This document shows, piece after piece, positions 1 to 64,000 of a DNA stretch of 64,000 nucleotides. The translations under genes were made by a program, and so were the position numbers. The notes under the pieces were generated by a model that was not told where the DNA came from, did not search any database, and saw nothing but the letters and a program-made list of their open reading frames with translations. Source of the DNA: Myxococcales bacterium (GTDB lineage: Bacteria; Myxococcota_A; Polyangia; Polyangiales; DASUME01); the NCBI GenBank assembly GCA_047601445.1, contig JASGJH010000001.1, positions 6,144,001 through 6,208,000 of the forward strand, given 5' to 3'. The stretch's first letter is position 1. Each line of letters begins with the position of its first letter.

Positions 1-2
1 CA

Positions 3-1202
3 CCCAACTTTCGCTTGCTGACGGTGCCGATGACTCAGGTGGCCGACCGTACGCGTTGGCGCGACCTGGTCGCGGAGCCCAAGGCAGGACTGATCGACGA
101 TTTCGATGTATTCGACGGTTTTTTGGCCTACAGCGCGCACCAGGACGGCTTGAGTCGTGTGCACGTGAGGGCTTGGGCGAGCGGCAAGGATCGCGAGATC
201 GCCGTGCCCGAACCGGCCTCCACCGTGACCCTGGGCGACAACCGCGAGGCCGCGACCACCCACCTCCGCTACGAATACACTTCGCTGAATACGCCCGTCA
301 GCACCCTGCAGTACGAGCCCGAGACCGCGCGCAGCGAGCTCCTGAAGCAGGAGACCGTGCTCGGCAGCTTCCAGGCCTCCGACTACGCCACCGAGTACCT
401 ACGCGTCGCCGCGCGCGACGGCACCGTGGTGCCTGTTTCTCTCGTCTATCGCAAGGGGTTCGCGCGTGATGGCTCGGCGCCGCTCTATCAGACGGCCTAT
501 GGAGCCTACGGTGAGAACTCCGATCCCGAGTTCGACTCGGCGCGCCTCAGTCTGCTCAATCGCGGCGTGGTCTTCGCCATCGCCCACGTGCGCGGGGGGC
601 AAGAGCTCGGGCGCGCCTGGTACGACCAGGGCCGGCTACTCAACAAGCAGCGCACGTTCTCGGACTTCGTCGATGTTACGCGCTCGCTGGTGGCCCAGGG
701 CTACACGGCCAGCCAGCGGGTGGCGGCGCGGGGCGCGAGCGCGGGCGGGCTCTTGATGGGGGCCATCGCGAATCAGGCTGCGGGCGACTACCGGGTCATC
801 GTGGCGCACGTGCCCTTCGTGGACGTGGTGACCACCATGCTCGACGAGTCCATCCCGCTCACGACCAATGAATGGGACGAGTGGGGAGACCCTCGGCAAA
901 AGCCGTTCTACGAAGCGATGCTGGCCTACTCACCCTACGACAACGTGAAGGCTCAAGCCTACCCGGCGCTGTACGTCACGACCGGGTTGTGGGACTCGCA
1001 GGTGCAGTACTACGAGCCTCTCAAGTGGGTTTCCCGTCTGCGCGCGAAGAAGACCGACGATCAGCCGGTCATCTTGCGCGTCAACATGGAGGCCGGACAT
1101 GGCGGGAAATCGGGGCGCTTCGTGCGTCAGCAGCAGATCGCGGAGGAGTACGCTTTCGTGCTGCACGAGCTGGGCGTAAACGTGGGCGCCCCGAGTCCCT
1201 GA
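3..1202 (+). CDS. ptrB: Oligopeptidase B (S9A serine peptidase), 5'-truncated by the window edge
   Basis: GASAGG nucleophile elbow, HVRGGQELG, PFVDVVTTMLDESIPLT, WDSQVQY (Asp), AGHGGKSGRF (His); frame open to the window start. Confidence 0.9.
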   Translation, partial: PNFRLLTVPMTQVADRTRWRDLVAEPKAGLIDDFDVFDGFLAYSAHQDGLSRVHVRAWASGKDREIAVPEPASTVTLGDNREAATTHLRYEYTSLNTPVSTLQYEPETARSELLKQETVLGSFQASDYATEYLRVAARDGTVVPVSLVYRKGFARDGSAPLYQTAYGAYGENSDPEFDSARLSLLNRGVVFAIAHVRGGQELGRAWYDQGRLLNKQRTFSDFVDVTRSLVAQGYTASQRVAARGASAGGLLMGAIANQAAGDYRVIVAHVPFVDVVTTMLDESIPLTTNEWDEWGDPRQKPFYEAMLAYSPYDNVKAQAYPALYVTTGLWDSQVQYYEPLKWVSRLRAKKTDDQPVILRVNMEAGHGGKSGRFVRQQQIAEEYAFVLHELGVNVGAPSP

Positions 1203-2336
1203 TCAGTTACCGCTACCGCCCCAGGTTCCCGGCACGGTGACACCGTCGCCATCGGTGCCCGTGTCGTCGTCCGGGTCGGTCACGCCCTTCGGATCTTCCT
1301 CGATGTCCACCGTGAAGGTGAAGGGGGTGGTGATGTCCTCCTTCTTTCCGTTCACGTTGGTGGTGGTGATCAAGTTGCCGCTGATGCGGTAGCGACTGTC
1401 GGGGTCCGTCAGCACATACATGCCCTCGCCGGTCACGGTGACCGCGCCCAGGCGGATGCCCGAGCTCACGCCGGCGAAGGCGTGCTCGAGGCCCATGGCG
1501 TCCGACGCCTCGATGAAGGAGCCGCCGGTCTGCTCGGTCAACTCCGTAAGCTGCCTGTAGTCGAGCTGCTTGCCCAGGCCGATGGCGTAGATGGGGATGT
1601 GATTGTTCTGCGCCTTTTCGATCACGTCCTGGAAGTCATTGTCGTCATCGGCGATGCCATCCGTGAGCACCACCAGCGCCGGAATGCTCGAGTCCTGCTT
1701 GGCGATCAAGAGGTCGAGTCCCTCGAGGATGGACTCGTAGAGCGGGGTGCCGCCGTCCTCGGTCAGGCTGTTGAGGGAGGCGTCGAGCAAGGTGCGATCG
1801 TTGGTGAAGTCCTGCAGTACGCGTGAGTAGTCGAGCGGCGGGGTCGAGCTGGGTCCGAAGTCGAGCACGGACACCTGATCGTTCGGCCGGAGCACGTCGA
1901 ACAGGGCCTTGCCGCCCAAACGCCGACCCATGCCCTCCGGATCGTTGTCGGCCATGCTGCCCGAGCTGTCGAAGATCATTACGGCGCGCAGGGCTGCGTC
2001 GGGGTCGGCCTCGATGGTGTCCACCTGCTTGACCTGAGCGTTCACCGCGATGGGCGCGGCTTTGTCGTCATCGAGCGACTGCATGGTGACGTTCGCGAAG
2101 GAGAAGGCGCTCTTGGGCAGGTGCTGACCCACGAAGTTGCCCTTTGCGTCCTTGGGCGAGACGTCGATGCGAAGGTCGCCCTGGTTCGCGTAGAAGTGTC
2201 CGCTCGCGCCCACCAGCACGGCTTCCTTCACCTCCGCCGTCGGCTGGTCATTCTCGTCGCATGCCGCGCCGAACACCAAACCGGCCGTGAGAATCGACAA
2301 CACCTTGCGCGTCGCGCTGGATCCTTCGTTGAACAT
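1203..2336 (-). CDS. vWA-domain lipoprotein
   Basis: MIDAS motif DSSGS, GGTPLY, LVVLTDG; lipobox-like LVFGAAC; ATG at 2336 with GAGGA RBS preferred over the track start. Confidence 0.8.
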   Translation of the reverse strand: MFNEGSSATRKVLSILTAGLVFGAACDENDQPTAEVKEAVLVGASGHFYANQGDLRIDVSPKDAKGNFVGQHLPKSAFSFANVTMQSLDDDKAAPIAVNAQVKQVDTIEADPDAALRAVMIFDSSGSMADNDPEGMGRRLGGKALFDVLRPNDQVSVLDFGPSSTPPLDYSRVLQDFTNDRTLLDASLNSLTEDGGTPLYESILEGLDLLIAKQDSSIPALVVLTDGIADDDNDFQDVIEKAQNNHIPIYAIGLGKQLDYRQLTELTEQTGGSFIEASDAMGLEHAFAGVSSGIRLGAVTVTGEGMYVLTDPDSRYRISGNLITTTNVNGKKEDITTPFTFTVDIEEDPKGVTDPDDDTGTDGDGVTVPGTWGGSGN

Positions 2337-2628
2337 GTCCTCGTTCCTTTGATTGCCCGCAGGCTCGCTGCTGGTGGCGAACTGAACGTGCAGGACCGTG
2401 GTCTGCTTCACGTGAAATCGGGGTTGTTTGGGGTGACCTTGGCGGTGGGCGCAGCGGAATCCAGCGTGGGCGCGCGGCGCAGCGCGACCCTCGCGGCCCG
2501 CGATGCTTAACCGAGGTGGCCTTCGGATTGACCCGCATCACCCCGACCGCACAAAGGGCTTGCCCGCCATGGGGACGCGTACGACTCCTAGGCATTGCTC
2601 GGGAAACCGGGCTCGCCAGGACGAACTT

Positions 2629-4128
2629 ATGCAGAAATCGAATGCCTTGCTGATCTCGTGTTTGGCCCTTGCCCTGGGCTGCGGCAGCTCCGCCAAGCAG
2701 GGCGACGTCGCTCCTGCAGGCGGTGACGGCGATGGCGATGGCGACTCGGGCGACGGAGACGGCGACTCGGGCGACGGTGATGGCGACGGCAATCCGTCGA
2801 ATCCCGGCAATGAGTTTGGTGATGGGGATGGCGATGGCGATGGCGGCCCGAAGGTGCTGCCACCCTACGAGGGCGACGGCGATCCCTGGACGAAGCCTGC
2901 CCCGCGCGCCACCTGCGCCCCGGGCGACGAAGTCGACGGTCCGCTCTCGGGCGTGGACGGCAACCTGCGCTGCAACGTGGAGCTGCTGCACGATGTGGCG
3001 GCGCCTCACTACCTCTCTGTCGCGTGGTACCAGGACTGCGCGTACGTGAACGGCAACGACGGCACCACGGTGATCCAGGTCGCGCCCGACGGCACCGCCA
3101 CCATGACCGACTACCTCACCCAGGTGGGCTTCCGCAGCAACTGGGAGAGCATGAAGGCGAGCCCCGTGAGCGGTCTATTGGTGGGCTTCCAGTCCAACAA
3201 CCCGGGCTTGAGCGTGTTCGACGTGGCGGGCGACTGCGCGCACCCCGCGTTCAAGGGATCCACCGATCTCAACGGCGGTCTCGGACACGCAGGCAACTTC
3301 TCTCCCGACGGCACCATCTACTACGCGAGCTCCATGTTTAGCGCGACCGTGTATGCCGTGGATCTCGCCGATCCCACCAAGCCCACCGTGATGACTACGG
3401 ACTTCGGCGGCGTCAGTTCCCACGACTTGAACACCAACAAGGACGGCACGCGCGGCTACTTCGCTTATCCCAGGCTCGCCGCGGACGTGGGCCAGGGCAG
3501 CATCGCCATCATGGATCTGAGCGAGATCCAGGCGCGCAAGCCCAACCCCAAGGCCACCGTCATCAAGCAGTGGAATTGGGCCGACGGCGACACCAGTCAA
3601 TACACCATCCCGGTGAGCTTCCGCGGCAAGAGCCACCTCATCGTCTCGGACGAGATGGGCGCTCGCAATTGCCTCGACCCCAACAAGTCGATCTGGGGCT
3701 ACGCGCGCATCTTCGACATCAGCGACGAGCAGAACCCGAAGCTCGTGGCGCTGATCAAGACCGAGGCGCAGGATCCGGCGAACTGCTCGGCGGCAGGGCA
3801 ATCCACGGACTTGCCCTTCGGTGTGAGCACCCACTACTGCAACGTCGATCGTCCCGATGACCCGCGCTTGCTCGCGTGCGGCATCTGGCAGGGTGGGGTG
3901 CGTCTCTATGACATCCGCAACCCATGGCGCCCCAAGGAAGTGGCCTATTTCGACCGTATCGAGACCAGCGACACCCCCGGAAACGTGCCGGGCCTCACGC
4001 GCATCGTGGCGGAGAAACGCGAGTGGTGGCTGGCGATGACCCAGCTCAGTTCGGTCGGCGGCTCGGGCAAGTTCTACGTGCTCAAGTTCCCCGAGGGGGG
4101 CGTGGTCGATCAGATCCTGTCCGAGTAG
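2629..4128 (+). CDS. LVIVD-repeat (beta-propeller-like) lipoprotein with Gly-Asp linker
   Basis: Lipobox LALGC; repeats VYAVDLADPTKP, IFDISDEQNPKLV, LYDIRNPWRPKEV; start moved to ATG 2629. Confidence 0.75.
   Translation: MQKSNALLISCLALALGCGSSAKQGDVAPAGGDGDGDGDSGDGDGDSGDGDGDGNPSNPGNEFGDGDGDGDGGPKVLPPYEGDGDPWTKPAPRATCAPGDEVDGPLSGVDGNLRCNVELLHDVAAPHYLSVAWYQDCAYVNGNDGTTVIQVAPDGTATMTDYLTQVGFRSNWESMKASPVSGLLVGFQSNNPGLSVFDVAGDCAHPAFKGSTDLNGGLGHAGNFSPDGTIYYASSMFSATVYAVDLADPTKPTVMTTDFGGVSSHDLNTNKDGTRGYFAYPRLAADVGQGSIAIMDLSEIQARKPNPKATVIKQWNWADGDTSQYTIPVSFRGKSHLIVSDEMGARNCLDPNKSIWGYARIFDISDEQNPKLVALIKTEAQDPANCSAAGQSTDLPFGVSTHYCNVDRPDDPRLLACGIWQGGVRLYDIRNPWRPKEVAYFDRIETSDTPGNVPGLTRIVAEKREWWLAMTQLSSVGGSGKFYVLKFPEGGVVDQILSE
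2723..2847 (+). repeat. Low-complexity (Gly-Asp)n coding repeat
   Basis: GGCGAY/GGTGAY hexamer runs encoding GDGDGDGDSGDGDGDSGDGDGDG and GDGDGDGDG. Confidence 0.8.
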
Positions 4129-4153
4129 TCGACGCGATAAGCTGAAGCCCCCG

Positions 4154-5605
4154 ATGTCGCTCCCCCGCGCCCTCCTCGTTTCGCTGACGCTCGGCCTCGG
4201 GCTGGCCCCTGCGCGGGCGGCGCTCGCCAACGGACGCATGCCGGGCGCCAACGACGTGCTGTTCAACGCGGGAGACCCGCAGCAGTTGATCACCCGGGCG
4301 ACCTTCGGCATCGTGCAGAGCTTCGATCGCGGCGCTTCCTGGCAGTGGATCTGCGAGCAGGTCATCGACGTGAGCGGCGTGGTGGCAGATCCGCCCTTGG
4401 CCGTGATGTCCGACGGCACCCAGGTGTTGTTGCCACCCACCGGCAGTGCGCTCGTCAGCATGGACCACGGTTGTTCGTGGCAGCGCGCGCTCGAGCCTTT
4501 GGCCGGAAATCGCGGCGTGGATCTCACGCTCGACGCCAACGACCCCAAGCGTGTCTTACTCCTGATGTCCACGCTGGCCGAGGTCGACGCGCAGGGATTC
4601 GGCTCCTATCGCAACCTGGTGATCGAGAGTCTCGACGATGGCCATAGCTGGCACACGATGGCGACCTTGCCCGACGATCTGATCGCCGAGACCCTCGAGG
4701 TTGCGGCCAGCGATTCGCAGCGCATCTACGTGAGCGGCACCGACCGCAAGAACTCCCGGCTCGGTATCATCGAGCGCAGCGAAGACGGGGGACAGAGCTG
4801 GCAGCGCACCACGCTGGCCTTGCCTGCGGGAACCGGTAGCTTGCTGATCAGCGCCATCGCGCCGAACGATCCAGACCGGCTGTGGGTGCGCGTGCCGGCG
4901 AGCGGCGACACGCTGGGGCTGTTGCCGGCCAGCTTGATGGTGAGCGACGACAAGGGCGCAACCTTTCGGCTGCTGGCTTCCACCCAGAAGGCCATGTTCG
5001 GTTTGGCGGTCTCGCCCGATGGCAGCCGCCTGGCCTACGGTGGGCCCACCGACGGCTTGTTCGTGGGGCCTTCCGACGGCAGCGGTCCGTTCGAGAAGCG
5101 CGCCGACCTCGGCGTGCGTTGCCTGCGTTGGACCTCGGCGGGGGAGCTCTACGTGTGCGGCAGCGAGCCCCAGGACGCGTTCAGCCTGGGCGTCTCGCTG
5201 GATGAGGGCCAAACCTTCCGCGCGCTCTTTCGCCTCGCGGAGACCTGCCCCGCTAGCTGTGCAGCCGACAGCTCATTCGACGAGATCTGCGGGAACGCCT
5301 GGGGCATGACGCGGCCCTTCATCCGGGCTTCGGGCGCGATGTGCAGCGTGCCTTGGGCGGCGCCGGTGATGGACGCGGGGGCGGCTTCGGACGCTGGCAA
5401 CGGGTTGCTCGACGCGGGCGGCACTCCGTCACCGGACGCGGGCGAAGCCGAACCCGAACCCAAGTCCGGGGCGGAAGGTTGCTCCTGTCGCTTGGCGCCC
5501 TCGGAGCGACCCGGAGTGGCAGCGTGGGCCCTGAGCGCATGGCTCGGATTGGCCCTGCGTGCGCGCCGCCGCGCGCGGGTCGGGAGACGAGGAGGCCAGG
5601 CATGA
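4154..5605 (+). CDS. Secreted BNR/Asp-box repeat protein with MYXO-CTERM-like tail
   Basis: Signal peptide; repeated SxDxGxSW/TF Asp boxes; C-terminal GCSC, hydrophobic stretch and Arg-rich end. Confidence 0.75.
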   Translation: MSLPRALLVSLTLGLGLAPARAALANGRMPGANDVLFNAGDPQQLITRATFGIVQSFDRGASWQWICEQVIDVSGVVADPPLAVMSDGTQVLLPPTGSALVSMDHGCSWQRALEPLAGNRGVDLTLDANDPKRVLLLMSTLAEVDAQGFGSYRNLVIESLDDGHSWHTMATLPDDLIAETLEVAASDSQRIYVSGTDRKNSRLGIIERSEDGGQSWQRTTLALPAGTGSLLISAIAPNDPDRLWVRVPASGDTLGLLPASLMVSDDKGATFRLLASTQKAMFGLAVSPDGSRLAYGGPTDGLFVGPSDGSGPFEKRADLGVRCLRWTSAGELYVCGSEPQDAFSLGVSLDEGQTFRALFRLAETCPASCAADSSFDEICGNAWGMTRPFIRASGAMCSVPWAAPVMDAGAASDAGNGLLDAGGTPSPDAGEAEPEPKSGAEGCSCRLAPSERPGVAAWALSAWLGLALRARRRARVGRRGGQA

Positions 5606-6124
5606 AGGTCCGCATCACGCTGCTCGCGCTGGCGTTGTGCGCCTGTGCCGGCGACGAGAACGATTCACTTCAGGCGGGTTCGGACGTGGACGGCGCGGTC
5701 TACGAGGGCTGTGGCTCCACGCCAGCGTTCGCACTCGGCACGGTCGAGCGCGGCATGTCCGGGCAGATCGAGGCCGTATTGCTGGATGCCATGCCCAAGC
5801 CGCCCATGCGCTATCGCAACGACTGGACCGTGCAGTTCAGGAACGCCGACACGCACAGGGTGCTGCCTGACGCGGACATCACCATGGTGCGTCCTTTCAT
5901 GCCGGTGCACGGCCACGACGGAAACGTGCTGCCCACGGTGAGCCGAGGTGCCGACGACAGCTTTCGCATCGAGAACCTGAATCTCAACATGCGCGGCCCC
6001 TGGGAGATCCGAGATCCACGTGACCTCGCCGTGGCTCTCGCCCGACGCCTCTGCGCCGGAGGCCGACGCCTCTGTGTCGCTCGCGACCGACTACATCGTG
6101 TTTCATGTCTGCATCTCGGAATAG
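5602..6124 (+). CDS. FixH/YtkA-like lipoprotein with MPVHGH motif; one-base insertion near 6010
   Basis: ATGA overlap with the upstream gene; lipobox LALCAC; PFMPVHGH...MRGPWEI; removing one C at GAGATC[C]GAGATC restores IEIHVTSP...DYIVFHVCISE* ending at 6124. Confidence 0.7.
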
Positions 6125-7532
6125 CTCGCTGCACCTGCTGTGCCTAGCGCTGGTCGTCGCTTGCGGCGACCCCGAGCCAAACCAAGAGGCCGCTCCGCTG
6201 CTCACCCGCGAGCAACTGATGGACCCCACCCAGTGCAAGGACTGCCACCCCAAGCACTATCGCGAGTGGGCCAGCAGCATGCACGCCTATGCCAGCACCG
6301 ACCCGGTGTTCTTGGCGATGAACCGCCGTGGTCAGCGTGAGACCCAGGGCGCGCTCGGCGACTTCTGCGTGCGCTGCCATGCACCCCTCGCAGTGCGCGA
6401 GGGACTCACCAAGGACGGCTTGAATCTGGCCGACGTGCCGAGCTCCATGCAGGGCGTGACCTGCTACTTCTGTCACAACACGAGCTCGGTTGGAAACCAC
6501 GCCAACAACGATCTGCAGCTGGCCGACGATCGAACCATGCGCGGCGGCATCACCGACCCCAAGCGCGCCGGGGCCCACGACTCCGCGTACTCGAACTACC
6601 ACGATCGCAATGCCGGCCAGAGCACGAGCCTGTGCGGGAGCTGCCACGACGTGGTGACGCCGAGCGGCGTGGCCCTCGAGCGCACCTTTCAGGAATACCA
6701 AGCCAGCTTGTTCGCCCATGAAGGTCCCGGCTTCGAGACTTGCTCCGGATGCCACATGCCGGGTCGCACGGGCCAAGCCGCGAGTGGCGGCCGCGTAGAC
6801 CGCGTGGTGCACGAGCACCTGTGGCCAGGCGTCGACTTGGCGCTGAGCGAGTTCCCTGATCGCGAGGCCCAGCGTCTTGCTGTGGAGTGCAACCTGGCGC
6901 TCAATGCACGCATCTTCTCGTTCAGTGTGGATGGCGTGGGCGGGGTTTCGATCAAGGTGGAGACTGCGGCCGGACACGCGCAGCCGAGCGGTGCCGCCCA
7001 GGACCGCAGGCTGTGGCTCGAGGTGGTGGCCTACGATGCGAACGACAAGGTGCTCTTCGAGAGCGGCACGCTGGAGGACGGCGAGCTCGAGGACAAGGCA
7101 CCCGAGGATCCCGGCTACGATCGCAACCTCGTGCTGTACCGCGAGTGGCTGTACGACGCACAGGGGCAGCCCGTGCACATGTTCTGGGAAACGGCGGTGT
7201 CGAGCGCGTATCCGTTGGGCTATTCGAGCCTAACGTTGCCTGCGGCGGCCCGACTCAACGAGGCGCATTCGCTGGAAGCCCGCTACCTGCTGCCCAACTA
7301 CGAGCAGGTCACGCGCATCACGGCGCGCTTGCGCATGCGTGCGGTGGGCATGGATGTGCTGCAGAGCCTGGTGGACTCCCAGGACCTCGATCCCGCCGTG
7401 CTCGCCGAGATGCCCACCTTCACGCTGCACGGTGCCAGTGCCGAGTGGACCAAGGCCGACGGAATGCTGCGCTCGTTGTGGCCCGAGGATCTGCGCTGTC
7501 CGGACGACTACCGGATGCTGCTCGGAGAGTGA
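6105..7532 (+). CDS. Pentaheme cytochrome c lipoprotein
   Basis: Five CxxCH motifs (CKDCH, CVRCH, CYFCH, CGSCH, CSGCH); lipobox LVVAC; EWASSMHAYA. Confidence 0.9.
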   Translation: MSASRNSSLHLLCLALVVACGDPEPNQEAAPLLTREQLMDPTQCKDCHPKHYREWASSMHAYASTDPVFLAMNRRGQRETQGALGDFCVRCHAPLAVREGLTKDGLNLADVPSSMQGVTCYFCHNTSSVGNHANNDLQLADDRTMRGGITDPKRAGAHDSAYSNYHDRNAGQSTSLCGSCHDVVTPSGVALERTFQEYQASLFAHEGPGFETCSGCHMPGRTGQAASGGRVDRVVHEHLWPGVDLALSEFPDREAQRLAVECNLALNARIFSFSVDGVGGVSIKVETAAGHAQPSGAAQDRRLWLEVVAYDANDKVLFESGTLEDGELEDKAPEDPGYDRNLVLYREWLYDAQGQPVHMFWETAVSSAYPLGYSSLTLPAAARLNEAHSLEARYLLPNYEQVTRITARLRMRAVGMDVLQSLVDSQDLDPAVLAEMPTFTLHGASAEWTKADGMLRSLWPEDLRCPDDYRMLLGE

Positions 7533-7541
7533 GGCGTCACT

Positions 7542-8843
7542 TCACTCGCCTGGCAGGGTGCCGCTGGCGGTCTTGGGTTGGGGCTGTTCCCGGGCCTGAT
7601 TGCCGCGCACCCAGCGCGCGATGCTCTGCATGGCGCGCGAAACGGCGGAGCCCAGCGGCGGCACGGACTTGCGATCCTCTGCCGGCGGCGCCGACGAATT
7701 GCTCACGTGTTTGGGGCCGCTCTTGCGGATGGGCTTGGTGACCAGCGTGCGACGCGTGGTGCGTCCCGCGCGGCCGACTTCCGGCTCACTCATGCGCCGT
7801 GAGTGCTGCACGATCATCTTGCGGTACTCGCGCGAGCCCGGAAACATCGCATCGAGCCAGCTCCCGAGGGCCGCCCGCGGGATGTGCCCGAAGTGGCTCG
7901 ACATGAGCTGCTCGAGCGCGTTGCCGAAGGCCAGGGCGTCGGCGTAGCGGTCGTCGGGGTGGCGCCTGAGCGCGCGCATCACCACCTCGTCCAGATCGGG
8001 AGGCACGAAGTCGTTGTGCTTGGAGGGCGGGTCGATCTTGCCGAGCTCCACGCCCACGCTGGCCTTGGTCTCGGACTCGTGTGAGAAGAGCGCCCTGCCC
8101 GTGAGCATCTCCCAGGTCACCACACCCAGCGACCATACGTCAGTGCGTCGGTCGACCTCCTGGGCACGCACTTGCTCGGGCGACATATAGGCGCACTTGC
8201 CCTTGATGGTTCCCTCGGGCGTCAGCGGGCCGCCGCCGCCGCGCGCCACGCCAAAGTCGAGGATGCGCACCGTGCCGTCGTAGAGCAGGAACAGGTTCTG
8301 TGGCGAGATATCGCGGTGCACGATCTTGAGCGGCACGCCTTCCTGATCTTGCACCTCGTGGGCGGCGTGGAGCCCTTCGCAGAGCTTGGCCACCGTGCGC
8401 ACCAGGCAGCCCGTGGAGAAGTCCGAGCGATTGGCCGACATCAACGGGAACAGGCGCGAGAGCGGTTCGCCGACCAGATATTCCATGGCGAGAAAGGGCG
8501 AGCCGCCCGCGGTCCCCACGTCCCACAGCTTGCACACGTAAGGATGGTTGATGCTGGAGAGCACGCGGGCCTCCGACACGAACATGCGCACGAAGTCCGG
8601 GCGGTCGGTGAGGTGCGAGCGAATCGTCTTCAGCGCCACCGTGCGCTCGATGCCGGTCTCCTCGGTGCGTTGCGCAACGTAGACGGTTCCCATGCCGCCC
8701 GCGGCCAACTCGCAGACGAGTCGATAGGGCCCGAGTGCGCCCCGTGCGGGGCGAAACGAGGGCAGCTGGCCGTGCGCCACGAGGGACGTTCTTTCTAGCT
8801 CAATTGAGGTCCTCGTGCGCAGCGTGGCCGTATCCCAAGCCAT
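7542..8843 (-). CDS. Hanks-type Ser/Thr protein kinase, no obvious transmembrane segment
   Basis: GGMGTVY, VALK, HRDISPQN, DFG, YMSPE, DVWSLG; start at MAWD (8843) preferred. Confidence 0.9.
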   Translation of the reverse strand: MAWDTATLRTRTSIELERTSLVAHGQLPSFRPARGALGPYRLVCELAAGGMGTVYVAQRTEETGIERTVALKTIRSHLTDRPDFVRMFVSEARVLSSINHPYVCKLWDVGTAGGSPFLAMEYLVGEPLSRLFPLMSANRSDFSTGCLVRTVAKLCEGLHAAHEVQDQEGVPLKIVHRDISPQNLFLLYDGTVRILDFGVARGGGGPLTPEGTIKGKCAYMSPEQVRAQEVDRRTDVWSLGVVTWEMLTGRALFSHESETKASVGVELGKIDPPSKHNDFVPPDLDEVVMRALRRHPDDRYADALAFGNALEQLMSSHFGHIPRAALGSWLDAMFPGSREYRKMIVQHSRRMSEPEVGRAGRTTRRTLVTKPIRKSGPKHVSNSSAPPAEDRKSVPPLGSAVSRAMQSIARWVRGNQAREQPQPKTASGTLPGE

Positions 8844-9231
8844 AGAGCTCTCCCCCGGCGAGCTCCCCCTGAGCTCACGCAACCATGCTATCCGCCCGAC
8901 GCAAGCGACGTAAAGTGACCTGCCTCGCAGCATCTAGCTTTCTTGGGCAAGAATCTTTGCAGATCCAGCCTCGAACCAGCCTTTGTTAGGCTATTCAGTG
9001 CGACTGCGAGGGGCTCCGAAATCGCTCAGCTAAGCCGACGCGCCGTGCCCGAATCAGTGTTTGAGCACACTCCCTACAGCATCGCTCGTGTGAGATAGAA
9101 GCCGTTGCAAGTCGGGATATTTGACTTGAATCGGTCATTTGAGCAGTACGAAAATACTTTACACGGGCTGGCCGACGGGCTGCGACCCGGGTCGCCAAAG
9201 CAGCTCGTTTAGGCCATCAAGCAGGGGACGT

Positions 9232-11037
9232 ATGGGCGCAGAACAGCCTGTGTTGCACAAGAACGCCGCCGCTTTGAGTGACCCTCCCACCACGCTTCGC
9301 GCCGGCAACCTGCCGACCATCCGCCCCGTCACGGGCAAGTTCGGTCCCTACGATTTGGTGTGCCAGCTGGCGTCCGGCGGCATGGGCACCGTCTACGTAG
9401 CCAGCCGCACTCACGAAGAGGGCGTGCGGCGCACCGTGGCGCTCAAGACGATCCATCCGCACCTCGCGGTGGACCGCCGCTTCGTGCGCATGTTCCTGGC
9501 CGAGGCGCGCATCGTTTCGCGCATCAGCCATCCCTACGTGTGCAGGCTCAGCGACATGGGGCGCGAGAGCATGTCGCCCACCGCGGGCGCCGACACGCAG
9601 CCCGTGCCGTACGTGGCGATGGAGTACCTGGTGGGCGAGCCGCTCTCGCGCATGCTGCCGCTGTTGTCCTCCAATCGCTCGGAGTTCTCCACGGCCTGCA
9701 TCGTGAAGATGGTGGCGCAGCTGTGTGAGGGCCTGCACGCAGCGCACGAGGTGGCCGACGAAGAAGGTCGCTCGCTCCACGTGGTGCACCGCGACATCTC
9801 ACCCGACAACCTGTTCCTGCTCTACGACGGCACCGTGCGTGTGGTGGACTTCGGCATCGCGCGCGCCGACGACAACGTACGCACCACGGTAGCGGGCGGA
9901 CCGAAGGGCAAGTTCGCGTACATGTCTCCGGAGCAGCTGCAGTGCGAGAAGATCGACCGGCGCTCGGACATCTGGTCCATGGGCGTGGTGTTGTGGGAGC
10001 TGCTCACCGCGGTGCCGCTCATTCCGCGCGGCTCGGACATGCACGCCTCCAACGCGATCCTCACGATGCCCATCGTGCCGCCCTCCACGCGCAATCCGCA
10101 CGTGCCACACGTGCTCGACCAGATCACGCTCAAGGCGCTCAAGCGCAATCCCGACGAGCGCTTCGATACGGCCATCGACTTCGCGCACGAGCTCGATCAG
10201 TTCCTGGCGCGTTACTACGGCCCGATCTCTGCGGCCACCATGGGCAACTGGCTCGAGGCGATGTTTCCGGGCTGCCGTAGCTATCGTCAGCGCATCGTGC
10301 CCAACGCGCGCAAGTTGCTCGAGGAGAGCGGTTCGCTGCAGCTCGGGAGCCCGCTGGCAGGGCTGCGTACCGCGGCCCAAGGGGTCCCCAAGCATAAGAA
10401 AGAACCGCGACACGAGGGGGCCGGAGCGATCTGGCATGCGCTCTCGTCGCGGGCTTCTGCCGTGCCGAAGTGGGCTTACGGTCTGTGTCTGGTGTTGCTC
10501 TTGTTCGCGGTGTGGACGGAATCGAGGGGGTACCTCTCACCTGGCGAGCGCAGCGCCCGCGCGGCCGAAGCGGGCACGAATGGATCAGCGCGCGCGGGGG
10601 AGGCTCCCATCCCGAACCCGCGCGCGCTCGATGCTCCGCCGGTGCCACTTGCGGCCCAACCCGTGGTGACGCCCCTGGTGGAAGAGGTGAAGCCCACGGC
10701 GGCCGAGAGCGAGCTTGCGCCCACCCTGATCAGCGCGCAGCGCGCGGCGGTGGCGCGCACGCGCATCACACGGGCCGTGCCGCGGGACGGTTCGCTCGCA
10801 CCAGGTGAGGACCTGCCGACCGTTGGTGCGACAGGGCAGGTCTACGTGTCCACGCCAGGCGCCAGCGTCCCCATCGAGCTCAACGGCAAGGTGCTCGGCT
10901 CCACTCCGTCGAGGCTCCAGCTGCCCGTGGGTTCCCACGTGCTGCACTTGAAGCGCGCCAACGCTTCGCCGCTGCCGGTCGAAGTGAAGGTCGCAGCGGG
11001 CAAGGTCGTGTTCATCGAGGTCCCGCTCGGGAGCTGA
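9232..11037 (+). CDS. Hanks-type Ser/Thr kinase with transmembrane helix and PEGA-like C-terminus
   Basis: GGMGTVY, HRDISPDN, DFG, YMSPE; TM WAYGLCLVLLLFAVW; C-terminal VSTPGA..LNGKVLGSTP..LPVGSH. Confidence 0.9.
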   Translation: MGAEQPVLHKNAAALSDPPTTLRAGNLPTIRPVTGKFGPYDLVCQLASGGMGTVYVASRTHEEGVRRTVALKTIHPHLAVDRRFVRMFLAEARIVSRISHPYVCRLSDMGRESMSPTAGADTQPVPYVAMEYLVGEPLSRMLPLLSSNRSEFSTACIVKMVAQLCEGLHAAHEVADEEGRSLHVVHRDISPDNLFLLYDGTVRVVDFGIARADDNVRTTVAGGPKGKFAYMSPEQLQCEKIDRRSDIWSMGVVLWELLTAVPLIPRGSDMHASNAILTMPIVPPSTRNPHVPHVLDQITLKALKRNPDERFDTAIDFAHELDQFLARYYGPISAATMGNWLEAMFPGCRSYRQRIVPNARKLLEESGSLQLGSPLAGLRTAAQGVPKHKKEPRHEGAGAIWHALSSRASAVPKWAYGLCLVLLLFAVWTESRGYLSPGERSARAAEAGTNGSARAGEAPIPNPRALDAPPVPLAAQPVVTPLVEEVKPTAAESELAPTLISAQRAAVARTRITRAVPRDGSLAPGEDLPTVGATGQVYVSTPGASVPIELNGKVLGSTPSRLQLPVGSHVLHLKRANASPLPVEVKVAAGKVVFIEVPLGS

Positions 11038-11180
11038 TCCCAGTCGCCCAGAGCATGAGGACGAGGCGTGACGCTCGCGACCAAGCGAGCGCCAGGCGGC
11101 GGCGCGTCTGCGCCATATCGCGAGCTCACAGCAGCGTGATGTGCGGATCCCTCGCGAGAGGGGTCGAGGGGGTAAAAGAT

Positions 11181-13094
11181 ATGCGGAGGACGTTGTGGTT
11201 AGCAGTCTTGTTGTGGCTTGGAACGTTGGGCACGGCGCAGCAGGCGCGGGCCTACACCGATTGTGGCGCCCAGGTCTGTGGCTCGGCCGGGTCACGCCTG
11301 GTGAGTGTGAGCTCCGAACGCGGTGCATTACTCAACGCCCTGCTCTCGAGCCTCACTGGCGGGTCCATCAAGCTGAGCGTCGCCGACTACAACGCGCTCG
11401 CCAATGCTGACCTCGAACTCGCGCCGTTTCTCGCCACGCTGAAGACCCAGCTCGGCGCGGTCGACTACCAAGACGTGCTGACTGCCAACCTTACCCTGGA
11501 CAGTATTTTCCAGGCCGCCGCCTCGGCGCTCGTGACTCAGGACGCGCAGCTGGCGGCGGACGCTCTAGGCGCGCTCGTCTTGGCCACGCTTCCCGATGAG
11601 ACGATCGCGCTGGGCGACATGCTCTCGCTGGATCTGCGCGGCGCCGCCCTCACCCACGCCAAGATGAACGTGCTCGATCTCGTGATGGGCTCCGCCAGCC
11701 TGTTCAACCACAAGAACGCGCTCACAGTCGAGAACGTCAGCGTCAGCGGCAACCTGCTCGGCCTCGGTGCCCTGGTGAAGGACCTCGACCTCGGTGTCAC
11801 GGTGCCGGTCCCACCGGTGGCCGGCTGCGGCCCGGTGGGACTCTCGTTTCGCTCGGCGAGCATGCGCGTGCGCCTGCGCGTGCGCCTCGTCAGCAACAGC
11901 ACCGCGCTCAACGTGGTCGGACTGAATATCGCGTCCGCTGGCCTCAACATCGGCAACCTGGACTTGCTGGTCGACGTGGCCCCTGGTCAGGGCGTGGTCA
12001 GCGCCATCGACGCGGTCGCGGCGGCGGTCACCGTGCACGCCACGCCGGGAGTGGCGAGCCTCTATCTGGGCACCGTCTCGGATGCGAACCTGCTCGACTA
12101 CACCACGCCGATCGATCCGGCCAGCGAGCTCGACTACGCCAAGATCGCCACCATCAGCGTCACGCTGCTCAACGCGCAGCTTGCCTCAGTGAACGTCAAT
12201 GCGCGCTCCTTCGTGATCGCCGACGATCCGTCGCCCGAGGACCTCGCGTTCACCACGCCGTATCCGAAGAAGCTCACCGCGCAGACCCAGGGCGATTTCA
12301 TCGCAGGTCTGGTGGACGACCTGATCGGGAACCTGCAGCTCACCGTGAGCACGGCATCGAACCTCGGCGACACGCTGCTCAATGGGCTGCTCGGTAAGGT
12401 CACCGATGTGCTCAAGGGGGCGAATAGTCTCCTGCAGGCCCCACTCACCAACCTCACCAACAACCTGGTGAACCCCCTGCTCGGTCTGCTCGGGATCGGC
12501 CTCGGTGAGCTCGACGTCCAGATCTGTTCGGCGCCGATTCCCCCGAACGCGGGCTGTCCCTGTGACGACGGTCTGTACTGCACCGTCGGCGAGACCTGCA
12601 ATGGCGAAGGCAGCTGCACCGGCGGCAACTCGCCCTGTCCCGTGCCCAACGACGAGTGCCAGCAGGCCACATGCTCCGAGGACACCGACGCCTGCGGCGT
12701 GGAACCCGCGGGCTGCATGATCGACGGCTCCTGCTATCCCGCTGGCCGCGGTCCCGGTGAGAACTCGTGCTTCGTATGCGACCCCGACGTGAACCCGTTC
12801 GACTTCGTGGCCGATCCCGACTGCGATCCGACAGCGAACCCCGGCGCGATGTCTGATGGCGGTGCGGGCGGCGCTGGCGGCGGCGGCGACCTCGAGATGT
12901 TCGGCGACGGCGGCACAGTGGATCCGAACCGCGGCGACGCAGGCGTCGACATCAACGGCAACGTCGACCTGGGCCTCGCTGGCGGCGCCCGTTGCGCGCT
13001 CGCACCGGCGGGTGGCCAGCGCGCCGGCGGCAGCTTGCTCCTACTGCTCGTCCTCGGGCTGCTGGTGGAGCGACGCAGGACTCGTAGCTCATGA
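11181..13094 (+). CDS. Secreted surface protein: Leu-rich Tad/COG4655-like domain, Cys-rich repeats, MYXO-CTERM-like tail (TraA-like architecture)
   Basis: Signal peptide from ATG 11181; [39 protein letters not shown] Cys repeats; GGARC...[15 protein letters not shown]. Confidence 0.65.
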
Positions 13095-14860
13095 TGAACC
13101 GGCTCCTGCAGGTCGCCATCGGCATGTGCGTGCTCCTCTGGAGCGCCGCTGCAGGAGCCCAAGTCACGCTCGATCAGTTCAACCCGGCCGCCAGCCTGCG
13201 CGACGGTTTCGCGATCGCGAGGCCCGATCATCCAGGGCACCTGCGGCCCGGGTTTCAGTTCGTGCTCGACTACGCGAAGGACCCCCTGGTCCTCGAGGTG
13301 ACCGTCGACGGGGTCAAGCAGCCCAACACCACGATCGTGAGCGATCAACTGGTGGGCCACGGTCTGCTCTCCCTGGCACTCTGGGATCGCCTGCTCGTGT
13401 TCGCCCACGTGCCGGTGTCCTTCGTGATGAACGGGGAGAGCCTCTCCCGCACGCTGCGTCCGGATGGAGCGGCCATGGGCAACCTGGAGCTGGGCGGCCG
13501 TCTGCGTCTTTGGGGCGACCCCGACGACTGGTTCGCGCTCGGCGCTCAAGTCACGCTGGGCATGCCAAGCGCGCACTGGGCCAACGCGGACAACACCTTT
13601 GCGGGCGAGAAGTCGGCTACCGGACATTTTCAGCTACTGGCTGAAGTGCGGGGCGAGCGCTGGCGCCTCACGTCCAACGTTGGCACGCGCGTGCTCGACA
13701 GCCAGGTGCGCGGCCTGCACGTGGACGACATGCTCACCTTCGGCCTCGGCGCGGCGTGGGGTGTGCTGCGCGAGGGCAACGGGAACCTTGATCTCGACCT
13801 CGTCGGTGAGCTCTTCGGCACGAGCCCTTACAAGCACTTTGGGGATCGCGAGAGCTCGCCACTCGAGTACCTGGTGGGCCCCAAGCTACGGCACGCGAGC
13901 GGCCTCGGAGGTGGCCTCGCCGCTGGTGCGGGCCTCTCTCACGGCTACGGCGCGCCCGCCTATCGGTTGGTGGCGAGCCTCGGCTGGCTGAAGCCGAACG
14001 TCCCCGATCGCGATCACGATCGCGTTCCCGACAGCAAGGACGCCTGCCCCGACGACCGCGAGGATCGCGATGGCTACGAGGACCGCGACGGCTGTCCCGA
14101 TCCCGACAATGACGGCGATCTCGTGCCCGACACGATCGATCGCTGTCCGCTCGAGCCCGAGGACCGTGATGGCTTCCACGATGACGACGGCTGTCCCGAA
14201 GGCGACAACGATCGCGATGGCATCCTGGATCGCGTCGATCGCTGCCCGAACGAGGCTGAAGACCCGGACGATTTCCAGGACGCCGACGGCTGCCCCGACC
14301 CGGACAACGACGGCGACGGCGTGCTCGACGCGAACGACGAGTGTCCCACGGAGCGCGAGGATCTCGACGGTTTCAAGGACACCGACGGCTGCCTCGATCC
14401 CGACAACGATAGCGACGGCCTGCCCGACGCGCTCGATGCGTGTCCGCTGGAAGCCGAGACCGTCAATGGCAACGAAGATCAGGATGGCTGCCCGGACAAG
14501 ATCCGCGTCGATCGCAAGCAGGGCCAAATCTTGATCCTCGAACCGGTGCAGTTCGCCCTCAACAGCGCGCACATCCTGCCGGCCAGCTTCGACATGCTCA
14601 ACGAGATCGCAGCGGTGCTCAAGGCACACCCCGAGATCGAGAAGCTCTCCATCGAGGGCCACACCGACTCCCAGGGCAGCGACCTGCGTAACCAGGTGCT
14701 CTCCGAGGAGCGTGCCCAGAGCGTCCGCGAGTATCTGATCCAGGCGGGTATCCCGCTCGAACGCCTGGACGCTCAAGGATTTGGCGAGTCGCGCCCCGTC
14801 GCGGATAACGCGACGCTCGAGGGCCGCGCCAAGAATCGCCGCGTCGAGTTCCGCATGTAG
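13091..14860 (+). CDS. Outer-membrane protein: beta-barrel, thrombospondin type 3 repeats and OmpA domain (TraB-like)
   Basis: Signal peptide; tandem DxDxDGxxDxxDxCP repeats; IEGHTD, LSEERA, NRRVEF; ATGA overlap with the upstream gene. Confidence 0.85.
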
Positions 14861-14997
14861 CCGCGGGGTGATGCGCGGAGCAGACCGCCGCCCACGTCTG
14901 ATCGGCGCTCTAGCCATTGGCCCTCAGGTTGCAGTACGGTGCCTCCGCGCCTCCTTCGAGCGACTTCTGGCTCGAGTTGGCGCGTTTCGAGGTGCTT

Positions 14998-17271
14998 ATG
15001 CTGCTTAGGGAAATCTCCTCATCCACGCGGGGCCGCCTGCTCGCGCTGGCACTCGCGTCGAGCGGCTGCCACAGCGATTCCGCCGGAAGCGTCGTGGATT
15101 CTGGCCTGCCGGACGGGTCGACCCAGCGAGACGGTTCGGACCAGGATCCCGCCGACACACCGACACCCGTCGAAGTAGCGCCCAACGCGAAGGCCAAGGC
15201 TAAGTTCGATGCGCTCGCCGCGCAGCTCGCCGAGGCCGAGAGAATCACGCGCGCCGACTTCGATCAGCGATACCGCGTGGCCGACGAGCCGCTGAGCTTC
15301 GACCCCATGAGCGCGGCCAACCTCGACCAGATCCAGAAGTCGTTCTTCGAGCTCAATGCGCAGGAGCTCTTCGCGCTCGAGAAGTACGGCGTCGTGATCC
15401 AGAAGCGTCACAACTTCCCTCACTTCACAGCCGGCCTCCAGCACATCTACATGGAGGATCTCCCGGTCTACGTGAGCGCAGACTCCATCCTCGACGCACT
15501 CCACATCTCCTACGACGGAATGCTGGAATCCCTCGAGTTGAGCGCCCTGTCTCCCACGCTGTTCAAGCTGCTCTCACGCCTGATCAATCAGCTCGAACAC
15601 AGCTCCAACAACCTCGGCGACTCTCGCGAGGACCTCGACGTTTATCTCGGCGTGGCGCGCGCACTGCTCACCGGCAACCCCTATCCCACACTGGTGGCCG
15701 GCGGTGACGAAGAGCTTGCCGGCGAGCTGGTCCAAGCCGCCATGGACGCCGATGGGATCCAGAACTTCCAGCTATTCGGCGTCAAGCGCAGCGAAGACTT
15801 CTCCCAGTTCAAGCCGCGCGGTCACTACGAAGGCAACCTCGATCTCGAGCGCTATTTCCGGGCCATGGTCTGGCTCGGGCGCATCGACTTCCGCCTGCTC
15901 GAGACCCAATCCGACGGCAGCGTCGTATTCCGCAGGCGTCAGTTCGACGCCACGCTCGCGCTGTACCAACTGTTCGACGCCGGCAGCCTCGCGGCCTTCG
16001 GTGCCATCGACGGAGCGCTCCAGGAGTTCGTCGGTGAGAGCGACTACATGGTGCTCTCGCAGGTGCCAGACCTGCTCGCGGCGCTCAAGGTGCAGAAGCC
16101 CGAAGACACCACAGCCCTAGCCGACGCCGACATCGCCGAGGCCATCGCGCAGAGCGGCTTGGGAGACCAGCGCATCGCCAGTCATTTCATGGTCAGTGAC
16201 GGCACGGTCGGAATGCTTCCGCTCAACCGCAGCTTCGCCTTGCTCGGACAGCGCTACATCGTCGACTCTCACGTGTTCTCCAAGCTCGTCCACGACCGCG
16301 TGCCCGGACGCATGATGCCGAACCCGCTCGACGTGGCGTTCGCCGCCCTCGACAATGATCGCGCGGCCCAGCTCCTCGGATCGGAGCTCGACCAGTACGG
16401 CTACCAAGGCGCGCTGCATGCGACGCGCATCACGGTGGACGCGCTCGAGCCCGATTTCTGGCAGGAAAACCTCTACAACAGCTGGCTCACGGCCCTGCGC
16501 GCCCTGTCCCCGGCCGCGGCCCCCGAGGGCTTGCCCGCGCCGATGAAGAGCGATGGCTGGGGCCGCCGCATGGTCAACAGCCAGCTGGGCTCCTGGGCCG
16601 AACTCAGGCACGACACCGTCCTCTACGCCAAGCAGTCCTACACGCTCGGCGCCGTCTGCGAGTTCCCGGAGGCCTACGTCGACCCATACCCGCAGTTCTT
16701 CGCGGCCATCATCGCCTACTGCGATCGCGCGCTCGATATGACCGACCGCCTCGAGGGCTTCGTCGAGCCGAGCCTCCTCGATTCCATGCGGGACTACTTC
16801 GGCACCATGCGCTCGAGTCTGGTCACGCTCAAGACCATGGCCGAGCAACAGCTCGCTGGCACGCCCTTCACGCTGGAGCAGCTCGCGTTCATCAACGACG
16901 CGGTCCGCATCCAACCGACCGAGCCGCACGGTTGCGGGCCATCGGACCCGGTTTACCTCGGTTGGTACCCCCGCATGCTCTGGAAGACGCCCAAGGACTT
17001 CGACCCCACCATCGCCGACGTGCACACCCAGCCCACCGATCTCGCGGGCAACCTCGTGGGTCGCGTGCTGCACGTGGGCACCGGCGCGCCGCGCTCGATG
17101 GTGGTCACCGTGAACACCTGCCAGGGACCCCGGGCCTACGTGGGCCTGGTGTTCGCCTATCACGAAGTCATCAAGGACGACTTCCAGCGCCTCACCGACG
17201 AGGAATGGTCCGCGAGCTACTTCACCGAAAAGCCCGCGGATGTGCCCTGGATGTCCTTGGTCGTGCCCTGA
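14998..17271 (+). CDS. DUF3160-family lipoprotein
   Basis: Lipobox LASSGC; DFSQFKPRGHY, YFRAMVWLGR, GSWAELRHDTVLYAKQSY, IADVHT, RLTDEEW; GAGGTG RBS before ATG 14998. Confidence 0.8.
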   Translation: MLLREISSSTRGRLLALALASSGCHSDSAGSVVDSGLPDGSTQRDGSDQDPADTPTPVEVAPNAKAKAKFDALAAQLAEAERITRADFDQRYRVADEPLSFDPMSAANLDQIQKSFFELNAQELFALEKYGVVIQKRHNFPHFTAGLQHIYMEDLPVYVSADSILDALHISYDGMLESLELSALSPTLFKLLSRLINQLEHSSNNLGDSREDLDVYLGVARALLTGNPYPTLVAGGDEELAGELVQAAMDADGIQNFQLFGVKRSEDFSQFKPRGHYEGNLDLERYFRAMVWLGRIDFRLLETQSDGSVVFRRRQFDATLALYQLFDAGSLAAFGAIDGALQEFVGESDYMVLSQVPDLLAALKVQKPEDTTALADADIAEAIAQSGLGDQRIASHFMVSDGTVGMLPLNRSFALLGQRYIVDSHVFSKLVHDRVPGRMMPNPLDVAFAALDNDRAAQLLGSELDQYGYQGALHATRITVDALEPDFWQENLYNSWLTALRALSPAAAPEGLPAPMKSDGWGRRMVNSQLGSWAELRHDTVLYAKQSYTLGAVCEFPEAYVDPYPQFFAAIIAYCDRALDMTDRLEGFVEPSLLDSMRDYFGTMRSSLVTLKTMAEQQLAGTPFTLEQLAFINDAVRIQPTEPHGCGPSDPVYLGWYPRMLWKTPKDFDPTIADVHTQPTDLAGNLVGRVLHVGTGAPRSMVVTVNTCQGPRAYVGLVFAYHEVIKDDFQRLTDEEWSASYFTEKPADVPWMSLVVP

Positions 17272-17443
17272 GCGGAGTTGCACGTTTAGAAGTCGCCGTT
17301 GACGTCAAAGTCCACGTTGCCGACCAAGTCGCGGTCAACGGGCAAGGGCACGCTTGTGCGACTTTGACGGCGACGGCCTGCGTGGGCGGCTCCGCTTGAC
17401 GATCAGAGCTCGAAGGCACGTTGATAGCCGACGGCGTCGCTCC

Positions 17444-18085
17444 TCACTCGCTGACGATGCCGCGCTCTTCCAAGAAGGAGAGGAACTCGGTCAGCCGTGC
17501 CAGGCTCGCGATCTCGAGGCCGTCCTCCACGGGCCGCACCAGACCCACGCGGATCAAGCGCCCCACGACTTCGTCGACCTCCGCGCGCTTCACGCCGAGC
17601 TCCTCGGCGAACTCCCCGAGGTCGCGCCCCACGATCACGGCATCCTCCTCGGAGCCAGGAAAGCCGCGCAGCTCGCCCTCGCGGGCCAAGCCCAAGATCA
17701 CCCGCGTCTTGGGGTCGCGCTTGGTGAGGATGGTGATCAGCGCGTCTGCGTTCTCGAGGCGCCGCGCCAGCTTCTGGATGATGCGCACGGCGATCTCGGC
17801 CTGGCTCGTGATCATGCTCTCGAAGCGCGACGCATCGAGCTCCACCAGCGTCACCGGCTCCAGGGCGGTCGCAGTGGCCGAGCGGGGCTTCCCGTTGAGA
17901 ATCGCCATTTCCCCAAAGAACTCGCCGGGGCCGAGCACCGCAAACGTCTTCTCGCCGCCCCGCACCTGCTTGGTGATGCGCACCCGTCCCGCCCGCAGGA
18001 CGAACATGGTGTCGCCCGGCTCGCCCTCGCGAAAAATCACGTCGGAAGCCGCGAAGGACTTGGTGAAGCGCTGAGAATCCGCCAC
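17444..18085 (-). CDS. Cyclic-nucleotide-binding Crp/Fnr-type protein
   Basis: IFREGEPGD, GEFFGEMA, PRSATA cNMP motifs; C-terminal HTH-like region. Confidence 0.85.
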   Translation of the reverse strand: MADSQRFTKSFAASDVIFREGEPGDTMFVLRAGRVRITKQVRGGEKTFAVLGPGEFFGEMAILNGKPRSATATALEPVTLVELDASRFESMITSQAEIAVRIIQKLARRLENADALITILTKRDPKTRVILGLAREGELRGFPGSEEDAVIVGRDLGEFAEELGVKRAEVDEVVGRLIRVGLVRPVEDGLEIASLARLTEFLSFLEERGIVSE

Positions 18086-18272
18086 TGACTTCGCAGGGTA
18101 TCAAAGCGAAAGCGGTGCAGCCCAGCAAAGTGAACGAGCGAAATCCATCCCTTGCGCCTCCTCACCGATCTGTCCTGGAGGAACACGACACGCAATTGGG
18201 CTGAGTATCACAAAAGATTCGTGCGCGGTGCTTCCTTGACTGCCCAGGGTGGGAGCAACACCTTACGCTGCC

Positions 18273-19696
18273 GTGTCGAAGCCCAAAAAGACGATCCACT
18301 TTGTCTCGCTCGGATGTCCCAAGAACCGAGTCGATACCGAGGTCATGCTCGGCGTGGGTGCGGGTGAGGGCTTCAAGAATCGTGGCGGACCCCAGTCAGG
18401 CCGAAGTGATCGTCGTGAACACCTGCGGGTTCATCGGTCCGGCCAAGGAAGAGTCCATCGATACCATCCTGGAGATGGGCTCCTTCAAGGAGAGCGGCAG
18501 CTGCAAGAAGCTGGTGGTCTCGGGCTGCCTCTCGCAGCGCTATCCGGAAGAGCTCGCCAAGGAGATGCCCGAGGTGGACTACTTCTTGGGCTCGAGCGAC
18601 ATGCTCAAACTCGGCGATGTGCTGCGCGCCAACGAGAAGCACCCCCTGGAGCGCGTGCTGGTGGGCAACCCCGCGGATTACACCTTCCGCGCCACGGACC
18701 CGCGCCTGCCCTCCATGGCCACCCACAGCGCTTACGTGAAGATCGCCGAGGGTTGCTCGCGCAAGTGCAGCTTCTGCATCATCCCGAGTATGCGCGGCAC
18801 CCAGCGCTCGCGTCCGGTCGAGGACATCGTGAGCGAAGTGGAGCAGCTCGTCTCGCGCGGGACCCAGGAAATCAACCTGGTTTCCCAGGACACCATCTCC
18901 TACGGGCGCGACCTCAAGCAAGACGGGCGCAACCTGTCGCATCTGGTGCAGGCCCTGGGCGAGGTGAAGGGCCTCAAGTGGCTGCGCCTGTTCTATCTCT
19001 ATCCCGAGCGTCTCACCGAAGAGATCATCGAGCTGTTGGCGCACCACCCGAAGGTCCTGCCCTACGTGGACATGCCGCTGCAGCACGCCAGCGACCGCAT
19101 GCTCAAGCTCATGCGCCGCGGCCACGGGCCCGACCGCCAGCGCAAGCTGGTGGAGCGCATGCGCACCGAGATCCCGAACCTCACCTTCCGCACCGCTTTC
19201 ATCGTCGGCCATCCTGGGGAGACGGATGCGGACTTCGCGGAGCTGTGCGACTTCGTGAAGTGGGCCGAGTTCGACCGCGTGGGCGTGTTCAAGTACTCCC
19301 ACGAGGAAGGCACGCGCTCGGGGACGCTCGACGAGGAAGTCCCGAGCAAGACCATCGCCGCGCGCCATCGCAAGCTCATGCAGATCCAGCGCCCCATCAG
19401 CCGCAAGAAGATGCGCCGCATGGTGGGCAGCCGAGATCGAGGTCCTGGTGGAGGGCGTGAGCGACGAGAGCGAGTTCTTGCTCGAAGGTCGCCACGCGGG
19501 CCAGGCCCCGGACATCGACGGCAAGGTGTACCTCGCCAACGGGGAGGCCAAGCCCGGTGAGATCCGCAAGGCCATGGTGACCGACGCCGCCGACTACGAT
19601 CTCGTGGCGGACCTGCTGCCCCGCGAGGGGGGCGGACTCGACCGACCGCCGGGCGCCAAGCGGGTGCGCCTGCGCACGCTCAACGGGCAGGTCTGA
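18273..19696 (+). CDS. rimO: Ribosomal protein S12 methylthiotransferase, interrupted by two one-base insertions (~18378, ~19431)
   Basis: VSLGCPKNRVD, VNTCGFI, CSRKCSFC radical SAM motif, LFYLYP, TRAM-region QAPDIDGKVY spread over three consecutive ORFs. Confidence 0.9.
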
Positions 19697-19789
19697 GAGC
19701 GACCTCGTGCGCCCACGCCGGACCGGCCCTGTCCGTGAATGGCGCCAGGGCCATTCTCAACTAAGGTGGCTGCGGGGTACGAAACGACG

Positions 19790-20095
19790 ATGAATCCAGG
19801 CCAGCTCACGCTAGACAGCCGCATCCGGCCCTCCGACAAGACCTTGTTTCGCAACGTGGAAGGGGAGGCCGTGCTCCTCGGATTGAATGCGGGTTCCTAT
19901 TTCGGGCTCGACCCCGTGGGCACCCGCATGTGGGAGCTGATCGCCGAGCGCGGCCTCTTGCGGGACGTGGTGAGCGGCATCGTGGCCGAGTTCGAGGTCG
20001 ACGCGGCGCGCGTCGAAACCGACCTCCTTAAGCTGGTTTCCGCATTGCTGGAGAAGCAGCTGGTGGAGCTCGCTGGGTCCGGCCCGCATCCCTGA
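19790..20095 (+). CDS. PqqD-family RiPP recognition element (lasso B1/E-like)
   Basis: 101 aa; EGEAVLLGLNAGSYFGLDPVGTRMWELI...VETDLLKLVSALLEKQLV; 9 bp upstream of the cyclase. Confidence 0.9.
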   Translation: MNPGQLTLDSRIRPSDKTLFRNVEGEAVLLGLNAGSYFGLDPVGTRMWELIAERGLLRDVVSGIVAEFEVDAARVETDLLKLVSALLEKQLVELAGSGPHP

Positions 20096-20104
20096 GCTGG
20101 CCCC

Positions 20105-22042
20105 ATGAGCGGCATCGCGGGCATCGTGTGCAGCGGAGCGGACCCTCGACCCGGACAGGGCGCTGCGCTCGAACGAATGCTGAGGGCGCTGGAGGCCAAG
20201 GGCCCGGACGGTGCCTCGCGCTGGCAGGAAGGGCCTGCATCGCTGGGCCTCACCCTGTTTCGCAGTACGCCCGAGCAAGCGCATGAACACGGGCCGACAC
20301 AGGTCGAGCATGTGGTCGTGGTGGCCGACGCTCGGCTCGACGAGCGTACGGAGCTGCTCGATCTGCTCGAGGTGCCTGCCCATGCCCATGACGGCATCCC
20401 GGATAGTGAGCTCATCGCGCGTGCCTATTTGCGCTGGGGCGCCGAAGGCTTCGGCCGCCTGCGAGGAGATTTCGCCCTCGCACTCTGGGATCGACAGCAG
20501 CGGACGCTGTGGTGCGCGCGGGACGTGTTCGCGGTGCGGCCTTTCTACTACGCGGAACTGCCGCAGGGCTTCATGTTCGCCTCGAACTTCGAAGCGTTCC
20601 GCCAAAGCGAGCTGATCGCGGCCGCGGTGGATCCGGTCCGCGTGCACGACGCGCTCACCTGGCGCTGGCTCGAGTTCGGGGAACCGGGACGCACGTACTA
20701 TCGCGACATCATGCGCCTGCCAGCCGGTCATGTGCTGCGCTTCCAGGCTGGGCAGCTGCGCCTGCAGCGCGTGGATCTCTTGCGGCCCACGCGGGATCCG
20801 CTACCGCGGGACTCTCGCGAGCTGCCGCTGCTGTTCCGGCATCACTACAAGCGTGCGGTGGCGCGCCGCCTCAGAGCCGAGCGCCCAGTGGCCTCGATGT
20901 TGAGCGGCGGCCTCGATTCCGGAAGCGTCGTGTGCCTGGCCCGCGAGGTCTTGCGTGAGCGCGGCGGGCCGCAGCTCATCACGTGCTCGGTGTTGGGGGA
21001 TCCACCCCTCGACGGCGAGACCCCCTACGTGCGCGCCGTTCAGGCGAGCGGGGACCTTCGTTGTCACGACCTGACCTTTGCGCGCCTCCCAGAGCTCGGA
21101 CCCGTGATGAGCCGCTACTTCGAGCGCTCGCCCTGTATGCCCGTCGAGTGGGCCTACTGTCAGATGATGCTCGCCTGCTCGGTCAGCGCGCGCGAGGCGG
21201 GCGCCCGCGTCCTGCTGACCGGCGAGACAGGTGACATCGCCCTCGGCGTGGCTTGCAACCCCACACGCCGGGCGCTGCAGGAGGGCAAGGTCGTGGAGGC
21301 CTACGGGCTGCGACTGGAGGAGGCGCGCTTTGTGGGCTGGAGCGGGCGCGAGCTCATGACTTCGTGGCTCGCCGACAGCACCTGGTTCCTCCAGCAGGAC
21401 GTGCTGCAACGGGTGTCTCCTGCGTTCCACTGGGCACGCAGGAAGCGGCGCCATGCGGTCTGGAGGCGCGCGCTGCAGGCCGAGCGGCCAGAGCTCAAGT
21501 CGCTGCCGGAGCCCCTGGCTGCCGAGTTCTTGAGCCGCTTCCACGAGGTGCAGGTGGCCGCCGAGTGGCCCAATCGCGAACGCGAGGATCACTATTTCGC
21601 CAACGGAGTCGATCGCGGCATGGCCGGGGTCGGCGAGGCATACGACCGGGTCTGCAGCGCCCATGGGGTCGAGGCCCGCCACCCGATCTTGGACCGGGAT
21701 CTCGTGGAATTCTGCATGGCAGTGCCCTGGCGCGAGCGCCGGCTGGGAGGAACCAACAAGTCCCTCCTCAGGCGTGCGGAGATCCTGCCCGAGCTGCACG
21801 AGCGTCAGCGGCCCATGCCGAACGTGAACACCGAGGCGCGCCACACCATGTGTGCCCAGGTGGGACCATGGCTTGGGGACCGGCTTGCCAACGTGCAGGC
21901 GGCCTTTCAGTGGGCGACTGAGGACTACGTCAGGCAGCTCGAGCAGAGCTTCCGTGCGAGCCCTGCTCTCGGGGGAAACAGGCTCGACCAAGTGCTTGAG
22001 CTCATTGCGCTTGATGCCTGGGCGGGGCCGCGCGCGAGTTGA
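20105..22042 (+). CDS. Asparagine-synthetase-like lasso cyclase (C protein)
   Basis: N-terminus MSGIAG (Ser replaces the glutaminase Cys), GDFALALWD, ARD..RPFYY, LSGGLDS ATP loop, LTGETGD, RHPILDRDLVEF; flanked by RRE and precursor. Confidence 0.85.
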   Translation: MSGIAGIVCSGADPRPGQGAALERMLRALEAKGPDGASRWQEGPASLGLTLFRSTPEQAHEHGPTQVEHVVVVADARLDERTELLDLLEVPAHAHDGIPDSELIARAYLRWGAEGFGRLRGDFALALWDRQQRTLWCARDVFAVRPFYYAELPQGFMFASNFEAFRQSELIAAAVDPVRVHDALTWRWLEFGEPGRTYYRDIMRLPAGHVLRFQAGQLRLQRVDLLRPTRDPLPRDSRELPLLFRHHYKRAVARRLRAERPVASMLSGGLDSGSVVCLAREVLRERGGPQLITCSVLGDPPLDGETPYVRAVQASGDLRCHDLTFARLPELGPVMSRYFERSPCMPVEWAYCQMMLACSVSAREAGARVLLTGETGDIALGVACNPTRRALQEGKVVEAYGLRLEEARFVGWSGRELMTSWLADSTWFLQQDVLQRVSPAFHWARRKRRHAVWRRALQAERPELKSLPEPLAAEFLSRFHEVQVAAEWPNREREDHYFANGVDRGMAGVGEAYDRVCSAHGVEARHPILDRDLVEFCMAVPWRERRLGGTNKSLLRRAEILPELHERQRPMPNVNTEARHTMCAQVGPWLGDRLANVQAAFQWATEDYVRQLEQSFRASPALGGNRLDQVLELIALDAWAGPRAS

Positions 22043-22137
22043 CCCATTGCCGGGATTCCATCAAGATGTGAACGCCCGACGGGGGTCTGGCAACCAACAT
22101 CACGGGGCTGGAGCTCCCACGAACTTGGGGATGAATC

Positions 22138-22317
22138 GTGTCGAATCCGAACAACACCGTGCGCAAGTCCTACAGCGAGCCTCGTCTGGAAGAGTACGGT
22201 GCCCTGACCGATCTCACCCGCTCGTCGCTCTTGTCGATGAACAACCAAGAGAACCTGAAGACCCCCACCCAGTGTCAGATGCCGAACGGTGACCGGACCG
22301 GTCCCAAGCCCTGCTGA
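22138..22317 (+). CDS. Lasso-type RiPP precursor peptide, 59 aa: MSNPNNTVRKSYSEPRLEEYGALTDLTR-SSLLSMNNQENLKTPTQCQMPNGDRTGPKPC
   Basis: Translated by hand (not in the ORF track); GTG start after GGGGA RBS with an in-frame stop just upstream; exact YxxPxLxxxGxxxxxT leader motif; TGATG overlap with the next gene. Confidence 0.92.
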   Translation: MSNPNNTVRKSYSEPRLEEYGALTDLTRSSLLSMNNQENLKTPTQCQMPNGDRTGPKPC

Positions 22318-23477
22318 TGGGCGCGTACTCGCTCGGCTCCTACGCGAGCATGCTGGCGTGCCGTACCCGCATGCCCGCCTATTTCGAGGCGCTTGAACGC
22401 ACGGTCAAGCCGGGGTCCGTTGTCCTCGACCTCGGGGCCGGATTCGGATACTTCGCGCTGCTGGCCTGTCGCTTGGGCGCGGCCCGTGTGTACGCCATCG
22501 AGCCCGCTGAGTCGATCTCCGTGGCCGCCGAGCTGGCGCGCCTGAACGGCTTTGGCGATCGCATCGTTCCCATCCGTGATAGCTCGCGCAATGTGAAGCT
22601 CCCGGAGCGCGTCGATGTGATCGTCTCGGACATCCGCGGTGCGCTCCCGACCATCGGCGGTTCGCTGCGAACCCTGATCGACGCCCGCGATCGGTTGCTC
22701 GCTCCAGGCGGTACCTTGATTCCCTGGCGTGATCGTCTGTGGGTTGCCCCGATCGACGATCGCCCTCAGTGGCAGCGCTCGGTGCGCCCGTGGGCCGTGG
22801 TAGCCGAGGCGTTCGAGCCGGCTCGTGGGCTCAACCTGACGCCCGTCGAAGAGCGCCTGGTCCACTACACTCGCTCCAGCGAGCTGCTGATCGCGTCGTT
22901 CATGGCCACGCCTCAGATCTGGGCCGAGATCGACTATCACACGAACCAGAACACCGACGTCGAGGGCGCGGTGGAGTTCCAGATTGCGGAGCGCGGCACC
23001 GTCTACACCCTGGGCATCTGGTTCGACGCGGAGCTGATGGAAGGCATCCGCTACGCGTCGGGGCCGGAGCGCGGCACCGTGTATGCGAACATGAGCCTGC
23101 CGTTGAGCCAGCCGCTGAGCGTGCAGCCGGGCGACACACTGAAAGTTCGCCTTCTCTCCAGCGACATCGGTGGGACCTATCACCTGAGCTGGTGGACCTC
23201 CCTGATCCGCGGCGGACAAACGCTGAGCTCGTTTCAGCAGAGCGACTTCTTGTCGGAGCCGCTAGTGCTCGATCGCTTCAAGCAGCGTCTGCCCAACCAC
23301 ATGCCCAAGCTTGAGCGCCGCGCGGAGATCGTGCGGCAGATTCTGGATGGCGCTCACGCAGGGCTCAGCCTCGGGCAGATCGCAGCGAAGTTGATGGAGA
23401 ACTTCCCCGACCGTTTCGAGAGCACGACCGCCGCGCTGGAGCACGCCGCCAACGCTTTCGAGCTGTTCAACGGCTGA
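22317..23477 (+). CDS. Class I SAM methyltransferase with PRMT-like two-domain architecture
   Basis: MLxxxxRxxAY, VLDLGAGFG, VYAIE, LPERVDVIVSD, ARDRLLAPGGTLIP, GIWFD in a beta-barrel-like region. Confidence 0.8.
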   Translation: MGAYSLGSYASMLACRTRMPAYFEALERTVKPGSVVLDLGAGFGYFALLACRLGAARVYAIEPAESISVAAELARLNGFGDRIVPIRDSSRNVKLPERVDVIVSDIRGALPTIGGSLRTLIDARDRLLAPGGTLIPWRDRLWVAPIDDRPQWQRSVRPWAVVAEAFEPARGLNLTPVEERLVHYTRSSELLIASFMATPQIWAEIDYHTNQNTDVEGAVEFQIAERGTVYTLGIWFDAELMEGIRYASGPERGTVYANMSLPLSQPLSVQPGDTLKVRLLSSDIGGTYHLSWWTSLIRGGQTLSSFQQSDFLSEPLVLDRFKQRLPNHMPKLERRAEIVRQILDGAHAGLSLGQIAAKLMENFPDRFESTTAALEHAANAFELFNG

Positions 23478-23483
23478 CCGGTC

Positions 23484-24374
23484 ATGCCGACGTATTCGAT
23501 TCTGGGACTTCGGTTCGAGCTGCCCTGGAGCCTCGATCTGCCGGCAGTAGAGGAGCCGGCGGACTACCAGGTGACATTCGGCCCGGTCGAGGATGTTCCC
23601 GACGATCCTGCGATCGACTCGCCCTTGATGACGCGCAAGGGACGCGCGCTGGAGCTCTCCATGGGCGGCATCTGCCGCATGGTGGTGCCCGGCCAGGGCA
23701 CGCCCGCCCAGGTCGAGTGCTATCCCCACCGCGAGCAAAGCATCGAGGAGGTCAAGCGACAGGTCCTCGAGCACCTCATTCCGCGGCTGCTCTCACGGCA
23801 CTACCAGCTGGTGTTGCACGCGAGCTGTGCCGTGTTCGAGCACAATGCGCTCGGGTTCTTCGCTCGCTCGGGAAGCGGCAAGTCCACCATGGCGCTGGCG
23901 ATGGCGCGTGCGGGCGCCACGATTTTGGGCGACGACAGCCTGGTGCTCGATCGAGGTCCCGATGGCGCCATGGCGCGTGCGCTGTGGTCCACCGTGCGCG
24001 CCTTCAACGACAGCCTGAGCACCACGCTGGAGGTCGAGCGTCCCGACGCCGAGAGCAGCAAGATCGTGCTCACCCACGGTGAGGCGGCACGGCTTACTTT
24101 CGAGCGCGGGGCGCATCCGCTGAAGGCCCTGTATGCGCTCGAAGAGAGCGACGAGATCCGGATTCTGCCCATGAGTCCGCGCGAGGCCATGTTGGCGCTC
24201 CTGCGAGAGGCCTATCACCTCGAGTTCGACGACATGAAGGGCATGGCCGAACTGATGGCGCGAACCGAGCAACTCGGGCTCACGCGGCGCACCTTTCGGC
24301 TCGCCTATCCTCGCGATTTCGCGCGCCTGCCGGAGGTGGTCGCGCGCGTGCGCGCACATGCGGCGAGCTTGTAG
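23484..24374 (+). CDS. HPr-kinase-related P-loop kinase (lasso kinase-like)
   Basis: LHASC, Walker A RSGSGKST, LGDD signature; inside the RiPP operon. Confidence 0.8.
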   Translation: MPTYSILGLRFELPWSLDLPAVEEPADYQVTFGPVEDVPDDPAIDSPLMTRKGRALELSMGGICRMVVPGQGTPAQVECYPHREQSIEEVKRQVLEHLIPRLLSRHYQLVLHASCAVFEHNALGFFARSGSGKSTMALAMARAGATILGDDSLVLDRGPDGAMARALWSTVRAFNDSLSTTLEVERPDAESSKIVLTHGEAARLTFERGAHPLKALYALEESDEIRILPMSPREAMLALLREAYHLEFDDMKGMAELMARTEQLGLTRRTFRLAYPRDFARLPEVVARVRAHAASL

Positions 24375-24376
24375 CG

Positions 24377-26137
24377 ATGTCCCCCCTCTACGCCCGCGCT
24401 AGAGGCCTCCTGCTCCCACGCTGGCGGCTCGTGGTCCTCGCCATCGCTTTTGCCTTTCTGTCGGCCCTCACGGACGCGGGATTCGCGATCACAGCAGGCG
24501 GCGTGGCTGGCTGGCTGTTCGACAAAGCAGGCAGCCAGTCGTCGATTGTGGCGGCCTTCGGTGTCGATCGCGGCTTCGGCCTCGTCATGGGTCTCGGCCT
24601 GATCGCCGGCCTGCGTGCTCTCGGTACGCTCGGCGCGGCCTGGGTAACCGCGCGCCTGGGCTCGGAGATCGCCCACGAGCTACGTACGGAGCTCTACGAG
24701 CGCACGGCGTTGAATGCGCTGCCCCGGGTCCTGGCCCACCACCGCGGCGAAGTCGTCTCGCGGCTCCAGGACGACGTAGAGACCATTCAGGTAACACTCA
24801 CGTACTCCGTCACCGGCATCGCGCACACCGTGCTCTCCACGTTGATGGTGGGCAGTGTGATCTTGTCGATCGATCCCTGGGTCGGTCTCTCGTGTTTCGT
24901 GGGCGCCCCGCTGGCGGCGCTGGTGGTTCGTCTGGCGAACCGCCGCTTCTACGTGCTCTATGAGCAGCTTCGCCAGGACCACGGCATGCTCATGGGACGC
25001 ATCGAAGAGATCGTGGATGCGGGGGATGTGGTGCGCAGTCTGGGCGGCGAGCGCAGGGTCATCGAGCGCTTCACCAAGCTTTCGGAGCGCGTGAAACAGG
25101 CATCGCTAGAGGTTGCGCGCACGTCCGCTTTGACCAAGCCGATACTGTCCCTGGTGGGCGCCCTCGGCCTTGGTGTGCTGTTGGTCTATTGGAACTCGGG
25201 AAATGCGCCGGCTCCTGCCGAGCAAGCCGCGCTGTTGGCCGCTGCGGCCATCTTGATTCGCCCGCTCCATGCGGTGTCGCGCTGGTACGAGGTGGTGGCC
25301 TCGACACGCAGCTCGTTCCTGCGGGTGGACGAGATTCTGCAGACCCCACGAGTGGAGCTCGCTTCGGACGAACCCACGCAGCGACCGGATGCGCAAGCCT
25401 TGCGTGCTCGGGAACTGGCGTTCGCATTCGGGGAGACGTCGGTCTTCACAGGCGTGTCTTTCGAGCTCCGGCGCGGCCAAGTGCTGGCGGTGGTGGGCCC
25501 GAGCGGTAGCGGCAAGACCACCTTGCTCAGGCTCCTCACGGGCTCACTCGAGCCTGCGACGGGTAGCGTAGAGATCGACGGCAAAACTCGGGCGGACATG
25601 GAAATGCGCAGCTACCGCCGGCATTTTGCCTGGGTCCCCCAGGAAGCGCGCTTGTTGTTCGACAGCGTGGCCGAAAACCTGCGACTCGGTCGACCCGGGG
25701 CGAGCGACCTCGAGCTTAGCCAGGCCCTGCAAGCCGCCGACTTCCCGCTTTCGGCTCAGCACTTTCCGCAAGGCCTGGAGACCAAGATCGCCGACGACGG
25801 ATCGCCGTTTTCGGTCGGGCAACGACAGCGCTTGTGCATTGCTCGCGCGCTGCTCACGCAGGCGCCTTTCTTGGTGCTAGACGAGCCCACGGCTGCGCTC
25901 GACGAACGTACAGCCGAGGAACTCCACCGAACCCTGCTCGGGTTGCGCGAACGGTTGGGCGTGTGCCTCGCGACCCATCGCTTGAGCAGCGTAGAGCAGT
26001 GCGATTGGGTGGTCGTGCTCGAGGGAGGGCGGGTGGTCGAAGAAGGGCGCCCCGCAGATCTGCGCCAGCGTGGTGACCGCTTCCGTTCGCTGTTCGCTCA
26101 GGACATCGTGCGCCTGGAGGCGGGCAAGGTCGGCTGA
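24377..26137 (+). CDS. ABC exporter, fused permease and ATPase, no peptidase domain
   Basis: N-terminal TM helices; GPSGSGKT, VPQE, FSVGQRQR, LVLDEPT, THRL. Confidence 0.9.
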   Translation: MSPLYARARGLLLPRWRLVVLAIAFAFLSALTDAGFAITAGGVAGWLFDKAGSQSSIVAAFGVDRGFGLVMGLGLIAGLRALGTLGAAWVTARLGSEIAHELRTELYERTALNALPRVLAHHRGEVVSRLQDDVETIQVTLTYSVTGIAHTVLSTLMVGSVILSIDPWVGLSCFVGAPLAALVVRLANRRFYVLYEQLRQDHGMLMGRIEEIVDAGDVVRSLGGERRVIERFTKLSERVKQASLEVARTSALTKPILSLVGALGLGVLLVYWNSGNAPAPAEQAALLAAAAILIRPLHAVSRWYEVVASTRSSFLRVDEILQTPRVELASDEPTQRPDAQALRARELAFAFGETSVFTGVSFELRRGQVLAVVGPSGSGKTTLLRLLTGSLEPATGSVEIDGKTRADMEMRSYRRHFAWVPQEARLLFDSVAENLRLGRPGASDLELSQALQAADFPLSAQHFPQGLETKIADDGSPFSVGQRQRLCIARALLTQAPFLVLDEPTAALDERTAEELHRTLLGLRERLGVCLATHRLSSVEQCDWVVVLEGGRVVEEGRPADLRQRGDRFRSLFAQDIVRLEAGKVG

Positions 26138-26170
26138 GCCAGGCGCGCCAAGGGACCGCGTTCGACGTAT

Positions 26171-27037
26171 TCAGGAGCCGATCAGCTCGAACTCGTTCTC
26201 ATCGTCGTGACTCTCTTGAGCATCGGCGGTGACCTGCGCACGGCGCTCGGCTCGCAGCTTGTTGACGCGGGCCACGTCGACCTTGAGTCGGGGCAATAGG
26301 GTCCGATTCACCAGCTCGAGCTTGGTCACCATGGGGCGCGTAAGTGGACGCTGCTTACGTACCATCTCGTAGAACTCTTCGAACACCGTGGCGATGCTCG
26401 CTTCTACGCTCGCGTTTTGGGCGCGCGCGCGCTGGGTCCGATGCTCCGGCCGCACTGCTTCCAGCGCGGCGCTGAGGTCCCCACCGCCAACGAACGAGAG
26501 CGCCTCACGCACGGTGCGCTCAGGCTCCTCGAGCATCGTGTCGTAGGCCCAGAGGCGGAGCGGGTACTTGCGGCGCAGACCGTCGACCAGCAGGCCGTAG
26601 TTGCAGGTCCACCACTCGAATACCGGGTCGAGTCGGGCCGGCGGCTCGAAGTTGGGGTGCTTCTGACGACGGGAGTCATCCTCCATCTTCCACATGCGTC
26701 GGCGCGACTCCTCGTACTCGCGGAAGTCGCGCATGCTGGCGATCACGCGTCCGAGGTAGCGCGGGTTCGTCCGCACCACGCCTGGCACGAAGATCTTCAC
26801 CACGTGCTTCTCGAACTGCGCGGGATCGAGCGCTCGACCCGTGGTCGGATCGAGCTCGGCCTTACCGTAGACCCCGCGCCGGAGCTTCGACTCGTAGAAC
26901 CCTTCCGGATTCGCCGCGCCGATGCTCTCCTTCCACTGACCAGGAAAGCGCTCGCCGAGATAGGGTAGCCCGGCCGCGATGAGGACTTGCATCCACATCG
27001 ACGTTCCAGAGCGTTTGGTGCCGGTGACCACGATCAC
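26171..27037 (-). CDS. Sulfotransferase-like P-loop protein
   Basis: N-terminal VTGTKRSGTS matches the 5'-PSB loop pattern GxxRSGTS; NPEGFYE; YDTMLEEP. Confidence 0.6.
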   Translation of the reverse strand: MIVVTGTKRSGTSMWMQVLIAAGLPYLGERFPGQWKESIGAANPEGFYESKLRRGVYGKAELDPTTGRALDPAQFEKHVVKIFVPGVVRTNPRYLGRVIASMRDFREYEESRRRMWKMEDDSRRQKHPNFEPPARLDPVFEWWTCNYGLLVDGLRRKYPLRLWAYDTMLEEPERTVREALSFVGGGDLSAALEAVRPEHRTQRARAQNASVEASIATVFEEFYEMVRKQRPLTRPMVTKLELVNRTLLPRLKVDVARVNKLRAERRAQVTADAQESHDDENEFELIGS

Positions 27038-27071
27038 GGGGAGAGCTCATGGCACCGGCCTGGCCGGGTCG

Positions 27072-28145
27072 TCAAACCTTCTGGTCGGGCTTCGCGGGCG
27101 CGCTCTTGCGCCGACGACGCGTGAGCCACAGCGCGAGGGCCGTGAGGGACAAGGTGCCCAGGCCATTGCCCATGGAGTTGCCGGTGGTGCTGCAGTCGCA
27201 GCCACCGCCGCCAACCTCGCCGCCGTCTTCGCCCGCGTCTTCGCCCGCATCCGCCACGGGTTCGCCGCCATCGGGTGTGCCGCTGTCCACATGATGGCCG
27301 GCGTCCACGCCGCCATCCGTGTGCGTGCCGGCGTCCGCGACGCCGCCGTCCGTGCCGCCGTCGGTTTCGGTTCCGCCATCCGGCGTTCCGGCGTCGGGCA
27401 CAGGCTCGTCCACGCCGTTATCGCCATAGAGCGAAAAACCGAGCGTAACGTTGGGATAGTCCTGGGGCAGCGTGCCGCCGTAGAAGATGTTGCAGTTGCC
27501 GAAGGGCAGGTAGTGAAAGGGCCCGTTGATGCCGTTGCTCGCCGTGATCTCCGTGGTCTTGTAGCCGCAGTTGGTGCGCAGCGCGAGCTGGAGGTCACCA
27601 GGAGCCGTGGAGCGCTTCACCACGTCGACGAAGAACTTGCCACCTGGTGCCGTGTCGACCGTGACCATGAACCAATAGCGTCCTGGTGGGAGGACACAGG
27701 CGGTCGGCAGCTTGTAGCTCAGGTCGTAGGGCGCCGTGATGGTCGGCGTCACCGCGGAGGCGGAGCAGTTGGGGTCGGCGAGCGGCTGGTCCGGCAGGTT
27801 CGACGCGCTGTTGCTCCAGATCTGAAACGTGAGCTTCGGATCGAAGGCCGGCACGCCCTGATACCTGCCCTCGATGAAGACTCGCTCGAGGGACCAGTTC
27901 GCACCCTCTGGCACCAAGAAGTCGTCGGCGACCTCGGTGTCGTAGGTCCAGACCGGGTTGCCGACCCCGTCGTAGGGATCGTCGGTCTCGTCGTAGGTGT
28001 CGTGGAGCTCTGCGAAAGCTCCCGACCCTGCCTGAACAGGGCCTGGATTCGAGTAGAGCACTTCCTCCTTGTGCTGGGCGGAGGCCACGAGCGGGAGGCT
28101 CGCGGTGACAGTGGCAAGAACGGACAACTTTTTGGCAGCAGTCAT
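27072..28145 (-). CDS. Secreted protein with MYXO-CTERM tail
   Basis: Signal peptide; VADDF beta-sandwich-like domain; DAG/DGG linker; GGGGCDC...LTALALWLTRRRRK. Confidence 0.75.
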   Translation of the reverse strand: MTAAKKLSVLATVTASLPLVASAQHKEEVLYSNPGPVQAGSGAFAELHDTYDETDDPYDGVGNPVWTYDTEVADDFLVPEGANWSLERVFIEGRYQGVPAFDPKLTFQIWSNSASNLPDQPLADPNCSASAVTPTITAPYDLSYKLPTACVLPPGRYWFMVTVDTAPGGKFFVDVVKRSTAPGDLQLALRTNCGYKTTEITASNGINGPFHYLPFGNCNIFYGGTLPQDYPNVTLGFSLYGDNGVDEPVPDAGTPDGGTETDGGTDGGVADAGTHTDGGVDAGHHVDSGTPDGGEPVADAGEDAGEDGGEVGGGGCDCSTTGNSMGNGLGTLSLTALALWLTRRRRKSAPAKPDQKV

Positions 28146-28378
28146 GTAAGTGCTTCCCCGGTCTTAGACGTCCCTAGTGCACTGGCTTATGTAACGCCGT
28201 GGCGACTGCGAGGCAATCCCGAGTCATGACGGGCACATGTGCACATGTGTGCCAGACACGTTCCGTTGGTTGCCCGGTCCCAGTCAGGAGTTCAAAGCAG
28301 GTGGCCGAGGCTCACATTAGGCGCCCCCGGCCGGTACCGTTCCGCAACCGCAGGAGGTTGCTCGGTCTTTGAGGGGGC

Positions 28379-29815
28379 TCAGCGCTCCGCGTAAGACATC
28401 GGCTCGAGCGCGATGTGTCCCACGTCCAGCTGCTTTTTGAACAGGACCACGCGCGGCACGTAGCCCTCGGCCGATACACGTAATTCGTGAACTTCGTCGT
28501 CGAAGTAGGTCGGCGCACGGAAGTCCCCGCGTCCGAGGCTGACCCCGTCGACGATGACCGAGGCGTCGGCGGGGGTGACGTAGACCCGGCGCTGAGGCTG
28601 AGCGCTGGAGGCGGCGGCCGCCAGGAAGGCCGGGTTGGTGGCCTGATCGAGCAGGGTGCCCGGCAGCGTGGCCCCGATGGCCAGCGTGGCATCGGGACGC
28701 GGTGTCGGGGACGTGCGGGCGCGCAAGTAGCCCACCGCCACGCTCAGCACCAGCACGACGCTGGCCATGGTCACGAAGGTGGGCGAGAAGAAGCCCTTGC
28801 GTCTGCGAAGGTGCCGCGTGGCCTGACCGCCGCGCGAGAACACTGGCGTGACGCTCGTCGGTTCGCCGGCGATGTCGTTGTCCACGCGGAAGGCGCCCGA
28901 CAACAGCTGCGCGCTGGCCACGCCCTCACGGTGGTCGCGCGAGACCCACAGGTTGCGCGTGCGCTCGCTGGCGAAGGGCAAGAGAGCTTCGGCGAAGTCG
29001 GTCACGCGCGGAAAGCGCTTGGCGGGGTCGAACGAGCTAGCGCGCGCCAATACCTCGTCGATCGACGATGGCAAATCGCTGCGATGGTGTGACAGACGCG
29101 GGAACTTCCCGCGCGCGACGCGCTCGAGCACGTCGTTGATGTCGTCTTCGGGACCCGCGAAGGGCTCACGCCCCGTGAGCATCTCGAACAACATGCTGGC
29201 CAGTGAGTACTGGTCGCTGCGCTCATCGAGGCTGCGATTGCCGCGGGCCTGCTCCGGGGACATGTAGTGCGGCGTGCCGATCGGCCCGAGCGCGCCCGTG
29301 ATGCCGCGTCGCTCTTCCAGCGTGGCGATGCCGAAATCCACCAGCTTGGGGACGACGCTGCCGTCTGGGTTGCGTGCGAGCAGAATGTTCCCGGGCTTGA
29401 TGTCGCGATGCAAAACGCCGGCAGCATGCGTGGCAGCCACGCCGTCGAGGATGGGCAAGAGCAGTTCCACTGCCGCTCTTAGACTCATTCGCCCGTCGCG
29501 CTGGAGTTTGCGCTCGAGGGTCTCTCCCTCCAGCAACTCCATCACCAAGTAGGGCACCCCTTCTTCCATACCCACGTCGAGCACGTCGACCACGTTGGCG
29601 TGGGACACTCGCGCAGCGCACTGACCCTCACGCAAGAAACGTCGAACGGAGTCGATCTCGCGGCACAGCGAAGGTCGCAACAACTTGAGCGCGACACGCT
29701 TGCGAAGACCGCTGTGCATGGCGACGAAAACATCGCTCATACCGCCGGACCCCAAATATTCGAGGAGCTCGTAACGCCCGAGCGACCGCGCTGCTGTGTT
29801 CAGCCCCGCACCCAT
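28379..29815 (-). CDS. Hanks-type Ser/Thr kinase with transmembrane helix and PEGA-like tail
   Basis: GSGGMSDV, VALK, HRDIKPGN, DFG, GTPHYMSPE; TM VVLVLSVAVGY. Confidence 0.9.
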   Translation of the reverse strand: MGAGLNTAARSLGRYELLEYLGSGGMSDVFVAMHSGLRKRVALKLLRPSLCREIDSVRRFLREGQCAARVSHANVVDVLDVGMEEGVPYLVMELLEGETLERKLQRDGRMSLRAAVELLLPILDGVAATHAAGVLHRDIKPGNILLARNPDGSVVPKLVDFGIATLEERRGITGALGPIGTPHYMSPEQARGNRSLDERSDQYSLASMLFEMLTGREPFAGPEDDINDVLERVARGKFPRLSHHRSDLPSSIDEVLARASSFDPAKRFPRVTDFAEALLPFASERTRNLWVSRDHREGVASAQLLSGAFRVDNDIAGEPTSVTPVFSRGGQATRHLRRRKGFFSPTFVTMASVVLVLSVAVGYLRARTSPTPRPDATLAIGATLPGTLLDQATNPAFLAAAASSAQPQRRVYVTPADASVIVDGVSLGRGDFRAPTYFDDEVHELRVSAEGYVPRVVLFKKQLDVGHIALEPMSYAER

Positions 29816-30084
29816 GACTCGTGTTCCCCCATGGAGACTACGCGGGAAGCGTAGCAAAAACGCGGAACAAGCCGATCTAACTTTCTGCAGGTCCCCAGTC
29901 AGATCACGGCGAATTCACACGTTGTACACAGTTAATTGAGGCAGTTACTGCCGAGATACTCGGTCGTTACCGTCTGTTCATGAAACCTGTCATGTACCTT
30001 GGCAGGGACAGTCAACTCCGCTTGCCTGCAGGCTTATTCGTCGCGGGCGCAGGCGCGCGGGGACACGCACGATAGACTGGCCGG

Positions 30085-30996
30085 ATGCGGGTGTTGATGA
30101 TCGGTGCGGGCGGGGTGGGCGGCTACTTTGCGGGGCGTCTTTCGCAGGCCAAAGTGGACCTTACTGTCGTGGCTCGGGGTGAACACGGCCGAGCCCTGAA
30201 GGAACGTGGGCTGCGTCTCGAAGGCAGTCCCAATTTGGAGACGATCTCCTTTAACCGCGTGTTCCCGTCGGCCGCCGCCGTGGAGCCCGCCTTCGACGTG
30301 GTGTTCTTGGCCGTCAAATGGCCGGCCCTGGACGACGCCTGCGCGGAGCTGCAGCGCCTGTTGGACCCACATGGGGTGGTGATCCCCCTGCTCAACGGGC
30401 TCGAATCAGAAGAAGTGGTGGCGAGCTACGTGGGCGCACAGCGGACCCTCTCGGGGGTGGCCTATATGTCTTCTGGGCTCTTGGGACCGGGACGCATCTA
30501 CGCCCACGGAAACACCCGTGCAGGCCTGGCGCCTTTCCGCCCGGGGCAGGACGCCGACGTGGCGAAGGTGGCGCAGCTGCTCGAGCGAGCCGGGATTCCC
30601 GTGCGCGTGCAGGCCGACTTCCGAAGCATGCTCTGGGAAAAGATGCTCTGGAACGCCCCCTTCAACGCGGTCTGCGCGCTCACTGGGCAGCCGGCCGGGG
30701 CGGTGCTCGGACCCTGCGAGGACGTGGTGCGCGCAGCGATGCAGGAGGTGGTGGCCGTGGCGCGGGCCGACGGCGCCGACCTGAACCCCGCGGCCATCGA
30801 GGCCATGTTGCAGGTCACGCGCGCAGACTTTCCGCGCACCGAACCTTCCATGCTGCAAGACGTGCGGGCCGGCCGCGCCACCGAGGTGGAGATCCTGCAA
30901 GGGGCCGTGGTGAGGCGTGGCGAGGAACTCGCGGTGGCGGTGCCTGTGCTGAGGACCTTGGCGAGCCTGGTGCGCGGGAGAACGCTGGGCGCCTAG
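30085..30996 (+). CDS. panE: 2-dehydropantoate 2-reductase family
   Basis: GAGGVGG, LAVK, LNGL, WEKMLWN, SMLQD..GRATE. Confidence 0.85.
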   Translation: MRVLMIGAGGVGGYFAGRLSQAKVDLTVVARGEHGRALKERGLRLEGSPNLETISFNRVFPSAAAVEPAFDVVFLAVKWPALDDACAELQRLLDPHGVVIPLLNGLESEEVVASYVGAQRTLSGVAYMSSGLLGPGRIYAHGNTRAGLAPFRPGQDADVAKVAQLLERAGIPVRVQADFRSMLWEKMLWNAPFNAVCALTGQPAGAVLGPCEDVVRAAMQEVVAVARADGADLNPAAIEAMLQVTRADFPRTEPSMLQDVRAGRATEVEILQGAVVRRGEELAVAVPVLRTLASLVRGRTLGA

Positions 30997-30999
30997 AGA

Positions 31000-31596
31000 C
31001 TAGCCGCCGTCGACCGTGGGTGGATAGGCCAGGTGCTCGGGCGGCGCGTTCATGATTTCGTTGGGAAACTGATCGGCGAGGAACGCGATGATGCTCTGCA
31101 GGGAGACCAGCGCGACGGGATAGCCAGCCTCATCCACCACGGGCAAGTGGTGGTAGCTGCCGAGCGCGAGCGTGCGCAGTGCCACGCTGAGCAACGTGGC
31201 TTCGGTGAGCACGTGGGGCGAGCGTGTCATCAAGTCCGAAACCGGGCGCTCGAGACCTGCCCCGGCCTCCAAGACACGCGTCAGCACATCACGCTCCGTG
31301 AAGATGCCGAGCACATGATCGTTCTCGAGCACCAGCGCCGCGCTCGCGTGGGCGCGATTCATCTGGGCGATCACGTCGGCCACGCGCGCCTCCGGTACCA
31401 CGCACAGTGGAACCTGATGCTCCATCTCACCCAGGCTGAGCTCGAGCCAGCCCGCGCGCCGCACCGGTTGCGAACCGCTCAGCCAGTCACCGTATTCGTC
31501 GGCGAATTCGCTCGTGGTCAACATGGATGGATCCTGACCCGCGCGATCGGGAAGGTCGCGCACTTTTGCGGGGTTGTTGCGAGACACGTGAGCCAT
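31000..31596 (-). CDS. CBS-domain-pair protein (start uncertain)
   Basis: GIFTERD, VSDLMT, HHLPVVD. Confidence 0.8.
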   Translation of the reverse strand: MAHVSRNNPAKVRDLPDRAGQDPSMLTTSEFADEYGDWLSGSQPVRRAGWLELSLGEMEHQVPLCVVPEARVADVIAQMNRAHASAALVLENDHVLGIFTERDVLTRVLEAGAGLERPVSDLMTRSPHVLTEATLLSVALRTLALGSYHHLPVVDEAGYPVALVSLQSIIAFLADQFPNEIMNAPPEHLAYPPTVDGG

Positions 31597-31737
31597 CGGC
31601 CAGCAGGTAAGCCCGCGCTTTCGCGCCGCAAGCTGCGGGCACGCTTATGGCTCGGCTCCGAGCAGCGCCCTGGGGTACAGTTCGGGCTCGTCAGTATCAG
31701 CGCGCGAGCGCGCGCCCGCAACGTGAGGAGAGCGCAC

Positions 31738-32788
31738 TTGATCTCGACCCTCGGCTACGCCGCCCAGAACGCCAAATCTCCGCTCGAGCCCTACCGCTTC
31801 GAGCGCCGCGACCCTGGCCCACTCGACGTGGAACTCAGCATTCTCTACTGCGGCGTGTGTCACTCGGATGTTCATCAGGCGCGCGACGAGTGGGGCGGCT
31901 CGATCTTCCCGATGGTTCCGGGTCACGGAGATCGTCGGACGCGTGAAGCAAGTGGGAAGTCAGGTCACCAAGTTCAAGCCGGGCGACCTCGCCGGCGTGG
32001 GCTGTATGGTGGACTCCTGTCGGCTCTGTTCGAGCTGTGAGGAAGGACTCGAGCAGTACTGCGAGAAGGGTTTCAACCCCACCTACAATGGCTACGACCG
32101 CGACGGCGAGACCCCCACCCAGGGCGGCTACGCGAGCAACATCGTGGTGCACCAGGACTTCGTGCTCAGGGTCTCCGACAAGCTGGCGCTCGCGAATGTC
32201 GCCCCGCTCTTGTGCGCGGGCATCACCACCTGGTCTCCGCTGCGCCACTGGAAGGTGGGCCCGGGTCAGCGTGTGGGCGTGGTCGGGCTCGGCGGGCTCG
32301 GTCACATGGCACTCAAGTTCGCGCGCTCGTTCGGTGCAGAGGTCGTGCTCTTCACCACGTCGCCGGGCAAGGCCGAGGACGCCAAGCGACTGGGCGCTAC
32401 CGAGGTGGTGGTGTCCACGCGGCGTGCCGAGATGAAGCCTCAGAAGAACCGCTTCGACTTCATCCTCAACACGGTGGCGGTGCCCCACGATCTCGACGTC
32501 TATCTCAACATGCTCAAGCGCAACGGCACGCTCGCGCTGGTGGGCGTGCCCGACAAGAACCACCCGGCTCCCAAGGTGGGCAACCTGGTGTTCAAGCGCC
32601 GCAGCCTGGCGGGCTCGCTGATCGGCGGCATCGCCGAGACCCAGGAGATGCTCGACTACTGCGCCGAGCACGGCATTGCTTCGGATGTCGAGCTCGTCGC
32701 CATCGACCAGGTCAACCTGGCCTTCGATCGCATGGTGAAGAGCGACGTGAAGTATCGCTTCGTGATCGACATGGCTTCACTCGCGTGA
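31738..32788 (+). CDS. Zn-dependent NADP alcohol dehydrogenase (YahK/CAD-like); one-base insertion near 31927
   Basis: TTG start after GAGGAG; CGVCHSD; PGH|EIVG split by CAC G[G]AG ATC; structural Zn Cys cluster; PLLCAGIT, GLGGLG. Confidence 0.88.
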
Positions 32789-32821
32789 TGACGCGGCGCT
32801 AGCCGAAAGAGAGAGCTCAAG

Positions 32822-35005
32822 ATGCCCAGCCAAGAGAACCAGCCGTCCGGCTCCGCCACACGCCACTACCGCACCTGCACGCTGTGCGAAGCCATGTGTG
32901 GCCTCGTCATCGAGACCAAGGGGAGTGAAGTCAGCGCGATCCGCGGCGACCAGGAGGATCCCTTCAGCCGCGGTCACATCTGCCCCAAGGCCATGGCGCT
33001 CAAGGATTTGCACGACGATTCGGATCGCCTGCGCACGCCGCTCAAGCGCGAAGGTGACAAGTTCGTGCCCATCGGCTGGGATGAGGCCTTCGATCTGGTG
33101 GCCGAGGGCATCAAGCGCGTGCAGCGAGCCCACGGCAAGAGCGCGGTGGCCCTCTATCAGGGGAACCCGACCGTACACAACTACGGGTCCATGTTGTTCG
33201 CACCGATGTTCATGGCGGCGCTCGGCACCCGCGCGCGCTTCTCCGCGACCTCGGTCGACCAGCTGCCCCACATGCTGGCCAGCCTGTGGATGTTCGGTCA
33301 TCAGCTGTTGATGCCCGTGCCTGACCTCGATCGTACGGACTACTTCCTGGTGCTCGGAGCCAACCCGGCCGTCTCCAACGGCAGCCTGATGACGGCGCCC
33401 GGGGCAAAGGATCGCATCGAGGGTATCGTGGCGCGCGGGGGCAAGGTGGTGGTGATCGACCCCCGTCGTAGTGAGACCTCCGCGCTGGCCAGTGAGCATC
33501 ACTTCGTGCGCCCAGGCAAGGACGCGCTCCTGCTGCTCGGGCTCATCCACACGGTGTTCGACGAGCAGCTCGCCAAGCCGGGCCGACTCGAAGCGTTCAC
33601 GCAGGGACGCTCCGAGGTCGAGCGCTTGGTGCGCCCCTACGCGCCCGAGCGCGTGGCCAAGGTGGTGGGCATCGAGGCCGGCACCATCCGGCGTCTGGCG
33701 CGCGAGTTTGCGAAGGCCGAGCGCGCCGTGTGTTACGGGCGCATGGGCGTCTCGACTCAGGACTTCGGCGGCCTCACCTGTTGGCTGATCAACGTCCTCA
33801 ACATCATCACCGGGAACCTCGACCGCGTGGGCGGCGCCATGTTCACCTCGCCCGCCGTCGATCTGGTGCAGCTTCCGGTGCGCCAGTTCCAGGGGCACTA
33901 CGGCCTCTACAAGAGCCGCGTGCGCGGTCTGCCCGAGTTCGGCGGTGAGCTACCCGTGGCGGCTTTGGCCGAGGAAATCGAGACCGAAGGCAAAGGCCAA
34001 ATCCGCGGACTCGTCACCTCGGCGGGTAATCCCGTGCTGTCGACTCCCAATGGGGTGCGCCTCGAGCGTGCCCTGCCCAAGCTCGAGTTCATGGTGAGCA
34101 TCGACTTCTACCTCAACGAGACCACGCGTCACGCCCACGTGATCCTACCGCCGTCGGGTCCGCTCGAGCACGACCACTACGACATCGCGCTGCACCTCTT
34201 GCAGGTGCGCAACACGGCCAAGTACTCCAAGGCGATCTTCCCGCGTCCGAGCGAGGCACGCCACGACTGGGAGATTCTCAGCGAGCTCACCTGGCGCCTC
34301 GTCGATGGGCGGCTCGCGCGCCTCGCTGCACGCGCCCAGGCCGAGGTCACATGCAAGCTCGAACCCAAGGGCATGGTGGATCTCCTGCTGCGCGCGGGGC
34401 CCCATGGAGACCGCTTCATCCCCCTCAAGCGCGGGCTCTCGATCAAGCAGCTCGAGCAGCAGCCTCACGGCGTGGATCTGGGGGGCCTCGAGCCTCGCTT
34501 CCCCGAGCGTCTGAAGACGCGTGGCAAACAGATCCAGCTCGCCCCCGAGCCGCTGGTGCAGGACCTGCGGAGGCTCGAGCAAGCGCTGCGCGAGGACGAG
34601 CGCGCTGAGCCGGGGCTGGTGCTCATCGGACGCCGTCAGCTGCGCTCGAACAACTCCTGGATGCACAACAGCCTGCGCCTGGTGAAGGGGCCCGTGCGCT
34701 GCACGCTGCAGATGCATCCGGAGGACGCGCAGGCGCGCGGGCTCAACCACGGCGAGCTCGTGCAGATCCGCTCGCGGGTGGGTAGCGTCGAAGCGCCGCT
34801 CGAGGTGACCGAGGCACTGATGCCCGGGGTGGTGAGCTTGCCGCACGGCTGGGGTCACACGCGCAAGGGCACCAAGTTGCAGGTGGCCGAGCAACATCCT
34901 GGCGCGAGCATCAACGATGTGACTGACGAGGCGCGTGTAGACGCGTTGGCCGGCACGGCGAGCTTCAGCGGGCTGCCCGTGCAGGTAACGCGAGCGGCCG
35001 GGTAG
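32822..35005 (+). CDS. Molybdopterin (DMSO-reductase family) oxidoreductase
   Basis: CTLCEAMCG...GHICPK 4Fe-4S motif; GANP, VIDPRRSET; C-terminal NSWMHN, LPHGWG; no Tat signal seen. Confidence 0.88.
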   Translation: MPSQENQPSGSATRHYRTCTLCEAMCGLVIETKGSEVSAIRGDQEDPFSRGHICPKAMALKDLHDDSDRLRTPLKREGDKFVPIGWDEAFDLVAEGIKRVQRAHGKSAVALYQGNPTVHNYGSMLFAPMFMAALGTRARFSATSVDQLPHMLASLWMFGHQLLMPVPDLDRTDYFLVLGANPAVSNGSLMTAPGAKDRIEGIVARGGKVVVIDPRRSETSALASEHHFVRPGKDALLLLGLIHTVFDEQLAKPGRLEAFTQGRSEVERLVRPYAPERVAKVVGIEAGTIRRLAREFAKAERAVCYGRMGVSTQDFGGLTCWLINVLNIITGNLDRVGGAMFTSPAVDLVQLPVRQFQGHYGLYKSRVRGLPEFGGELPVAALAEEIETEGKGQIRGLVTSAGNPVLSTPNGVRLERALPKLEFMVSIDFYLNETTRHAHVILPPSGPLEHDHYDIALHLLQVRNTAKYSKAIFPRPSEARHDWEILSELTWRLVDGRLARLAARAQAEVTCKLEPKGMVDLLLRAGPHGDRFIPLKRGLSIKQLEQQPHGVDLGGLEPRFPERLKTRGKQIQLAPEPLVQDLRRLEQALREDERAEPGLVLIGRRQLRSNNSWMHNSLRLVKGPVRCTLQMHPEDAQARGLNHGELVQIRSRVGSVEAPLEVTEALMPGVVSLPHGWGHTRKGTKLQVAEQHPGASINDVTDEARVDALAGTASFSGLPVQVTRAAG

Positions 35006-35035
35006 GGACCCCCCTGGGGGCTGTCCCTCGAGCGT

Positions 35036-36541
35036 TCAGGTGCCGGGCGGAGTCCAGGTCGTGATGCGCCAGCGACTGGGGCGTGTTCGGATGGGCTCCA
35101 TGGCGACGCCTTCGCCGAAGTCGAAATAGATGGGCTGTTGGCGGAGCGCGTTGTAGTCCGCCACGTTGTTGCCGTCGTAAACTCGTGAGCGCCAGTTGCT
35201 GAACTCCGGCGGCACGCTCTCGTCGACCTCGTCGGCGAAATGGGTTGCCACGTCGCTCAGGTCGGGGAACTGGAACGACTCCGCGCCCGGAGCCACCACC
35301 AAGCCGTAGCCGTAGTAGCTCTGGCCCTGGCCGTCGTTGGTGGTGAACGCGGCGTCGAAGGTGAACAGGGTGACGTCGGCCGCTTGCGGGTCACTGGTGA
35401 GTGTGACGAGCGGGCGCTTGGGATCGCTGTCGTCGAAGGCGCTGATTCGCACGGGGGCGAGTCGGTCGCTCGCGTCGTAGGCGAGGGCGCTGGTGTCGGC
35501 AGTGCGCTGCCGAAACTCGGAGTAGACGTTGTCGTTGAGGTCGGGAACGCTGAAGCCCACCTCCACGTCGAACTGGTTTACCACCGCGTCCGGGTAGAGA
35601 TAGTTCCAGGTGTGCTGGGGGTTCTCGTTGAGGTTGTAGCCCGTGTAGACCGCTTGTCCGTCCACGAACGGCGCGACGGTGATGTTGGGCACGAGATCGT
35701 TGGGCACGTTGTCGACGGTGACGGGGAATGTCGCAGGCGCCGCCCAGGTGCCTTGGTAGGTGAGCGTGGCGACGTTTCCGAGGGTGGGCGGCGCTTGATT
35801 GCGCAGCACCGCATAGCCGCCGGTGGTTCCGTTCACGATGCCAGCCACCACCAGGTCCATGCTGTCCGCGCGGCAGGCCGCCGTGATGTCTTGTGTGAAT
35901 GTGGTGTTGTTGGAAGAGCCACTGCAGCTGCTGTTGCGGGCGTAGAAGACGTACGTGCTGGCGTTGGCGAGCGGTGGCACGGTGAGCTCGAAGCTGCCGA
36001 GCGTCGGCAGAATTTGGTCGGGCTCCCGCAGCTGCACGATCAGGTCGTCGCCGTCTTTGACGCCCACGTAGGTGAGCGCGCCGCGCACGAGATCGAGATT
36101 GTCGCTGGGCGGGAGCACGGTCACCGCGTGCGGCGCGAGTGCGGAGTGGATTTGGCCGTTTTGATCGGTGAGCAGGGTGTCGAGCTTTGCGCCGGCGGCA
36201 TCGTAGAGCAGCACCGTTGCGTTCGGCACGGGATCGCTCGCGCCAATGCGTAGCGTCAGGGAGATGCCGTCGAGCGTAGGTCCTTCAGCGTCGGGCTCGC
36301 TTGCATCGGGCTCGCTTGCGTCGGGTTGGCCAGCGTCGGGCTCGCTTGCGTCAGGCGTAGGGCTCTGGGCGTCGAGCGGTGGCTGCGAAGCGTCTTGGCC
36401 AGGCGAGTGACCGGAGTCGACGGAGCCCGAGTCGAGCTCTTCGCTCTCCTGGTCATCGCTCTCGTTGCCGGAGCAACCGGGGGCGGCGAGGACGGCAAGC
36501 AAGGATACGAGCCAAGGAACGTGATGCTGGCGGGGGGACAT
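35036..36541 (-). CDS. Hypothetical lipoprotein with PDASE-repeat linker
   Basis: Lipobox LAAPGC; GGAGA/GAGG-type RBS region; coding-like codon use. Confidence 0.65.
   Translation of the reverse strand: MSPRQHHVPWLVSLLAVLAAPGCSGNESDDQESEELDSGSVDSGHSPGQDASQPPLDAQSPTPDASEPDAGQPDASEPDASEPDAEGPTLDGISLTLRIGASDPVPNATVLLYDAAGAKLDTLLTDQNGQIHSALAPHAVTVLPPSDNLDLVRGALTYVGVKDGDDLIVQLREPDQILPTLGSFELTVPPLANASTYVFYARNSSCSGSSNNTTFTQDITAACRADSMDLVVAGIVNGTTGGYAVLRNQAPPTLGNVATLTYQGTWAAPATFPVTVDNVPNDLVPNITVAPFVDGQAVYTGYNLNENPQHTWNYLYPDAVVNQFDVEVGFSVPDLNDNVYSEFRQRTADTSALAYDASDRLAPVRISAFDDSDPKRPLVTLTSDPQAADVTLFTFDAAFTTNDGQGQSYYGYGLVVAPGAESFQFPDLSDVATHFADEVDESVPPEFSNWRSRVYDGNNVADYNALRQQPIYFDFGEGVAMEPIRTRPSRWRITTWTPPGT
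36288..36355 (-). repeat. 15-bp tandem coding repeat (PDASE/PDAGQ)
   Basis: GCGTCGGGCTCGCTT unit repeated about 4.5 times with variants. Confidence 0.75.
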
Positions 36542-36705
36542 GGGAGTGAACGACCTCTTGGACCCAAGTACGGAGGCGAGACTCCCTCACCTTCCCGTTC
36601 GTCCTCCCCCGCGCACCATTCCCGACTCCTGGAACCGCGTTTGATCCGCCTGGCTCACGTAAGATCCACTTCTGTTTCTTCGTGTGCCCTGGATAGAATA
36701 TTCCA

Positions 36706-37644
36706 GTGGAAGCGCCCCAAGACGGTCTGACCGTCATCTTGTTGACCCACCCTGGAGCCCCGGCACGACAGCTGCGCGTGCCCCGAGCGTGGCCAGCTTT
36801 CTTGGGCGTTTTCGGCATGTTGTCGGTCTGCGGCAGCCTGCTCATCGGGCGTCAGGCGCGGGCCCTTTGCGAGGCTGAAGGCGCGCTGGGCCCGGAGCCG
36901 GCTCTGATGATGGCGGGCCTCGATCAGGAGGAGCCGCTGTTGGTCTCCTCGCTGGGGGGCGTCGGTTCGAAGCCAGCGGCCTCCATGGGCACGCTTGCCT
37001 CGGCGCGCACTTTGGCCGCGCTATCCGTGGCCCCTGGACTGTCGTCGGTGGCCGGGCTCACGCCCACTCCATCTCAGGCGCCGAGCCTCCCTGCCTCGGC
37101 GCGTCCGCTCGTGAGCGGCAAGGCCCTGCCGCTGTTCGACATCAACGGCGGCCGCGCCCTGACCGTGACCCCCTTCGATCAAGATGGCGTCGCGAACCCC
37201 GAGGCATTCGCGCAGATCCGCACGTTCATGCGCTGCCGCCGCAGCGGGCACGAGATGGACATGGACCCGCGGCTGATCGCTCTGCTCTCGCGCATCTCGC
37301 AGCACTTCGGCGACGCCAGGCTGCAGATCATCTCGGGCCATCGCAAGCCTGATGGCAAGGCCACGCGCGAGACCAGTCAGCACGCGTTCGGCACCGCGGC
37401 CGACATTCGCATCGCCGGCGTCGCCATCGACGACATCAAGCGCGCGGCGCACGAGCTCGGCGCCAAGGGCGTGGGGCTCTACACCAAGGGCCAGTTCGTC
37501 CATGTCGACGTGCGCGAGCGCGCCTACTCGTGGCGCGACACCGGCGAAGAACTCGACGAATCGGAGGGCGCCGAGACCTTATCTCAGAAGGGGTCGGGGG
37601 AAGCCGTGGCGGACGCACCCGTGGTGGCGGCGGCGGGGCTCTGA
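36706..37644 (+). CDS. YcbK/DUF882 (peptidase M15) family membrane-anchored protein
   Basis: MDPRL, ISGHR, SQH..GTAADI, GVGLY, FVHVDVR; N-terminal TM. Confidence 0.85.
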   Translation: MEAPQDGLTVILLTHPGAPARQLRVPRAWPAFLGVFGMLSVCGSLLIGRQARALCEAEGALGPEPALMMAGLDQEEPLLVSSLGGVGSKPAASMGTLASARTLAALSVAPGLSSVAGLTPTPSQAPSLPASARPLVSGKALPLFDINGGRALTVTPFDQDGVANPEAFAQIRTFMRCRRSGHEMDMDPRLIALLSRISQHFGDARLQIISGHRKPDGKATRETSQHAFGTAADIRIAGVAIDDIKRAAHELGAKGVGLYTKGQFVHVDVRERAYSWRDTGEELDESEGAETLSQKGSGEAVADAPVVAAAGL

Positions 37645-37835
37645 GAACGCTGGTTCGGCGTGAGCTGAAAGCCGTACCAGGCAGCCAGCGCGAGCACGCT
37701 CAACCAGCCCACGAGCAACGAAGCGCAGACCCAGTGAGGTACGAAGAAGCGCCGGGGAACGCGCCCCGGTCCGCCCATGATCATCAGCGTGAAGCCGCGT
37801 GAGCTCGCTTCGATGCTACTCGGCGGCTGCCGCAT
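37584..37835 (-). CDS. Small single-TM protein coupled to bactofilin
   Basis: ATG overlaps the bactofilin 3' end by 20 nt; FTLMIMGGPGRVPRRFFVP followed by a hydrophobic helix. Confidence 0.5.
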   Translation of the reverse strand: MRQPPSSIEASSRGFTLMIMGGPGRVPRRFFVPHWVCASLLVGWLSVLALAAWYGFQLTPNQRSQSPAAATTGASATASPDPF

Positions 37836-38244
37836 CCGAGATCATCTCCACGTCCTGCGGGCGGGCTTCGACGTCGTTGGCCGGAGCTCCTGAGCCTGCT
37901 TTGTCGTCGAGACGAGATGCACGACCGTCCATCACGCCACCGCGGTCCACTTCGAGCGACGCGTAACGCGCGCCACCCTGCACCACGCCCGAAGCCAACA
38001 CATGCAGGTGGCCGCGTGCGTTGACGGTGCCCTCGATGCGCCCGGCGATCGACAGGTTGTCTGCGATCACGTCGCCGAGGATTTTGCCCTCGGGTCCCAC
38101 CGAGACGTGGCCTTCGGCGACCAGCGTGCCCTGGATGGTTCCGTCGAGCTGCAGCATGCCTTTCACGCGCAGCGTGCCCTCGACGACGCTACCCGCGGCA
38201 ATCACGGTGATCGAACTTGCTGGCTGTTGTCGCTTCCCGAACAT
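37816..38244 (-). CDS. Bactofilin (polymer-forming cytoskeletal protein)
   Basis: N-terminal MFGKR; TVIAAGSVVEGTL, LQLDG, GRIEG, LEVDRGGVMDG beta-helix; GGGGGA RBS. Confidence 0.9.
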   Translation of the reverse strand: MFGKRQQPASSITVIAAGSVVEGTLRVKGMLQLDGTIQGTLVAEGHVSVGPEGKILGDVIADNLSIAGRIEGTVNARGHLHVLASGVVQGGARYASLEVDRGGVMDGRASRLDDKAGSGAPANDVEARPQDVEMISDAAAAE

Positions 38245-38380
38245 AAAAATTCCCCCCGACGAGATCGATGTTATCGCCGTCCCCCACGCTCGAGGAGGGT
38301 ACGTTCTTGCGGCGGATCTGGGCAAAATAGGCACCGGGTGGGACACGGTGCCAGATCCGTTGCGGGGGACCCAGGCCTGC

Positions 38381-38869
38381 TTAGGCTACTTCGACGATGG
38401 AGTACTCGCGGAGCGTTCCGCGCACCCGCAGTTCCACGTCGTCGCCCAACATGCGGCCCATCACAGCGGCTCCCAGCGAGGAAGCACCTGTGACCACCAA
38501 CACCTGCACGCCGTCGACCTCCACTTCGGTGCCCCCGGCGTAGGGCGCGATGAACACGCAACGCTTGCCCTCATCGGACTCCAGCATCACCAGCGCGCTG
38601 GCGCGCAGCGCGTCGTCCGGACCGAAGCGCAACAATGGCAGAAATCGCAGCTGTTCCCGCTGCTCTACCAGTTCCTCGGCGCGCATCGCTTGGCCGCGGG
38701 CCAGGTAGCTCTGTTCGAGGGCACGGGTGTCCTTGTCGTTCTCGGGCTTGGCTTCTTCGTGGGTGGCGTCCTTACGGGTCTGTTCCGCACTGGAGGACAT
38801 CTGGGAGAGGGTCTCGCCCAGGCGTGCCACCAGGGCTTCGAGGACGCGTCGCTTGTCTGGCAGAGCCAT
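38381..38869 (-). CDS. GreA/GreB-family protein
   Basis: ATHEEAKPENDKDTRALEQSYLARGQA; SSLGAAVMGRMLGD. Confidence 0.75.
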   Translation of the reverse strand: MALPDKRRVLEALVARLGETLSQMSSSAEQTRKDATHEEAKPENDKDTRALEQSYLARGQAMRAEELVEQREQLRFLPLLRFGPDDALRASALVMLESDEGKRCVFIAPYAGGTEVEVDGVQVLVVTGASSLGAAVMGRMLGDDVELRVRGTLREYSIVEVA

Positions 38870-38930
38870 GCCCCAAGTAAAGCATTGGGTCGCCATGCGC
38901 GCGACGGAGAGCCGGCTCAAGATTTCGTGC

Positions 38931-39815
38931 ATGAGCAGGCAGCGATTGGGGTGGTGGCTGGCTGGTGGTTGTGTGTTGGGTTCCGCGTGCGCGCACGGGA
39001 GCCCGCCTCCGCGTGCTGCGGGGCGGCTCGGTGATGCACCGAAGACCGCCGAGGCCAGCGGTTCCAGCGAGCCCTTGAGGCCGCTGCGTATCCTCGCGCT
39101 CGGGGATTCCATCACCCAGGGCCGCGCCATGAAATCTGCGGATATGCCGGCGACCCAGAGCTGGCGCTATCCGTTTTGGAAAGAGCTGCTTACGACCGGT
39201 GTCGCCTTCGACATGGTGGGCGGGCTCGCGCACGGCTTCGAAGGCGATCCAGCGTGGCCGTCGGTGGAGGGCGTGGCGTTCGACCGCGAGCACGAGGCGC
39301 GCTGGGGCTTTCGTCTCGACGAGATGACGGAGATCCTGCGCAAGGACATTGAGCGGCTGCAGAGCGAGCACTTTTCGTTCGACGTCGTGATGGTGCTGCT
39401 CGGCGGGAACGATCTGGACCAGAAGGAAACGCTGTCCGAGTTGTGGCCCGAGTGGGATGCGCTGTTCGCGCTGTTGCGCGCCCGCAACCCGCAGGTGAAG
39501 GTTGCGGTCGGCGTGTACTGCCACGACTTCGGGGGTTCGGCCGAATATCGCGCCGAGCTCACGCGGCGTGCTCCGAGCTGGAGCACGGCAGAGTCGACGG
39601 TCGTGATCGCCAATGGTTGTGAGAACTGGGTCGCGGACCCTCGAGCGCCCGGGACCGACACCGTGGACTGGATCCATCCGAACGCGCAGGGGGACCAGAA
39701 GATCGCGCGCGGCTTTTTGCAGAGTCTGCGCGCGCTGCGCCCGGATTCGTTCGCACCGAGTCAGGGCACGCCGGCGTCGCTCGCCACGTCGGCGCCGGTG
39801 ACGTTGACCAAGTAG
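38931..39815 (+). CDS. SGNH/GDSL hydrolase lipoprotein
   Basis: LGSAC lipobox; LGDSIT, GGND, DWIHPN. Confidence 0.85.
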   Translation: MSRQRLGWWLAGGCVLGSACAHGSPPPRAAGRLGDAPKTAEASGSSEPLRPLRILALGDSITQGRAMKSADMPATQSWRYPFWKELLTTGVAFDMVGGLAHGFEGDPAWPSVEGVAFDREHEARWGFRLDEMTEILRKDIERLQSEHFSFDVVMVLLGGNDLDQKETLSELWPEWDALFALLRARNPQVKVAVGVYCHDFGGSAEYRAELTRRAPSWSTAESTVVIANGCENWVADPRAPGTDTVDWIHPNAQGDQKIARGFLQSLRALRPDSFAPSQGTPASLATSAPVTLTK

Positions 39816-40810
39816 CGATTCAAGAGCTCGAACTCGCGGGCGAAGGCGCTGAGCTTGGCCTCGAGCGCGTCGTACATGCTCTCGCGCAGATCGATCAGGG
39901 TTTGATCGTAGACCGCGCCGGTGCCGTAGAGCAGCTGTCGCACGCGCTCATGCTCGGAGCTCGGGTAGGTCTTGGCGATTTTCTCGTCGAAGCTATGGAG
40001 CAAATCCTCGCGCGGGGAGGGCTGATTGGGTCCCGGTGGGGTGCTGAGCAGGCGCCGGACGAAGGTGGGGTAGATGCGATCGTCGTCGTGTCCGCTGGCG
40101 ATGGGGGCGAGCAAGTTGTGCGGATGCAGATACGGGACGGTGTGTTGCTTGGGGACCAGGGCAGCCACACCGAAGCCGGCGCTGCCTGCGCCTCCGAGCA
40201 CTGCCACCAACGACGAGCCGGTGGATCGCTCGGAGGCGATTTCCCAGGCACCTGCGGCGATGCCCGCGGCAGCGGCGACCACGATGGACGCCAACGTCAG
40301 GCGCAGCTCGCGGTTGTCTTGGCGCTGAGAGAGCTGGGCGCTCAAGTCCTCGACCACGTCATCGGTGCAGTCCACCTCGGTCAACAGGGACTGTAGTTGG
40401 CTGTCGAAGGAGACCAGCTGCGTGAAGAGCCGTTGCTGCAGGGTAAGGATCCGAGTGAGGTCAGGGGCAGGCGCGCTGCGCGCCTGAAAGAGCGCCAGGA
40501 TCAGTGGCTCCAGACCGGCGGCGCGCGCCGAGCGCCTGGCCTCGGGGGGCATCACGTCGAGCAAGGGATCGTCGACCGGCTCCGCGAGCTCCTGGTGGTA
40601 GGGGCCACTGACTTGGACCGAGTAGCGCTGGCAGCTGCGGTCGCGCTGCGCGAGCGCGCCGTGGGTGGGCAGTGGCGCGGTGGGTGGCGTGGGTGGGTGA
40701 CAGGCAGCAAGCACGCCTGCGGTTGCCAAGCCCAAGCATTTCGCGCGCACCGAAGCCCCCGTGCGGTTCGTGGAAGCACGCGGTTTCGCGCGCGAGCTCC
40801 TGGTGGTCAT
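39761..40810 (-). CDS. Hypothetical lipoprotein / membrane protein
   Basis: VLAAC lipobox; two Gly/Ala-rich hydrophobic segments; GGAG RBS. Confidence 0.6.
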   Translation of the reverse strand: MTTRSSRAKPRASTNRTGASVRAKCLGLATAGVLAACHPPTPPTAPLPTHGALAQRDRSCQRYSVQVSGPYHQELAEPVDDPLLDVMPPEARRSARAAGLEPLILALFQARSAPAPDLTRILTLQQRLFTQLVSFDSQLQSLLTEVDCTDDVVEDLSAQLSQRQDNRELRLTLASIVVAAAAGIAAGAWEIASERSTGSSLVAVLGGAGSAGFGVAALVPKQHTVPYLHPHNLLAPIASGHDDDRIYPTFVRRLLSTPPGPNQPSPREDLLHSFDEKIAKTYPSSEHERVRQLLYGTGAVYDQTLIDLRESMYDALEAKLSAFAREFELLNRYLVNVTGADVASDAGVP

Positions 40811-41104
40811 CTCCCAGTATGCGCCGACACGGGTGGATTCGCGCGGGCGAGGGCCAGCCAGGTCTTTCCAAAGCGATTTTACCGATCCTCAGTCAGTCGG
40901 AAACACAATGGCAAGAGGCCGGTGTCAGCGTAAACATTGAAGCGAGTGGCCGTCCTCCTCCGCTCGCTTTGTCCGAATCGGGGTTGCGCTGGCAGGTAGG
41001 TGGGCGGTTACTGAGGCGGCTCTGAGCGCCGACTTACCAGCAAGCGCAGCCTCGTTCGGACGGTGTAATGCGTGAGTGTCCACAACGAGTGACGCTCGAT
41101 GCGC

Positions 41105-41779
41105 TCAGTCGCGGGTGGCGAGCCAGATGTGATGGCGCGAACCGCCGCGCCGCCCACGGGACTTGGCCGACACCTCTTCCACGCGAAAGCCTCCGCGCGT
41201 CAGCCGCTGCGTGAACTCGCGGTCGCCGCCCGCAGACCACACGGCGAGCACGCTCTGCGCGCGCAGCGCGGTGTGTGCATGGCGCAGACCCGAGCGTGCA
41301 TAGAGCCAGTCGTTGGCCTTGCGCGTGAAGCCCTCGGGACCGTTGTCCACGTCGAGCAAGATAGCGTCGTAGTGGTCGCGCTCCGTGCGCAGGAGCTCCG
41401 CGACGTCGCCCGTGTGTACGCGCACGCGCGGGTCGTCGAGCGGGAAGCCCGCCAGGTGTCCCAGGTGACTGCGGTTCCAGTTCACCACGGCCGGTACCAG
41501 TTCGGCCACCACGACCTCCGCGTCCTGTCTCACCTGACGCAGCGTCTCGGCCAGTGTGAATCCCATGCCGAGGCCACCGACCAGCACGCGCACCTTGCGC
41601 CGCGCGCCCACCGGTCCGCAGCCCAGCCGGGCCAGCACCTCCTCGGAGTCGTGCACGCGGCTGTTCATCAACTCCTGCCCGTCGGCCCGGATGGAGAGCT
41701 CGCTGCCGCGTCGATACAGGCGCAGCTCTCCGCCGTTGTCGGGGATCAGGGCGCTATCCAAAAGTTCCCACGGGATCAT
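41105..41779 (-). CDS. Spermidine-synthase-like SAM-binding protein
   Basis: ELMNSR, VLVGGLGMGFT, ILLDVDNGP. Confidence 0.8.
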   Translation of the reverse strand: MIPWELLDSALIPDNGGELRLYRRGSELSIRADGQELMNSRVHDSEEVLARLGCGPVGARRKVRVLVGGLGMGFTLAETLRQVRQDAEVVVAELVPAVVNWNRSHLGHLAGFPLDDPRVRVHTGDVAELLRTERDHYDAILLDVDNGPEGFTRKANDWLYARSGLRHAHTALRAQSVLAVWSAGGDREFTQRLTRGGFRVEEVSAKSRGRRGGSRHHIWLATRD

Positions 41780-41794
41780 CGCGCAGGCTCTTTG

Positions 41795-42100
41795 TCACCA
41801 GTCTTCGCCATAGTCGAACGTGATCTCGCTGCCGGCTTCGATGTCCATCAGGGCGTACAGGCTGTGCCCCCGAAAGATGGCGTTGGCCGGGCGGGCGTGG
41901 TTCAGATAGCGGAGCTCGTTCTTGCCGTCGATGCCCGCGATCTCGCCGTCGTCGTACTCCACCCAGAGCACGTACATGCCGTTCACCACCGTGCGCTCAC
42001 CCTCGTAGTCGCCGATGAAGCTGTCGGCCGTGAAGGCCTGTCTGGCGAATACCCCGAGGCCATGGATTGGGCTCTCTTTTACTTCGAACAGCTCGTGCAT
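41795..42100 (-). CDS. Minimal SET-domain protein
   Basis: SPIHGLGVFA, RYLNH, GSEITFDYG. Confidence 0.85.
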   Translation of the reverse strand: MHELFEVKESPIHGLGVFARQAFTADSFIGDYEGERTVVNGMYVLWVEYDDGEIAGIDGKNELRYLNHARPANAIFRGHSLYALMDIEAGSEITFDYGEDW

Positions 42101-42103
42101 CTG

Positions 42104-43015
42104 TCAGCTGGCTTCCAGGCTCGTCACGCGGGCGCGGGCGCGCATTTGATCGGCGGTCAGGCTCGAGCCGTCGCTACTGTAGCCGGGGGCGCGCCAGAAG
42201 ACGCGCAGTTTTTCCCCGAGTGAGGGCTCGCGACGCAGGTCGCGCCAGAGTGCGATCCACTCGTGGAAGGCCACCGTCAATGGGTTGTAGCTGTCGATGT
42301 TCTTGGTCAGACCGTACACCACCGGCTCGTCGTCGCGCTCTTCCGCGAAAGTGCCGAACAGGCGATCCCAGAGGATCAGGATCCCGCCGTGATTGCGGTC
42401 CAGGTAGGCCACGTTGCTGGCGTGGTGCACGCGGTGATGGGAGGGCGTGTTGAAGACCCATTCGAAAGGCCCGAGCTTTCCGACTTGCTCGGTGTGGATC
42501 AAGAACTGGTAGACCGCGCTGATGCCCGCGTGGGAGGCGATCAGCAAGGGGTGGAAGCCGAGGAAGGCCAGCGGCAGCTCGAACCAGCGATTGACCAGCG
42601 GCTGGGTCCAGCTCTGGCGGACCGCGGTGGCGAAGTGCATGCGCCGGCTCGAGTGATGCGTCACGTGGGCGGCCCACATGAAGCGATGCTCGTGGTCCAT
42701 GCGGTGCGCCCAGTAATAACAAAAGTCACGCGCCACCAGCGCCACACACCAGGCGAGAGCACTGCTCGTGACGGTGAAGACACGGTGCTCGTACACGGCG
42801 AAGGTGATGCCCACGAAGGCGAGGCGGTAGAGGCCGCCAAAGGCGAGGCTGCCCAGGCCCATGGAGATGCTGGTGGTGGTGTCGCGGCGTTCGTGGAGGG
42901 TGCGGCCCTTGCGCCGCGCCAGCCAGTGCTCGCCGAACATGGCGAGGATGAAGAGAGGGATCGCGGCCAGCGATAGGCGCACGGCAGCAGGATAACCCAT
43001 GGTGGGGGCGCGCAC
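42104..43015 (-). CDS. Sterol desaturase / alkylglycerol monooxygenase-like fatty acid hydroxylase (start uncertain)
   Basis: His boxes YWAHRMDH, HVTHHS, PSHHRVHH; WDRLFGTF. Confidence 0.85.
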   Translation of the reverse strand: MRAPTMGYPAAVRLSLAAIPLFILAMFGEHWLARRKGRTLHERRDTTTSISMGLGSLAFGGLYRLAFVGITFAVYEHRVFTVTSSALAWCVALVARDFCYYWAHRMDHEHRFMWAAHVTHHSSRRMHFATAVRQSWTQPLVNRWFELPLAFLGFHPLLIASHAGISAVYQFLIHTEQVGKLGPFEWVFNTPSHHRVHHASNVAYLDRNHGGILILWDRLFGTFAEERDDEPVVYGLTKNIDSYNPLTVAFHEWIALWRDLRREPSLGEKLRVFWRAPGYSSDGSSLTADQMRARARVTSLEAS

Positions 43016-43111
43016 AGAACGGAGTCTGCACCGCGCGCTTGGTCAAAGCGGTCAACGTAACGGTACCGGAATGGAATTCTCGCGCGCCCAGGCCTGCACT
43101 ATGGATGGCGC

Positions 43112-43462
43112 ATGCGACGTACTTACCTTGGCCTCGGCATGTTGCTCGCGGCCGGCTGTCAGGACCCGGCGGACAACACCCAGGCCAACTGCAAGGTCTA
43201 CCAGGAGAACTACTGCGACAAGGAGGCCGACTGCGCCATCGAGTTCGACGACCTCAAGAAGTCCGAGCGCGACCAGAGCGTGGCGAAGTGTTACGACAAG
43301 TTCCGAAGCCAGGGGCTGAGCTGTGGCGACGTCAAGCGCGTCTCGGAGACCTTCGATCAGTGCACCGAAGATCTCGAGAAGTGGTCGTGCACGCAGTTTT
43401 ACGATGTCTCCTCGAGCCGCCGCTACGTGCCACTCTCCTGCGTGAACGTGCTGCAGAACTGA
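43112..43462 (+). CDS. Small Cys-rich lipoprotein
   Basis: LAAGC lipobox; eight further Cys; GC3-rich codons. Confidence 0.7.
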   Translation: MRRTYLGLGMLLAAGCQDPADNTQANCKVYQENYCDKEADCAIEFDDLKKSERDQSVAKCYDKFRSQGLSCGDVKRVSETFDQCTEDLEKWSCTQFYDVSSSRRYVPLSCVNVLQN

Positions 43463-43556
43463 GCGTGCGGCTTCGGAGTCCGGGCGCGGGCACGGGCGCG
43501 CCTTGCGGATGCAAGGCTGGCACGGGAGCAGGGCGCTGCCTGCGTCGGCGCCCCTG

Positions 43557-43931
43557 CTAGCGGCTCACCAGGTTCAGGATGTTGCCGTCGGGATCTCGAA
43601 ACCAGGCCACCTTCATGCCGTCGGCCGCATGGATGTCGCCGCGCCGGCTCAAACCCGGCATGTCGTAGTGTTCGAACTTGACGCCCTTGGCCTTGAGCGT
43701 TTTCACGGTGTCCTCGATGTCGGGCACACTCCACGTGACCGCGGTGGCTTGATTGGTGCCGGCGAAGTCGGAGCGATAGACGTTGAGGTTGCTGTGGCCG
43801 CTTCGATAGACCACCACCTCTTCGCCTTCGGCATCGACTTCCTCGAGCCCGAGCGTGTGGCCGTAGAAGGACTTGGCGCGCATCAAATCTCGGACCGCCA
43901 CGTTGGCGGTCGCATCGTGCTGGTTGAGCAT
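43557..43931 (-). CDS. VOC/glyoxalase family protein
   Basis: AKSFYGHTLGL, GVKFEHYD, AWFRDPDGNIL; GGAG RBS. Confidence 0.88.
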   Translation of the reverse strand: MLNQHDATANVAVRDLMRAKSFYGHTLGLEEVDAEGEEVVVYRSGHSNLNVYRSDFAGTNQATAVTWSVPDIEDTVKTLKAKGVKFEHYDMPGLSRRGDIHAADGMKVAWFRDPDGNILNLVSR

Positions 43932-44182
43932 GACCGAACTCCTTTGGCAGTGGGCTGGCAGACGTTGCTACGAGTGAGTGCGGGCCCGCGTGCCAGTTTG
44001 ACTCCGGCGCGACGGGCCTTGCTGAGGCCGATGGCGATGGCTTGCTTGGCGGAGCGTGCGCCGTGCTTGCCATCGCGCACGTGCTCGATTTCCTCGCGGA
44101 CGAACTCGCCGGCTTGCGTGCTAGGAGCCTTGCCCGGGCGCTTCTTGCGCAGAGCACGTTCTTCGACGTCTCTTTCAGGCAT
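43883..44182 (-). CDS. Small basic protein with KQAIAIGLSKARRAG motif (DUF6496-like), possibly truncated
   Basis: GKAPSTQAGEFVREEI..GKHGARSAKQAIAIGLSKARRAG; AGGAGA RBS before ATG 44182. Confidence 0.65.
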   Translation of the reverse strand: MPERDVEERALRKKRPGKAPSTQAGEFVREEIEHVRDGKHGARSAKQAIAIGLSKARRAGVKLARGPALTRSNVCQPTAKGVRSCSTSTMRPPTWRSEI

Positions 44183-44259
44183 GTTCTCCTCTATCAGGAG
44201 GCTAGGTGAACACGCCTGCCAGGCCCGAAAACGGCTTTCGCAGCGACAACCCCTAAAAC

Positions 44260-45309
44260 TTAGGGCACGAGCTCCATCCACTCCTTGAGCGGACTCATGA
44301 CGAAGCGCGGCACGCGCTTGAGCTCGTCCACCGTGCGTGCGCCACACAACAGCATCACGGCGCGGATCTCGCGCTCCAGCTGCTCGATGACGCGCTCTGC
44401 CTCCGCCTTGCCGCCGCGTACGTGGGCTTGCAGCAGCGGACGAGCGATGCCAGCCGCCGTGGCTCCAAGAGCCAGGGCGCGCACGATGTCGACGCCGCTC
44501 TGCACGCCGCCCGTGGCGATGGTCTCATGCCCCGCCCGGACGCAGGCGTGAACACTGGCCGCGGTGGGCACTCCCCAGTCCCAGAGCAAGTTGCCCAGGC
44601 GCGCTTGGTCGCCCTGAGCACGCAGTGTTTCGACACCCACCCACGAGGTGCCTCCGGCGCCCGAGGTGTCCACGGTGCGCACGCCGGCTCCCTTGAGCTT
44701 GAGCGCCGTCTGATAGCTGAGCCCACAGCCGGTCTCCTTGCCGACCACTGGCACCTTGAGCTCGCTGACCAGGCGCGCGTAGGTCTCCACGCCGCCGCTG
44801 AAGTCGCGATCGCCCTCGGGCTGCACGATTTCCTGGGCCGGGTTGAGGTGCACGCAGAGGGCGTCGGCCCCGATATCGCTCACCATGGCCGCGATGATCT
44901 TGGTGGGCCACTCGCGCGCCTGCACCACGCCCACGTTGCCGAGGATCAAGGTGCTCGGAGCCCACTCGCGTACGCGATAGGTCCAGGCCGTGTCGGGCTG
45001 GCGCTGCATGGCGCGCTGGCTGCCGAGGCCGAAGCCGAGCCCGCGTGCCTCGGCGATGGAGGCAAGATCGCGGTTCACCTCGGCCGCGCGCTCGGTGCCA
45101 CCCGTCATGGCAGCGATCACGATGGGCAGACGCAGGCGCTTGCCGAGCAGCGTGGTGCTGGTGTCGATGGCGTCGACGCTGAAGTCCGGCAGAGACTGGT
45201 GAACGAGCTGCACCTTCTCCAGCAGATTGGTGGCCCCACGAAACGCCACGTCGTCGGTGGCGCAGAGGTCCAAGTGGTCGTCTTTACGGCGCTGGATCGG
45301 CGAGTTCAT
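44260..45309 (-). CDS. fni: Type 2 isopentenyl-diphosphate isomerase
   Basis: RKDDHL, AMTGG, GSQRA, HLNPAQE, KETGCG, GAGGTSW. Confidence 0.93.
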   Translation of the reverse strand: MNSPIQRRKDDHLDLCATDDVAFRGATNLLEKVQLVHQSLPDFSVDAIDTSTTLLGKRLRLPIVIAAMTGGTERAAEVNRDLASIAEARGLGFGLGSQRAMQRQPDTAWTYRVREWAPSTLILGNVGVVQAREWPTKIIAAMVSDIGADALCVHLNPAQEIVQPEGDRDFSGGVETYARLVSELKVPVVGKETGCGLSYQTALKLKGAGVRTVDTSGAGGTSWVGVETLRAQGDQARLGNLLWDWGVPTAASVHACVRAGHETIATGGVQSGVDIVRALALGATAAGIARPLLQAHVRGGKAEAERVIEQLEREIRAVMLLCGARTVDELKRVPRFVMSPLKEWMELVP

Positions 45310-45455
45310 CTGGGATCGGGCTATAGCAGAGGTCGGCGAAGCCGGGGCATACGTTTCAGAATGTGTTTAAGCGCGCTGAGTTGACGCTCGCCCCCCCTAG
45401 CGAGCATGCTCCGCGCCCCGCGCGCCCTTTGCGCGCCCCTGCTCGGAGTGTGGCC

Positions 45456-46511
45456 GTGGCCGTCGAAATCCCTTCCAAGAACGCCCCCATCGAGGCCTTT
45501 CTGGCCGAGATCAAGCAACACGTGGATGCGCGCCTGGTCCGCTATTTCGAGAGCAAGCGCACGCGTGCCCAGCAACTGAGCTCGCCTTCAGTAGAGCTGG
45601 TGGATGCCATCGACGTGTTCACCATGCGCGGCGGCAAGCGTACGCGGCCCGCCGTCCTGGTGGCCGGTCACATGGCCGTTTCCGAGCGTACGAACCTGCA
45701 AGCACTGCTCGACCCATGCGCCGGCCTCGAGCTCTTGCAGAGTTACCTGCTGATCCACGATGACTGGATGGATCAGGACGACGAGCGGCGCGGTGGACCC
45801 ACCCTGCACAAGGTCTTCGGTGAGCGCGTGCGGGACCGTCACCTCGGGGCCAGCCTCGCCGTCCTGGCGGGTGACCTGGGGAACGGTTTTGCCATCGAGC
45901 TGGTGGCCGGCGCGGACATGCCGGAGTCCCAGCGCAGCTCGGCCTTGAAGGTGTTTTGGGAGATGCAGCAGGACGTGGTGTGGGGCCAGGCCCTGGACCT
46001 GATCGCCTTCCCGGACGTGGCCTTGATCCAGCGCCTCAAGACCGGCAGCTACAGCGTGAAAGGTCCGCTCTTGTTGGGGGCCGTGATCGGCGGGGCCAAC
46101 CCGACGCAGGTCCAGGCCCTCGAGCGCTACGCGGACCCGGTAGGGCAGGCGTTCCAGGGTCGCGATGACATCCTCGGCACCTTCGGCGCCCCGGAGAAGA
46201 CTGGCAAGCCGGCCGGCAACGATCTGCGCGCCGGCAAGCGCACCGCCCTCATCGAAGAGGCCGAGCGCCGCCTGAGCGACGCGGACTACGCGCCGATCCG
46301 CAAGGTGCTCGGCAAGGCCGACTCCTCCAACGCGGACATCAGCTCCGCCCAGGGCCTGCTCGAAGCCTGCGGCGCACTGGCTGCTGTGGAGGAGCGAGTC
46401 GCCAAGTTCTGCGATGAAGCGCAAGCTGCCCTACAGAACGCCGGCCTCACGGACGAAGGAACCCTGCGTTTGGTACAGCTCGCCCGAAAGTTCGCCTTCC
46501 GGGACAGCTGA
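45456..46511 (+). CDS. Short-chain polyprenyl diphosphate synthase
   Basis: GGKRTRP, FARM IHDDWMD..RRG, GQALD, KTGSY, DDILG; GTG start after GGAG. Confidence 0.88.
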   Translation: MAVEIPSKNAPIEAFLAEIKQHVDARLVRYFESKRTRAQQLSSPSVELVDAIDVFTMRGGKRTRPAVLVAGHMAVSERTNLQALLDPCAGLELLQSYLLIHDDWMDQDDERRGGPTLHKVFGERVRDRHLGASLAVLAGDLGNGFAIELVAGADMPESQRSSALKVFWEMQQDVVWGQALDLIAFPDVALIQRLKTGSYSVKGPLLLGAVIGGANPTQVQALERYADPVGQAFQGRDDILGTFGAPEKTGKPAGNDLRAGKRTALIEEAERRLSDADYAPIRKVLGKADSSNADISSAQGLLEACGALAAVEERVAKFCDEAQAALQNAGLTDEGTLRLVQLARKFAFRDS

Positions 46512-46564
46512 GCGGCTAGTACCAGGGGCGCTTTTTGCTTAACGCGCTCGGATCTGGAAACGCG

Positions 46565-47521
46565 ATGGCCTACGGACACGGCAAAGTCATTCTGTTTGGC
46601 GAACATAGCGTGGTGCACGGACGCCCCGCCCTGGCCCTGGCCGTCGAGCGCGGCGCCGAGGTGCACGCGGTTCGCAAGGCCGAGGGGCCCACGGAGCTGT
46701 CGATCGCGCCCTGGGACGTGCAGGTCGACGCCGGCGGCGAGCCCAATCAAGGCCGTGAGCTCCTGCAGAGCGCGCTGAAGGTGGCGCGGGAGTTCTACGA
46801 GGACGACCTCGAGCTCTCGCTCACCGCCACCATGAACCTCCCGGGCGGAGCGGGCATGGGCTCGTCGGCGGCCCTGGGCGTCGCGGTCCTTCGCGCCATG
46901 GACGCAGCGCGGGGAATCAGCCGCTCGGACCAGGAAATCTTCGAGCGTTCGCTGCCCTGGGAGCGAGTCTTCCACGGCAACGCCTCGGGCATCGACAACG
47001 CCATGGCCACCTACGGCGGGATGGCCGTGTTCAAGAAGGGCGAGTCGCTGACCCGCATCGTGCCGCGCCACAGGGTGCGCCTGATCGCGGGCCACAGCGG
47101 TAGCCAGCGCATCGCCAAGCCCATGATCGAGTCGGTGGCGCGCCAGTTCCAGAAGGAGCCCGAGCGCGTGGGCAAGTTGTTCGATGCCATTGCCAGCATC
47201 GTGTCCAACGGCAAGCTCGCGCTGGAGCAGGGCGACCTGAAGGGGCTCGGTCAGCTGATGACCATGAACCACATGCTGCTGAGCTCCCTGATGCTGTCCA
47301 CCAGCGAGCTCGAAGAGATGATCGCCGCCGCCATGCAGGCTGGGGCCCTGGGCGCCAAGCTCACGGGGGCCGGCGGCGGCGGCTGCATGATTGCCTTGAT
47401 CGACAACGACGAGCAGCACGCGGCGGTGAAGGCTGCGCTGACTGGCCTCGGCAGAACCGTTTACGACGTAGAAGCGGGCCCACCCCGCGACGAAACCAAG
47501 CAGGAGAGCGGATCAACATGA
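46565..47521 (+). CDS. mvk: Mevalonate kinase
   Basis: GKVILFGEHSVVHG, GMGSSAA, HGNASGID, KLTGAGGGG. Confidence 0.92.
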   Translation: MAYGHGKVILFGEHSVVHGRPALALAVERGAEVHAVRKAEGPTELSIAPWDVQVDAGGEPNQGRELLQSALKVAREFYEDDLELSLTATMNLPGGAGMGSSAALGVAVLRAMDAARGISRSDQEIFERSLPWERVFHGNASGIDNAMATYGGMAVFKKGESLTRIVPRHRVRLIAGHSGSQRIAKPMIESVARQFQKEPERVGKLFDAIASIVSNGKLALEQGDLKGLGQLMTMNHMLLSSLMLSTSELEEMIAAAMQAGALGAKLTGAGGGGCMIALIDNDEQHAAVKAALTGLGRTVYDVEAGPPRDETKQESGST

Positions 47522-48501
47522 GTACCCACACCGCGACCGCCCTGGCGCGCGCCAACATCGCGCTCGCCAAGTACTGGGGCAAGAGCGACGTCGCCCTCAA
47601 CCTGCCTGCGGTGCCCAGCATCTCCCTCACGCTGGAGCCCATGCGCACCGAGACCACGGTCACGTTCGACGCCGGACTGAGCGACGACGAGGTGGTGCTC
47701 AACGGCAAGGTCGCCGAGGGCAAGGCCAGGACGCGCGCAATCAAGGTGCTCGATCAGGTCCGCAAGGTGGCCAAGCTCGAGCTCAAGGGTCGGGTCGAGA
47801 GCGCCAACAACTTCCCCACCGCCTCCGGTCTCGCCTCGAGCGCCTCCGGGTTTGCCGCGTTGGTGGCTGCGGCTTGGGGCGCTGCTGGACTCGAGCGTGA
47901 TAATAGTGTGTGGAGCGCCATGGCCCGTCAGGCCAGCGCGTCGGCGGCTCGAAGCATCTACGGTGGCTTCGTGGAGCTGCCCCGAGGTATCCCCGGCGAT
48001 GCCAAGTTGGGGGCCAAGCAGATCGCGCCGCCGAGCCATTGGGATGTACGCATCGTCGTGGCCGTGGCCAACGAGGGCGCCAAGGACGTGGGCTCCACCG
48101 AAGGCATGACCTTGAGCGAACAGACCTCGCCCTATTACCGAGCCTGGGTCGACTGCTCGGACAAGCTCACGGCCGAGGTGCGCGAGGGTATCCTCACGAA
48201 AGATCTCACCAAAGTGGGCGAGGCCATGGAGCAGAGCACGCTCGCGATGCACGCCTGCATGATGGCCTCGCGGCCGGGCCTCATCTATCTGCAGCCCGCC
48301 ACCTTGGCCGCCTTGAGCACGGTGAAGCGGCTGCGCAAGGAAGGCGTGGAGGTCTACGCCACCATGGACGCTGGGCCCCACGTGAAGGCGCTCTGCAAGG
48401 CTTCGGACGCCGAGCGCGTGGCGCGTGCCTTGGCTGATACGCCGATGGTCTTGCGCACGCTGACCGCGCATCCGGGACCCGACCTGGAGCTTCGCAAGTG
48501 A
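47518..48501 (+). CDS. mvaD: Diphosphomevalonate decarboxylase
   Basis: NIALAKYWGK, GLASSASG, SAARS, TMDAGPHVK. Confidence 0.93.
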   Translation: MSTHTATALARANIALAKYWGKSDVALNLPAVPSISLTLEPMRTETTVTFDAGLSDDEVVLNGKVAEGKARTRAIKVLDQVRKVAKLELKGRVESANNFPTASGLASSASGFAALVAAAWGAAGLERDNSVWSAMARQASASAARSIYGGFVELPRGIPGDAKLGAKQIAPPSHWDVRIVVAVANEGAKDVGSTEGMTLSEQTSPYYRAWVDCSDKLTAEVREGILTKDLTKVGEAMEQSTLAMHACMMASRPGLIYLQPATLAALSTVKRLRKEGVEVYATMDAGPHVKALCKASDAERVARALADTPMVLRTLTAHPGPDLELRK

Positions 48502-49547
48502 CGCGCCCAGAAGGGGCGCTAGCGGGCCATTTCGTGCGCACGAGTGCGCCGGGAAAGCTCATGGTTTCCGGTGAGTACGCGGTGCTCGAGGGGGCCGTCG
48601 CGGTGGTGGCTTCGGTGGCCGCCCGCGTCTATGCGCGCCTGGATCCCGTCCCAGTCGGCGCCGTCTCGTCCGCCTCAGGGGTGGCTGTCGACGGTTCGGG
48701 CTCCGAGATTGGCGGTTTGCCCCAAAGGCCACCGTTGCCTCCCGAAGCAGTGCTAGCTCGAAGGTTAGCTGAGGAGTCATTTGGTTCTGTGAACGCCTCT
48801 CTTTCCATCGACGCCAGTGAGTGCCGTAAGTCCGGGAAAAAACTCGGCTTGGGCTCCTCTGCCGCCGCCTCGGCCGCGGCCGTGGGTGGCGTGTTGGCGA
48901 GCCATGGACAGGATCTTACGGACCCCGCGGTGCAGCGCCGGGTGCTCGATCTGGCCCTCGCCGGACACAAGGCCATCGCGCCCGAGGGCAGCGGGGCCGA
49001 CGTGGCGGCCGCGTCGCTCGGGGGCTTCGTGCGCTTCCAGCTCGACGACAAGGGCGCGCTCAAGCAGGCCGAGCGCGTGAGCTTTCCGGCCCACGTGGAG
49101 ACGCGCGTGGTGTGGACCGGCAAGGAAGCCCGCACAAGCGAGTTCGTGCGTGCGGTGCGCGCCTTCGAGGCGCGGGACCGCTCGGGCTACGCCACGCTGC
49201 GAGACCACTTGAAGGCCGAAGCCGTGCGCTTCGCCGACGCCATCGCCGCGGGCGATGCGGGCGAGATCATCGCGGCCGCTGCGTCCTACGGGCGCGGCAT
49301 GGGCGAGCTCGGGCAGGCGGCGGGCGTGGACATCGTGACCGCCGAGCTCGCGCAGATCGCCGAGCTGGCGCGCGTGCATGGCGGCGCTGCCAAGCCCTCG
49401 GGCGCTGGCGGCGGCGACGTGGCCATCGCGTTCTTCCAGCGCGCCAGTGACGCGCAGGCTTTCGACAACGCGTGCGATCGAGCCGGGCTCGACCGCCTCG
49501 ATATGGGTTTGGGTGCACCGGGCGTGCGCGTCGAACCCCACGTTTGA
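48498..49547 (+). CDS. Phosphomevalonate kinase (GHMP family)
   Basis: APGKLMVSGEYAVL, KLGLGSSAA, GSGADVA, KPSGAGGGD; operon context. Confidence 0.85.
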   Translation: MTRPEGALAGHFVRTSAPGKLMVSGEYAVLEGAVAVVASVAARVYARLDPVPVGAVSSASGVAVDGSGSEIGGLPQRPPLPPEAVLARRLAEESFGSVNASLSIDASECRKSGKKLGLGSSAAASAAAVGGVLASHGQDLTDPAVQRRVLDLALAGHKAIAPEGSGADVAAASLGGFVRFQLDDKGALKQAERVSFPAHVETRVVWTGKEARTSEFVRAVRAFEARDRSGYATLRDHLKAEAVRFADAIAAGDAGEIIAAAASYGRGMGELGQAAGVDIVTAELAQIAELARVHGGAAKPSGAGGGDVAIAFFQRASDAQAFDNACDRAGLDRLDMGLGAPGVRVEPHV

Positions 49548-49559
49548 CCTTCCGAGTAG

Positions 49560-50879
49560 ATGAGGACACCCATGGTTTCGTCGCGAATCTCTGGATTCTA
49601 CAAACTCCCGATCGAAGAGCGTCAGCGCATCGCCGCTGAGCGCCTCGACCTGACCGCTGTCGAGATCCAGTCCCTGGAGCGCGGCGGACTCGAGCGCGAC
49701 GTCGCCGACAAGATGATCGAGAACGTGGTGGGCGCCTTCACGCTGCCCTTCGCGCTCGGCCTCAACGCCCAGATGAACGGCAAGGACTTCCTGGTGCCCA
49801 TGGTGGTGGAGGAGCCCTCGGTGGTGGCCGCTGCCTCCAACGCCGCGCGCATCATCCGCTCCGGTGGCGGCTTCATGGCCGAGTCCGACGAGCCCATCAT
49901 GATCTCGCAGGTGCAGCTCGACGAAGTGCCCGACACCAAGGCCGCCTGTGCCCTCGTGCTCGAGTTCAAGGCCGAGCTGTTGGCGCGCGCGGACGCCTCG
50001 GTGCCCAACCTGGTGAAGCGCGGTGGCGGTGCCCGTGGCCTCGAGGTGCGCGACCTCGGCGACGGCATGATCGTGGTGCACTTCCTGATCGACTGCCGCG
50101 ACGCAATGGGTGCGAACCTGGTGAACACCGTGGCCGAGTCGGTGGCCGACCGCATCGCCGAGATCACCGGCGGCAAGGTGGGCCTGCGCATCCTCTCGAA
50201 CCTGTGCGACCAGCGCTGTGTGCGCGTGCGCTGCTCGATTCCGATCTCGGCCCTCAGCGAGGGCGACGCCGACGGTGCCTCCGTGCGCGATGGCATCGTG
50301 CGCGCTTCGCGCTTCGCCGAGGCCGACCCGTACCGTGCGACCACGCACAACAAGGGCATCATGAACGGCATCGATCCGGTCGTGATCGCCACCGGCAACG
50401 ACTGGCGCGCCGCCGAGTCGGGCGCCCACGCCTTCGCGGCTCGCAGCGGGCGCTACAAGCCGCTCTGCACCTGGCGCAAGGGCGAGAACGGCAACCTCGA
50501 GGGCTTCATGGAGATCCCGCTCGCGCTCGGCGTGGTGGGTGGCCCCTCGCGCATGCACAAGGGTGCCGCGCTCGGCCTCAAGATCAGCGGCGTGAGCTCG
50601 GCCCAGGAGCTGGCCATGCTGACGGCCTGCGTGGGCATGGCCTCGAACTTCGCGGCCCTCAAGGCGCTCGCCACGGATGGCATCCAGCGCGGCCACATGG
50701 GTTTGCACGCACGTCAGGTGGCGGTCGCCGCTGGTGCGATCGGTGACGAAGTCGAGCGTGTGGCCGAGGAGATCCACGCCGCAGGCCACGCCACCCTCGA
50801 CGCCGCCATGGCGGCCCTGGCGCGCCTGCGCCGCAACGCGCGCGTCCCGGCCGAAATCGAGCTCGCCCCCGGGGAGTGA
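49560..50879 (+). CDS. mvaA: Class II HMG-CoA reductase
   Basis: IENVVG, EEPSVVAA, DAMGAN, THNKGIMNG, TGNDWRA, GIQRGHM. Confidence 0.93.
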   Translation: MRTPMVSSRISGFYKLPIEERQRIAAERLDLTAVEIQSLERGGLERDVADKMIENVVGAFTLPFALGLNAQMNGKDFLVPMVVEEPSVVAAASNAARIIRSGGGFMAESDEPIMISQVQLDEVPDTKAACALVLEFKAELLARADASVPNLVKRGGGARGLEVRDLGDGMIVVHFLIDCRDAMGANLVNTVAESVADRIAEITGGKVGLRILSNLCDQRCVRVRCSIPISALSEGDADGASVRDGIVRASRFAEADPYRATTHNKGIMNGIDPVVIATGNDWRAAESGAHAFAARSGRYKPLCTWRKGENGNLEGFMEIPLALGVVGGPSRMHKGAALGLKISGVSSAQELAMLTACVGMASNFAALKALATDGIQRGHMGLHARQVAVAAGAIGDEVERVAEEIHAAGHATLDAAMAALARLRRNARVPAEIELAPGE

Positions 50880-50971
50880 GCTCCTTTTTCGGGACCTAGC
50901 GAGGGCCCGCGCTCGCCGTGGCCGGCTATGCTTGGCCGGTGAAGCGAGTTTCAGGTCCAGAACGCGTTTCG

Positions 50972-51850
50972 ATGTCCGACTTGATCGGTAACACCCCGCT
51001 CGTGTCGTTGAGCAGCGATGCCAACGCTCGCGTGCGCCTGCTCGGGAAGCTCGAGAGTCAGAACCCCGGCGGAAGTGTCAAAGATCGCCCGGCGCTGCGC
51101 ATGATCCGCGGCGCCGAGGAGCGCGGTCTGCTCGAGCCCGGGGTGCGTCTGGTGGAGGCTACCAGCGGCAACACGGGGATCGCTCTCGCGATGATCGCGG
51201 CCGCCCGTGGCTACCAGATCGAGCTGATCATGCCGGAGAGCTCCACCGCCGAGCGCGTGCAGCTCATGCGCGCCTACGGGGCCCACGTGATCCTCACGCC
51301 GGACGATACGGGCATGGAGGGAGCCATCGACCTCGCGCGTCAGAAGGTCGCCGAGGGTGGCTACGTGATGCTCGATCAGTTCAGCAACGACGACAACTGG
51401 CGCGCCCACTTCGAGACCACCGGGCCCGAGATCTGGGCGCAGACCCAGGGCGAGGTGCGGGCGTTCGTCTCGGCCATGGGCACTACCGGCACCATCATGG
51501 GGGTCGGGCGCTTCCTCAAGTCCAAGCAGGCAGGTGTTCGCATCGTGGGCTGTCATCCGGCGGACGGCGCGAGCATTCCGGGCATTCGGCGTTGGCCCGA
51601 GGAGTATCTGCCCAAGATTTACCAGCCGAGCGAGGTCGATGAGATTCTCGACATCGCGCAGGAGGCTGCCGAGAACGAGGCGCGCCGTCTGGCTCGCGAG
51701 CTCGGCGTGTTGGTGGGCGTGTCCTCCGGCGGTGCCGTGTGGGCTGCGCGACAGATCTGCGCACGCATGGAGCGCGCGGGCGAGTCGGGCTGCGTGGTCT
51801 GCATCTTGTGCGACCGTGGGGATCGCTACCTGTCGTCCAACCTGTTCTAG
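50972..51850 (+). CDS. cysM: Cysteine synthase B
   Basis: IGNTPL, NPGGSVKDR, TSGNTG, MGTTGT, IPGIRRWP, CDRGDRYLS. Confidence 0.9.
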   Translation: MSDLIGNTPLVSLSSDANARVRLLGKLESQNPGGSVKDRPALRMIRGAEERGLLEPGVRLVEATSGNTGIALAMIAAARGYQIELIMPESSTAERVQLMRAYGAHVILTPDDTGMEGAIDLARQKVAEGGYVMLDQFSNDDNWRAHFETTGPEIWAQTQGEVRAFVSAMGTTGTIMGVGRFLKSKQAGVRIVGCHPADGASIPGIRRWPEEYLPKIYQPSEVDEILDIAQEAAENEARRLARELGVLVGVSSGGAVWAARQICARMERAGESGCVVCILCDRGDRYLSSNLF

Positions 51851-51918
51851 TTCGGCGCAACCTCAAGCAGGCAGCGCGTCGAGACCTGCGGGTCCTCGAA
51901 AAAGAGAGAGAGAGCCTC

Positions 51919-52341
51919 ATGGCGGTCGGTACATTGAAGGTCAAGCTCGAGCGCATCGGGCCTGCGGCATTTCGCGCGCAGGCCGCCTCCGGCGGTGAGC
52001 TCATCGTGGATGGCGCGCCGGATATCGGCGGCGAAGGGCGCGGCATGCGTCCGATGGAGTTGCTCGTGAGCTCCATCGCCTCCTGCGCCTCCATGGACGT
52101 GGTGCACATCCTGCGCAAGCAGGGCGAGCTCCTGACCAACCTCGAGGTCTATACCGAGGCGCAGCGCAAGGACGCCACGCCGGCGCCCATCACCAACGTG
52201 CACCTGCGCTTCGTCGCCCACGGCGGCGTGAACGCCCACAAGCTCGAGCGCGCCGTGAAGCTCTCGGTCGAGAAGTACTGCTCGGTGATCGAATCACTCT
52301 CCAAGGACATCACCGTCACGCACGAGGCGCAGGCCGTGTGA
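51919..52341 (+). CDS. OsmC/YhfA family protein
   Basis: GMRPMEL..ASCASMDV, LSVEKYCSV. Confidence 0.88.
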   Translation: MAVGTLKVKLERIGPAAFRAQAASGGELIVDGAPDIGGEGRGMRPMELLVSSIASCASMDVVHILRKQGELLTNLEVYTEAQRKDATPAPITNVHLRFVAHGGVNAHKLERAVKLSVEKYCSVIESLSKDITVTHEAQAV

Positions 52342-52345
52342 TTTA

Positions 52346-52422
52346 CGGGGAGGTCACGCGACCTCCCCGCCCGTCGCGGCCAAGCCGCGCCGGGACCCAC
52401 CCCGCGAGGTCCGCTTCGCTCA
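52346..52422. repeat. REP-like palindromic intergenic repeat, copy 1
   Basis: CGGGGAGGTC-ACGC-GACCTCCCCG hairpin; first 33 bp identical to 62940-62972. Confidence 0.8.
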
Positions 52423-52554
52423 CGAGCGCGGGAGCACCCCGCAAGCGAGGGCTGCCGCTGAGCCCGGTGGTTGCGCGGCTTACCGGCACTCCGTTCAGGG
52501 CTTTCCCGTTTCGTGGAGCACTCCAGCGTGCGCATGAACTCGCGCGCACGCTGA

Positions 52555-53883
<1,329 letters not shown>

Positions 53884-54029
53884 CGCAGCGTGGCATGCGT
53901 CAAAGGCTGCGTAACTTCTCGCCACTTGGTCCCGACTCTGGGGAGGTGGCGGTCGTTGGCGGGACATTTTGTCAGCTCGACTGCCCGGTTTTTGCGGCAA
54001 TCCTCGCTGAATTTCGCTTATCCTGGTGG

Positions 54030-54045
54030 AGGCACACGTCTTGCT
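54030..54045 (+). promoter_or_regulatory. Putative sigma54 (-24/-12) promoter
   Basis: AGGCACACGTCTTGCT fits GGCAC-N5-TTGCW with exact GG-N10-GC spacing, about 90 bp upstream of ATG 54137. Confidence 0.6.
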
Positions 54046-54136
54046 GAAGTCCTGTTCTGACGCGCGCGGAATCAACGCGCTTTGACCTTTGCTCGTGCGC
54101 GGAAACCGCGCGCTTTGCCGGAGCCAGGAGAACGGA

Positions 54137-54493
54137 ATGAGCGAGTTTCAAATCACGTTCCGCGGTGTGCTGCCCGAGCCGAACCTGCGCGCGCTCGCCG
54201 AGGCGATGTACCAGAAGGTCAAAGGCCAGTACGGGCGTGCTTCCGGCTTCCATCTCGCCATCATCGAGCAGCCCTCGGCCTATGCGCGCTCGGTCGCCGT
54301 GTCCGCGCGCGTGCAGCTCCACGCGGGTCCGCACGGTGCCATCGCGGCCGCAGAGGCCTGGAACGAAAATCCGGTGGCCGCGGTGCGCGAGGCCTTCGCG
54401 CAGGCGTACACCGAGATGAACAACGTGTTGCCGAGCGCGTGCAGCTCGGCCAAGCGCGCCAACAAGTTGCTGCTCTTTCGCACGCGAGCCTGA
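54137..54493 (+). CDS. Divergent HPF/RaiA (S30AE)-like protein
   Basis: QITFRG N-terminus and AAVREAF helix; AGGAG RBS. Confidence 0.55.
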   Translation: MSEFQITFRGVLPEPNLRALAEAMYQKVKGQYGRASGFHLAIIEQPSAYARSVAVSARVQLHAGPHGAIAAAEAWNENPVAAVREAFAQAYTEMNNVLPSACSSAKRANKLLLFRTRA

Positions 54494-54637
54494 GCTCCCA
54501 GCGTGCCTTTCCATCCGTGTGTCGCCGTCGTCAGTGCTGCGTACTCGGCGTTCGTCGACGACGTGTCATGCGGGCCCTCGCGCGGCTTCCGCTCTGCAGC
54601 GTGCAGCGCGGAGCCGGCGAACATGGGTAGCTGACTC

Positions 54638-54847
54638 TTACTGGGTCGCCCCCTCCGTGCCCTCGGTGGGCTCCGTGCCTTCCTCCACCGTATCGGTCGC
54701 GGTATCGGTCGCGCTCTCGGCGGCCTGTTGCGCCTGGTCGCCGGCGGCCTCGGCTCCTTCCTGCGCTTGCTCTGCCTTCTTCTTGCAGCCCGCGAACACG
54801 AGGCTGCTCAAGGCCAGTACGACGACGATGCCCAACTTGCTTTGCAT
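54638..54847 (-). CDS. Small acidic lipoprotein
   Basis: LVFAGC lipobox; Ala/Glu/Thr-rich; GGGAG RBS. Confidence 0.75.
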   Translation of the reverse strand: MQSKLGIVVVLALSSLVFAGCKKKAEQAQEGAEAAGDQAQQAAESATDTATDTVEEGTEPTEGTEGATQ

Positions 54848-55209
54848 TGGATCGATCTCCCCTTGTGCGCTGCGAGCCGGTGCGCTTACTCCACTTCAAA
54901 TCGCTCCACGACGTGGGCCGGGCTCGACAGCGGTGCTCACACTCTAGCCCAAATGCTCCGCCATGCTGCTTGTCGCTACGTGTGCTCGACGGGCTGCCTC
55001 CGGCCTGTCCAAAACGGGAGAGGGTGCGTTCGACGATCACTCCGGGCCTGTCCTCCGTCCCCCGGTGAGACCGCTTACGGCCTGTAAGCAGCGCGCGGCT
55101 CCACGGGCGGTGCCGGGGCCTTGACCCTGACCAGGGAGTCCTCGCACGCCGATTCTTTTTTTGCGGGGCCCCCTTCCCAAAGCGCCCGGGCCGCGTGTTA
55201 ACGGAGGCG

Positions 55210-56934
55210 ATGCGAACTTTCTTCGGGATCTTGAGCCTGCTGGTGGGGGCCCTGTGTTGCCTGCCGCGGGCCCGGGCGGAGGGCCCCCTCCATACCTACG
55301 CGCTGGTGGTCGGCAGTAACCGCGGGGGGGCCGGGCAGGCCCACCTCAGCTTTGCCGAGCATGACGCCGAGCGCATGGCCGAAGTGCTGGTGGAGCTCGG
55401 TCGGACGCCCACCGAGCACGTCCAGCTGCTCAAGCAGCCCAGCGCGCGCGAGCTGGAGCAAGCGCTGGTGGAGCTCGCCAAGCGCGTCCAGGATCACGCT
55501 GGGCAGGGCGAGCGCTCGCAAGTGCTGTTCTACTACTCGGGTCACGCGCGCGCGCGCTCGCTGAGTCTGGATCAGGAAGAGGTCGCCCTCGACACCCTGC
55601 GCAAGGCACTGACGGCGTTGCCGAGCACGTTGACCGTGGTGGTGCTCGATGCCTGCCAAAGCGGAGCCTTCTCGGGCGTGAAGGGCGCGGCGCCTGCGGC
55701 CGATTTCTCATTGAGCTCCGTGAACGACCTGCACAGCCAGGGCATCGCGGTAATGGCCTCCAGCACCGCGGCCGAGTTGAGTCAGGAATCTCCCGAGCTC
55801 GGCTCGAGCTACTTCAGCCACCATCTGGTGGCCGCCCTGCGCGGGGCGGGGGACGGCAACGGCGACGGTCGTGTGTCGCTCGACGAGGCCTATGGCTACG
55901 CGTACCAGCACACGCTTTCGGATACGGCGCGCACGCAGGTCGGCACGCAGCACGCCACGCTCGAGACCGACATTCGCGGCCGCGGTGACGTGCCGCTGAG
56001 CTATCCGGTGGACGCAGACGCACAACTGTCCTTGCCAGCCGAGCTGGAGGGCCGCGTGATGGTCCAGAAGGAAAACCGCGGCGTGGTGATCGCGGAGATC
56101 GTGAAGGCCGCGGGGTCTCCTCTGTCGCTGGCCCTGCCCGCGGGCAAGTACGACGTCGTGGTGCGCAAGGCCAGCGGGCGGGACACGCGGCAATGCTCCG
56201 TGACGCTCGCGCGGGGCGCCACGTACGCGCTCGATCCACGGCAATGCGCCGTGGTGGCGGAGACGGTCGGGGTAGCCAAGGCTGCGGGGACCGACGATTT
56301 CCAGACCTGGGAGGCGCAACGCGAAGCCGAACGCAAGAACTACTACGAGCACTGGTTCTTCGAGGTCGGTGGCGGACTCAACTCCAAGCAGGACGATGAC
56401 TACACGCGCACGCTGGGGCAGTTCCGCTTCGCGGAGGACCTCGGCCAGGCGCGCGTACTCGGCCTCGACACCTCGGCGGGCGTAGGGCTCACGCGGCACC
56501 TGAGCTTGCTTGCGCACTACGACAACAAGATCGAGCGACGCGTCTACACGCGGTCATTGCAGGGGCCGGACAGCGAGTCGCGCGACGAACGCTTCTCCTG
56601 GACCACGCGCGCGGTCTCCCTCGGTCTGCGCGCACGCCTGGCGCTCTCGAAGAAGGAATGGGTGGTGGGCTTTGCGGAGGGCGACGTGGGACTCGGCATC
56701 GCGCGCACCCGGATGGTCGGCACCGGCGTGCACTCCTTCGATCACGACTTCGGTCTGGTGCTGAGGGGCTTGCTCGGCCTGACCTTCGGCGTCGCCGAGT
56801 ACTTCGGCGTGTACTTGGCGGGCGGCTACACGTACGCGCCCGTCACCAGCAACTTGATCGGTCAAACCCACAACGACGGTGGAGTCACCATCGTTACGGG
56901 TGTGCGTGTTCGCGGCATGAAGGGAGCCTGGTGA
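55210..56934 (+). CDS. Exported caspase-family (C14) peptidase with C-terminal beta-barrel-like domain
   Basis: Signal peptide; ALVVGSN, FYYSGH, VLDACQSG dyad; alternating beta strands ending in Trp. Confidence 0.85.
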   Translation: MRTFFGILSLLVGALCCLPRARAEGPLHTYALVVGSNRGGAGQAHLSFAEHDAERMAEVLVELGRTPTEHVQLLKQPSARELEQALVELAKRVQDHAGQGERSQVLFYYSGHARARSLSLDQEEVALDTLRKALTALPSTLTVVVLDACQSGAFSGVKGAAPAADFSLSSVNDLHSQGIAVMASSTAAELSQESPELGSSYFSHHLVAALRGAGDGNGDGRVSLDEAYGYAYQHTLSDTARTQVGTQHATLETDIRGRGDVPLSYPVDADAQLSLPAELEGRVMVQKENRGVVIAEIVKAAGSPLSLALPAGKYDVVVRKASGRDTRQCSVTLARGATYALDPRQCAVVAETVGVAKAAGTDDFQTWEAQREAERKNYYEHWFFEVGGGLNSKQDDDYTRTLGQFRFAEDLGQARVLGLDTSAGVGLTRHLSLLAHYDNKIERRVYTRSLQGPDSESRDERFSWTTRAVSLGLRARLALSKKEWVVGFAEGDVGLGIARTRMVGTGVHSFDHDFGLVLRGLLGLTFGVAEYFGVYLAGGYTYAPVTSNLIGQTHNDGGVTIVTGVRVRGMKGAW

Positions 56935-58419
56935 TGCGCTCGCGCTTGCTTTTCGGTGTCTTGGGGTTCGCGGTGCTGGGCACGAGCTTCGTGGCTTGCG
57001 ACGACGACAACCTCGTCAACAACCCCTCCTTCGACCTGTGGTGCGGCAACTCGCTGTGCAGCTGGCACACCGATTCGGGTGCCATCGAGCGCGTGGCCAC
57101 CTGGCACAAGAAGGACTACGGCGTCTCCTTCGAGGAGCAGAACACGCAGAATCTCGCAGGTGTCCGAGGTGGACCCCGTGAAGTGCATGCGCTTCGACTT
57201 GATCGCCGATGCGGAGCCCGAGGCGCAGCTCTCGCTGGTGCTGGACTTCAACGACGATGGTTACGAGGAGTTCGATCAGCTGATCCCGGACGTGCGCTGG
57301 AAGAGCCTGCAATTCGTGGTGCGGCCGCCCACGGACTACCGCAGCCTGCGCTACATCCTGCGTAAGAAGGGCAGCGGACGCGCGGTGATCGCGCAGCTGC
57401 GCGTGGTGGAGGAGACCGAGGGCTGCGACGGACCTGCGTTGATGATCGCGGCTGGTGGCGCCTGCACGACGGACCTCTCGTGCGCCAGCGGACTGTGCGC
57501 CGACTTCATCTGCAGCACATGCGCGATCCCGCCCGAAGGGGGGCCAGCCGTCGCCTCGCAGTGCATCGATGGCAGTGCGTGTCGCGAGGACAGCGGGTGC
57601 CAGAGCGGTGCCTGCGTGGGCCGAGTTTGCCAGGGTTGCGCGCTCGACGGCAGCTGCCGGGAGCTCTCTCCCTGCGACGATGCCAGCCAGTGCGCGAGCA
57701 AGGCTTGCGTTCCACGGCTTACGTTCTCAGGCGTGGTGGAAGCTACGTCGTGCTTGCACTGCAACTCGAACGAGGACTGTGGTGGACCCAGCGCCCTCTG
57801 CACCGACGGCGTGTGTGAGGTGTGCCTGCTCGACCCGTTCCCCAAGCAATGCGCCGAATGCACCGACGATGCTCAGTGTTCGTCCGGCGTGTGCGAGGCA
57901 GGTCTCTGCGTGGACTGTCGTTCGGATGAACAGTGCGGCCCCGGCCAGTTTTGCCGCTACGTCAATCCCTTCGACGCCAACCTCCGCCGCTGTTCCGGCG
58001 GGTTCGCGACGAACCTTCCACGGGGAGCCCTGTGCGACACCGACTCTCAGTGCGCCGGTGGGCTCGCTTGTGGCGCTGGAGCCGGCGAGCCCAAACGCTG
58101 CGGTGTGGCCTGCGAGGTCGACCCCAACGTGTGCGCTGCGGGTACCATCTGCACGAGACCGGCTTTCTCCGAGATTCAGGGGATCATCTGGTATCCGCAG
58201 CGCCGACTGGTGGCCCCTTATGCAGACGTCGCTTCGAACATCGCCACCTGCCATCACGTGATCACCGACGCCGAGGCCGCGCAGCTTCCCTGCAGCCTGC
58301 ATGCGGAGTGCGCGAGCGGTGTGTGCTGCGACGGCCACTGCGCCAATCCCGACGACCATCAGAAGAACCTGCGCACGGGTGGCTGCACCTATTCGCCGGA
58401 CCAAGACGATTCGGAGTAA
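56934..58419 (+). CDS. Cys-rich lipoprotein; one-base insertion near 57150
   Basis: TGATG coupling; FVAC lipobox, NPSFDLWCG; CAG[A]ATC joins it to the 56956-58419 frame with many CxxDxxCxSGxC repeats. Confidence 0.75.
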
Positions 58420-58433
58420 CCTGTGCAGGCCCC

Positions 58434-58907
58434 GTGGAAAGCTATCGACGTTACGGTCCCGCGCTGCTGCGCAAAGCACGCCGCCTGCTGCGCAACGAGG
58501 AAGACGCTCGCGACGCGCTGCAGGGGTTGTTCGTCGACTTTCTCGCGCGCGGAGAGGAGCCGCGTGAGCTCCCCTATTTGTACCGGGCCATCACCCATCG
58601 CTGCCTCAACCTGCTGCGTGACGACCGCAATCGGGCGCGCCTGCTCGAGCGAGAGAGCCCTGTCTTGGCCGGCGCGGCGCAGCTCGCCCCGGACACGGTC
58701 TCGCTCGGGCTCGACGCGTTGCTCAAGCTGCAGCGCTGCGTGGACGAGACCGTGATGGAAACCGTGGTCTACCGCTTCGTGGACGAGATGGGCCTCGAAG
58801 AGATCGCCGAGGTGATGCAGGTCAGCCGCAAGACCGTGCAGAACCGGCTCGCGCGCGCCCAACAGGAGCTTGCGCTCTTGCTCGGCAACACCGGGGGGCA
58901 GACATGA
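58434..58907 (+). CDS. ECF RNA polymerase sigma factor
   Basis: Region 2 ARRLLRNEEDARDALQ..YLYRAITHRCLN; region 4 EEIAEVMQVSRKTVQNRL; start uncertain. Confidence 0.85.
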   Translation: MESYRRYGPALLRKARRLLRNEEDARDALQGLFVDFLARGEEPRELPYLYRAITHRCLNLLRDDRNRARLLERESPVLAGAAQLAPDTVSLGLDALLKLQRCVDETVMETVVYRFVDEMGLEEIAEVMQVSRKTVQNRLARAQQELALLLGNTGGQT

Positions 58908-59564
58908 GCCTGTCGGAGCGACGCACTCTCTCGTGGTTCACGCTGGAGCGCTACGCCCTGGGCGAGCTCAGCGAAGCCGAGCGCAATGAAGTGGAGGCGG
59001 AGCTGCAGGGCTCGGCGTTCAACCGACGTCGGCTCGAACAGAATCCTGGCGGACCGCAGTGAGTTGCCCGACCTGCCCACCAACGTGGCTCCTCTCAGGC
59101 CGCAACGGGCACGCAGCGCAGCGCGTTGGTTGGGGGTGGGCGCCACCCTCGCGGCTGCGGCCGTCGCGCTGCTGGTGGTGCTGCGGGACCCGTCGACCCG
59201 CCAGGACGAGCAGGGGGGCAATCACGTGAAGGGCGGCGAGCTGTCCTTCGAGCTGGTGAGCGAGCGGGGGCACCACGATCCCACGCGCTTCGCTCAGCAC
59301 GAGCGCTTCAAGGTCCTCGTGACCTGCCCGCCTGACTTCGCGGAGCGCCTGCACTTGCTGGTGTTCCAGGGGGGGCAGCGCTACGAGCCGCTGGCGCCGA
59401 TCCAGCTCGCGTGCGGCAACCAGGTGCCCTGGTCTGGTGCATTCGCACTCGACGGGGACCAACCCGCGGAAGTGTGCGTGGCGTGGGGCGCGCGGGCCGC
59501 TCGGGCTCAACGTGCCGGGGACCTGTCGGACGACGCGGTGTGCAGCATGCTCGCGCCTGACTGA
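58904..59564 (+). CDS. Putative membrane anti-sigma factor; one-base insertion near 59042
   Basis: ATGA overlap; SWFTLERYALGEL N-terminus; CAG[A]ATC joins it to the TM segment, VKGG and a periplasmic domain. Confidence 0.7.
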
Positions 59565-59666
59565 CTGACCCCATTAATACTAGGGGATCTGGCGAAAAAT
59601 CAATAGCTAGCGAGGACCCGCCCAAATCCAGAGGATGCTCCTTTTGTCGACGAAAAGGAGTCCACC

Positions 59667-60962
59667 ATGGCCGTCATCCGTCGCGACGCGTCGCGTTCCA
59701 GGTCACGCGCGCTGCGCTACCGTCCGGCTTCGTCCGGCCAGCTCTTGCGCCACATCCTGGAGCACCCGAGCCTCACGGCTGCCGTGCGCGAGCTGCCAGG
59801 TCCCGCGCTGGCCAACCTGATCGCTCGCGTGGGTCTGGAGGACGCGGGAGAGATCGTGGCAATGGCGAGCGACGAGCAGCTCGCGAGCGTGTTCGACGAA
59901 GATCTGTGGCGCGCGGATGCGCCGGGCGCGGACGAGCGATTTCGACCCGCGCGGTTTGCGCTCTGGCTCGAGGTCCTCTCGGAGGCTGGCGATGAGTTCG
60001 TGGCGCGCAGGCTGGCGGGGCTGCCACGCGAGCTGCTGATCTTGGCGATCCATCGGTTGGTGCTGGTGCTCGACATGGATGGCTTGGCCGAGGAGCTCTG
60101 CGAGGCAGAAGAAGACGACGCGGTCGCCACGGAGAAGGCGCTGGAATGCGGGCTGTACGAGGAGTGGGAAGGGTTCCGCTTGATCGCGCGCGACGCGCGC
60201 GTGTGGGACGTGTTGTGGTCGGCCCTGTTGAGCCTCGACCGTGATCATCACGAACTCTTGCGAGAAGTGCTCGAGCGCTGTGCCGCCATGGACCAGGAGT
60301 ACGTCGAGGACAACGGTGGTCTCTACGATGTACTTACCTCGGAGGAGATGCTCGAGGCTGACGTCTCGGGGGAGCGCGCCGATCGCCGTGCGGAGCACGG
60401 CTTCGTGTCGCCAGCCGATGCGCGAGCGTTCCTGGCGTTGGCACGCAGCGGGCGGGAGCTCGAGCAGCGCGATGCCGTCACACAGGCCTACTTTCGTGGC
60501 CTCTCACGCGCACCGCGCGCGGAGCTGCAGCGTCCGGTGCAAGAGCGCGCTAGCCCCGCCGTCACGGAGCTCTTGCGGCTCGTGGGCCCCAGCGAAGCGT
60601 CCCCTGCACATCCGCTGCTCCCCACGCGGGGAACGAGAACGGAAGAGTCGACGGAGCCGTCCTTGTTTCGGGCGGCGCTGTTGGAGCTCGGGCGAACGCA
60701 GCCACAGCTCGGCGCAGAGCGCCTCGAGGAGCTCGCCTACTTGGCCAACGTGCTTTGGGTAGGAAGCGCGCACACGGGACGTCAGCCGCGGCCCATTGAA
60801 GCCCTCGAACGGGCCATGGAGACGTGCGACGCGGGCTTGCGCAGCGCCCTCGAAAGCGCGGGCGTCGCGAGTGATGAGCAGCCTGCGTTGCTCGACGCGG
60901 CGGTGGCCACGCTGGCGCGCACGCACGCCGATCAGCTCTTTCGAATGGGCGCGCGCGACTAG
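59667..60962 (+). CDS. DUF6178-like hypothetical protein
   Basis: VGLEDAGE, FDEDLW, RFALWLE, EELAYLAN; AAGGAG RBS. Confidence 0.65.
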   Translation: MAVIRRDASRSRSRALRYRPASSGQLLRHILEHPSLTAAVRELPGPALANLIARVGLEDAGEIVAMASDEQLASVFDEDLWRADAPGADERFRPARFALWLEVLSEAGDEFVARRLAGLPRELLILAIHRLVLVLDMDGLAEELCEAEEDDAVATEKALECGLYEEWEGFRLIARDARVWDVLWSALLSLDRDHHELLREVLERCAAMDQEYVEDNGGLYDVLTSEEMLEADVSGERADRRAEHGFVSPADARAFLALARSGRELEQRDAVTQAYFRGLSRAPRAELQRPVQERASPAVTELLRLVGPSEASPAHPLLPTRGTRTEESTEPSLFRAALLELGRTQPQLGAERLEELAYLANVLWVGSAHTGRQPRPIEALERAMETCDAGLRSALESAGVASDEQPALLDAAVATLARTHADQLFRMGARD

Positions 60963-61151
60963 CCAAGGCGCGCGGCAATCGAGCTTGCAGGTTCCCTTGT
61001 CTCGCGGTGAGATGCCTTGCCTTGGAGACCTCGCCGTTCCCAAACGGCTGTCAGTTCTGGGCATGACGACGACGACCTTCACGCCAGAAAATCGAGGGGC
61101 GGGGCCTCAATCCGCGCGGGGAATGCAGAGCTCACGGGTAAACTCCGCTAC

Positions 61152-61490
61152 ATGGGGCTTGTCTATGTCTATCTGGCGGCTTGGATCGCCGGCGGCGTGT
61201 TGTTGGGCAGCATGATGCTGCTCGAGCATCCGCACGACCAACCCGACGCCGAAGAGCTGGCGCAGCCGGTTCAGCGCTCCGCGGGTTTGCACGCGCTAGC
61301 GTTGGCGTTGACTGGCTTCGGCTTGGGCGGGCTCTTGGCCGAGGGCTTGGGCCTGGTGCCGTCGCCGTGGACGGCGGGCTGCGCCTTGGCCGGTGCGATG
61401 CTGCTCGGAGCGGGCGGCTACCTGAGCGGACAGTTCAAGCGCGCGCGCGACGACAAGGGCTCGAACGAGCCGCTCACGCGTAGTCCTTGA
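61152..61490 (+). CDS. Small three-TM membrane protein
   Basis: Three hydrophobic Gly/Leu/Ala segments. Confidence 0.55.
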   Translation: MGLVYVYLAAWIAGGVLLGSMMLLEHPHDQPDAEELAQPVQRSAGLHALALALTGFGLGGLLAEGLGLVPSPWTAGCALAGAMLLGAGGYLSGQFKRARDDKGSNEPLTRSP

Positions 61491-61866
61491 TCTGCGTTTC
61501 CCAGTTCTTGCCGTCGAAGTTCACGCGCTCGAACCAGCTCGCCTCCACGCCGCTTAGACAGCGTGCGTTGACGCTGAAGCCATCCGGGTGGGAGCGCGGG
61601 ACGTAGTAGGAGTGGACACCGCAGGTGCTGCAGAAGAGGTGACGCGCGGTGCCGGTGTTGAAGGTGTAGTTGGTCAGCGCGTTCGGATCGCCCAGGAGCT
61701 CGAAGTCTTCCTTGGCCGTGATCAGGTGCAGAAAGCCCTTCTTCGTGCAGATGGAGCAGTTGCACTCGCTCATGCGCCAGCTGCGCAAGGTAACTCGGAA
61801 GCGAACGTTGCCGCAGTGACAGCCGCCTTCGAAGGTGGCCGGGAGCTCGGGGCGCGCGGTGGACAT
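61474..61866 (-). CDS. GFA / CENP-V family protein
   Basis: GGCHCG, CNCSIC, FCSTCG, PRSHP. Confidence 0.9.
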   Translation of the reverse strand: MSTARPELPATFEGGCHCGNVRFRVTLRSWRMSECNCSICTKKGFLHLITAKEDFELLGDPNALTNYTFNTGTARHLFCSTCGVHSYYVPRSHPDGFSVNARCLSGVEASWFERVNFDGKNWETQIKDYA

Positions 61867-61888
61867 TGCGGCAGTGTGCGTCACGCGC

Positions 61889-62890
61889 TCAGGCGCGCAA
61901 GGCTCGCGCCGGCTCGTCACCCTGGAAATAGCGGGCGGGGTTCTCCACGAGCATGGTGCGCACGTCGCGGTCGCTTAGCCCGAGCTCCTTCATGCGCGGC
62001 AAGATGCGCTTGAACAGGTGCGTGCTCTCCCAGTTGGGCAAGGCGCGCGCGATGCGCTCCGCGCTGAGCACCGTCTTTCCGTCGAAGCTAGGACGTCCGA
62101 GCCAGGCCGCGCAGGTGGCGTCGTGCGAGAGACACAGCGAGCGTGTGTAGCCGGCCTGCACCATCTGCAACACGCTCTCGATGCGCGCCTGGTCGCTGAG
62201 CAGCGTCTCGATACCGAAGCGATCGAAGCCCACGTACGCGCCCGCGTCCGCCAGGGCGCGATGGTAGTCGTGATCAGCGCGACCATCGCTGTGCCCCACC
62301 AGGATGCGATGGGCGGGTACAGCCACCGAGGTCAACAGCTCGATTTGCTCCAGGCCGCAGCTGGCTTCGTCCGTGTGGGTCAGCACCGGACAGCCCGTCT
62401 GAGCGGCGGCTCGGCCTCCGGCCAGGATCAGCTTGCGCTCGTAGTCGCTCACACGGTGCGCGCCGCTGGCCACCTTGACCAGGCCTGCGCGAATGCCGGT
62501 GTCGCCGATGCCCTCGGTGAGCTCACGCAGATAGGTGTGCTCGATGTCCTCGGGTCGCAACGCGGAGAACGTATAGGTGAGGCCCTGATTCTCTTTGTAG
62601 GCGCCGGTGGCGCAGATGATCTGCATGCCCGAGCGCTGGGCCACCTCGGCCATGAACTCGACGTCGCGCCCGAGGTCCATCGGACACGGATCGACGAAGG
62701 TCTCGACGCCGAAGTCTCGCAGCTCCTGCAGCCGATCGACCCCGCGGGCCAGGGCCTCGGCACGGCGGAACGGGGGAGCCTTGCCATCCATGAACCAGCC
62801 CGGGTAGCCGAGCAGCAGGTGTTCGTGCACGAGCGTGAGCCCGAGCTCTTCCACACGCACGGGCCCGGTGACGGTCTGAACCCACTCCAT
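61889..62890 (-). CDS. Phosphotriesterase-family (PHP-like) amidohydrolase
   Basis: HEHL, LGRDV, VK, THT, GHSD, SHD, ENPAR. Confidence 0.88.
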   Translation of the reverse strand: MEWVQTVTGPVRVEELGLTLVHEHLLLGYPGWFMDGKAPPFRRAEALARGVDRLQELRDFGVETFVDPCPMDLGRDVEFMAEVAQRSGMQIICATGAYKENQGLTYTFSALRPEDIEHTYLRELTEGIGDTGIRAGLVKVASGAHRVSDYERKLILAGGRAAAQTGCPVLTHTDEASCGLEQIELLTSVAVPAHRILVGHSDGRADHDYHRALADAGAYVGFDRFGIETLLSDQARIESVLQMVQAGYTRSLCLSHDATCAAWLGRPSFDGKTVLSAERIARALPNWESTHLFKRILPRMKELGLSDRDVRTMLVENPARYFQGDEPARALRA

Positions 62891-62939
62891 GAAAGGCGAG
62901 GCTCCTTCTGTGGCGAGCCTACTTCTCTTTCGATCGTTT

Positions 62940-62988
62940 CGGGGAGGTCACGCGACCTCCCCGCCCGTCGCGAGGTTCGCTTCGCTCA
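62940..62988. repeat. REP-like palindromic intergenic repeat, copy 2 (internally shorter)
   Basis: 33 bp identical to 52346-52378, then AGGTTCGCTTCGCTCA matching 52407-52422 with one mismatch. Confidence 0.8.
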
Positions 62989-62997
62989 GTGAAGTGC

Positions 62998-63276
62998 CTA
63001 CTTCTCTTCCGAGGGGGGTACGTAGCCTTCCGGCTTGGCGGAGCCTTCGCCGAAGAAGAACTTCTCGCACTCGGTGAGCCAGATTTTCTGGGCCTTGGGG
63101 TCGTTGAAATCGAGTCGCAGCTCGTTGATCAGCATGGTCGAGTGGGAAATCCACTGCTTCCACGCTTCCTTGGAGACGTTCTCGAAGAGTTTCTGGCCGA
63201 ACTCACCCTTGATGGGCGGGCGTTCCAGGCCTTCGGCCTCGTGGCCGAGTTTGATGCAATTCACCGTACGAGCCAT
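62998..63276 (-). CDS. yggX: Fe(II)-trafficking / oxidative damage protection protein
   Basis: MARTVNCIKLG.EAEGL, VSKEAWKQW, TMLINE, PEGYVPP. Confidence 0.9.
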   Translation of the reverse strand: MARTVNCIKLGHEAEGLERPPIKGEFGQKLFENVSKEAWKQWISHSTMLINELRLDFNDPKAQKIWLTECEKFFFGEGSAKPEGYVPPSEEK

Positions 63277-63363
63277 GGCCGGGAACATGGGGAGGGAAAG
63301 CGGTCTGGTCAAGCTCCTACAGCTGAACACCCTTTCCGTTCGTGGTAGGGTGCTCGTTCGCCT

Positions 63364-64000
63364 ATGCCTCTCTCTACGTTTCACCCAGCCGTGCAGCGTT
63401 GGTTCGAGGACACGCTCGGTGCACCCACGCATGCCCAACGCCAAGCCTGGCCCCTGATCCAGCGCGGTGAGCACACGCTCGTCGCCGCTCCCACGGGTTC
63501 TGGTAAGACCCTGGCCGCCTTCCTGGTGGCCCTCGACGGCTTGGTGCGCGAGGGCGCCGAGCACGGCACCCTGCCGGACGAGACGCGCGTGCTCTACGTG
63601 TCCCCGCTCAAGGCGCTCAGCCACGACGTCGAGAAGAACCTCAATGGCCCCCTGGCGGGCATCGCCGAGGAGTTTCGGCGCACGGGGGGCGCGCCATTTC
63701 ACATTCGCACCTGGGTCCGCACCGGGGACACCAGCGCGCGTTCACGGCTCGAGGCCACCAAGCGCCCGCCACACATCGCGGTCACCACGCCCGAGTCCCT
63801 GTACATCCTGCTCACGAGCGAAGGCGGGCGGCGCATGCTGTCCACGGTTCGTACCGTCATCGTCGACGAGATCCACGCCCTCGTGCGCGACAAGCGCGGC
63901 TCACACCTGGCCCTCAGCATCGCGCGGCTCGAAGCCCTGGTGCGCAGCCAGAACCCCGCAGCGCGCCTCACGCGCGTGGGCCTCTCCGCCACCCAGAAGC
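63364..64000 (+). CDS. lhr: Lhr-family DEAD/DEAH helicase, 3'-truncated by the window edge
   Basis: Hand translation (not in the track): [52 protein letters not shown]. Confidence 0.9.

Follow-up and report, generated by a model that had tools for sequence, protein, structure and literature searches.

The six-gene operon described here is, judging from its sequence, a real lasso-type RiPP cluster and a divergent member of a family that unites a kinase with a PRMT-fold methyltransferase. Glu10 is the only ring acceptor in its core peptide, predicting a ten-residue ring that would exceed the largest one in a structurally characterised lasso peptide by a single residue. Drawing on genes, motifs, folds, conservation and the genome inventory, we propose a lasso-type pathway in which the peptidase acts in trans, Ser1 and Glu10 form the ring, and the product carries a phosphate, a methyl group and a tail disulfide; we hold this complete reading to be about evenly balanced against its alternatives. 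A natural ten-residue lasso, if true, would shift the accepted limit of 7-9 residues and allow us to probe what holds a wide ring threaded.

Table 1. Features of the operon, numbered within the window (the whole 64,000-nucleotide stretch of DNA analysed).
Feature	Position	Strand	Basis
Stand-alone RRE, lasso B1 / PqqD-type leader-binding protein, 101 aa	19790..20095	+	PF05402 51.2 bits
Cys-less AsnB-like lasso-type cyclase, 645 aa	20105..22042	+	NF033535 300 bits vs TIGR01536 181 bits
SGGLDS PP-loop (ATP binding), cyclase residues 267-272	20903..20920	+	Homologue alignment
Met571, at or beside the position where AsnB-fold enzymes usually conserve a C-terminal Lys	21815..21817	+	Alignment
Precursor ORF, GTG start	22138..22317	+	Leader, predicted core and stop
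Leader peptide, 28 aa	22138..22221	+	Sequence; register same as family leaders
YxxPxL leader motif	22171-22188	+	Sequence
Thr(-2) of leader	22216-22218	+	Sequence
Predicted 31-aa core and stop	22222..22317	+	Cut site inferred
Core Glu10	22249-22251	+	Sequence
Core Cys18	22273-22275	+	Sequence
Core Cys31	22312-22314	+	Sequence
PRMT-fold SAM-dependent methyltransferase, 386 aa	22317..23477	+	PDB sequence match, AF2 model, Foldseek
Rewired motif D105-x-R107-G108 in place of PRMT E-W-M-G (double-Glu loop start)	22629..22640	+	PRMT alignment
HPr-kinase-like peptide kinase, 296 aa	23484..24374	+	TIGR04352, HprK profile, AF2 model
MsbA-type fused ABC exporter, 586 aa	24377..26137	+	PF00664 and PF00005

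Recomputing the ORF coordinates reproduced exactly the six co-oriented genes and the gaps between them (9, 95, -1, 6 and 2 bp, in gene order) given in the original prediction; all six frames are intact and tightly spaced. The lasso-type RiPP pathway claimed there is supported by the gene set, the protein families and the leader motif, and the myxobacterial host by a MYXO-CTERM neighbour and Polyangiaceae-type loci in same-order relatives. No sigma-70 promoter was found for the operon, and terminator-like sites around it occur at chance level only. A convergent ORF (26171-27037) was excluded as a cluster member: none of the compared loci contains a match to it, and two paralogues lie elsewhere in the genome. 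The first gene product is a PqqD-type RRE as predicted, scoring above the PF05402 cut-off (23.4 bits) and, at 53.5 bits, under the NF033536 cut-off of 80. The exporter has only the two domains in Table 1, its best NCBIfam match (TIGR02203) lies under cut-off, and a domain profile search detected no peptidase domain in it.

The precursor carries both the YxxPxL motif and the downstream Thr that had been read from its leader. Across 171,839 six-frame stretches of the genome, the leader-plus-acceptor pattern matched only twice, at this precursor and at one in a second lasso cluster, and HMMER found an independent homologous precursor, P0248 (E 6e-5; 57% identity, with the last 11 leader residues identical). 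We therefore consider this a real precursor rather than a chance ORF. Two of the four HMMER matches were dropped as chance repeat matches: P0246, a repeat protein annotated as apolipoprotein(a)-like, and P0247, a long low-complexity protein. A word-based search returned no match besides the precursor itself. The close relatives P0002, P0126 and P0248 are isolated protein records that lack surrounding genes.

In the Thr(-2) register, the predicted core has a computed linear monoisotopic mass of 3388.56 Da, runs from Ser1 to Lys29-Pro-Cys31 and contains no aromatic residues. Its first acidic residue is Glu10; the usual lasso acceptor, Asp or Glu at positions 7-9, is absent and would appear there only with a cut one residue later. 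P0248 keeps Ser1, Ser5, Glu10 (its sole acidic core residue), Asn11, an internal Cys and the terminal Lys-Pro-Cys. The Glu10-Asn11 pair is conserved although neighbouring residues vary, and both Cys (Cys19 and Cys28 in P0248) lie C-terminal to the predicted ring in both peptides. From the shared Glu10, two Cys and Lys-Pro-Cys end we predict a ten-residue ring with a tail disulfide, making the disulfide suggested earlier probable. Structurally characterised lasso rings are given as 7, 8 or 9 residues in the relevant part of PMC13352647, and a passage of PMC8498205 refers to an engineered ring of ten residues in connection with fusilassin/fuscanodin.

Whether the ring closes depends on the cyclase, an Asn-synthetase homologue (PF00733 plus GATase domains) that, as originally stated, lacks the catalytic Cys; Ser2 occupies the AsnB N-terminal Cys position. 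Its best model, NF033535, is matched under the cut-off of 525 bits, as in 8/8 tested family cyclases (317-415 bits). The PP-loop is almost invariant (S267, G268, G269 and D271 in 118/118 homologues, S272 in 116). An R-x(1,2)-K motif, present in 97/116 homologues, is absent from this cyclase and from its closest homologue, P0126; the C-terminal Lys occurs in the cyclases of 23/25 family loci. This Lys is catalytic in AsnB and beta-lactam synthetase. A sequencing error was rejected as the cause of its absence, since P0126 lacks it too. The two best trees place the cyclase among Cys-less proteins, outside the main Asp9/Asp10 clade. AU tests on the phylogeny proposed in the original prediction did not separate the cyclase from Cys-type AsnB (p 0.337), nor did they reject grouping with the main Asp9/Asp10 clade (p 0.286). 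One tree suggested a mosaic cluster whose cyclase came from a different clade (SH-aLRT 98%), an idea that did not hold up: support was down to 85 in a later tree, and the AU tests were not significant.

Because the C-terminal Lys is absent and the AU tests allow more than one tree position, lactam formation by this cyclase is not assured. The enzyme may instead leave the N-terminal ring open, or couple the adenylated carboxylate to Lys29 or Cys, giving a peptide freed of its leader, closed by a disulfide and bearing phosphate and methyl groups, or else a branched ring that is not threaded. The missing acid at 7-9 and the missing aromatic plug fit such an outcome, as do cassettes in same-genus genomes (L158-L161) that carry RRE, B2, precursor, kinase and ABC genes and no cyclase gene, making cyclase-free kinase pathways plausible in this lineage; AS-like enzymes are also described as catalysing other C-terminal chemistry in RiPPs (PMC13060819, in part). 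Against it, the cyclase, at 52% identity to P0126, still has the ATP-loop, Glu305, Asp377, Lys552 and Arg556, 17 other homologues of the 116 also lack the Lys motif, Glu10-Asn11 is conserved, and the glutaminase Cys for ammonia supply is absent. On balance we regard this alternative, no macrolactam or a different bond, as unlikely, though deserving some weight.

A canonical nine-residue ring is also unlikely, slightly more so. It would require the leader cut to shift one residue downstream, leaving Thr at -3, or Ser1 to be trimmed, after which Ser2 (in P0248, Gly2) would join to the same Glu, now numbered Glu9. Both are usual first residues, and, since the operon has no cognate B2, an outside protease would set the register. 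This register would, however, place Arg at -2, against Thr in nearly all lasso precursors (Ile being the exception reported in the text of PMC10368454). The sole acid within positions 7-11 falls at position 10 in 22/49 distinct family cores. Their first residue is small or polar in 21 of 22 cases, compared with 25/27 where the acceptor lies at 8 or 9, and their second in only 9 of 22, fitting the Thr(-2) register. These family Asp10 statistics support the ten-residue ring only indirectly, since the best trees put this cyclase outside the Asp9/Asp10 clade.

The operon itself lacks the class-defining B2 leader peptidase, a point that the original prediction overlooked, as it did the position of the first acidic core residue. 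The genome encodes one intact B2 (G000:C1:6394196), about 225 kb from the operon, which keeps its Cys and His, scores 93.8 bits with NF033537 (cut-off 33) and differs from a relative's B2 with dN 0.23 and dS 0.80 (65 codons). Beside it the inventory comprises three RREs, two Cys-less cyclases, two precursors, two lasso-type kinases and one such methyltransferase; the second lasso cluster likewise lacks a B2. Given this single B2 and two B2-less clusters, the leader is probably cleaved in trans. B2 is present in 9/9 same-genus genomes, and 4/4 genomes with B2-less clusters have a B2 elsewhere; the orthologue of the second cluster includes one in G404 (L157) and none in G407 (L155) or this genome (G000). 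A distant, shared B2 is made less certain by the proposal, in the part of PMC13352647 concerned, that B and C proteins need to form a complex. If peptidases are indeed shared in trans, this would account for the incomplete look that roughly half of the sampled bounded clusters have to genome-mining tools.

The missing B2 could also mark a decaying cluster that lost its peptidase and is drifting; the cyclase, kinase and methyltransferase all show several departures from family consensus and long tree branches. We consider decay very unlikely: the frames and spacing are intact, the same departures recur in independent homologues (52% identity for the cyclase, 75% for the N-terminal half of the methyltransferase and 57% for the precursor), and of the 15 family loci with both ends bounded, 7 have a B2 and 8 lack it. 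It is more improbable still that the cyclase is an ordinary AsnB or polysaccharide amidotransferase lying by chance beside RiPP genes, as its homologues' database name (asparagine synthase) and the standing AU alternative would allow, given Ser in place of the catalytic Cys, the better fit to the lasso cyclase model, the two best trees, the gene's place between RRE and precursor, and a separate Cys-type AsnB elsewhere in the genome.

The predicted kinase held up as HPr-kinase-like. Its HprK-related domain matches are weak, and it matches TIGR04352 at E 1e-5, under cut-off, a model matched by 44/44 aligned kinase members. Its profile matches HprK at E 1e-9, and its AF2 model (pLDDT 90.5) matches HprK/PEPCK folds (E 2e-6). 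His112, Lys133-Ser134 and Asp151 are kept, while the first Walker-A Gly is Ala127. The kinase is found in all 15 bounded loci, and the operon shows the family's arrangement, a D-x-R-G methyltransferase beside an HPr-like kinase and a Cys-less cyclase. The original prediction called the operon atypical and knew no characterised cluster with this combination: no characterised equivalent, and no paper on this family, was found by title or abstract start (genome-mining supplements, outside this search, may list such clusters), but the combination is not rare, as a lasso gene or precursor is also present in 70 of the 80 metagenomic loci that encode this methyltransferase. The commonness of the family limits the significance of the cluster. 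Within it this core stands apart, with 31 aa against 14-23 aa and a Lys-Pro-Cys end, whereas 39/49 family cores end Lys/Arg-Ser/Thr-x(0-2) (shuffle mean 3.4, maximum 11).

The methyltransferase combines a PrmA-type Rossmann domain with a weak PRMT5_C match, and its best PDB sequence match is a plant PRMT (E 8e-23). The AF2 model (pLDDT 90.9) has PRMT6 and PRMT2 as top Foldseek matches, and VIA aligned it to PRMT2 with Z 32.4 (best non-PRMT Z 14.3). From this model, the enzyme has the Rossmann plus beta-barrel PRMT fold. The PRMT double-Glu loop binds guanidinium. Here the first Glu is replaced by Asp105, the second aligns with Gly114 (Glu in 13/119 homologues), and the THW loop reads T-V-Y, with Tyr in 116/119; the D-x-R-G motif has its Gly in all 119 homologues, its Asp in 118 and its Arg in 111. 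Other myxococcotal homologues, unlike this family, retain the Glu and a T/S-H-W loop. The PRMT-like label thus holds for the fold and fails for the arginine-binding site.

Because the active site is rewired, arginine is an unlikely methyl target, and we give it very little credence. The same site also pairs with Met-ending cores free of Lys and Arg (L096, L099), which favours an anionic target, so O-methylation of a phosphate or carboxylate is our favoured reading. We put an anionic oxygen at slightly under an even chance; the kinase-made phosphate individually is doubtful and the C-terminal carboxylate somewhat more so. Near-terminal Lys29 is a tentative candidate, favoured by Lys/Arg within the last five residues of 45/49 family cores and by the Lys kept in Lys-Pro-Cys, and another target, such as Cys sulfur, is rather improbable. 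A complex prediction with SAH and the precursor scored 0.02 and counts neither for nor against any target. The enzyme stands for over 1,000 database proteins that pair the PRMT fold with a different active site; establishing what it catalyses would add a new kind of peptide modification and a bacterial branch of PRMT-fold enzymes.

In the proposed pathway, the RRE would bind the YxxPxL leader, as established for its family, and the kinase would phosphorylate a Ser or Thr of the linear precursor, with the conserved ring Ser5 and a tail Thr as candidates. The methyltransferase would then add its methyl group, not on arginine, and the lone B2, a cysteine peptidase, may cut two residues past Thr(-2), freeing Ser1. 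The cyclase would adenylate Glu10 and close the Ser1-Glu10 macrolactam. After secretion by the ABC exporter, Cys18 and Cys31 may oxidise to a tail-tail disulfide. With no aromatic residue in the core, the resulting loop is probably the stopper that keeps the wide ring threaded, and would be the sub-lineage's specific answer to wide-ring threading. A bolder version, in which the Lys-less cyclase closes the peptide, a peptidase shared among scattered clusters frees it, and the kinase and an O-methylating PRMT-fold enzyme build a methyl-phosphate cap, strikes us as a long shot.

Paeninodin/pseudomycoidin-type systems (PadeK, ThcoK and SyanK kinases), as far as described in PMC8498205, share the split RRE, the Cys-less full-length AsnB-like cyclase, the HPr-kinase homologue, the ABC exporter and the YxxPxL leader. 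They differ in encoding B2, phosphorylating a C-terminal Ser where this core ends in Cys, and carrying a nucleotidyltransferase instead of the PRMT-fold enzyme; the acceptor at position 10 is a further difference. The deltaproteobacterial bsf cluster of Bradymonas sediminis FA350 (BsfA/B1/B2/C/D/K/N) also has an RRE-assisted HPr-like kinase, BsfK, and our operon has residues like the His, Walker-A Lys-Ser and Asp-Asp that BsfK needs. The bsf cluster is a precedent for ring Ser phosphorylation; unlike our operon it has B2, Ile(-2) and a nucleotidyltransferase, with no methyltransferase among the seven ORFs given in that account (PMC10368454). Class IV pandonodin, LP2006 and felipeptins share the single tail-tail disulfide predicted here, and pandonodin a long core (33 aa vs 31 aa), whereas the portions of PMC13352647 and PMC9266682 on these clusters describe no kinase or methyltransferase and keep characterised rings at 7-9.

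SAM-dependent methyltransferases also occur in other lasso clusters, according to partial accounts: LasF/StspM form a C-terminal methyl ester, and such carboxylate O-methylation is among the candidate reactions here; cellulonodin-2 and lihuanodin have PIMT-like enzymes that form aspartimide. The operon enzyme has a two-domain PRMT fold, not an O-methyltransferase or PIMT fold. With eukaryotic PRMT1/2/3/6 and CARM1 it shares the Rossmann and beta-barrel domains (about 311 residues aligned, rmsd 2.8 to PRMT2) and the SAM-binding glycine motif; it differs in D-x-R-G without the second Glu, in x-I/V-Y for THW, in a gene adjoining a peptide precursor, and in some 70 aa of additional helical domain at the C-terminus. 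This domain, barely covered by VIA, showed a weak hhalign resemblance to a degenerate RRE (13% probability, E 0.002, 25 columns; controls 0.2%).

The six genes are co-oriented and lie where the original prediction placed them, and re-measuring the gaps between them returned the same 9, 95, -1, 6 and 2 bp. Its gene identities were also borne out: a PqqD-type RRE (the leader-binding protein), an AsnB-like protein with Ser for the catalytic Cys, a precursor, a methyltransferase, a kinase and an exporter. By its genes, the operon resembles both the paeninodin-type and the bsf-type phosphorylated lasso clusters, and class IV lasso peptides have a disulfide like the one predicted in its core. Our literature search, of mostly open-access main texts, turned up no PRMT-fold enzyme in a characterised lasso cluster. 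We propose that the RRE would bind the leader, the kinase and methyltransferase would tailor the linear precursor, a distant B2 peptidase would cut the leader in trans, the cyclase would join Ser1 to Glu10, and the exporter would secrete the peptide; Cys18 and Cys31 in the tail would be oxidised to a disulfide, which may serve as a stopper. For this pathway as a whole, with its lactam, disulfide, phosphate and methyl group, we put the chances at about even.

Features of the operon, its flanks and related loci in the host genome (G000, single contig C1)
Feature	Position	Strand	Description
Radical-SAM gene, presumably rimO-like	window 18249-19696	+	directly upstream of the operon; spread across three reading frames
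RRE		+	PqqD-type; profile match
AsnB-like protein		+	645 aa; Ser in place of catalytic Cys
Precursor peptide		+	59 aa
Methyltransferase		+	386 aa
HPr-kinase-like protein		+	296 aa
ABC exporter		+	fused
P-loop ORF	window 26171-27037	-	convergent on the operon
Secreted-type protein	window 27072-28145	-	MYXO-CTERM sorting domain
Second lasso cluster	G000:C1:6063978-6067495		RRE, cyclase, precursor (34-aa core, Trp1, Glu8), kinase
Orphan set	L002:7867-10526 (G000:C1 about 6391866-6394525)		ABC-2 ATPase, permease, RRE, B2

The GC and GC3 of the operon are the same as in neighbouring genes, and the predicted myxobacterial host is upheld by the MYXO-CTERM gene nearby and by Polyangiaceae-type loci in same-order relatives. 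The genome (9.5 Mb) is a single contig and 98.7% complete. The split of the upstream gene, whose rimO-like label comes from its sequence, probably comes from assembly indels and calls for caution about single-base accuracy in this genome. The convergent P-loop ORF, which we take from a motif to be sulfotransferase-like, has two paralogues in the genome; it gave no credible Pfam or NCBIfam match and was not linked to the operon in any fetched locus.

Lasso loci with a kinase and a PRMT-fold methyltransferase form a common family, whose product is predicted from sequence. Of 8,000 scored candidates, 1,070 proved to be homologues of the methyltransferase with an E-value of 1e-10 or lower. Within the best 80 of 252 metagenomic loci (many on short contigs, with genes called by our own profiles), 70 had a lasso gene or precursor, with a kinase in 61, a cyclase in 38, an RRE in 26 and a B2 in 23. 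Where methyltransferase and cyclase occurred together with at least 1.2 kb free on each side (n=15), a kinase was always present (15/15) and a B2 in 7/15; kinase and methyltransferase thus form a stable unit, and B2 absence is common. We took 49 distinct cores, excluding one false match, two from the window's own genome and the 10 loci of a Met-ending subgroup. A Lys/Arg-Ser/Thr-x(0-2) ending occurs in 39 of them (mean 3.4 and maximum 11 in shuffles). In the excluded subgroup (L003, L004, L043, L061, L063, L095-L099) the methyltransferase is mostly shorter, without the C-terminal helical domain, and Met is the last residue of each of the 8 distinct cores. A third methyltransferase subtype (L006, L009, L151, L162) has a D-Q-I-G site where seen, with precursors mostly ending in Cys-Leu or Cys-Ile, and the family clusters L013 and L089 have a tandem pair of precursor genes.

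The methyltransferase, METHYLTRANSFERASE, has a PRMT fold (AF2 pLDDT 90.9; Foldseek E 3e-28; VIA Z 32.4 and rmsd 2.8 over 311 aligned residues). Aligned with a solved PRMT, its double-Glu loop has become D-x-R-G, with the second Glu missing, and THW has become T-V-Y; by its active site, the enzyme falls outside the PRMTs. The new residues are conserved in 119 homologues (Asp105 in 118, Arg107 in 111, Gly108 in 119, Tyr256 in 116). Distant myxococcotal homologues keep the Glu and mostly the T/S-H-W loop, and the rewired site is therefore specific to the lasso-linked branch; most of them have no lasso gene in their 1.5-kb flanks. Loci L100-L122 hold many such Myxococcota proteins, candidates for true bacterial arginine methyltransferases, and PRMT-like profile matches at E up to 1e-40 occur in 69/401 genomes searched.

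The Met of PRMTs at the Arg107 column lines the pocket, and an Arg there suits an anionic substrate. Since the rewired motif also accompanies Met-ending cores, two of them without Lys or Arg, and a kinase is present in all bounded loci, we lean, somewhat short of an even call, towards O-methylation of the kinase-made phosphate or the C-terminal carboxylate. The kinase-methyltransferase WbdD is a precedent. Excerpts of PMC8498205 offer two further precedents: pseudomycoidin, whose phosphate is capped by a nucleotidyltransferase, and StspM, which esterifies a C-terminus. The main rival target is Lys, which is the less probable but still a serious candidate; a basic residue lies within the last five positions in 45/49 family cores, and Lys29 is conserved in the sub-lineage of the window's precursor. 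The window enzyme also departs from the family at Asp15 and His116, and its target may therefore differ from the family's.

The kinase is HPr-kinase-like by both profile and fold, keeping His112, Lys133, Ser134 and Asp151, with the first Walker-A Gly replaced by Ala. Known lasso kinases, in the excerpted text of PMC10368454, act on a C-terminal Ser of the linear precursor, or on ring Ser3 in the case of BsfK; the window core has no terminal Ser.

With 31 residues, Glu10 as predicted acceptor, two tail Cys, Lys-Pro-Cys at its C-terminus and a complete lack of aromatics, this core is an outlier in the family. Unlike a standard lasso cluster, the operon encodes no acceptor at positions 7-9 and no B2. 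Excerpts of a 2026 review give 7, 8 and 9 residues for characterised natural rings (PMC13352647), and a ten-residue ring is mentioned in those of PMC8498205 solely as an engineered analogue. It is conceivable, though we think it improbable, that no lactam forms, or that a different bond does. The one independent precursor homologue (P0248, 60 aa, E 6e-5) is identical over the final 11 residues of the leader. Its core retains Ser1, Ser5, Glu10, Asn11, an internal Cys and the terminal Lys-Pro-Cys, with Glu10 the sole acid there; this conservation supports the predicted gene, Glu10 acceptor and disulfide. Somewhat less probable still is a nine-residue ring through a shifted cut. Position 10 holds the sole acid within positions 7-11 in 22/49 family cores, and the first residue is small or polar in 21/22 of these vs 25/27 cores with acceptors at 8/9; this likeness favours a common cut site, and hence a ten-residue ring. 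The conserved Glu10 and disulfide tail make this peptide a good test case.

Excerpts of PMC13352647 name precursor, peptidase and cyclase as the components that a lasso cluster requires. A genome-wide inventory found exactly one B2, about 225 kb downstream of the operon, preceded by an RRE and an ABC-2 pair and with neither cyclase nor precursor seen beside it; this RRE and B2 lie at G000:C1 about 6393760-6394525. It passes NF033537, keeps the catalytic Cys and His, and gave dN 0.23 and dS 0.80 against a relative's B2 (a short pairwise comparison of 65 codons). The second lasso cluster, about 100 kb upstream and adjoined by dTDP-rhamnose-type genes, also lacks a B2; its orthologue has one in genome G404 and none in G407. 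All 9/9 same-genus genomes contain a B2, as do, elsewhere, 4/4 genomes with B2-less clusters; the assemblies of these relatives are fragmented, with some loci stopping close to the cluster. Most simply, a single peptidase would serve several clusters in trans; a decaying cluster seems unlikely. Four same-genus genomes (G403, G405, G402, G406) carry RRE-B2-precursor-kinase-ABC-2 cassettes with no cyclase gene within (L158-L161); their conserved, Phe-rich cores have one Cys and a terminal Ser, and are possibly a class of linear phosphopeptides.

The cyclase scores best against the lasso cyclase model NF033535 (300 bits, cut-off 525; AsnB 181 bits), and 8/8 family cyclases tested also fall below this cut-off. 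It retains the ATP loop and several acidic and basic residues. The C-terminal Lys, catalytic in AsnB and beta-lactam synthetase, is present in 97/116 homologues, 23/25 family cyclases and the genome's true AsnB, and is replaced in the window cyclase and its one close homologue, P0126 (52%). Both best trees, built without any characterised cyclase, place it among Cys-less proteins near genus cyclases with Glu8/Asp8-acceptor precursors. AU tests leave standing both a grouping with Cys-type AsnB (p 0.337) and one with the main Asp9/Asp10 clade (p 0.286). We therefore base the assignment on context, profile scores and the lack of the Cys rather than on tree position; an ordinary AsnB is very improbable. 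The cyclase and P0126, like the methyltransferase and its one close homologue P0002 (75% over the N-terminal half), pair on a long branch. Together with P0248, these single proteins, whose gene linkage is presumed, look like a small, fast-evolving sub-lineage with the window's.

Follow-up and report, generated by a model that had tools for sequence, protein, structure and literature searches.

A lasso peptide precursor from a Myxococcales bacterium with its only early acidic residue at core position 10

Introduction

Lasso peptides have been characterised with rings of 7, 8 and 9 amino acids, according to the available text of a 2026 review (PMC13352647), and structure tools, LassoPred among them, are designed around this 7–9-residue range. 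The same text reports that changes in ring size usually lower yields, and that engineered fusilassin accepts rings of 7–10 residues, a point on which PMC8498205 and bioRxiv 2020.11.25.399105 agree in the parts available. Here we ask whether a ring of 10 residues is also encoded in nature. The question is raised by a small open reading frame (ORF) in a 64,000-nucleotide stretch of a Myxococcales genome (contig JASGJH010000001.1, positions 6,144,001 to 6,208,000; hereafter, the window), whose product has a lasso-type leader and a core with the first acidic residue at position 10.

Results

The precursor gene and its cluster

The cluster consists of six full-length genes in the order RRE, cyclase, precursor, methyltransferase, HPr-type kinase and ABC exporter (Table 1). 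The start of the RRE was set at the ATG at 19790, the longest ORF beginning at 19739. In the cyclase, the SGGLDS and further motifs are intact, and its match to NF033535 falls below the curated cut-off of that family. The kinase translation shows His, GxGKS and DD motifs. Convergent with the exporter gene there is a 288-aa ORF (26171–27037, minus strand) with an N-terminal GTKRSGTS motif, presumably reminiscent of sulfotransferases; it gave no Pfam match and no homologue within the related lasso loci searched. A MYXO-CTERM protein, which would fit a myxobacterial host, is also encoded near the cluster.

Table 1. Features of the lasso locus and of two related loci of the same genome (window positions unless given as G000:C1, the host contig in kb)
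Feature	Position	Strand	Details and evidence
RRE / PqqD-family leader-binding protein (B1)	19790..20095	+	PF05402 E 2e-13, NF033536 E 3e-14
Intact AsnB-like lasso cyclase (C) of 645 aa	20105..22042	+	NF033535 E 4e-89, PF00733
Putative RBS, GGGGA	22127..22131	+	Sequence; 6 nt 5' of GTG
Lasso precursor ORF	22138-22317	+	59 aa, GTG start
Leader peptide, 28 aa	22138..22221	+	Tyr-17 (22171), Pro-14, Leu-12, Gly-8, Thr-2 (22216-22218), Arg-1
Predicted macrolactam ring Ser1-Glu10, 32 atoms	22222..22251	+	Ring formation predicted
Loop and tail, 21 aa	22252..22314	+	Cys18 (22273), Lys29 (22306), Cys31 (22312)
TGATG overlap of precursor stop and methyltransferase start	22315..22319	+	Stop 22315-22317, ATG 22317
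PRMT-fold SAM-dependent methyltransferase, C-terminal three-helix domain	22317..23477	+	PDB profile, Foldseek
HPr-kinase-like peptide kinase	23484..24374	+	TIGR04352 E 1e-5
ABC exporter, fused permease/ATPase	24377..26137	+	PF00005 and PF00664
Second lasso cluster, with RRE, cyclase, precursor and kinase genes	G000:C1:6063.9-6067.5 kb		L047 7904-11496
ABC ATPase/permease/RRE/B2 satellite unit without cyclase	G000:C1:6391.9-6394.5 kb		L048 5867-8526

A first-pass annotation of the sequence had taken the ORF for a lasso precursor, and the leader register, the cluster context and a homologue described below all support this. It had placed a 31-residue core at 22222 with Thr at -2, as borne out by the translation (Thr27 and Arg28, then Ser29 as residue +1), and had correctly described Asn-Asn-Gln at positions 7–9, Glu10 as the first acid, and Cys18 and Cys31. 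The leader combines the YxxPxL motif with Thr at -2, as lasso leaders do; in the available text of PMC10368454, Tyr, Pro and Leu likewise stand at -17, -14 and -12. With this Tyr-17/Pro-14/Leu-12/Thr-2 register, the core's N-terminus is Ser1 and the sole early acceptor is Glu10 (22249), Asp24 being the only other acidic residue. Glu10 lies outside the 7–9 acceptor range, which is an observed range and not a chemical definition, and which the core would reach only with a shifted cleavage.

The match to the lasso-leader family NF033521 reached 13.9 bits, under the 19-bit cut-off. Codon composition is that of the surroundings, with a GC3 of 0.82 for the precursor and 0.79–0.84 for the neighbouring genes, and an identical precursor protein has already been recorded in NCBI. 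A promoter and terminator scan at the locus gave nothing exceeding shuffled sequences. Since the ORF is flanked by a lasso cyclase gene on one side and tailoring genes on the other, and since a relative keeps Glu10 and both cysteines, it is more than a chance reading frame, and we regard it as almost certainly a genuine lasso peptide precursor.

A homologous precursor retains Glu10

Could Glu10 be an assembly artefact? The TGATG coupling of the precursor to the methyltransferase gene had been put forward against an indel. The coupling is present, but it is a weak argument alone, since rimO (18249-19696), upstream of the cluster in the same assembly, is split over three reading frames, so that the assembly does contain indels. 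The rimO frame breaks are probably long-read indels, and other broken genes of this assembly would call for caution. The matter is decided instead by a homologue. Against 1.84 billion representative sequences, phmmer gave four matches to the precursor: itself, P0245 (60 aa, E 6e-5) and two that were dropped as spurious, one being a kringle protein from a sea urchin and the other a repeat protein. A word-indexed search with the precursor returned only the query itself.

The alignment of homologous precursors that the first-pass annotation had suggested shows Glu10 and two cysteines retained in P0245. The leaders are near-identical and the core has diverged, with Ser1, Ser5, Glu10, Asn11, Thr16, a mid-tail Cys and the terminal KPC kept. 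The cysteines of P0245 are Cys19 and Cys28, and the mid-tail ones are not mutually aligned (18 in the window precursor, 19 in P0245). Retention of Glu10 and the terminal KPC rules out a sequencing or assembly error, so Glu10 is no artefact. The comparison of these two sequences points to selection on the acceptor spacing and the Cys pair.

Regarding close copies of the cluster, the cyclase query found none in 100 relatives or 400 genomes of the order (best about 36% identity), the methyltransferase query none in 400 genomes of the phylum (best about 42%), and the precursor profile none in 400 genomes of the class and 400 of other phyla, samples that overlap in part. A 10.8-kb ENA contig carries a methyltransferase fragment of 222 aa, apparently frameshifted (P0004); it is 75% identical to ours, so a close copy of the cluster exists elsewhere.

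Acceptor position among methyltransferase-linked precursors

Loci were gathered around methyltransferase homologues, in sets of 10, 30 and the best 80 of 334 confirmed (47 with a detectable precursor), and also around cyclase homologues, one weak non-precursor match being excluded. They gave 71 distinct precursors, 63 of them methyltransferase-linked; the other 8 all have the acceptor at position 8. The sole acceptor of the 63 sampled methyltransferase-linked precursors is at position 10 in 17, at 9 in 28 and at 8 in 12, while five are ambiguous and one has no acceptor. Position-10 acceptors are therefore recurrent in methyltransferase-linked lasso clusters, which the first-pass annotation had not noticed. 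Among the 17, the window precursor has Glu and the other 16 have Asp; the other Glu acceptors of the gathered set are all at position 8 (8/8). When the 63 precursors were collapsed at 60% identity, the 51 remaining cores had Asp or Glu 13, 24 and 16 times at positions 8, 9 and 10, respectively, never at 11–12 and 0–2 times at positions 1–7.

The first residue of the core bears on the register. It is Ala, Gly, Asn, Ser or Thr in 31 of 31 position-8/9 cores and in 14 of 14 position-10 cores; with cleavage shifted in the latter, this would drop to 5/14 (by one, p 2e-6) or 8/14 (by two, p 4e-4), values to be read knowing that the residue set was picked after inspection of the data, that relatives are non-independent and that the search pattern itself includes the Thr anchor. 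This pattern argues against shifted cleavage in the sampled methyltransferase-linked family.

The share of position 10 depends on sampling, as the best 120 profile matches, mostly of one subfamily, had 110 acceptors at 9, nine at 8/9 and one at 10. Further searches added one Asp10 core and two Glu9 cores. A Glu9 precursor (L189) shares the Ser-Gly start of P0245 and has one residue fewer. A quick cyclase tree (43 rows, computed without bootstrap) has several starred clades in which Asp10 precursors are sister to Asp9 ones, the pattern that one-residue ring indels would be expected to give. In this tree the window cyclase sits on a long branch (1.91) that falls outside the Asp clade of 29 rows, so the Asp10 peptides are analogues of our precursor. 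At locus L136, an Asp10 precursor is accompanied by another precursor-like ORF (6817-6912), the core of which lacks acidic residues.

A remote B2 peptidase

No B2 leader peptidase gene is present within the cluster, an absence that the first-pass annotation had overlooked. The genome contains three RREs, two lasso cyclases and one B2 above the Pfam cut-off. This sole B2 (G000:C1:6394.0-6394.5 kb) lies about 228 kb downstream; it is intact, with the catalytic Cys and His present. A second lasso cluster, about 100 kb upstream of ours, is likewise without B2. Its precursor has a 34-aa core (Trp1...Glu8) with Cys at position 2 and a C-terminal His; the Y-to-T leader spacing is equal in both precursors of the genome, and the second has an ordinary Glu8. 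Cores related to the second precursor are present in genomes of the same genus. From this gene content we infer that one B2 probably serves both B2-less clusters. Our search of the literature, mostly outside subscription papers, found no paper on remote lasso peptidases. A missing B2 was also considered as a marker of position-10 precursors and rejected: among the loci gathered, many of them short, a B2 is close by at some Asp10 loci and absent at others.

The predicted complex of RRE, precursor and B2 scored 0.74, against 0.01 for the best control, the mark used being reached by 51 of 78 solved pairs and 2 of 108 mismatched ones. At least 58% of the contacts were common between runs, with a partner pLDDT of at least 78. 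In the model, Thr27 (Thr-2) contacts Cys91, Leu92, Ala125, His126 and Ala127 of B2, adjoining the catalytic Cys and His. Binding of B2 to the RRE and the precursor is thus supported by the model, which may pass by likeness to known complexes, B1/B2 being a textbook pair.

Ring size

Taken together, we consider a Ser1-Glu10 isopeptide bond likely. The first-pass annotation had offered either a 10-residue ring or a cleavage site shifted by one residue: the former is favoured by the register, the family statistics and the peptidase model, and the Ser-Glu9 shift keeps a minor share. An ordinary ring would arise if cleavage were shifted by one (Ser2-Glu10, 9 residues) or if one or two residues were trimmed (down to 8), in both cases giving a two-Cys lasso. 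Residue 2 is Ser in the window precursor and Gly in P0245, so a one-residue shift would lead to a canonical Ser/Gly1-Glu9 ring, and a ring of 9 or 8 residues retains some probability. Other Glu acceptors sit at 8 or 9, the conserved Ser is five residues before the acceptor like Ser3 of the Bradymonas Gly1-Asp8 type, and no natural 10-residue ring is characterised in the available text of PMC13352647. Our own literature search, largely among open-access main texts, likewise found none, and precursors of this kind may appear in RODEO or LassoPred tables.

However, the shift would leave Arg (by one) or Ser (by two) at -2, out of line with the Y-17/P-14/L-12 register. A shared B2 would also have to cleave the second precursor at the Thr-2 of that peptide, and the complex model places Thr27 at the B2 active site. 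Besides, the Asp10 family fits shifted registers poorly, and the cluster showed no aminopeptidase gene. On this balance, we judge an ordinary ring unlikely. The idea of Asn7, Asn8 or Gln9 as acceptor, taken from metanodin, was dropped, as the Asn of metanodin is residue 1.

Cysteines, threading and topology

Both Glu10 precursors have exactly two cysteines and none in the ring (Cys18 and Cys31; Cys19 and Cys28 in P0245), as in class IV lasso peptides, where the disulfide has to lie wholly inside the threaded tail (PMC13352647, available text). Going by sequence, the product is a candidate for class IV. Two-Cys cores are found in 1 of the 51 methyltransferase-linked cores (the window precursor only), and at least two Cys in 3 of the 8 unlinked ones. 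LassoPred counts 380 lassos with two Cys among 4749 predicted (in the text available), so the pair alone is not rare. The Cys18-Cys31 tail lock proposed by the first-pass annotation gains from the conservation of the pair in P0245 and loses from three precursors with similar leaders (L040, L043 and L203; Glu8, EYG leaders, ending in Lys...Cys-Leu), which keep only a single Cys near the C-terminus. The pair in both Glu10 peptides fits a stopper for a 32-atom ring. We deem a natural threaded 10-residue ring, whatever its disulfide arrangement, rather more probable than improbable.

The width of a 32-atom ring and a tail without an aromatic plug would suit a product that is not stably threaded, with lasso-type enzymes yielding a branched-cyclic or bicyclic RiPP closed by the Ser1-Glu10 macrolactam or by a Lys-to-acid bond via the conserved tail Lys. 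Lys or Arg is indeed in excess in the tail of methyltransferase-linked cores, being present in the last five residues of 41/51 against about 34% expected from background. But Lys is absent from residues 1–10, the genome provides leader, RRE, cyclase and a B2, the core is described as already threaded when the cyclase traps it (PMC13352647, available text), and a tail disulfide ring would block unthreading. An unthreaded product is in our opinion quite unlikely.

If the ring were instead threaded near the C-terminus with Lys29 as the plug, Cys18 would fall within the loop and Cys31 below the ring, and a Cys18-Cys31 disulfide would close a second ring through the first, giving a pretzelane ([1]catenane) and not a class IV peptide. 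The conserved terminal KPC, the near-C-terminal Lys as the main bulky tail residue of the methyltransferase-linked family, and loops known up to 20 aa (PMC13352647, available text) speak for it. Cys18/Cys19, however, lie 7–8 residues past the acceptor, about the whole post-ring length in the family (6–13), which fits a short loop and a Cys pair lying wholly below the ring, and a pretzelane is not among the four classes that the available text of the review describes. We hold this catenated product to be improbable, and equally so the combined claim of the widest lasso ring yet (32 atoms) in an encoded pretzelane outside classes I-IV, matured by a peptidase shared in trans. Finally, an inactive cluster or a product never cyclised, as the lack of its own B2 and the long-branched cyclase could suggest, is very improbable given six full-length genes with intact motifs, the occurrence in other samples of a conserved precursor and of a methyltransferase at 75% identity, and a B2 with catalytic Cys/His elsewhere in the genome.

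Tailoring enzymes

The methyltransferase matches PRMTs with E about 1e-45 (PDB profile) and about 1e-25 (Foldseek) and has their Rossmann and beta-barrel fold. The arginine-binding loops are altered, with SDLRG in the family versus SEWMG in PRMT2 and IYG versus THW; we take these motifs to be the double-E and THW loops of PRMTs. Its C-terminal domain gave a weak PqqD match (E 0.052) and no significant match in a fold search, so a fused RRE was not confirmed, and a leader-binding domain fused to the methyltransferase is only weakly suggested by the sequence. Our search of the literature, largely among open-access main texts, found no PRMT-type lasso enzyme described.

BsfK phosphorylates Ser3 of a Gly1-Asp8 core (PMC10368454, available text), and by analogy Ser5 is a candidate site for the kinase. 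The single near-terminal Cys of the three Glu8 precursors indicates that the terminal Cys may have another role, speculatively as a methylation site. Several other position-8 cores end in Met, and a C-terminal sulfur residue may be a modification site. An aromatic plug is found in 13 of the 51 methyltransferase-linked cores, whose ends are mostly Lys/Arg/Met-Thr/Ser motifs (L091-L170 precursors). Methylation or phosphorylation might create steric locks in these cores.

Discussion

Our preferred reading of the locus is a Ser1-Glu10 lasso with a class-IV-like Cys18-Cys31 tail disulfide, matured by a remote shared peptidase; as a whole it stands, in our judgement, at about an even chance. Under this reading, the RRE would bind the YxxPxL leader, and the kinase and the PRMT-fold methyltransferase would modify the linear precursor, with Ser5 phosphorylation and Lys29/Cys31 methylation as speculative candidates. 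The remote single B2 cysteine peptidase would cut after Thr(-2)-Arg(-1), and the divergent cyclase would adenylate Glu10 and couple it to the amine of Ser1, closing a 32-atom ring around the tail. After ABC export, Cys18 and Cys31 would oxidise and the resulting tail ring would be a covalent stopper in the manner of class IV. The monoisotopic mass computed for the 10-residue ring with the disulfide and without tailoring is 3368.54 Da.

Class IV peptides (pandonodin, LP2006 and felipeptins; available text of PMC13352647 and PMC9266682) share with this system a single Cys pair with both residues past the acceptor, a long core (33 aa in pandonodin, 31 aa here) and a cluster without a dedicated disulfide enzyme, whereas the acceptor at 10 instead of 7–9, the kinase and methyltransferase genes and the remote peptidase set ours apart. 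With ring-expanded fusilassin/fuscanodin it shares, as far as the sources available go, the Glu acceptor and the split B1/B2, and a 10-residue macrolactam is tolerated there; that ring was engineered from a native 9-residue one, while here it would be genome-encoded and kept in a homologue. By the 7–9 range, known natural rings compute to at most 29 atoms, against 32 here.

The split RRE/B2, the HPr-like kinase and the YxxPxL register recall paeninodin and pseudomycoidin (PMC9266682) and the Bradymonas bsf system (PMC10368454), both in their available text, and the target Ser of BsfK, five residues before the acceptor, takes the position of the conserved Ser5 (PMC10368454). Unlike in the kinase-type clusters of these sources, the core here lacks a C-terminal Ser and the cluster includes a PRMT-fold methyltransferase; in the bsf type the ring is Gly1-Asp8 and residue -2 is Ile, in contrast to Glu10 and Thr-2. 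The PRMT-fold enzyme also differs from the StspM/LasF O-methyltransferases and the PIMT aspartimide enzymes as described in the parts available. As with metanodin (PMC12670498, available text), the precursor was missed by automatic annotation, the ring feature is non-standard and the host is uncultured. Metanodin itself combines Asn1 with an Asp acceptor in a ring whose size its authors describe as expected, and this text offers no precedent for an Asn/Gln acceptor or a 10-residue ring.

With one B2 and two B2-less clusters in the genome, the window cluster expressed alone should fail. The precursor probably encodes a natural, genome-borne lasso ring of 10 residues, one beyond any natural ring solved, as read from its sequence and in the light of the parts of the literature available. 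If true, a sizeable group of precursors is currently mis-assigned, and the locus would make it possible to test directly whether a disulfide stopper or enzyme-made plugs keep a wide ring on its thread. Native closure of a 10-residue Glu ring would also provide a wider scaffold for lasso engineering.
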